A DNA stretch of 63,274 bases, counting the filler, from Collodictyon triciliatum (lineage: Eukaryota): NCBI GenBank assembly GCA_043381765.1. It is 11 parts of 11 records of this genome, joined end to end, with 100 filler letters (N's around TTAATTAATTAA, not from the genome) between each part and the next. Parts side by side here need not be neighbours in the genome. Positions count along the whole stretch, not along the records: positions 55,570 to 61,811 come from JBHJMP010004619.1; 10 more parts are not named here. One strand, written 5' to 3'. Under the pieces are notes generated by a model. It did not search any database and was not told the origin of the DNA. It saw only the letters and a list, made by a program, of their open reading frames with translations. Shown one piece after another: positions 1-63,274 of this stretch; the first letter of the stretch is position 1; each line of letters starts with the position of its first letter. Made by a program: the position numbers and the translations under genes.

Positions 1-37229: not shown

Positions 37230-39329
37230 AATATCGTTGCATTTTTCGACGGTGCGAAACTCCCATCCTTTTGGAAAGCAACTTGTTGAAGGATGAAAAT
37301 GCTGTTTCCTTCTCTCGACTTGATGATACAACATCCAAATCGAAATCTAAAAATGAGAAAAGCAAACAAACTTATTTTCATGAAGATTGATTTTAATAAT
37401 ACGTGTCCATTAGATAAAAAAACAGCGTATCAGATTATCGATTGTTCGTTAGTCTATGGTAAGGCAAGCTTTGGCGGGATAGATAACAAATGCAATCAGA
37501 ACTTCGCGGCAAACCTTAAAAATGAAAAGGAGAGTGCTTTTTAAAGGGATATCACAGTCAACCACCAAATGAATATACTAACCGAAAAAGAAGAGATGCA
37601 CTATATAATAATATCACAAGAACCAAAAAATAGAACCTTGGAAAAACAAGTTTGAATGAAACTTAAAAAAATCAGAGATTCATTCAACTATCAATGATAT
37701 TGACAGCTATTTTCTCCAAAAATTTTGCAATCGAATGGCACGGAATCTCCAATATGTTTAGTGTAGAAACAGGGAAGCGGCTTTGATTGACGCCGTTTGT
37801 AAACAAAACTCTCGAGGAGGAAGGGATCTTTTTACAGGACAAAAGCAACCAAAGTTGAAAGAAACTAGTCAGATTACTCAACCATGTTTTTTGTTTTTTT
37901 TTTACTTTAAAGACATGCCATCTTTTGAAAAATATACAAGTATTCCAACAATTTACTAGCATCATGAATAACAAGAAAAATATCAATTTTTCAAAAGATT
38001 ACAATTGAATTTAAATATATAACATTTACATATTTAATACACGCATCGTAAATACTCCAGAAAAGTGGAGCTTAAAACTGATTGAAATAGCAAGTCTCAA
38101 AGGATATCCAAAGGAATTAAATGAATACAATTATATTCAACTACTTAAAAAGAAGAAAAAATAACATCAAAATTCCCAAAAAAAAAATTAGGCAAGAACC
38201 AAGGCCATAAAGTTCTATCATGCTTAATTAGCGAATAGGAACTAAAAACGTGTCCACAGCCTGAAAAGAAAGCCAATTCAAGACCACTTGAGAAAATGAG
38301 ATTTTTGGAGAAAAGAATTAATTGTGCAAATTATATCCGCTTGAATAGCCAACTCTTTCAATGTCGGCTGATAAGATTGAGCGTGGTGAATGCAAATTCA
38401 AATTTTACAAAAGTCTTCCTAAATCTACTCTAAATCATCTTTCACAATGGGATTTTATATCTTAAAAAGTAAGACCGTACCATAGACATTGGCGCAATTC
38501 ATATTTATAAAGAGAGGAGAAAAGAAAGTCTCTGACATAGTCAAAATCCTTTATCTGAAGGGTACTTCACTGACCTGACTAGTCGATGTATGAAGCGGTC
38601 GAGTTATAAAGTATATACCTAATTCTAGAGTTTATTGAGAAATTCATAGCCAGAATATTTCGAGAGTGGTGGTGGAAGGGGTTCTTGTATCAAAAAATTT
38701 TCTTCTCAATTGAAGAGTACTAATATTTATCTTTTTTTTTTAAAAAAAAAAATTATCGGTACTTTAAATTAGTTTCGAGATGAATCTTGTCTTTTTTCTC
38801 TATCTTTTTGTTGAAAAAATTTGGCTCCAAAGACGAGGCATTAAAATCAGTCCGCTGACCATAAGAGTAGCTTTATTTATCTTGCTGCTACAATAAATAC
38901 TTTTGCTGTGGATTCCTTGAGGGATGCACTAAAGACGCTCTTGGAATTTGGTGGCAAGCGAGGAGAAAGGATTACATTAGTTTGTAGAATTGGTTCCTCT
39001 ATGCATCGGCAGTCCATCGCTCATACCCCGATCTCAGGGAACCGACCCGACTGGAGTCCGAACTGAGTTTTTTTTAAAAAAAAAAGTAGTTAAAAAAATA
39101 GATTCCATGCATATTTTAGACCCTTTGATAGAAAACATTCTGGGGCATACACATTTTCGACGGATGGGATATATGATCTGTCACTGCTGGGCAAAGGCTT
39201 ATAATCGGACTGGGATGAAATCCTGTGATAAAAAATTGAAATGTTTAAAATGTCATTTATCTTTGTATTGTTCTCTCATTTCTTGGCTATGTAAAGACTC
39301 AATAAAGATTAACCCTTTCGCTCGAATAT

Positions 39330-42300
39330 CGAAAATGTCAAAACCTGTCGCTATTTGCGATGATTTTACGTATCCGCATGCAGTGTCTTTGAAAAAACCT
39401 AGCCCAAAGCTTGATGGTTTGTGGAGTGGTCATGAACGTCATGAATAAAAACACTCCCTATAAGAAGTAAATATAGATATAAATTTTACTACCATTGAAA
39501 GTGTTTTCTGAATGGTGATAGTTGCTTTTTGCTTGGCTTAGAAAGCAATTGATGCGAGTATGTATTTAGACGAATCCAGAACATCTGCAGATTTTCATCT
39601 GCCGTTACAGAAACAAAAAATTGATGAGAAAACCTGAGAGTAAACGATAGCAACAGATGCTATGGCGATATCAAAAGACATCACAGCCTTAAATTTGCAG
39701 TTGAATGACCCAAATCCAAATAAACATGCAGCATAGCTCTCCAGTTCTTTTTCGTTGTCATCCTTATTTTATTTTTTGGTTATTAGTAGATGAATTCGAA
39801 GTATTGTCAAAAAGAAAGTTAAAATTTAAAATATCTTTGTCTCAGATTTATGGTGTTACATATTCCTTGCAAACGTCAGCTTACTTCAAGACTCCTCTCG
39901 TAAAAATAAAAATGGATGACAGTTATAACCACAAGGAAATAGTAGAGCACAAACACTACGCTTCTCCACTATATATTTTTTGTTTGCTTGTTTTTTTTTT
40001 TTGTACAAGGTGTGCCAATGATTATTACTACATAAATGATTCTAATCAATCTCCAAAACGAATACAAATTCACCTGACTTTTTTTAAACACTGATGCACG
40101 GCTATTTTGTGATAAGTTTCGACTTAGCTAAAATTAATTTTTTTTAAAAGAAGGTTAAAAGATGAAGTAAAAATGAAGTAAAAAATGGTAAGATTATTTG
40201 TAAGAATAGTAAGAATAGTAAGAATAAAAATCAGAGTGTAAAGGAAAAACATATACTCTGTAAGTAGAAAAAAGTATGTGGAGCGTTAACAGTCCACCAG
40301 CAGCTCCGCATGCAATCAACCATCCAAACAGGAATAGGTCTTGGTCTTGAGACTCACTTAATCCACATCTGTTGCATTTATTGTCCCCATTATACATGGT
40401 AAAAGCAAAAAGCATGTGACTTTGTAACATGTACGTACATATCGAACCCAGATCTGTCATATCGATACATATTCGACGATGCAGAAACCAGTACGAGTAT
40501 AAATGGTAACCCCCATGAAAAAACATGGAAATATATTTGGTGCGAGTTTCTACTGGGTGTAAACAAAAGTATATTTAAATAAAAATATATTCTAAGTATA
40601 AAGCCTAACATAAAAGCAATGTCATATTATTTTTCATAAATAAATATATGGGTAAATATACAAAATCACAAATAAGTATATGCTCAGAATGTCAAATATG
40701 AACTCGTGATTATAATAATCAAAAAACCAAGCATAGATGGAAATAAAAATGTATATATATCACGTTACAGTTGAAACTACTTTAAATTGAATAATCAAAT
40801 CAAGGATATGCGGGCGATAATTCATAAAGGATGTAAAAGCGACTAAAATCAACCCGATAAGAATAGAAGAATAAAAGAGGATACAGAGGGGAGGTAAGAC
40901 CATAGGAGATGCATATTTGGCTCTCGGATTAGATGAAAAAAAATCATAGAATAATGGACATACCCGTTGGATGTGCGGAGAACTGTGTAGTAGATATTAA
41001 TAACCAGACAAAGCCACCAAAAGCACAAAGAAAGCGAGAAATAATGGACCAAAACGGCTGAAGTATATGAAAAGCCGTGTAAACATATCACGTGGTTAAT
41101 AAAAATCTGGATTCATAAAATTAATGCGATAGAACACAGAACATTAATGATAGACCAATATTTATATACCCTGTAATCCACAAAGAGGCTTTTCTATACC
41201 ATCTAAAGACATTAATCTTAGTGTCATATTTTGGCATATTCATTGAAATTAAATTACATGTCCAGCCAACAATTGATTGCACATCAAAAAGGTTGATTTT
41301 CCTTATGTAAAGTATTGCTATTAAAACATTTCTCTTCATTAAAACCAATGTTTCTTTTACGATAATTCACTACCATGGTCTGTTTCATTCGTGCAATGAA
41401 TGTTTTCAACAGGAAATGCGTTTAGAAGTTGCCCAAGAGCAAGTCCAGCTGAACTAATTGCAAGATATATAATCTGCATGCGATTTTAAAAAAAAATTAA
41501 TTTCTTTGGACTCATGAAGGCGAAACTAAAAATTTTTTAAAAGCACTATTACAGGAAGAGTTTTTCTAGAAACCGAGGAATGAAAGTGCCTTAGGAAAAA
41601 GCAAACATTTACGGGTAGTATTATTGACGATACTAAAACGGAAAATTACCATCGAGGAAGGATATTTTCTCTTTTCTGGGAAAATTAGCCATGTTAGAAG
41701 AACAGATAGAGAGCAGACCAGGGATATCGAAGAGAAAAGAATATAAAAAAGCACGAGCAAGTCCTCCTAGGAAAACGTTTTAATCAACCCGTCAAAGATT
41801 CAACAATTCAATAATAGCATGTCATTGATTTGTTAAAATATATTGTTAAGCAGTATTTAAAGTATATTGAAAATAGGCGGTATTGTCTAGCCAATATTCA
41901 AGCATTCCTTGATAATTCTATCAATCATTCACAAATATTATACGAAACTCACAATATTGGTGTAAGGAAAATAGATTCAAAAAAAGAAAAGAAAAGAAAA
42001 GCAAAAATAGATTCAAAGAAAGCTCATGAACCTGCCATTTTTCATAATATTGGAAGAAGCAAAGCAACTCGCACTGATTGGTTTTGTATGAACGCCCAAA
42101 CATTTTTTCGTTTGGGCAAGGAGGATATGCTAAAAATTCAATTCAAATTTTTTAGTACTGTTTCCCTATTAAAACGCTTTGCAAAAAAACAAAGAATAAT
42201 TTTTTTTCATGATCAAATCTTTTTTTTTTTTTGGAACACACTGTCAATATTCATTTGACTGAAAAATAAGAGACCAAAATGAACAGAAAACTGGAATAAA

Positions 42301-42467
42301 AATTTATGAAGTGCGAACCCATGTATAGGCTGTTCACATGAGTACAGTTTGGAAGAGGACCATCCTTGCCAACGATGGGTGTTGCGGTATTTTGGGGACA
42401 TTCAAACGGAAATCCAAAATAATCAAATATATCCCCGCAAATGTTCTCCACGCGTTGACAATCCTCA
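39330..42467 (-). CDS. Frizzled/Smoothened-like GPCR (Fsl type), 5' truncated, C-terminal tail uncertain
   Basis: CRD end EDCQRVENICGDIFDYFGFPFECP, TM1 LSVLLTWLIFPEKRKYPS, HYFSLSLCFWWLCLVINIY, YFHVFSWGLPFILV, and TM7 GVFLFMTFMTTPQTIKLW (KTxxxW-like). Confidence 0.85.
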
Positions 42468-44038
42468 CTTTACATATGTTTCAGAAATAAGTAGAAAAAA
42501 GAGTCAAATGTTATGCTATTTTAAATTTCTTTTCCGTCGAGAAGCGACGAGATTTTCGTAATACATCATAATGGCTTGTGTGAATATTCCCTTATTTTTT
42601 TATTTTACCAGCATGAAAGTTGTTTTATTTTATTTTATTTTGTTTTGTTTTTGTTTTTGTTTTTTGTTTTTTGTTTTTTGTTTTTTGTTTTTTGTATTTT
42701 GTTTTTTGTATTTTGTTTTTTGTATTTTGTTTTTTGTATTTTGTTTTTTGTATTTTGTTTTTTGTATTTTGTTTTTTGTATTTTGTTTTTTGTATTTTGT
42801 TTTNNNNNNNNNNNNNNNNNNNNNNNNNNNNNNNNNNNNNNNNNNNNTTAATTAATTAANNNNNNNNNNNNNNNNNNNNNNNNNNNNNNNNNNNNNNNNN
42901 NNNTTTTTATTATTTTTTTTTTTTTTTGTTGACATGAGAAATGGGCTGTCTGGGTCATGTTTGCTGTGGTGATGGTATTCTAAGTGTGGAGTGTGGATAT
43001 GTGAGTTTTTTTTTTCTTGTTATGCTCTTTTCTTCTATTTGCTCTTGGCCCAAAGGCTCTCTTTTGTCTTCCTGTCTTTGTGTCTCGATAGATCCAATAT
43101 CTCGGGAATCATACCATAATTGGATTTTATTTATATATGATTTACTCACACATGTTTACAATTATAAAGCAATTTTTTAATCACAATCCAAGAAAATATA
43201 AATTTATTTATTAGTGATTCTTATCATATTTAATATCTTTGTTCCTAATGTGGTCAATTTAAAATAATAGAAAAGGAAAGCATTTTTTTGTTTTGAAAAC
43301 CAAAAATAATATGTCAAAGCCGATACCAAAGATGATGCGTTGCCTACCATCAACGCGTCCCAACCTTCATCGAAGTAGAAGCAGCCGCCAAAACGCTCAT
43401 TTACATCTTACCCACACGCTCATTTTGTAGAAACAAAGCGCCTTCGCTTCCGTGTGCGCGATAACCGAGACAATCGAAAGAAAAACAATACGACCCGCAC
43501 ATTCCGCCAGAACAACTTTCACTGACATGCGCGGTTGTTCAGTCTGACTCGTTTCGCACGTTTGTTGTGGGTTGTGTGGGAACACTTTCGCCGCTTGAAT
43601 CAGTTCCGCAACCCAAGTCTGTCGCGAAATCCTCTTTCGATGCTCCGGGATACTCCCATTCTTCTCAGCGCCTGCAAAATCTCCTCCCAGATCATCTTTC
43701 TTTGATAGTTCTTTTTACCTTTCCTTTAATGTTGTACTCCCATACGAATATCTATATAATCATCAAAGAATCAATGATCCGAGCTTTCAGTCAGAAAATC
43801 GGCTGCCTGTTAAGGGTGCCGTATTGTTTCCCTCTATGATGCAAAATACCCTGCGAGTCCGAGAATCACGGCACAAGCACACGATCTCTAATGAAAGGGG
43901 ACCGTTTTTCAGTTGTTGGAGTCCTGTTATATATACACATGCCTTTGTCTGCCCTGTCTTCTTGCTACTGTATCTCAATCCTTTTTGAAACTTATGCTTG
44001 TATTCAGCATTTCCTCTATCCTAACCACCAGACGAAGC

Positions 44039-44143
44039 AAAACAAAACAAAACAAAACAAAACAAAACAAAACAAAACAAAACAAAACAAAACAAAACAA
44101 AACAAAACAAAACAAAACAAAACAAAACAAAACAAAACAAAAC
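44039..44143. repeat. (AAAAC)n microsatellite
   Basis: Read directly. Confidence 0.95.
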
Positions 44144-44296
44144 ACGTAAAAAGCATTTTTTTTCCTTGTCCGAAACAACCGATCACATTGACGCAAACAC
44201 CAGACTCGATCAAGAATCGTGTATACACAGACACCAGACAAACCCACTTGCAATGATACCTCCCTTTTTGACTCCAGGACGTGACCGCGCCATAGA

Positions 44297-47200
44297 ATGT
44301 CTGTGGAGCCGTTCAACTCGCCCGCAACTCCAGTGGAAGCATTCAGCATAGTACCCAATCCGCAAGCGAACGGACTCAGCCCGAAAAGCAGCCGGAACCA
44401 AAGCATAAGTCGCGATCAGAGCAACGTCCCAAAGCCCCTCAATGGCCTGCATCTTTATACATCTGAAAACTTCAGTCCCAACGACCGGTCCATTCAGGTG
44501 AGTTCGAGCCTCTCAAACCCAACAAGTCCGTCCGGTGGTCTGCCAGCGTCATCCCGCCGTTCAATCCCTGAACTTTCTGCAAGCACTCTTCCTGAGAGAC
44601 TCAGGAAGGTTGCCGGCCGATTCTCGATTCAGATGTCCACACGGTCTTGGATCCCAAGCAGCTCGTCAAGACCCGACATGCAGGGATCAGACGGCGATGC
44701 CAGCAAGGTATTAGACATATGCCTCTCATTTTTATTGGCATAGTTCATCTATTTTTTTTTATTAAGGTGCGTGTGTGGTGTGTGTATGTATGTATGTATG
44801 TATGTATGTATGTATGTATGTATGTATGTATGTATGTATGTATGTATGTATGTATGTATGTATGTATGTATGTATGTATGAGGGTCTGTGATTTTCTTAA
44901 CATGGAGCTCATATAATATGGCTGAATTCCTTTTTAGCTATTGGATTTCAATGTTGCTCTATTTAATCTTTTGACTTTTCTATTAATTTCTTTGAATAAG
45001 GGTAGAATACGTTAAGCCACCTTCTAATTGACAAAAGTTACAACCTTGCTACAACCTTTTCTTCCCCTCCTTTGAATCAATTACACGAACTTTTGAAGCA
45101 ACTAAGGCGATATTTTTTGAATCCATTTGGTTTCTTTAGATACTCAAGTTTTCATAAAAGTATATATATTTAAAAAAAAATACGTAAAATCAAATAGTCT
45201 GGCCTGGCAAACACACGCACGGATATATCACTTTCGGATTCTGTTTCCATGAGTCGAATGCGTAACGAATTCGAGGACCAACCGTTATTGGAAAGGGAGT
45301 TTTGGGAAGAATACTATCATGAGCATCGTTTCTGGATAATATTAGGGATTCGGTTGTCAGTTTTGCTATCTGCTGTCTATTATGGGCTCTTTTACTATGC
45401 ATACAATGAAAAGATGAGTGGTACCGTTTTCAAGGAATCTTCTAGCTACGTTACATATGCTGTTGGGTTCATTTCACCAACTGTTGCCACAAGCTCTCTA
45501 TCCTTCTGTAAGAAGCTTTCTACAAAGACTTTGATTTATCTGTTTAACATTACGATAGCATCCATGATAACCGGGTTTATCATCTTGGATGGCCTCTCAA
45601 CAAAGAGTATGGACGATGTAGATGTGAGTGCATATTAAATTTTAGAATTTTGCCGTCATTAGACGTTTTATCATGTTAGGAGTAACTTCTAATTTCCGTA
45701 TTCACTTGATTCTTGGCGATTTACATTTTCGTCTCTATAATCGTAGAATCTCATACGTCAAGTGTTGGAGAGTCATGCAGATATTGAAAAGAGCAGTATG
45801 TTTTTATAACTAAATAGAACAAGCTACATGTTTAAATAAGTCCGTCCAAAAAAATATTCATAAAGCAATTAACACCAAAATCGATTTCTACCACTCTCTT
45901 ATTGTGGCATTTATTGCCTAGGTTCTACGTTGTCTTATCTATATAAAGGAAGAGACAGCTACACTACTTGCATGTTGTTCATTTACTTATTTTACGGAAT
46001 CTGCCATCCAATATTTGGTCTGCCGTATCTTCATGTGGCAATGCATGGGTTCATTATTTCCATTCTCAATATGATTATTCAGACTTCAGTGAGGATATCG
46101 CCCACATCGGGTCGAGCTGTCTCATTTATCGGACTGGTAGCCATCCTCTGTCTTTGTGTCGTATATGTGGCGAGGCTCTCTGAACGCGCATCAAGAAGGA
46201 CTTTTCTGTATGAGAGAGATTTAAATAGGAAAAATGACAGACTGAAAGGGAAGATAGAGAGACTCACTACACTAAGAAAAAAGACATTCGACTTGGATTC
46301 TCCTATTGAAAAGGCGCTGGAAATCATGGCTCGGTGGCGAGGAAATCAAGGTATTACTGAGTCTTACTTGTTTTATTATATATTTGAGTGTATTATTTAT
46401 ATCATTTAGCTTTCCCTCAAATATTTAAGTACCTTTATTCCGTTGATGCATATTGTGAGTCTTAAATATGTATTGCACTGTCCGCTACTAAATATATGAA
46501 AAAACACGGGGAAACACCATGAAATGGTATTTTTAAATTTATTTATTTTTCTATATTACTTATCTTCCCAATCTCATTGCAGCCCTTTACCAGTCCCATG
46601 GAACTGATATTGAAGTAATGACCACAATTTTAACGAACCCGAATATTTTCAATCCTGATTTTAAAAAGCAAATGAAAGAGTCAAAACAAGGTATCACTTA
46701 TTGTCTAAAATCCTTCTGAAGATTCTAATCGTAGATATATTATCTTGTTGTTCCTTTTGATACTAACATCTACATCACTACATGCTTTATATTATTTATT
46801 CACGTATATGCTCATGAATTTTAACTAGTTGCAATTTACTTTACTCTATTCGACAATATCAGAGATGGATAAGGAGGTCAAAAACTGGATTATGTACGAG
46901 TTTGCTAAGGCAAATGTCCCTCAATCAGCCATGAGGACTGTGTCATTTTCGTCTCTAGCAGAAACTCCAAAATTATCCTTGAGCTATCTGGCGACTTCTG
47001 GGACGTACGATTTCCACAAAACTATCGCATTAATGTGTTGTCGATCAATCCAGTCACGAAAGCATATATTAATTTCAGATGAAAATAGCTCATTGTTATC
47101 ATCTCTACTTGCACAGCCTGTTTATTTTATTTTATTTTATTTTATTTTGTTCGGTTTGTTAGTCCCATCGTTAAATTTCACAAACACAGACTCTCACATT

Positions 47201-47416
47201 CCTCCCTCAATCAGATCACACGAAAAAATAGAATCTATCATCAACAAAGTTGAATGGAATGCAGAGATATTAACTTTGAACGAAGACACTAACGGTGTGT
47301 CTTTTCTCTCATAAATTTTTCTTTTTTTTTCCTAGGCTGTCAAATGATGAACAAGATTATGTTCATAGCCATTAATATTTATTATTATTATTAGTATTAT
47401 TAGTATTATTAGTATT

Positions 47417-47500
<84 letters not shown>

Positions 47501-49082
47501 GTTGTTGTTGTTGTTGTTGTTGGCATAATTACCAACAAATTACAACTCACAGCTTCCACTAAATTACTCATGATTTTGTAGATAAGTTTTTAAGAAGCTC
47601 TGAACTCATCTGCAATTCATTAAGATATCCCTTTCTTTTGGTATTCTCTTTGTTTTTGTATTCTTTACTTCATAGGGCGTTCGCTGTCTTTTGTCCTGGG
47701 TTACTTGCTGAAGAGACACAATCTTATTACGATATTCAAAATATCTGAGTCCAAATTGAATAATTTCTTAAGGGAACTCGACCAAGGATACTTCAATAAC
47801 CCATTCCACAGCCAACTTCACGTTGCAGATGTGACTATGAATATGAACTATCTTATGCATCGTCCGAAAATTGTCGAGTATGTACACAATATTCTTTCGC
47901 TGCTTTTCCGATATTCTTTGATAAATTTGTAGAACTCCCACTACTTACATTTTCCATCGTATTCTAATTGAAGTTTGCATTAAGAATTGCAACCAAAATC
48001 TATTTTCCTTGAAGCCTGATACGCTTTTTTCTTCCCAAAATACAATATAATAAGAAAAGAATAATACATGGAACTGTGCTTTTCTCCTACTGATACATAT
48101 ATACTTCATATCAAAGGTCTCTGACTGACCTTGACAAACTTGCTTGTCTTCTGGCAGCAGCTTCACACGATTTCCGTCACCCTGGGTACGACAATAAGCT
48201 ACATGTGGCATTGGAAAAACCTGAAGCGATTATTTACAACGACCACTCGGTATTTTCAACATAATCTTGAGGCACATAAAAAAAATCCATTCTTGAGCGA
48301 GCCTAAAATAAATAAATAAATCGCATCTAAAGATAAATCTACACAATACACTCACGGCACACTTTGTTATGTCTGCCGTACAAAATACATAGGTTCTGGA
48401 GAATTTTCACATATCACAGGTTTTTCAGCTTATGAACGACCCAAGTAAAGATTGCAACATCCTCTCTGGGCTTAGCAAAACAGAGTATGAGTGCAGCCGT
48501 GAATATATAACTGCCAATATATAGTATTCTACTCAAAAATTAGATGCTATTCCATATGATATCCCATAACAACATGTCACCTGATTTGTTTTTCTCATGA
48601 TAGGCGAAAGGAATTACGTCAAACTATGATTGAAATGGTTTTGGCAACAGATATGTCTGAACACTTCTCTTACTTGAGTCAGTTCAAGTCTCTTCTGCAA
48701 TCTGGTAAGCGTAGACACTGGCGTTAACATCAGAGTATTTATGCTAAACCAATTTCATGAGGTACATTACGTATTATACTTTATCATCCATACGACAGAT
48801 TTTGACCTTAGCAAGCGTGATGTGAAGCTTTCTCTGTTTCGTGTGATTATAAAATGTGCTGACATCGGACACACGACAAAACTTCTACATCTGCACCGAT
48901 ATTGGACCCTCAAAGTAGCCCAGGAATTCTTCAACCAAGTAATATCTTAGATGATATAGGATGCTTCAATTATGGCTTGTTCTCAAATCTAAACATACAG
49001 GGAGACAGGGAAAGAGAAAACGGTATACAAATATCGCCTTTCATGGACCGAGCTACCCCGAATACACCGAATTCCCAGCTAG
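44297..49082 (+). CDS. Membrane-anchored class I cyclic nucleotide phosphodiesterase, 3' truncated
   Basis: About 6 hydrophobic helices and a coiled coil precede PDEase_I motifs NNPFHSQLHVADV, HDFRHPG, YNDHSVLENFH, VLATDMSEH, IKCADIGH and EFFNQGDRERENGIQISPFMDR. Confidence 0.93.
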
Positions 49083-49227
49083 GTCAGTTCAAAAAAAAAA
49101 ACTTAAAATAAGACAAAGAACTAAAAANNNNNNNNNNNNNNNNNNNNNNNNNNNNNNNNNNNNNNNNNNNNTTAATTAATTAANNNNNNNNNNNNNNNNN
49201 NNNNNNNNNNNNNNNNNNNNNNNNNNN

Positions 49228-49263
<36 letters not shown>

Positions 49264-49316
49264 AAAAAAAAAGTTAAAGAGTAGGAGAGGATCGGGAGCA
49301 CCACCACCACTTCCTT

Positions 49317-52300
49317 ATGAGAACCGCAAATAAGGCCCTCCACTCCAAGGCACATCCCAAGTACCGAACTGACTCTTTGAGCTTCCCATCATCAAAGATC
49401 GAGGAAAAGATGAAGCAGGCCGCCCCTTTTGGAGCTGCACCTGTCGCCTCACCACGTGTAAAGGCCTCCGCCAAAGCAGATGCAGAGCCTCGCAGAGGTA
49501 ACGAAGTCCTCGCCCAGCCTGTATTCTCTCCACGAGACACCACACAACCACGCCCAATGCCGATTCGCAGAGGAATGACGCCTGAACGATCAACTGCTCC
49601 GTACTCGCAGTCAGTCAGCTCGCAGCAGACCCTCTCAAGCTCCCTTCCAACAGCCGCCGTACTGCAGACCCTTTCTTCTCACGCAAACAGACGACCCCAA
49701 TCACTCGATGTGAATCATGTCCAATCGCCTCGATTGGCGAGCCAAATCTCCCTACCATCGCCAAACAGTCACCAGACAGCCTACATACTCAGTGAAGGCG
49801 ATCCCAATCCGCTGTCTCATCAGAGTACTCAACCTCCAAACTTGAATCCGATGCAATCACCACGATATACAAATCACTTTCTACTTCCATCCCCAACTCA
49901 GAGACATACATCATTTGCCGAGGCATTGTCCATAGTTTCTCCTCAGCACCCACAAGCCAATCCACCATCAACCATTTTGCACTATGCACAATCACCTAAG
50001 CTTACATCCTATTTACCCATGGGACAAGGATATAATATTCCGTCAACTGGCATGGATGCATCTACCTCCTCAAAAGCTCGTGCAATTCCAACATCAAACC
50101 AAAATGGATTCACAAATTACAAGGAGCCTAATGTAGGAGTGAACATGAAAAAGAAAGAGTTTGAAGATAACTCTCAAAATGTACCAACTATATCTGGGAT
50201 GAAACAACCTTCATGGATGGAATATGCTAAGAGTAAAGAAACAAAAATTCCTTTTGATTACGATCAATCCAGCACTTTCCCAGGTACACCTCGTATTGAT
50301 TCGCGTCCCATTATGTCCCCAAGAAATGTAAAGAACACACCTCGCTCAAATCCAATACTTGGAGCACATGTGCAAAATACTCAGCAAATCGACATCCGTG
50401 AATATCCTACGAATCAAATAGTGCAGATAAATCCACCATCTTCCATGGGAATTCATATGCAGTATACGCATGATTCTAATACCATATCAAGGCTGCCTAG
50501 TGATACTTTCCAAATGAATAGACAAAGAACCCAATCTGATCTTTTTCGACTGCCTATTCAATTACTGGACCAACCGACAGTGGTACCAAAGCCTAAAGTT
50601 AGCTTGAACACTGCACCTGAACTGAGGCCTTCTCAGCCACCTCTCAAATCACAACAAAAGCCTCATGATGAAATGATATCTAAAGACACAAGAAGAGAAC
50701 ATAAAAGTCAGCTGGAACAACAAGGACCCCCTATTTATGAGTCTTCCACAGGTATGTTATTCAGAAAGAATCATCATAGAAAAGAATCAAGCACGTATAA
50801 TCCAGGAGCAACTGTTTGTGATTCTAGCGTAGACCTAGTTGACCAATTGAGTTCAACAATATATGTTTCATCCAGGCTAAGAAACTCTGAAGCTATCCAG
50901 GGTAAAAAACCAGAAGGAATACCTTGTGTGGATGCGTTCCAAAAAGATTTAGTTCTCTCTTCCAAAAGAATCGAAACGAAAGAAAAAACTAGTACCTCTT
51001 TCCTGAACCAAGAAAGCAGCCCCTACCCGTCTCTTGTTGGTCGGGGTATAGACGAGAGTATCCAATCAATATGCTCTCCAATAACTGACATCCCACAAGA
51101 TTTATCGTTCAATTACTCCCATTCAAGTGAAGACGAAGTGCAAGAGTATGTTCCGACACACTCAATAACCCCCGCCCCTCTTGGTCTACACGAACCTCAA
51201 AAGAAATCTGATGAACAAAATCACCGCATGCTACTCCAAAAAAAATATACTACTGCTCCATATGTATCGATTCTGCACCACCCAAACCAAATTCTAAAGG
51301 CACCTATGCCATCAGATGACAGGGAGCAAATGGGAAGACACTCCCAAAAAGAAAGCCAGCACAGCTCCATTCAATCAAAACAGAAAGATGTACCTGCACC
51401 CACTATTTCGACATCACATCCTTCCTCATCGTTGGCTTTTTCACCACTACTCGGAGTCCAAACAAAAAATGCAGAACATTTACCCAAGATGAGAACAAGC
51501 TCTCCCCATTATGGATTGGAAGAAGCGATGTTTGAGTTAAGAAAACAGATGAATTTAATATCCAGACCTCAGGAACGGCACGCTAGCTCAGATTTAATTG
51601 AGCACAATTTTGAAAAACTGGATGCTTCTGTTACTGAAAACAAAGTTCATCACTTGGACAATAAAACTGCATTTAACAGTGGTCAGGAAAGCTTGGAAAG
51701 TCATCCCATTCAAAGGTACAACTTTATTTTTTAGCAATATATTATTATTGTTATTATTATGATATTATATTTATTTATCTATCTATCTATCTATCTATCT
51801 ATAATTATATTGTGCCTAACAAAAGAAGATAATTACATTACATAGTAAAATTGGACTCAAGACAGAAAATACGGCTGCAATAAGTTGTGAATCGGAAAGT
51901 ATAGCAGAAAATAAAAGCCCATCTTATGTAGAGGAGGCAGATTCTATTTTGCAAAAATACACAGATATCGAACATACTGAGAAGAAGAAGAAAGGAAAAC
52001 CAAAAGAGAAAACTACCAGTAACACCAACGAGGACAAGCAATTAAAGAAGGAAAAAAAGGAGCTACGACGCTTAGAAAAGTACAAGAAGGAAAGGGAAGA
52101 ATTAATCAAGGCTTCCACCAAGATACAATTAGACAGGGAATCGATAATGCCCCAACAAAATTCTACCCGTTCAAGCTCTAAGGCGTCTTCCGAAACCACA
52201 AATATGAACGAAAGTGATACCACAACGTTGAGTCGAACTGCATCAGGTCTTGGACATTCGTCCAGTTCCTCCGTATCAGCTCACGATGTAAATTCTCAGG

Positions 52301-53904
52301 CCCATCGCCAGAATCCTAGCCAAGGATTTGTAGAGCCCGACTTGATTTCCACTTCAAACACCCCTATCACACCCCGCAAACCCAGTAACCTTGTTGATGG
52401 AGCAACAGAAGATGGACAGCGGGTTTCGTTACAAACAGAGAGGAAAGGATACAAATTCTACGCCCCTGTAGTTCTGACGAAAAGCAAGACTAGAAAAGGT
52501 TGTATCTCTCAACAGTTATCTCTTTATGACCAGTATTTCTTTCCTATTTTCTAACTGAATCATTAAAGAGAGTAAAGATGTAAAAAATCAAACAAAAAGA
52601 ATTCTGGTATGTATAATATAGGGATAGTCTAACCTAATACTCTTTAGACCCGCCGGTTTTGAGAGAAAGCTCCGCAGTAAAGATAGGTCCTGTGATTGGG
52701 AGTGGGTCATTTGGGTTTGTTCGAAAATGCACCATAGATAAACAACTGGCTGCTGTGAAGATTGTCCTAAATAATGGTGATGCAGAAAGTGATGAAGCTA
52801 TTTTGCTGCTAAAGATTGAAATCGAAATCCTTACAAAAGTTCCGCCTCATGAACATATTGTCCGTTTTCTTGGCCATGAGGTAAGAAAATATTATGCTTT
52901 AATTTCATATCTTGTTTTTTTTTTTTCCCAATTCTTAAATCCTTCCCCCCTTTTTTTTTTTTATATTTTATTTTCATTCTTGCCCTGGATGTGGTTGTAT
53001 GCTTATCATAATTACTCTTACTCTTGTTGACCACAAAAGAAAATCCAACACCGATATTATTAAAAATGGAACAGATATTTGAAAGAGAAGTGCGGATGTA
53101 TATGGAATATTTGCCATATTCTCTACATGATTTAATCAAGCGACAGAGGAAGAGTGGCGAGCCGTTTACGGATGATTTAATCAAACGATTTGCCATGGCG
53201 GTTGCTGGGGCCATACTGCACATACACAATCTGCCTATTCCTATTGCGCACCGAGATATCAAAGTAATCGATTATTTTATGACATCCCTCTCTCACTTCT
53301 ACAACGGACCTTTTATTGTTTTCAGGCTCCTTCTATTCATTATTGTTATTATATATACTCTTTTTCTTGGAGGCAAATGTGCCCACAATAATCTGGAATA
53401 TGTTCAACACAATATTGGAATATTTCAAAACCATGAATTTAAAGCGTCAAGCTATCTGCACAAACAATCCACCAGCCACGACTCAATTTTCTTTTTGCAC
53501 ACTAGGCCAGTAACGTTCTGGTAGATGTGAATGACAAGAAAGAAATTGTGTCCATAAAGCTATGCGATTTTGGGGTCTCGAAGTTCTGTCCAGAATCCAC
53601 CCTCGAAAGGGCGACCAGCATCGTAGGAACACCAGGCTTTATCGCACCAGAGATTCGAAGTGGGGCTGCTCGCAACATGCACAACATCAAGGCTGATTCC
53701 TATTCATTCGGAGTATACTTGGTGGAAATTATCCAGTTGGAGCCGGACATGGTGAAGCGCGATGACGGCTGGCTGCAATACGCCATAGAGAATATCCCGG
53801 ATGAGTACGAATCGTACAGAGACTTGATTGAAGACTGCATTCAAATGAATCCTTCTATGCGCCCTTCCTTTGAATCTATATATGAGACACTGAAAGCATT
53901 CTAA
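49317..53904 (+). CDS. Ser/Thr (TKL-like) protein kinase with a very long disordered N-terminus
   Basis: IGSGSFGFV, AAVK, EIEIL, MYMEY, HRDIK|ASNVL, KLCDFG, VGTPGFIAPE, ADSYSFG, RPSF. Preceded by an 805-aa S/P/Q-rich exon. The true start may lie beyond the contig edge. Confidence 0.9.
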
Positions 53905-54179
53905 GAGGAAAAAGAGGATAGTCCCATCACATTCGCAATTGCAACCAACTTTGATTGTTTTTCTCACTTTTACCTCTACTTTCCCCCCTCTTTTATTCTC
54001 TTTTTTATCATGTACTGAGTCACCTTTTATTTTTCTTCAAGTTGTTGGCTTTATTATCATCAATTCCATTTATCGTCAAGAGTCTTATGGACGTGCATTA
54101 GCATCGACCATCAGAAATGAGAACGAATGGAATGCATGTTCCCTTTTGTTGTCCTCCTTCTCCACGAGGGTAGACTCGC

Positions 54180-55469
54180 TTAATAATCGTCTTGCTCATC
54201 ATGCCAATTGCTGACACTAATGTTGGTGTTTTGATAAACAACCCAAAAAAAAAAAGAAGAAAAGCAACCGCAAGATTAATTGTTGTTTTGATTAATGTGT
54301 GTTTTAGTCCATCGGATGGTCGATTTGTGTCGCACGAGAAAAGTGACGATACTGATAAAAAGTTGATAAGATTATGTTTGCGAATAAAGACTTACGGGCG
54401 CGAACCCATCATCCCTTTCACAGAGCCTCCCCAAACTCTGGGGTCGTCATCGTAATGCTCATCACCAAGTCCGCCGACCTCCTCATCTTCGACAGCGTCT
54501 AGCCACTCCGCATTATAAGCCTTTTAAATAGAGCGCGTTAGTAAAATTGCTCAACGCGATTTATACAGCCAGCTAAAGGTAGTCAAGGGACAGGCAAAAT
54601 AACCTGGAATTTTCTGGCTCTTATCCTGTGGGCCCATTCCTCGTCGATGTCCTGGGTAATTGTTTTATTTTTATCAGATATTAAAAAGAAAAGTATATTC
54701 GTATCCAGATATTAGCGTGTCAAAGTACACTGAATAGATATTGTTGCTGAAAATGTATATGAGAAAATAGTTGCAAAAGACCATGATAGTATCGCAAAGT
54801 AGGTCTGCCATCACTCTGATTTCAGAGTTTTTGTCAAAGAGAAGGTCAATCAAGAACGGGACCAAATCTGATTGATATTATATGAATAGTTTTTCTAAAT
54901 GCTAGATGGAATATAGAATGTTAATATGCAAAAAGCAAAATCATTCAAATCCTACGGGTTTGGTTCAGCATTACAGTTGCCGCCTCTCTATTCCCAATGA
55001 GGCGATAAAATGTATATACTGCTTGTAATACAATTTCGTCATCATCTTGCTTTTCTGTATGTTTGGATGAAATAAATCCAAATTGAAGTGAAATAAAACA
55101 AATAATTAGCCATAGAGAATGCAAGGATTTGTAATGGAACAGTCAAAATGTTAAAATACAAAGGAAAATGGTCGGTCGGGTACCTGTCATAATCTCATAC
55201 AACGATGAAATAACACGGGATTTTGCAAAAAGGCCGCAGCACTTTGAATCTCCAGCAAATGTACCAACCAACATTATGTTTTCCAAAAGGATATCGTCCT
55301 CAGAAATATTCTATTATTGAAATCTTACGTGAGCAAACCATGTACAAGCAACATGGATAGAAGTTTTATATAACATGACGAATAAATCGAGAAATATTCA
55401 GAGTAAAAAAAAAAAAAGGAAATGGGGAAAAGAAAAAGAAAAAGAGTGACCCACAGGAGACATGAACTT
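54180..55469 (-). CDS. KIFAP3: Kinesin-associated protein (KAP/KIFAP3, kinesin-2 accessory subunit), C-terminal fragment
   Basis: EDDILLENIMLVGT, KQDDDEIVLQAVYTFY, LVPFLIDLLFDKNSEIRVMADLLCDTIMDIDEEWAHRIRARKFQAYNAEWLDAVE, matching the conserved KAP C-terminus. Confidence 0.9.
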
Positions 55470-55680
55470 NNNNNNNNNNNNNNNNNNNNNNNNNNNNNNN
55501 NNNNNNNNNNNNNTTAATTAATTAANNNNNNNNNNNNNNNNNNNNNNNNNNNNNNNNNNNNNNNNNNNNTTATTATTATTTTATTATTATTTTATTATTA
55601 TTTTATTATTATTTTATTATTATTTTATTATTATTTTATTATTATTTTATTATTATTTTATTATTATAAAAAGAAACTCA

Positions 55681-58051
55681 CCGATCGATACAACTTCGGT
55701 GTTTGGCAAGATCTTTTGGGAATCCCTTTGGACCGGAGGGTCAGCGAAAGGCGAAGGTGTTGTCGGATAGATAGAACCAACAGAAGGACACGATGTGTTA
55801 TCCGGAGGTGTACTTTGAGTATTTCTGCTAGCCTCAGCTCGGTTCGAAAAAATCTCAAGTGACGGGACATTTCCGTGAGGGACTCCAGGAGATGTAGCTT
55901 TCTCCCAGGGTCTTGAGGTGATGGCGGTATGTGCATCTTCTACAGGACTTCCCACTTCATCATCAAGTAATCCCTCGTCGGTTAATCCGAGTGAATTAAC
56001 AACAGGAGTAAGCGCTTTCATCTTGGGATGCGATTCTTCTTTTATGGGGGTTCGCTCCGCTATGATATTACCAAATAAAAAAATTAAGAAAAAGAATTAC
56101 CCTTATTCTGAATGAACCAAGCACAAAATGTAATTATGAAAAATCATTTGAGAATAAATAAGTCAATTATTTTATTTCGTTTCATTTCATTTTTTTTTGG
56201 ATTCAAAGATTACTCAGCATTTCAAAAATCGTGCTTCAACAAACCTTCACCACTTAAGGCATAAGATGATCCAAAATCCGTTTCAGGTGTAGCTTTTCCA
56301 TTTCTTCCTGAAATTTTACTCCCGGGTGCTCCAGTGGGTATTGGACCAGGATTTTTGGAGCTGATAAACATTTACAAAATTAAGGATGGATGAATAATAG
56401 TATTCTGACTATGCATTTGCTTAAAAAAATCTACATTATACTTGTTTTCATGTGTCTTATATATAAATAATTACATCATGGCTGATGAGTTTTATTCGGT
56501 TAATGTTGATAATTCGATGTAACCATCTTCAAACGGGTAAAATAAAAAAAGGATGAAAATGAATAGTTGTGTTTTCTTTTTCTTACGATAAATTCTGATA
56601 AGCCGACGTCGGAGCTTTTTCCACTTAATGACCCATTTTATTGTTTTGAACAAGAGAAAAGAATTATATTGTTTAAGAACAGAAGAGTCAATATAGCCAT
56701 ATTTTGTTTCAAAATGTAAAGAAATGAGTCATTTTGGAGTCATGATATGAATAAAAGAATATGTTGTAATATTATTTTAAGAAAATGGTAGTAAATTACA
56801 ATGCCAAGATAAAAGCTCAGTAGGAACTGTTGATGTTGAGTCCAATTGATCAATATTATGGGAAATCATATGGTTATGATGGGCATTAGGTCTGTCAACG
56901 TCCCCACTAGGCCCGGACTCATTCGATTCCAATGACTTCAATATTATACTTTGGGCAAGTCCTAGGCGCCTAGCTTGGAACTTAGGGAGTAGATATGGGC
57001 TCTTCATCACAGTATTTTCATTTAAGGCGAGAAATTGTGATAATGAGATATTGTGTTCAAGTAAAATATTTGCGTAGTAGTCATGCCTATTTTTCCTGAG
57101 TATTTGTACAACTTCTGTGTTCGACATTGTGTCTTGTCGAATTGGGGAGTGGAAAGACTCAGGAAGACCAGATTCAATAGCAAAATGTCCTTTGAAGAAA
57201 ATTAGAACATCTTGGGCACTCGGTCTTTCATCTGAATTGTTAGACCACATTCTCCCTAAGTAGGATGCAATTTCCGTGGGAATAGATGCTGGAATACTAG
57301 GGCGAGTGCCCTTCATGATGTTATTGCGACATGTCGTCAAGCTGCCATCAGTAAATGGTTGTGTGGTTGTGAAGAGACTCCATATAAGAAGTGCAAAGGA
57401 ATAGACATCAGAGCACACTCCGGGATTGGAAAAATTCCCCTCCATGAACATATGGACCTCGGGTGATGCGTATCGCATGGCAACCATTTCACTTTCAGGA
57501 TCCTTCTTCAAGGATCGCTGCGATAAAGGCGCAATTCCAAAATCACAGATCTTGCACTCGCCGTTTGGTGTTAGAATGATGTTATGTGGATGCAACCTGC
57601 CGTGGTACATGTTTGGTCTCGATTTGCTTATGGCAAGGATTCCCTGTGCTATGGAATGAATGAATATTTTGGGTGTGAAATTCTCATACAACATGACTCC
57701 TCCTGTCGTGCACGTTTGCATGGCAGAGGCCATGCTTCTTCCACTTTCCATGGTACTGATATATAGTAATCCGCGTGAAGTCAGAGACCAACCGATGCAT
57801 GCGACAATACTGGGGTGTTGAAGTTGTTGTGATGCTCGCATCCACTCCTGTAGTTGTACACAGAACCCTGTATCGTTTTCAAATATGCTCCGTGGGATAG
57901 ATTTGACGATGCAGAGCAGGCTAGGCCCCATACGAGCCATGTAAGCACAATATAGGCTTCCATGCCCAAAGATTCTGTACATAGAGTTTGAGGTCTTTAT
58001 GAACTCTATTTGGCTGTCAACTACGTTGCTGGCCGCAATCACCCCATCCAT
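55681..58051 (-). CDS. TKL-like pseudokinase followed by a SAM-like domain, 3' truncated
   Basis: Kinase fold with CIVK, LQHPSIV, YHGRLHPHNI (no catalytic Asp), KICDFG, RYASPE, SDVYSF, ERPS. Then MSNTEVVQILRKNRHDYYANILLEHNISLSQFLAL (SAM-like) and further low-complexity exons. Confidence 0.8.
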
Positions 58052-58243
58052 CCTGGTTCTGCAGGCGTCGCTGTTCTCAATATGATTTATTTAATGTATG
58101 GGTCATGTGTTTAGGCTTTCTTTNNNNNNNNNNNNNNNNNNNNNNNNNNNNNNNNNNNNNNNNNNNNNNNNNNNNNNNNNNNNNNNNNNNNNNNNNNNNN
58201 NNNNNNNNNNNNNNNNNNNNNNNNNNNNNNNNCTTATCTCATT

Positions 58244-58273
58244 CCCGCTGCGAAGTACGGGTACTCTTGCTAG
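58244..58273 (+). mobile_element. Helitron-type 3' terminus (GC-rich hairpin + CTAG followed by T)
   Basis: CCCGcTGCgaaGTACGGG hairpin at 58244-58261, 8-nt spacer, CTAG at 58270-58273, then T. The rest of the element would lie in the adjacent gap. Confidence 0.55.
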
Positions 58274-58467
58274 TCACATATAAAAAAATTTTGTGTTTGC
58301 AACAACGCGCACATTTTGAGAGCCTCGATAGATGCTTAACTTAACATAAATTGATTTTATGCAGTTTTTTTTTAATTAAATTGATTAATTGACTGATTGA
58401 CTAAAGTTTTATTGGAATTGAAAACTAGGTAGTCTTCTAAAGGAAAAAGTAAAACAAAGACTTTCAC

Positions 58468-60339
58468 ATGAAGAAAAGGAACCGTCTTGAGTCTGAGAGT
58501 CTTAAGTCCGTAGAGCCAGACTACAGAAATGTGAAAGCATCTCTAAAGCCTATTTTAAAGAATGCGGATGACTATGACGAAATCAACGATACAGTTTTAT
58601 TGTGTCATAATTTGGTTACCGACACTTATCTGTTTGCAAGATGTTACATATTGAAATCACAACAACTCCCAACAATCGATCAAAAGTGTTTTTTTGTACG
58701 CTTTAAGGACAGTCGGAATAGTCTCACAAGATAGACTCGCAAGATTAAAAAAAAAAACCGTAAATGAGTGAAGACATGATGACTTTTTATCTCTATGATT
58801 TTCGATTCCTTTTGTCCCGAAAAGAACGCTTTCCATTGATTGGACTGTCTCATGTATAACCGTACTTGGCGAAGCAAATGTTAACAGCTTATCAATATAA
58901 CATTAAGGAACATTCTGTAAAGAGATTACCGCGCTTTATAAAGTAAACAGTTCCTAAAGATGAGAATATTACGGAAGCTGTTAAAAAGGCAGAGTTACGA
59001 AAGTTAAAAAAAGGCCATTTTCAAGAAACTCGAAATACCGGAACAATATAAAGAATGGGCTATAACGAATTTGCACCATATCATAACCAGCGATATTGTA
59101 AATGGTATCGAATATGACGTCAAAGTCAATCCAAATAAGTACATTCCATGTTTGATTTACATGAATCTCATTTTTGAGGATATTTGAACAAAACTGTTTC
59201 AGCCAATCTCTATAAAAACAAACGATATACCATTTCATATTACTCTAGATGCTGCATGTTTGATAGATTCGTTAGTATTATCTGGAAAAAATTATTACTG
59301 AAGAACATATCAAGATGCAAAGAGACCCTATGGGATGACTTCTTTGAAATGAAGAAGAGGGTCTTTCATCAAAGGGACTACAATTTTATATACATGATAC
59401 AAACAGACGGTTGGCGGTGTCATTATTATTGTTTGAAAAGAAAGGTATTTCAAATTCAAAATCCCAATTAATCAAAAGACCCAAGAATATGTTTATATTG
59501 ATGAACTTTCCGAAGAGCAGTTATCTTTATTAGCGACAAAAAAAAATAGTTAGATTGGACGCAGGCAAGTATAATTTGGTTTACATGGTGGATGAGACAG
59601 GTAAGAAATTACGTTGCACGGCACACCAAAGAAGACATGATAGAAATCTCTTAAAAATCACAAAATACTCTTTCGCGAGAAAAAGAAAGAAAAGTACAAT
59701 GCTTCAGGGATATGCATGGTAACAGATTTACAAAGTGCTGTTTCTTTTGTTCCCCTGACTTTTGAAGAGAATTATCAGTTTGAGACATTAAGAGTATCTT
59801 TAATCGATTAAGAGACATAACTGAGTAAACATAATTCATGCACCGTCGATTTTGAACAATTTCGAGAATATGTAACTATGAAATCAAGATACCAGATAGA
59901 ATTTTCCAGATTTTATGAACACGTACCTTTTCGAAAGATGAGATGGAAACAGTATGTTAATGCAAAAAGAAGTGAAGCATTGTTTATGGACAGCATCGAA
60001 AAGACATTTGGCAAGGATGTTGTACTGGCGTATGGAGACTGGAGCAGAAAATGTCTGCAGAAACATTTTATGCCAACAATTGGATGAGGATTACAAAAAA
60101 TACTACCCAAACGTTTTGAAACAGTTAGTGTAGGTGAATTTAGAACCTCCAAGGTGTGATGCAACTGCGAAAAAGAACTAGAATATATGACTGAAAGGAA
60201 ATACAAAAAAATTTATAGATGTCTCATGTGTAAAGAACACAATCGCTCAGAAAGCAAACAAACTGTATTCTTGGCAAGGGACTTTAACAGCGCTAATAAT
60301 ATACTCAAGAAAGTTCTTTCAATTCTTCAAAATATGTAG
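58468..60339 (+). pseudogene. Fanzor (eukaryotic TnpB-family RNA-guided RuvC endonuclease), decayed copy of about 620 codons
   Basis: Reading across frameshifts gives YLAKQMLTAYQYNIKEH, YDVKVNP...YMN, KLFQPI...IPFHITLD, MIQTDG, RuvC-I IVRLDAGKYNLVYMVD (D 59558-60), FRKMRWKQY, VVLAYGDWS, RuvC-II VGEFRTSKV (E 60136-38), Zn ribbon *CNC...CLMCKEH and RuvC-III RDFNSANNI (D 60280-82). At least 7 in-frame stops and several frameshifts. Confidence 0.88.
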
Positions 60340-60530
60340 GCTGTTGGGTCTTTCCAGGCAGCCTTCACCACTACACGACCTTTGTGAAAAAAGTGGTGAG
60401 ACGTTGGATACTAGCGCACCAGGTTTACCAATCTTTCGGTGATACACTCCTAGTTACACTAATAAACGAGAGAGGTGTACCGATAGGATGCATTATGGTA
60501 TGTTTGCTTTCGTGGCTGGGCGGTGTACAA
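60338..60530 (+). ncRNA. Candidate Fanzor omegaRNA scaffold
   Basis: Three consecutive stems begin at the ORF stop: 60338-60364, 60365-60399 and a long nested stem at about 60409-60527. Position matches TnpB/Fanzor guide RNAs. No expression evidence. Confidence 0.55.
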
Positions 60531-61086
60531 TTCTTTGATTTTTGCGTTCGCTCGCTACACAAGACAGACTGAGTTGCCGTTGCTTTACAGTCCAAGAGCA
60601 GAGCTATGTTCCTGCTGTAGTGTGTCTCCCACCTTTGGCATCAAATGAGGACGAGGAGGAGGAATAGGAGCAAGAGTTTATACTCCACTTGTTGAAATCA
60701 AATGGGATTGTCCTTGCAAACATACAAGAGACTGCTTTTCAAAAACATTCTTCTCCGTTCGATTATTTTCTTTCAAAAGAGACAAAGACAGACAGAAAAG
60801 GGGGAAAAGAGATGGATGGAGATAGAATTAAGTGAGTGGAAGTGAATAGAATCTGCAGAAGGGGTATCATTAAGCGATTAAAGATAGTGGGGTCGAGAAG
60901 ACGTGTAAATCAGAGGGTGTGATTTTGCGGATAACCTCGAATCATTAAACCCTCCAGAAATCGCCATCAATCAGCAGTTTTTCTCTTCATTTTCTTTTTC
61001 TTTTTTGATTTTTTTCAATCATGATTAATATCACTGTGATTATTATTTCGATTTTTTTTGTTTGATTTTGTTTCCTTCGACTGGAA

Positions 61087-61640
61087 TCATGAGAAGCTTA
61101 AGAGTTCCTCGTGGTGCTCGAGGTTGTCTTGGTCTACCCGCGCACCTCTTTGCCGATTTGTTCTGCGGCTCCTAAGCGCATCGACCCAGTCATGTGCCTG
61201 GTGCAGAAGCGCCTCTGATTGCTCACACAGATGATCAAACGTCCCGTTTGTGCCCAAGCAGTAAATGGCATATCCGCCAGCCATGCCTCCAACAGACATC
61301 AGTTTTGCAGGCCACGAGGCCAGCCATATCGCGCAGAAGGACAGGATGATGGGTGGGATGCTTAGCATCTGTTTGCGGATGTGTTATTGAATGGCCCAGT
61401 GATGTGATGCTTGGTCTCTTAGCAGGAATGAAAAAAGAAAAGGGAGCAAGCACGAGAGATAGAGAAAAATCGAGATGTGGACCCAGATAGTTTTATGAAA
61501 CTCACCGCTCCACCAACGAGGCCGCCGGGAACCACGTATGGTCTAGGCATATCGGGCTCTGATATCTTCAAGTAGAAATATGCGCTAAATTCAAGGATGA
61601 TTGACCACCCGTAGTAAATCATGTCCAGCTCAACAAGGGC
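61087..61640 (-). CDS. APC-superfamily amino acid/polyamine transporter, C-terminal fragment
   Basis: LEFSAYFYLKISEPDMPRPYVVPGGLVG followed by MLSIPPIILSFCAIWLASW, typical of the LAT/polyamine transporter C-terminus. Confidence 0.8.
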
Positions 61641-61734
61641 CTATGCGCAGGTATATCCGGCGTGAGTTTGCTCGTAATAAGTAATCAGTCCTTCAGGAAT
61701 CAATAGACATAGAGGCGATGGAAATGAAGGACAG

Positions 61735-61738
<4 letters not shown>

Positions 61739-61811
<73 letters not shown>
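61739..61811. repeat. (GA)n microsatellite at contig end
   Basis: Read directly. Confidence 0.95.
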
Positions 61812-62101
61812 NNNNNNNNNNNNNNNNNNNNNNNNNNNNNNNNNNNNNNNNNNNNTTAATTAATTAANNNNNNNNNNNNNNNNNNNNNNNNNNNNNNNNN
61901 NNNNNNNNNNNAAAAATAAACACAAAAATAAACACAAAAATAAACACAAAAATAAACACAAAAATAAACACAAAAATAAACACAAAAAAACACAAAAAAA
62001 AACGAGAATGAAAGAGAATGAAAGAGAATGAAAGAGAATGAAAGAGAATGAAAGAGAATGAAAGAGAATGAAAGAAAAGAAACAAAGGAAATTAAGACAA
62101 C

Positions 62102-63003
62102 CTTTTGTCTCTCGATGGATTCAGTATGAGATACAATCGGGGTTGCAGCGCTCGACGATAGTGGGTTGCTGTCGGCGCTACCGAGAGATACAAGGCCGCG
62201 GGATTGTGGAGAGATAGCAGGAACAATAGTAAGGCGTAGAACGCGCTGCTTTGTCGACTTTGCATAGCCGACAGCATCTTTCAAATCACTGTCAGACCCA
62301 ATCAAGACGTTGTCCCCATCCTAGCAGAGAATGGTGTGATGACCACCAATCAAGGAATTATTGCGAGGTTGAAATAAACTTGCAAACAAGTGGTTTGAAA
62401 AAAACAGCGATGAGAATTATCATGACTTATGCCAGGTACAGACAAAGTTGGCAAAAATTGACGCTTTGTATATGAGAAGGAAATATCATATTTTATCAAA
62501 AGACAAATTAAATAAATAAAATTAAAAAAAAGATTCATAATAATATGAGACATGTGAATACTTCATCCACATAACGAATTGCTATGTTTTGTATTTCATC
62601 CTGAACGCGCAGAGACACTTGATTTAGTAAAGTTGTATATACAGCGGCACACGATACACGATGGACATTTCCAAAGAAATCCTTGAACTTGAATGAAAAC
62701 GACTCGGACTCATGGGATGTCGACCTGACATTGACATATAGTTAGGAGACTATGTAACATACATATATTTACCGAGAATTTTGCTGCACATGTTTCAAAG
62801 AAACAAAGACGACAACTATTCCACATGAACCTGGATTCTTCAGCGTGGATGTCACTTGACCCAGAAAAGACATCCTCTTCATGAGGAATCTTTCCATACG
62901 GGTCTTCCAACTTTTCGTGGTCTTCAGGAACAACCATGCTGGATAGAAAGCGCTCCCAAACAGGAGATGTTTCGACGGCAGCCTTTTCTTCCTCCTCTTC
63001 ACT
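62102..63003 (-). CDS. PB1-domain protein, internal fragment (CBS-PB1/Mug70-like)
   Basis: PVWERFLSSM, FSFKFKDFFGNVHRV and IRYVDE|DGDNVLIGSDSDLKDAV (OPCA motif). The CBS domains themselves are not visible in the window. Confidence 0.78.
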
Positions 63004-63274
63004 CTATTGCAAGACCAACGGTATTCATCAGCAGGATTGCAATTGCCATAACCACTTTTATCATAAATGTACACAATCGACAAAATATGCGCGTTCATTT
63101 TGGTGATTAAAGGAAATAAATAATAAATAATAAGTAATAAGTAATAAGTAATAAGTAATAAATAATAAATAAAACAAAATAAATAAAACAAAATAAATAA
63201 AACAAAATAAATAATAAATAATAAATAATAAATAATAAATAAAACAAAATAAATAAAACAAAATAAATAAAACA

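What the first reader, a model, noticed from the sequence alone, without database searches (positions are those of the whole stretch)
58468..60339. Hidden Fanzor (eukaryotic TnpB/Cas12-related RNA-guided nuclease) fragmented across reading frames
Seen: the ORF track shows only three short pieces, but frame-hopping reconstructs one protein of about 620 aa without needing introns, in an otherwise intron-dense genome. It has TDG, RuvC-I D (LDAGK, where homologs have xDPGK), YGDWS, RuvC-II E (EFRTSK), a Zn ribbon and RuvC-III D (RDFNSANNI). All three catalytic acidic residues survive. In-frame stops lie at 58857, 58944, 59185, 59809, 59818, 60085 and 60157, with frameshifts mostly in A/T runs. Known: this motif order defines Fanzor/TnpB, transposon-encoded programmable DNA endonucleases of eukaryotes and giant viruses. 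Inference: length and motifs suggest Fanzor1. This copy is dead, but it implies a Fanzor family in this organism from which an active consensus might be rebuilt.
Basis: partly seen in the sequence, partly recalled or inferred. Interest (0 to 1): 0.88.

Follow-up and report, generated by a model that had tools for sequence, protein, structure and literature searches.

The report
Dead Fanzor1 nuclease gene relic

Summary
A frameshift-aware alignment to an intact 634-aa homolog (P0002) runs colinearly over window 58474-60409, with 257 of 600 aligned residues identical.

The window's own read-through C-terminal piece matches only Fanzor1 among its significant Protein Data Bank matches: PpFz1 3.1e-9, SpuFz1 4.7e-6, GtFz1 8.4e-4. 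A profile of 51 full-length homologs matches the same three at 2.5e-100 to 2.3e-81.

The RuvC D, E and D codons survive, but the invariant Pro of the DPG motif is Ala and the first zinc-ribbon Cys position is TGA.

Public runs hold hundreds of 80-99% similar contigs over about 58317-60474, so this is one copy of a roughly 2.1-kb multi-copy family.

The closest intact relatives sit in giant-virus contigs, inside 3.3-kb IS630/Tc1-mariner-like elements. A covariance model of their structured 3' ends gives its single best window match at 60330-60457, a candidate omegaRNA relic.

No transposase, inverted ends or second copy were found. Verdict: a real pseudogene of a known kind, of low interest.

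The parts
58468..60339 (+). It has 7 in-frame stops (58857, 58944, 59185, 59809, 59818, 60085, 60157) and 8 one-base frameshifts near 58687, 58763, 59013, 59294, 59413, 59475, 59533 and 59646, plus one near 60325.
   Evidence: PDB Fanzor1 matches.
59403..59411 (+). TDG motif. T318 is invariant; D319 and G320 are nearly invariant in 51 homologs.
59558..59566 (+). RuvC-I motif D-A-G. The catalytic Asp codon GAC (59558-59560) is kept. The invariant Pro (P373 of P0002) is replaced by Ala (GCA).
   Evidence: Matches the D of the family's invariant DPG motif; its equivalence to D383 of SpuFz1 (residue number from PMC10432273 passages) is inferred from that shared motif, not read off an alignment.
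60136..60138 (+). RuvC-II catalytic Glu codon (GAA) in EFRTSK. It aligns with the Glu of the DEYKTS motif in the SpuFz1 chain. The preceding Gly (60133-60135) is Asp in all laid family contigs.
   Evidence: (60134 G>A in all depth)
60157..60231 (+). Zinc-ribbon (TNB) region. TGA at 60157 occupies the position of the first Cys of the CxxC pair. Cys codons remain at 60160, 60166, 60220 and 60229.
   Evidence: (alignment to PpFz1). PF07282 is seen in the homologs but not in the window piece itself.
60280..60282 (+). RuvC-III catalytic Asp codon (GAC) in RDFNSANNI.
60325..60442 (+). Probable ancestral C-terminal tail in a shifted frame, open to the TGA at 60440-60442. It contains EKSGETLD, which aligns with EKVGQSVD of P0002.
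   Evidence: Inference; the similarity is low.
60330..60457 (+). Candidate omegaRNA-scaffold relic. Two hairpins (about 60338-60364 and 60365-60399) match the conserved structured 3' end of the giant-virus relatives.
   Evidence: Model R1 scores 17.4 bits with a rough E of 0.0032 over the whole window, both strands; the next best hit is 9.8 bits. The minimum-free-energy fold has z -2.2.
58317..60474 (.). Footprint of the multi-copy repeat family in public runs. The left limit is uncertain (depth is low but not zero back to 58234). The right limit lies between 60433 and 60474.
   Evidence: tables 2 and 7
58124..58232 (.). Run of 109 N (assembly gap or withheld stretch) 236 nt upstream of the ATG. 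It could hide the element's left end or a transposase.

Best explanation
Window 58468-60339(+), probably extending to about 60457, is a decayed single copy of a roughly 2.1-kb Fanzor1-bearing mobile element.

When intact, the gene encoded a protein of about 620-630 aa. This was a TnpB-like nuclease with REC/WED regions, a split RuvC domain and a zinc ribbon. Together with an omegaRNA transcribed from the element's 3' end, such a protein cuts double-stranded DNA next to a short target-adjacent motif. That activity is shown for SpuFz1, GtFz1 and PpFz1 and is only inferred here.

This copy can no longer make the protein. It carries 7 stop codons and about 9 one-base frameshifts, and it has lost several conserved residues. 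It is a neutral relic lying next to an open protein-kinase reading frame.

Shown here: homology, colinearity, the breaks, and the multi-copy family in public runs. Inferred: the past RNA-guided nuclease activity, the omegaRNA, and mobility.
For: 1. Colinear alignment to the intact homolog P0002 over residues 2-625, with 257 of 600 identical. tblastn gives E 3.6e-66.

2. The window's read-through piece P0001 (59821-60339, TGA read as X) gives 6 PDB hits at E 1 or less. The top three are all Fanzor1: 3.1e-9, 4.7e-6 and 8.4e-4.

3. The upstream piece 58764-59051 matches GtFz1 residues 510-581 (E 0.0019). Piece 59008-59301 matches GtFz1 629-690 only weakly (E 0.31). The C-terminal piece matches 900-1036. 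The order of the pieces is therefore colinear.

4. phmmer of P0001 against 1.84 billion representative proteins gave 1600 hits at E 1e-3 or less and 554 at 1e-10 or less. The best is 51% identical.

5. A profile of 51 full-length hits matches PpFz1, SpuFz1 and GtFz1 at 2.5e-100, 2.6e-98 and 2.3e-81.

6. The window keeps 7 of 8 invariant columns and 18 of 22 nearly invariant columns of that alignment, including the catalytic D, E and D.

7. In runs X1-X4, all laid contigs read a sense codon at two of the stops: 58858 A>T gives TTA, and 58944 T>C gives CAA. Most contigs carry an extra base at 59410 and 59643, and some at 59457, which is where the window needs +1 corrections.

8. Long frames are open under the standard code elsewhere in the window (818, 568, 541 and 437 aa). 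This argues against a variant genetic code.
Against: - Pfam found no relevant family in any of the 9 separate frame pieces, nor in P0001.
- No reads of the source organism were available. The best run holds only 0.09 of the sampled words, so the breaks were not checked against raw data of this genome.
- Five of the 9 frameshifts lie near homopolymers and could be sequencing errors.
- For 5 of the 7 stops, the read table did not list what relatives carry (only 40 of 817 differences were shown).
- No terminal inverted repeats were found: the best left-right alignment scored 18 against a shuffle mean of 17.9.
- No transposase relic was found.
- The omegaRNA match rests on a model built from 6 sequences with roughly calibrated E-values.
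Confidence: 0.93

Rival explanations
1. The relic is a fragment of an integrated giant-virus (Nucleocytoviricota) genome, and not a transposon that multiplied in the host genome.
For: The closest intact homologs lie on giant-virus contigs. L003 and L011 are the same 254-kb contig, named as a giant-virus MAG. L006 and L013 are a 173-kb contig. Their neighbouring genes include an mRNA-capping enzyme, a ribonucleotide reductase small chain and an SNF2-type helicase. The protein atlas assigns the nearest clusters 92-100% to viruses, most commonly Nucleocytoviricota.
Against: - Protein identity to those viral genes is only about 43%.
- The family footprint in the runs is only about 2.1 kb and stops at about 60474.
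- The flanks are host-like: a protein kinase frame at 56777-58090 and the same CpG ratio as the element.
- Hundreds of diverged contigs fit a dispersed repeat.
- No viral hallmark gene was seen in the 6.2-kb piece.
Confidence: 0.05
2. The gene is intact in the organism and only looks broken, because of assembly or sequencing errors, unrecognised short introns, a variant genetic code or programmed frameshifting.
For: Five of the 9 frameshifts are near homopolymer runs of 6 or more bases. The source is a fragmented draft: pieces of about 6.2 kb joined by spacers, with a 109-N gap.
Against: - Seven substitution-type stops are involved, of two kinds (4 TAA, 3 TGA).
- The stop at 58857 aligns with Leu and relatives read TTA there. 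The stop at 60157 aligns with a zinc-ligand Cys.
- Four frameshifts are not near homopolymers.
- Conserved residues are lost as well: Pro373 to Ala, Tyr391 to Cys, Asp to Gly at 60133-60135.
- Other long frames in the window are open under the standard code.
Confidence: 0.02

Closest known systems
Spu-1 elements / SpuFz1 of Spizellomyces punctatus (Bao & Jurka 2013, PMC3627910; Saito et al. 2023, PMC10432273; PDB 8gkh)
   Same: A locus of about 2.1 kb with a single Fanzor1 frame, no transposase inside, and a short structured RNA region between the end of the frame and the right end. It is multi-copy, with both full and partial copies: 42 loci, 19 of them full length (passages read). The catalytic D, E and D align, and the window's EFRTSK aligns with the DEYKTS of SpuFz1.
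   Different: The window's C-terminal piece matches SpuFz1 only at E 4.7e-6. No 30-nt inverted repeats were found here. This copy is dead.
Mariner/Tc1-type elements carrying Fanzor1 in large DNA viruses (e.g. PGv-1, described by Bao & Jurka 2013), and the giant-virus metagenome elements found here (L001-L006, L011-L014)
   Same: These are the closest intact protein relatives: 43% identity over the full length and 51% in the C-terminal 172 aa. They share the two-hairpin 3' RNA structure picked up by model R1.
   Different: The viral elements are 3.3 kb. They have 33-39-bp inverted ends and a divergently oriented DDE_3/HTH transposase. The window has neither, though a 109-N gap lies where a transposase would sit. 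That the elements found here are the same family as PGv-1 was not tested.
PpFz1 (Parasitella parasitica, PDB 9cf0) and GtFz1 (Guillardia theta, PDB 9cer); Xu et al. 2024 (PMC11423790, listing and start of abstract only)
   Same: PpFz1 is the best solved-structure match of the window's own piece (3.1e-9). GtFz1 also matches the N-terminal pieces in colinear order.
   Different: These are distant relatives, carry large insertions, and are experimentally active proteins.
Decayed CMe-1A Fanzor1 copies of Cyanidioschyzon merolae
   Same: Fanzor1 frames broken by ordinary stops and one-base indels, which those notes judged ordinary.
   Different: Another genome and another Fanzor1 family. Not examined here.

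Membership tests
Fanzor1 | Significant, colinear, near full-length sequence similarity to experimentally characterised Fanzor1 proteins, and not to Fanzor2, TnpB or Cas12 | tested here: met
   window piece against PpFz1, SpuFz1 and GtFz1 gives 3.1e-9, 4.7e-6 and 8.4e-4; the family profile gives 2.5e-100, 2.6e-98 and 2.3e-81, and no Fanzor2, TnpB or Cas12 chain reaches E 0.01. Searches show colinear N-terminal matches to GtFz1.
Fanzor1 | RuvC catalytic residues D...E...D. In Bao & Jurka's motif these are the D, the E before [TS][TS], and RD. SpuFz1 uses D383, E541 and D606. | tested here: met
   The codons are present at 59558-59560, 60136-60138 and 60280-60282. All three fall in invariant columns of 51 homologs. 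Residue numbers come from PMC10432273 passages.
Fanzor1 | C4 zinc ribbon (Pfam PF07282, OrfB_Zn_ribbon / Cas12f1-like TNB) between RuvC-II and RuvC-III | tested here: inconclusive
   PF07282 is not detected in the window piece. In the homologs, 7 of 8 list it at E 0.1 or less, but only 1 of 8 (P0008, 28.8 bits) passes the 26.3-bit cut-off. In the window, the first Cys position is TGA at 60157, and four Cys codons remain nearby.
Fanzor1 | Uninterrupted coding frame giving a functional protein | tested here: not met
   7 in-frame stops and about 9 frameshifts. It is therefore filed as a pseudogene of the family and not as a working member.
Fanzor1 | omegaRNA encoded at or overlapping the 3' end of the frame and running to the element's right end | tested here: inconclusive
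   Covariance model R1, built from 6 giant-virus relatives, matches 60330-60457(+) at 17.4 bits with a rough E of 0.0032. This is the best of 12 listed hits in 63 kb searched on both strands. No RNA holder was listed, so expression is unknown.
Fanzor1 | Residence in a transposon: inverted ends, target-site duplication, or an associated transposase | tested here: inconclusive
   No inverted ends above shuffle level and no DDE_3 relic. The family is multi-copy in public runs. The left flank is interrupted by 109 N.
Fanzor1 | RNA-guided, TAM-dependent double-stranded DNA cleavage | not testable with these tools
   This needs biochemistry. It is not expected for this broken copy.
Fanzor2 / IS607-type TnpB | Closer similarity to TnpB or Fanzor2 than to Fanzor1, and residence in an IS607-like element with a TnpA | tested here: not met
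   No Fanzor2 or TnpB chain appears at E 0.01 or less, or at E 1 or less. The length class of 620-650 aa fits Fanzor1.

The most novel reading that the evidence does not exclude
The relic marks a host-genome Fanzor1 family that shares recent ancestry with the mariner-borne Fanzor1 of freshwater giant viruses. On this reading, some of the hundreds of 80-99% similar copies seen in public runs are still intact and active. The two-hairpin 3' RNA, conserved between host relic and viral elements despite only 43% protein identity, would then be the omegaRNA scaffold of this clade. That would give a natural host-virus pair of RNA-guided nucleases to compare.
Probability: 0.3. Interest if true: 0.45.

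Novelty: new member of a known kind. Interest (0 to 1): 0.22.

Why it matters
Fanzors are compact eukaryotic RNA-guided nucleases of interest for genome editing and for understanding how TnpB-like genes spread between viruses and hosts. A single dead copy adds little by itself.

Published surveys already report thousands of Fanzors and many partial copies (passages of PMC10530073 and PMC10432273).

Its modest value is as a pointer in three ways:
- There is a multi-copy family in related samples.
- The nearest intact relatives sit in giant-virus mariner-like elements.
- The 3' RNA structure appears to be shared across that distance.

Tried and rejected
- **Pfam on separate frame pieces.** None of the 9 pieces matched a relevant family, and P0001 matched none. 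The pieces are too short or too diverged for PF07282.
- **Whole genome.** None is held for this window, so copies in the source assembly could not be counted.
- **Sequencing runs.** 8 runs were listed, none with more than 0.09 of the sampled words, and no RNA holder was listed. Nothing can be said about expression, and the source organism's reads were not available.
- **Inverted ends.** The left flank (58234-58470) against the reverse complement of the right flank (60330-60720) scored 18. The shuffle mean was 17.9, sd 2.1, maximum 26. The viral inverted end does not match either flank (scores 12-17).
- **Transposase relic.** tblastn of the two viral DDE_3 transposases against the window gave no hit better than E 1.6.
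- **Second copy.** All 154 family proteins hit only the 58300-60500 region at E 1e-3 or less. blastn of the element against the window found nothing beyond itself at E below 0.13.
- **RIP-like or methylation decay.** CpG observed/expected is 0.86 in the element against 0.83 and 0.88 in the flanks. In X1, 165 places have A or T in the window where the contigs read G or C, and 150 have the reverse. There is no directional bias.
- **Variant genetic code.** Rejected, as set out under the rivals.
- **Rfam.** The only hit was a sub-threshold snoR17 match at 61014-61103, 27.7 bits against a gathering score of 60.
- **Viral contigs searched with the window's own 88-aa piece.** 4 pattern matches, none confirmed.
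- **Possible 60-nt GT..AG intron at 59719-59778.** It lies inside the 35-residue insertion relative to P0002. Family contigs span this region without skipping it (table 8), so it stays unresolved and is not claimed.
- **Host identity.** The protein atlas on the neighbouring kinase returned clusters from arthropods, fungi, parabasalids and green algae, which is uninformative.
- **Earlier notes.** None exist for this genome or for this sequence.

Full report
**What is in the sequence.** Window 58468-60339 on the + strand begins with ATG and ends with TAG. The stop-to-stop frame list shows only short pieces there.

I aligned the best intact homolog, P0002 (634 aa), to window 58234-60700 with a frameshift-aware dynamic-programming script of my own. 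Residues 2-625 aligned colinearly to 58474-60409, with 257 of 600 aligned residues identical. The path crosses in-frame stops at 58857, 58944, 59185, 59809, 59818, 60085 and 60157.

The path also needs nine one-base frameshifts, near 58687, 58763, 59013, 59294, 59413, 59475, 59533, 59646 and 60325. Five of the nine lie within 6 nt of one of the seven homopolymer runs of six or more bases in the frame. There is one 35-residue insertion relative to P0002, at about 59695-59800.

**What it is.** Pfam saw nothing relevant in the nine separate frame pieces. From 59821 to 60339 the reading stays in one frame, broken only by two TGA codons. Read through with X, this gives P0001 (172 aa), which produced 6 Protein Data Bank hits at E 1 or less. 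The top three are all Fanzor1:
- Parasitella parasitica Fz1, 3.1e-9
- Spizellomyces punctatus Fz1, 4.7e-6
- Guillardia theta Fz1, 8.4e-4

An upstream piece, 58764-59051, matches GtFz1 chain residues 510-581 (E 0.0019). Piece 59008-59301 matches residues 629-690 only weakly (E 0.31). The C-terminal piece matches 900-1036. The order in the window therefore follows the order in the protein.

phmmer of P0001 against 1.84 billion representative proteins found 1600 hits at E 1e-3 or less and 554 at 1e-10 or less. Many of them are 600-700 aa long. A profile of 51 full-length hits (A1) matches the three Fanzor1 structures at 2.5e-100, 2.6e-98 (profile positions 7-595 of 619) and 2.3e-81. At E 0.01 or less it matches no Fanzor2, TnpB or Cas12 chain. 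hhalign of P0001 against A1 gives E 1.4e-46. The family is Fanzor1, and the window holds a member of it.

**State of the active site.** A1 has eight invariant columns: T318, D372, P373, Y456, G496, E530, S534 and D581 in P0002 numbering. The window keeps seven. P373 of the DPG motif is Ala (GCA, 59561-59563). It keeps 18 of the 22 nearly invariant columns.

The three catalytic codons are present:
- D at 59558-59560
- E at 60136-60138, aligned with the Glu of DEYKTS in the SpuFz1 chain
- D at 60280-60282

SpuFz1 coordinates its metals with D383, N385, E541 and D606 (passages of PMC10432273).

The TGA at 60157 sits where PpFz1 and P0002 have the first Cys of the zinc ribbon.

**Is it really broken?** No run holds more than 0.09 of the locus's sampled words, so the source organism's own reads could not be examined.

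Four runs (X1-X4, Logan contigs) were laid at 80% identity or more. They placed 372, 172, 336 and 126 contigs, covering 58317-60474 and nothing in 60475-60557. This shows a multi-copy family of about 2.1 kb.

At two stops, every laid contig reads a sense codon: 58858 A>T gives TTA (Leu), and 58944 T>C gives CAA (Gln). At 59410 and 59643 most of the depth carries one extra base, and at 59457 some does. These are the places where my alignment needs a base.

Other family-wide differences restore conserved residues:
- 60134 G>A turns Gly back to Asp, just before the catalytic Glu.
- 59616 G>A turns Cys back to Tyr391.

For the other five stops the table did not show what the relatives carry, because only 40 of 817 differences were listed.

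Even if all five homopolymer-adjacent frameshifts were sequencing errors, four frameshifts and seven stops would remain. A variant genetic code is unlikely, because frames of 818, 568, 541 and 437 aa are open under the standard code elsewhere in the window.

**Relatives and element type.** P0002 and its kin come from metagenomes. Ten loci were fetched from metagenome contigs and five from viral contigs. The long ones are giant-virus contigs. One is named as a giant-virus MAG (254 kb). Others of 173, 82, 67 and 57 kb are in the viral collection.

Genes near the Fanzor there include a trifunctional-type mRNA-capping enzyme, a ribonucleotide reductase small chain and an SNF2-type helicase. The protein atlas assigns the nearest clusters 92-100% to viruses, most commonly Nucleocytoviricota.

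In these contigs the Fanzor1 gene lies in a 3.3-kb element bounded by 33-39-bp inverted ends. A divergently oriented DDE_3 plus helix-turn-helix transposase, of the IS630/Tc1-mariner type, sits beside it. This matches what Bao & Jurka 2013 described for Fanzor1 in Mariner elements of large DNA viruses (passages of PMC3627910).

The window has no such transposase relic, no inverted ends above shuffle level and no second copy. A run of 109 N at 58124-58232 lies where a transposase would be. The roughly 2.1-kb, transposase-free footprint resembles the Spu-1 loci of S. punctatus. Those comprise 42 loci, 19 of them full length, with no transposase between the inverted repeats.

**Candidate omegaRNA.** In six viral relatives, the last 160 nt or so of the element fold into conserved hairpins. 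This stretch overlaps the end of the frame and runs into the inverted end. 12 of 54 predicted pairs show compensatory changes.

A covariance model of this region (R1, 163 positions, 47 pairs) was searched over the whole window on both strands without filters. Its single best match is 60330-60457(+), at 17.4 bits with a rough E of 0.0032. The next best hit scores 9.8 bits.

The matched hairpins are the same two that a plain fold of 60330-60440 predicts (z -2.2). In the shifted frame, the peptide encoded across the first hairpin bears no likeness to the viral peptide. The likeness there is therefore structural and not a by-product of coding.

This is the expected place and strand for a Fanzor omegaRNA. 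It is a model of six sequences with rough calibration and there are no expression data, so I rate it a candidate. The frame that is open to the TGA at 60440-60442 aligns weakly with the C-terminus of P0002. This suggests the ancestral gene ended about 15 nt before the element's end, as in the viral elements.

**How it worked and what it does now.** By homology to SpuFz1, GtFz1 and PpFz1, the intact protein was an omegaRNA-guided, TAM-dependent double-stranded DNA endonuclease carried by a mobile element. A role in transposon maintenance is proposed in the literature but is unproven in eukaryotes (passages). The copy in this window cannot make that protein and is best read as a neutral relic.

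**Context caveat.** The window is not one continuous stretch. It consists of eleven pieces, most of them 6,224-6,247 bp, joined by 100-nt spacers made of 44 N, TTAATTAATTAA and 44 N. Only 55570-61811 is physically linked to the relic. Statements about 'the window' beyond that piece concern other contigs of the same source.

**Novelty.** Fanzor1, its occurrence in giant viruses and many eukaryotes, its mariner association, its multi-copy families and its partial or degenerate copies are all in print (PMC3627910, PMC10432273 and PMC10530073; passages read). Jiang et al. report 3655 unique Fanzors from 22,497 assemblies. Earlier notes of this scan on another genome judged decayed Fanzor1 copies ordinary. 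I file this as a new member, a pseudogene, of a known kind, with low interest.

Noticed in passing
window 6248-6347, 12593-12692, 17426-17525, 23771-23870, 30115-30214, 36462-36561, 42804-42903, 49128-49227, 55470-55569, 61812-61911: Ten identical 100-nt spacers (44 N, TTAATTAATTAA, 44 N) cut the window into eleven pieces. Nine are 6,224-6,247 bp, one is 4,733 bp, and the last is 1,363 bp. GC per piece ranges from 0.30 to 0.48. The window is therefore a concatenation of separate contigs or samples, and genes in different pieces cannot be assumed to be neighbours.
   Followed up: yes
L003 2631-5952 (same contig as L011); also L001, L005, L006, L012-L014: Giant-virus metagenome contigs carry a 3.3-kb IS630/Tc1-mariner-like element. 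It has 33-39-bp inverted ends, a DDE_3/HTH transposase and an intact 634-aa Fanzor1. It is inserted next to different genes in different contigs. Its 3' end has conserved hairpins with compensatory changes, making it a candidate omegaRNA.
   Followed up: partly
window 56777-58090 (-): A single 437-aa open frame with a protein kinase domain (PK_Tyr_Ser-Thr 8.2e-24, Pkinase 4.3e-19) lies directly left of the 109-N gap before the Fanzor relic.
   Followed up: partly
window 49278-51734 (+) and 31197-32903 (+), in other pieces: Two very long open frames (818 and 568 aa), rich in Ser, Pro and Gln, have no Pfam family. They are probably disordered host proteins.
   Followed up: partly
window 61726-61811 and 61912-62088: There is a GA microsatellite at the end of the Fanzor-bearing piece. 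The next piece starts with a 12-nt tandem repeat (AAAAATAAACAC) and then a 10-nt tandem repeat (AAAGAGAATG).
   Followed up: no
protein P0003 (378 aa, metagenome): This Fanzor1 fragment is 52% identical to the window's C-terminal piece. Its source names it '6-pyruvoyl-tetrahydropterin synthase', which looks like a misannotation.
   Followed up: no
window 26416-27723 (+), in another piece: A 435-aa open frame with leucine-rich repeats (LRR_4 1.3e-15, LRR_8 8.3e-15).
   Followed up: no

What the first reader, a model, noticed from the sequence alone, without database searches (positions are those of the whole stretch)
60338..60550. Structured candidate omegaRNA immediately after the Fanzor stop, with an inferred guide
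Seen: stem 1 is AGGCTGT-TGGG / TCCA-g-GCAGCCT (60338-60364). Stem 2 is a perfect TCACCACT / AGTGGTGA pair (60365-72 with 60392-99) with an inner CAC/GTG. Stem 3 is nested: CGCaCCAG (60415-22) with CTGGGCG (60516-22), TACCA (60426-30) with TGGTA (60496-500), ATCTT-TCGG with CCGA-t-AGGAT, and TACAC with GTGTA. Pairing ends near GGTGTACAA (60522-30). Known: TnpB/Fanzor guide RNAs are transcribed from the element's 3' end and read through into flanking DNA, which supplies the guide. Inference: a scaffold of about 190 nt, with the guide starting near 60529-60531 (about TTCTTTGATTTTTGCG).
Basis: partly seen in the sequence, partly recalled or inferred. Interest (0 to 1): 0.8.

Follow-up and report, generated by a model that had tools for sequence, protein, structure and literature searches.

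The report
Guide-RNA end of Helitron-borne Fanzor
This is the folded guide-RNA tail of a dead RNA-guided DNA-cutting gene (Fanzor) carried by a rolling-circle jumping gene, and the same short stretch appears to serve as both the RNA's last stem and the transposon's stop signal.

Summary
Stems 1 and 2 (60338-60399) fold well (z -3.6), are kept in dozens of genomic copies and match the layout seen behind related giant-virus Fanzor1 genes. Stem 3 is wrong: its partners lie in single-copy flank. All copies end at CTAG (60450-53) followed by T, not at 60530. The scaffold is about 117 nt and the guide would start at 60455-56. The element is a non-autonomous canonical Helitron (Helitron1): it shares its 5' terminus with a RepHel-related family, has a hairpin-CTAG|T 3' end, no target duplication, and this copy keeps an older Helitron terminator just upstream of the Fanzor cassette. 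The nearest relatives with known context sit in mariner elements. The two 5' stems were kept, while the mariner end in the third stem was replaced by the Helitron terminator. This copy, and all 150 scored copies, are pseudogenes; the RNA itself was not observed. The scan flagged the Helitron idea before on other copies in this genome, and four follow-ups rejected or doubted it; my tests contradict them. New variant of a known kind.

The parts
58244..58273 (+). Older, internal Helitron1-type 3' end (decayed hairpin + CTAG), directly upstream of the Fanzor cassette
   Evidence: Matches a pattern found 26 times in the genome, 0 times read backwards; most of those ends close Fanzor-less Helitrons; same junction in L033/L238 and L043. 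The hairpin is damaged here (z 0.22 as RNA).
58274..60453 (+). Fanzor cassette of the element (84.5% identical over 2.2 kb to copy L116). The element's 5' terminus is not resolved in this copy (N gap 58124-58232)
58468..60387 (+). Fanzor1 pseudogene, many stops and frameshifts; TAG at 60337-39 in this copy, read-through stop TGA at 60385-87 in copies with CAG
   Evidence: tblastn with P0001; P0001 hits GtFz1, PpFz1, SpuFz1 at E 2e-28 to 4e-23
60338..60364 (+). omegaRNA stem 1
   Evidence: (95.6% of cells paired in 66 copies)
60365..60399 (+). omegaRNA stem 2 with inner hairpin and A-rich 3' bulge
   Evidence: 91% paired; same layout with varying inner stem in relatives
60400..60408 (+). Linker, best conserved part (0.96-0.97 identity to majority)
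60409..60414 (+). 5' arm (TACTAG) of the predicted terminal stem; pairs with CTAG + target T (+ A)
   Evidence: MFE of the family majority sequence and of copies L022, L020, L120; 74% of cells paired
60426..60444 (+). Subterminal hairpin (Helitron terminator, also inner part of stem 3); decayed in this copy; loop in TTTC orientation
60450..60453 (+). CTAG, 3' terminus of the element
60454..60454 (+). Target-site T
   Evidence: T follows in 35 of 39 copies with an intact terminal motif
60455..60470 (+). Inferred guide (about 15 nt, starting 60455 or 60456), unique flank
   Evidence: inference from the boundary; guide length 14-15 nt from PMC10432273; flank single-copy

Best explanation
60338-60454 is the roughly 117-nt omegaRNA scaffold at the right end of a dead copy of a non-autonomous Helitron1 that carries a Fanzor1 gene. 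Shown: the boundary, stems 1-2, Helitron termini, absence of a target duplication, pseudogene state. Inferred: a Helitron read through its own terminator, captured a Fanzor1 gene that came from a mariner-type element, and ended at a new hairpin-CTAG inside the RNA's third stem. In the active ancestor a transcript ran through the end into the flank; stems 1-2 bound the nuclease, a terminal stem (TACTAG with CTAG + target T, often + A) fixed the scaffold/guide junction, and the next ~15 flank bases guided cutting of the empty site, whose repair from the filled allele restores or copies the element (homing). RepHel supplied in trans moved it. The subterminal hairpin serves twice: as ssDNA stop signal for RepHel and as part of the RNA.
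For: Boundary; 13 of 17 copies reached through left-end or middle searches end CTAG|T; summed contig depth in two public runs drops from 100-160 to 8-23 in the bin holding the end. Fold: majority sequence gives three stems, z -5.07, 0 of 300 shuffles. Relatives: a model built only from five virus-like loci hits the scaffold at the right place and strand in 22 of 26 loci; 9 of 23 pairs differ on both sides; relatives end the third stem with TAC...GTA using the TA duplication, as described for Fanzor1 RNAs (PMC10711439). Helitron: RepHel in the genome hits Helraiser 7lcc at E 3e-34 and 5e-30; its 5' DNA is 70-77% identical to parts of copies L033 and L072; a Fanzor-less family starts A|TCTATACAAT.. 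(A at -1 in 18 of 24; 3 CTAG|TC tandem junctions); Fanzor copies L263 and L117 start with the same 17-mer (17/17, 16/17); no duplication in 12 two-ended copies (7.0 against 6.8 matches of 9 for wrong pairs); both families share an A-rich 3' flank (23 of 34 and 18 of 26, against 3-6), as for Helraiser (PMC4778049).
Against: No small RNA was seen; the runs are contigs only. The scaffold is no better conserved than the ORF in 37 copies not picked by it (0.90-0.93 against 0.93) and shows only 5 double changes in the genome; RNAalifold found no covarying pair. The terminal stem is the weakest part (74% paired), an alternative fold lies 1 kcal/mol above it and is the MFE in L019. Model scores are low (best E 0.008; E 1.2, third rank, in the window), antisense and chance hits reach 12-18 bits, and 0 of 5 more distant relatives were found. 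No intact ORF among 150 scored of 717 candidates. The 5' terminus is recognisable in only a minority of old copies and not in this one. No empty site was found.
Confidence: 0.7

Rival explanations
1. Passive cargo: the Helitron captured a Fanzor gene with part of its RNA, stems 1-2 are inherited relics, the third stem is only a DNA terminator, and the system never cut DNA in its Helitron form.
For: No excess conservation or covariation within the genome; all scored copies broken; Helitrons capture downstream DNA by read-through (PMC4778049).
Against: The majority sequence of the last 290 ORF bases is open and keeps the RuvC E and D motifs, so copies decayed after insertion; the new end rebuilds a TAC...GTA terminal stem in the same place as in relatives; an intact 648-aa relative groups with the copies.
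Confidence: 0.2
2. The carrier is not a Helitron but a mariner-like or unclassified cut-and-paste element (view of earlier follow-ups in this scan).
For: Nearest relatives with context have inverted repeats, TA duplications and DDE_3 transposases.
Against: No terminal inverted repeat in 58230-61800, no duplication, shared 5' terminus and RepHel remnants, CTAG|T end.
Confidence: 0.05
3. Same RNA and boundary, other 3' fold: a hairpin at 60400-60426 whose loop pairs with the terminal CTAG as a pseudoknot, as in TnpB RNAs.
For: Hairpin form 1 kcal/mol above the MFE, MFE in L019; the same bases pair either way.
Against: Fanzor1 RNAs are reported to lack the pseudoknot (PMC10432273; PMC10711439); relatives form a plain terminal stem.
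Confidence: 0.1
4. One reading: 190-nt scaffold, guide from 60529-31.
For: The listed complementarities exist.
Against: Partners lie in unique flank, pair probabilities <=0.04, copies end at 60453.
Confidence: 0.01

Closest known systems
CRe-1, 2, 3 / CrFNuc of Chlamydomonas reinhardtii (Fanzor1 in non-autonomous Helitron2; PMC3627910, PMC10530073)
   Same: Fanzor1 in a transposase-less Helitron, many copies, structured 3' RNA
   Different: Those are Helitron2 with asymmetric inverted repeats, TTTT targets, frequent variable duplications and introns; this one has TC...hairpin-CTAG ends, A|T-type junctions, no duplication, and a protein from another branch
Fanzor1 omegaRNAs with solved structures: GtFz1 (150 nt), SpuFz1 (90 nt), PpFz1 (75 nt) (PMC11423790, PMC10432273)
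   Same: Homologous nuclease, RNA at the right end, overlap with the C-terminal codons as in GtFz1, flank-derived guide
   Different: No evident sequence likeness of the scaffolds (Table S3 read by eye; not aligned); different carrier; this copy is dead
Mariner-borne Fanzor1 of giant viruses (PGv-1 type, PMC3627910; loci L142-L145, L226)
   Same: Sister group in the tree; same stem 1/stem 2/linker layout at the same distance from the RD-NS motif
   Different: They end in an inverted repeat + TA and encode DDE transposases; here the third stem holds a Helitron terminator
Helraiser (canonical Helitron, PMC4778049)
   Same: 5'-TC, palindrome about 10 nt before CTAG-3', A|T target, AT-rich 3' flank, head-to-tail junctions
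   Different: No RepHel of its own; carries Fanzor and omegaRNA
IS200/IS605 TnpB systems (HUH transposase + TnpB + right-end RNA)
   Same: Works like them: a HUH enzyme's right-end hairpin lies inside the guide RNA scaffold, and the flank gives the guide (hairpin-in-RNA detail recalled; parallel drawn in PMC10432273)
   Different: Eukaryotic RepHel instead of Y1 TnpA; Fanzor1 instead of TnpB; predicted terminal stem instead of pseudoknot

Membership tests
Fanzor1 omegaRNA system | Upstream gene homologous to Fanzor1 | tested here: met
Fanzor1 omegaRNA system | RuvC D, shifted E just before the zinc finger, RD motif | tested here: met
   present in P0001 and, as letters, in the window's fragments
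Fanzor1 omegaRNA system | Intact ORF | tested here: not met
   window copy broken; longest open frame 427 aa among 150 scored. Lowers 'active', not 'belongs to the family'
Fanzor1 omegaRNA system | Conserved structured 3' region ending at the element boundary, variable flank after it | tested here: met
Fanzor1 omegaRNA system | Three stems, terminal stem that takes in fixed flank bases | tested here: inconclusive
   predicted MFE but 74% paired and a close alternative
Fanzor1 omegaRNA system | RNA is expressed, binds the protein, guides TAM-dependent cleavage | not testable with these tools
   only contigs available
Helitron1 (canonical) | CTRR 3' end | tested here: met
Helitron1 (canonical) | Subterminal palindrome about 10 nt before the end | tested here: met
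   20-nt palindrome in the majority sequence; decayed in this copy
Helitron1 (canonical) | 5'-TC terminus | tested here: met
   family level: L117, L263, L066; not resolvable in the window copy or in many old copies
Helitron1 (canonical) | Insertion between A and T | tested here: inconclusive
   T side met (35 of 39); A at -1 in 18 of 24 starts, mostly of the Fanzor-less family; L117 and L263 follow T; no empty site found
Helitron1 (canonical) | No target-site duplication | tested here: met
   12 two-ended copies
Helitron1 (canonical) | Related RepHel in the genome | tested here: met
   no RepHel tree against Helitron2 was built
Tc1/mariner | Terminal inverted repeats and TA duplication | tested here: not met
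   met by the viral relatives
Helitron2 | Asymmetric inverted repeats and 5' hairpin | not tested
   no explicit search; ends fit Helitron1 as defined in PMC3627910

The most novel reading that the evidence does not exclude
This Fanzor1 was active inside a canonical Helitron after moving there from a mariner element, with its RNA's third stem rebuilt around the Helitron terminator. Because RepHel prefers targets whose 3' side resembles the Helitron's own 5' end (T..ATAAA), and because rolling-circle junctions join CTAG directly to that 5' end, RNAs read across a circle or tandem junction would carry the family's left end as guide and could cut at the left junction of any integrated copy, Fanzor-less ones included: a self-aimed guide with a role in Helitron transposition or control.
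Probability: 0.15. Interest if true: 0.8.

Novelty: new variant of a known kind. Interest (0 to 1): 0.55.

Why it matters
Reviews note that Fanzors occur in Helitrons and leave open what they do there, since Helitrons are not known to leave an empty site (PMC13565253; PMC10432273). This family offers a case with both ends, a sibling Fanzor-less Helitron family, the RepHel and mariner-borne relatives, so one can see which parts of a guide RNA survive a change of host transposon (stems 1-2, linker, terminal pairing) and which are swapped (the end recognised by the transposase). An intact close relative (P0001) makes it testable. The copy itself is dead, which caps the interest.

Tried and rejected
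Rfam: two weak snoRNA matches elsewhere, nothing on the scaffold. Pfam found no significant family for the Fanzor fragments or P0001. RNAalifold on 48 copies gave a poor partial fold without covariation. Reading 58274 as the 5' end: rejected, other copies extend about 1.3 kb further. Target duplication: exact and fuzzy tests negative. TAM from left flanks: too few resolved starts. Empty site in public runs: no joint skipping the element (contigs show presence, not absence). Runs X3 and X7 hold small shares and were not used for habitat. Pair counts on alignment A7 were made only after dropping 5 of 18 rows that were antisense or unrelated hits. The careful tree did not finish; the quick tree is used and no rooted test was run.

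Full report
Setting. The window is a string of short contigs; the finding lies on G000:C4619. Upstream is a broken Fanzor1 gene from ATG 58468, with many stops and frameshifts. Its closest intact relative, P0001 (648 aa, 69% identical to a 217-aa open piece of copy L005), matches the three solved Fanzor1 proteins at E 2e-28 to 4e-23. A protein search scored 150 of 717 candidate places; the longest open frame was 427 aa, so no intact copy was seen, though most candidates were not scored.

Observation. Stems 1 and 2 are real (z -3.63, 0 of 200 shuffles). The 213-nt stretch is marginal (z -1.97).

Boundary. Of 40 scored candidates (343 found) all non-self full matches to 60250-60620 stop at 60431-60458. 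Identity of 46 copies to the window is 0.87-0.96 per 10 nt up to 60427, 0.66-0.69 to 60457, and 0.44-0.63 beyond (no shuffled baseline). Anchoring 34 of 49 copies (15 with poor anchor scores left out) shows ..CTAG then T in 32 of 34, then unrelated DNA (the anchor itself rewards T). Among 66 distinct copies, 39 have an intact terminal motif; T follows in 35 and A after it in 21. Copies reached through left-end or middle searches end CTAG|T in 13 of 17. In two public runs that contain spliced contigs, summed depth falls from 100-160 to 8-23 in the bin holding this end; contigs cannot show RNA ends, strand or level, and one run's RNA status is a guess.

Fold. The majority sequence folds into stem 1, stem 2, a 9-nt linker and a third stem in which TACTAG (60409-14) pairs with CTAG plus the flank's T and A and encloses a 20-nt palindrome; z -5.07, 0 of 300 shuffles. 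Single copies L022, L020 and L120 give the same terminal stem, L019 the alternative (four copies picked by eye for intact ends). Across 66 copies 96%, 91% and 74% of cells pair in stem 1, stem 2 and the terminal stem, with 5 double changes in all; in the 37 copies not selected through this region the scaffold (0.90-0.93) is no better kept than the ORF (0.93). The copies thus decay neutrally and give no covariation. In the window copy the palindrome is damaged, and the terminal stem has probability about 0.39 when folded to 60470 and 0 when the longer flank is included. The TAG before stem 1 occurs in 16 of 50 rows, CAG in 27; the window also lacks seven codons just before it. The read-through form overlaps stems 1-2, as GtFz1 overlaps its RNA (PMC10432273).

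Relatives. Metagenome and viral scans gave 80 and 7 loci, nearly all at 37-47% identity to P0001. Eleven of 12 examined have inverted repeats, nearly all with TA on both sides, and two encode DDE_3 transposases. Behind their RD-NS motif the closest ones (L142-L145, L226) show stem 1 abutting stem 2, the A-rich bulge, a linker ending TTGAT and a long third stem; a stem-2 core was found in 70 of 73 distinct ends, its inner hairpin changing letters while keeping pairs. Most close the third stem with TAC...GTA, using the TA duplication, which agrees with the three-stem, pseudoknot-free Fanzor1 RNA in PMC10711439. A model built from those five loci alone hit our scaffold at the right start and strand in 22 of 26 loci (best E 0.008), but only at E 1.2 in the window; antisense and chance hits reach 12-18 bits and 0 of 5 more distant relatives were found. 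On the fitted alignment, after dropping 5 of 18 rows, 9 of 23 pairs differ on both sides between the groups. This is moderate support for homology, helped by the identical position. A quick, midpoint-rooted tree joins three copies with P0001 (99) beside the L142-L226 group (94, unstarred), among other mariner-type rows (82): consistent with a mariner origin, not a rooted test.

Carrier. The genome holds RepHel matching Helraiser. A pattern for a classical Helitron end occurs 26 times, 0 in the control; one is at 58250-58274, directly before the Fanzor cassette, and one (L247) lacks the hairpin's 5' arm. These ends close a Fanzor-less family whose upstream DNA matches the RepHel locus or the Fanzor elements' 5' part in eight loci. 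That family starts with a 17-mer found 37 times against 1 in the control; of 29 distinct starts read, 3 follow CTAG directly and 18 of 24 non-tandem ones follow A. Fanzor-bearing L263 and L117 begin with the same 17-mer, and L033 and L072 carry RepHel 5' DNA. Twelve two-ended copies show no duplication. Both families have ATAAA-like motifs just after the end (23 of 34; 18 of 26; 3-6 further out), so the bias belongs to RepHel; Helraiser shows a similar 3' AT bias. In many old Fanzor copies the 5' terminus is not recognisable.

Mechanism. Shown: ends, copy structure, fold potential, decay. Inferred: capture by read-through (as shown for Helraiser), with the bypassed terminator still visible in the window's subfamily and replaced by about 560 other bases in most copies; a guide from 60455-56; homing at empty sites. 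By analogy with fixed flank bases absorbed into scaffolds, the target T, and often the next A, would belong to the scaffold and the TAM would end in AT or ATA; untested.

Literature seen. PMC3627910: passages and Results parts 1-2 of 3, supplements not read. PMC10432273, PMC10530073, PMC10711439: passages. PMC11423790: passages, one section, Table S3. PMC13565253: passages and section 5.5. PMC4778049: passages and one section. PMC10288648: one passage. Four searches (top 20, 20, 15 and 5 listings seen) showed Fanzors in Helitron2 and unspecified 'Helitron' entries of Repbase, and nothing I read describes an omegaRNA built on a TC...CTAG Helitron end. Repbase and unread supplements may hold such cases.

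Earlier notes of this scan. First readers proposed Helitron ends on other copies in this genome; four follow-ups rejected or doubted this, one citing 9-base duplications. I could not tell whether all concern this family; for this family the duplication test was negative and the Helitron link positive.

Verdict. A real omegaRNA scaffold of about 117 nt on a dead Helitron1-borne Fanzor1; boundary and third stem corrected. New variant of a known kind; interest 0.55.

Noticed in passing
window 60434-60437 and copies: The loop of the terminator hairpin occurs in two reverse-complement forms: GAAA-type in 34, TTTC-type in 18, other in 14 of 66 copies, i.e. an inversion inside the palindrome. One paper search showed nothing on this for Helitrons.
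   Followed up: partly
L235 (G000:C2589:124-1349) and L229-L287: A young Fanzor-less non-autonomous Helitron1 family with near-identical 5' ends and head-to-tail tandems, suggesting recent RepHel activity.
   Followed up: partly
L113 / L091 (G000:C6377): RepHel gene with an open frame of at least 1064 codons across assembly gaps; candidate autonomous partner.
   Followed up: partly
L256 (G000:C7635) and L263: Derivative elements that keep only the 3' half of the Fanzor gene; in L256 an internal Helitron terminator is joined to it at a T.
   Followed up: partly
window 60662-61642, minus strand: Host gene converging on the element's end; two runs skip 61369-61505 with intron-like ends.
   Followed up: no
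window 56777-58051, minus strand: Intron-free protein kinase (PF07714, E 8e-24) whose start lies about 200 bases from the element's left part.
   Followed up: no
window 26461-27723 (+), 49317-51734 (+), 31227-32903 (+), 4411-5673 (-): Leucine-rich-repeat protein; two long ORFs (805, 558 aa) without Pfam match; a histone-H1-like low-complexity ORF.
   Followed up: no
L142-L226: A large clade of intact mariner-borne Fanzor1 genes in metagenome and giant-virus contigs with well-defined, covarying omegaRNAs and mostly TTTA/ATTA left flanks; good material for an RNA family model.
   Followed up: partly
L073 and L089: Two copies share their left flank (segmental duplication after insertion).
   Followed up: no
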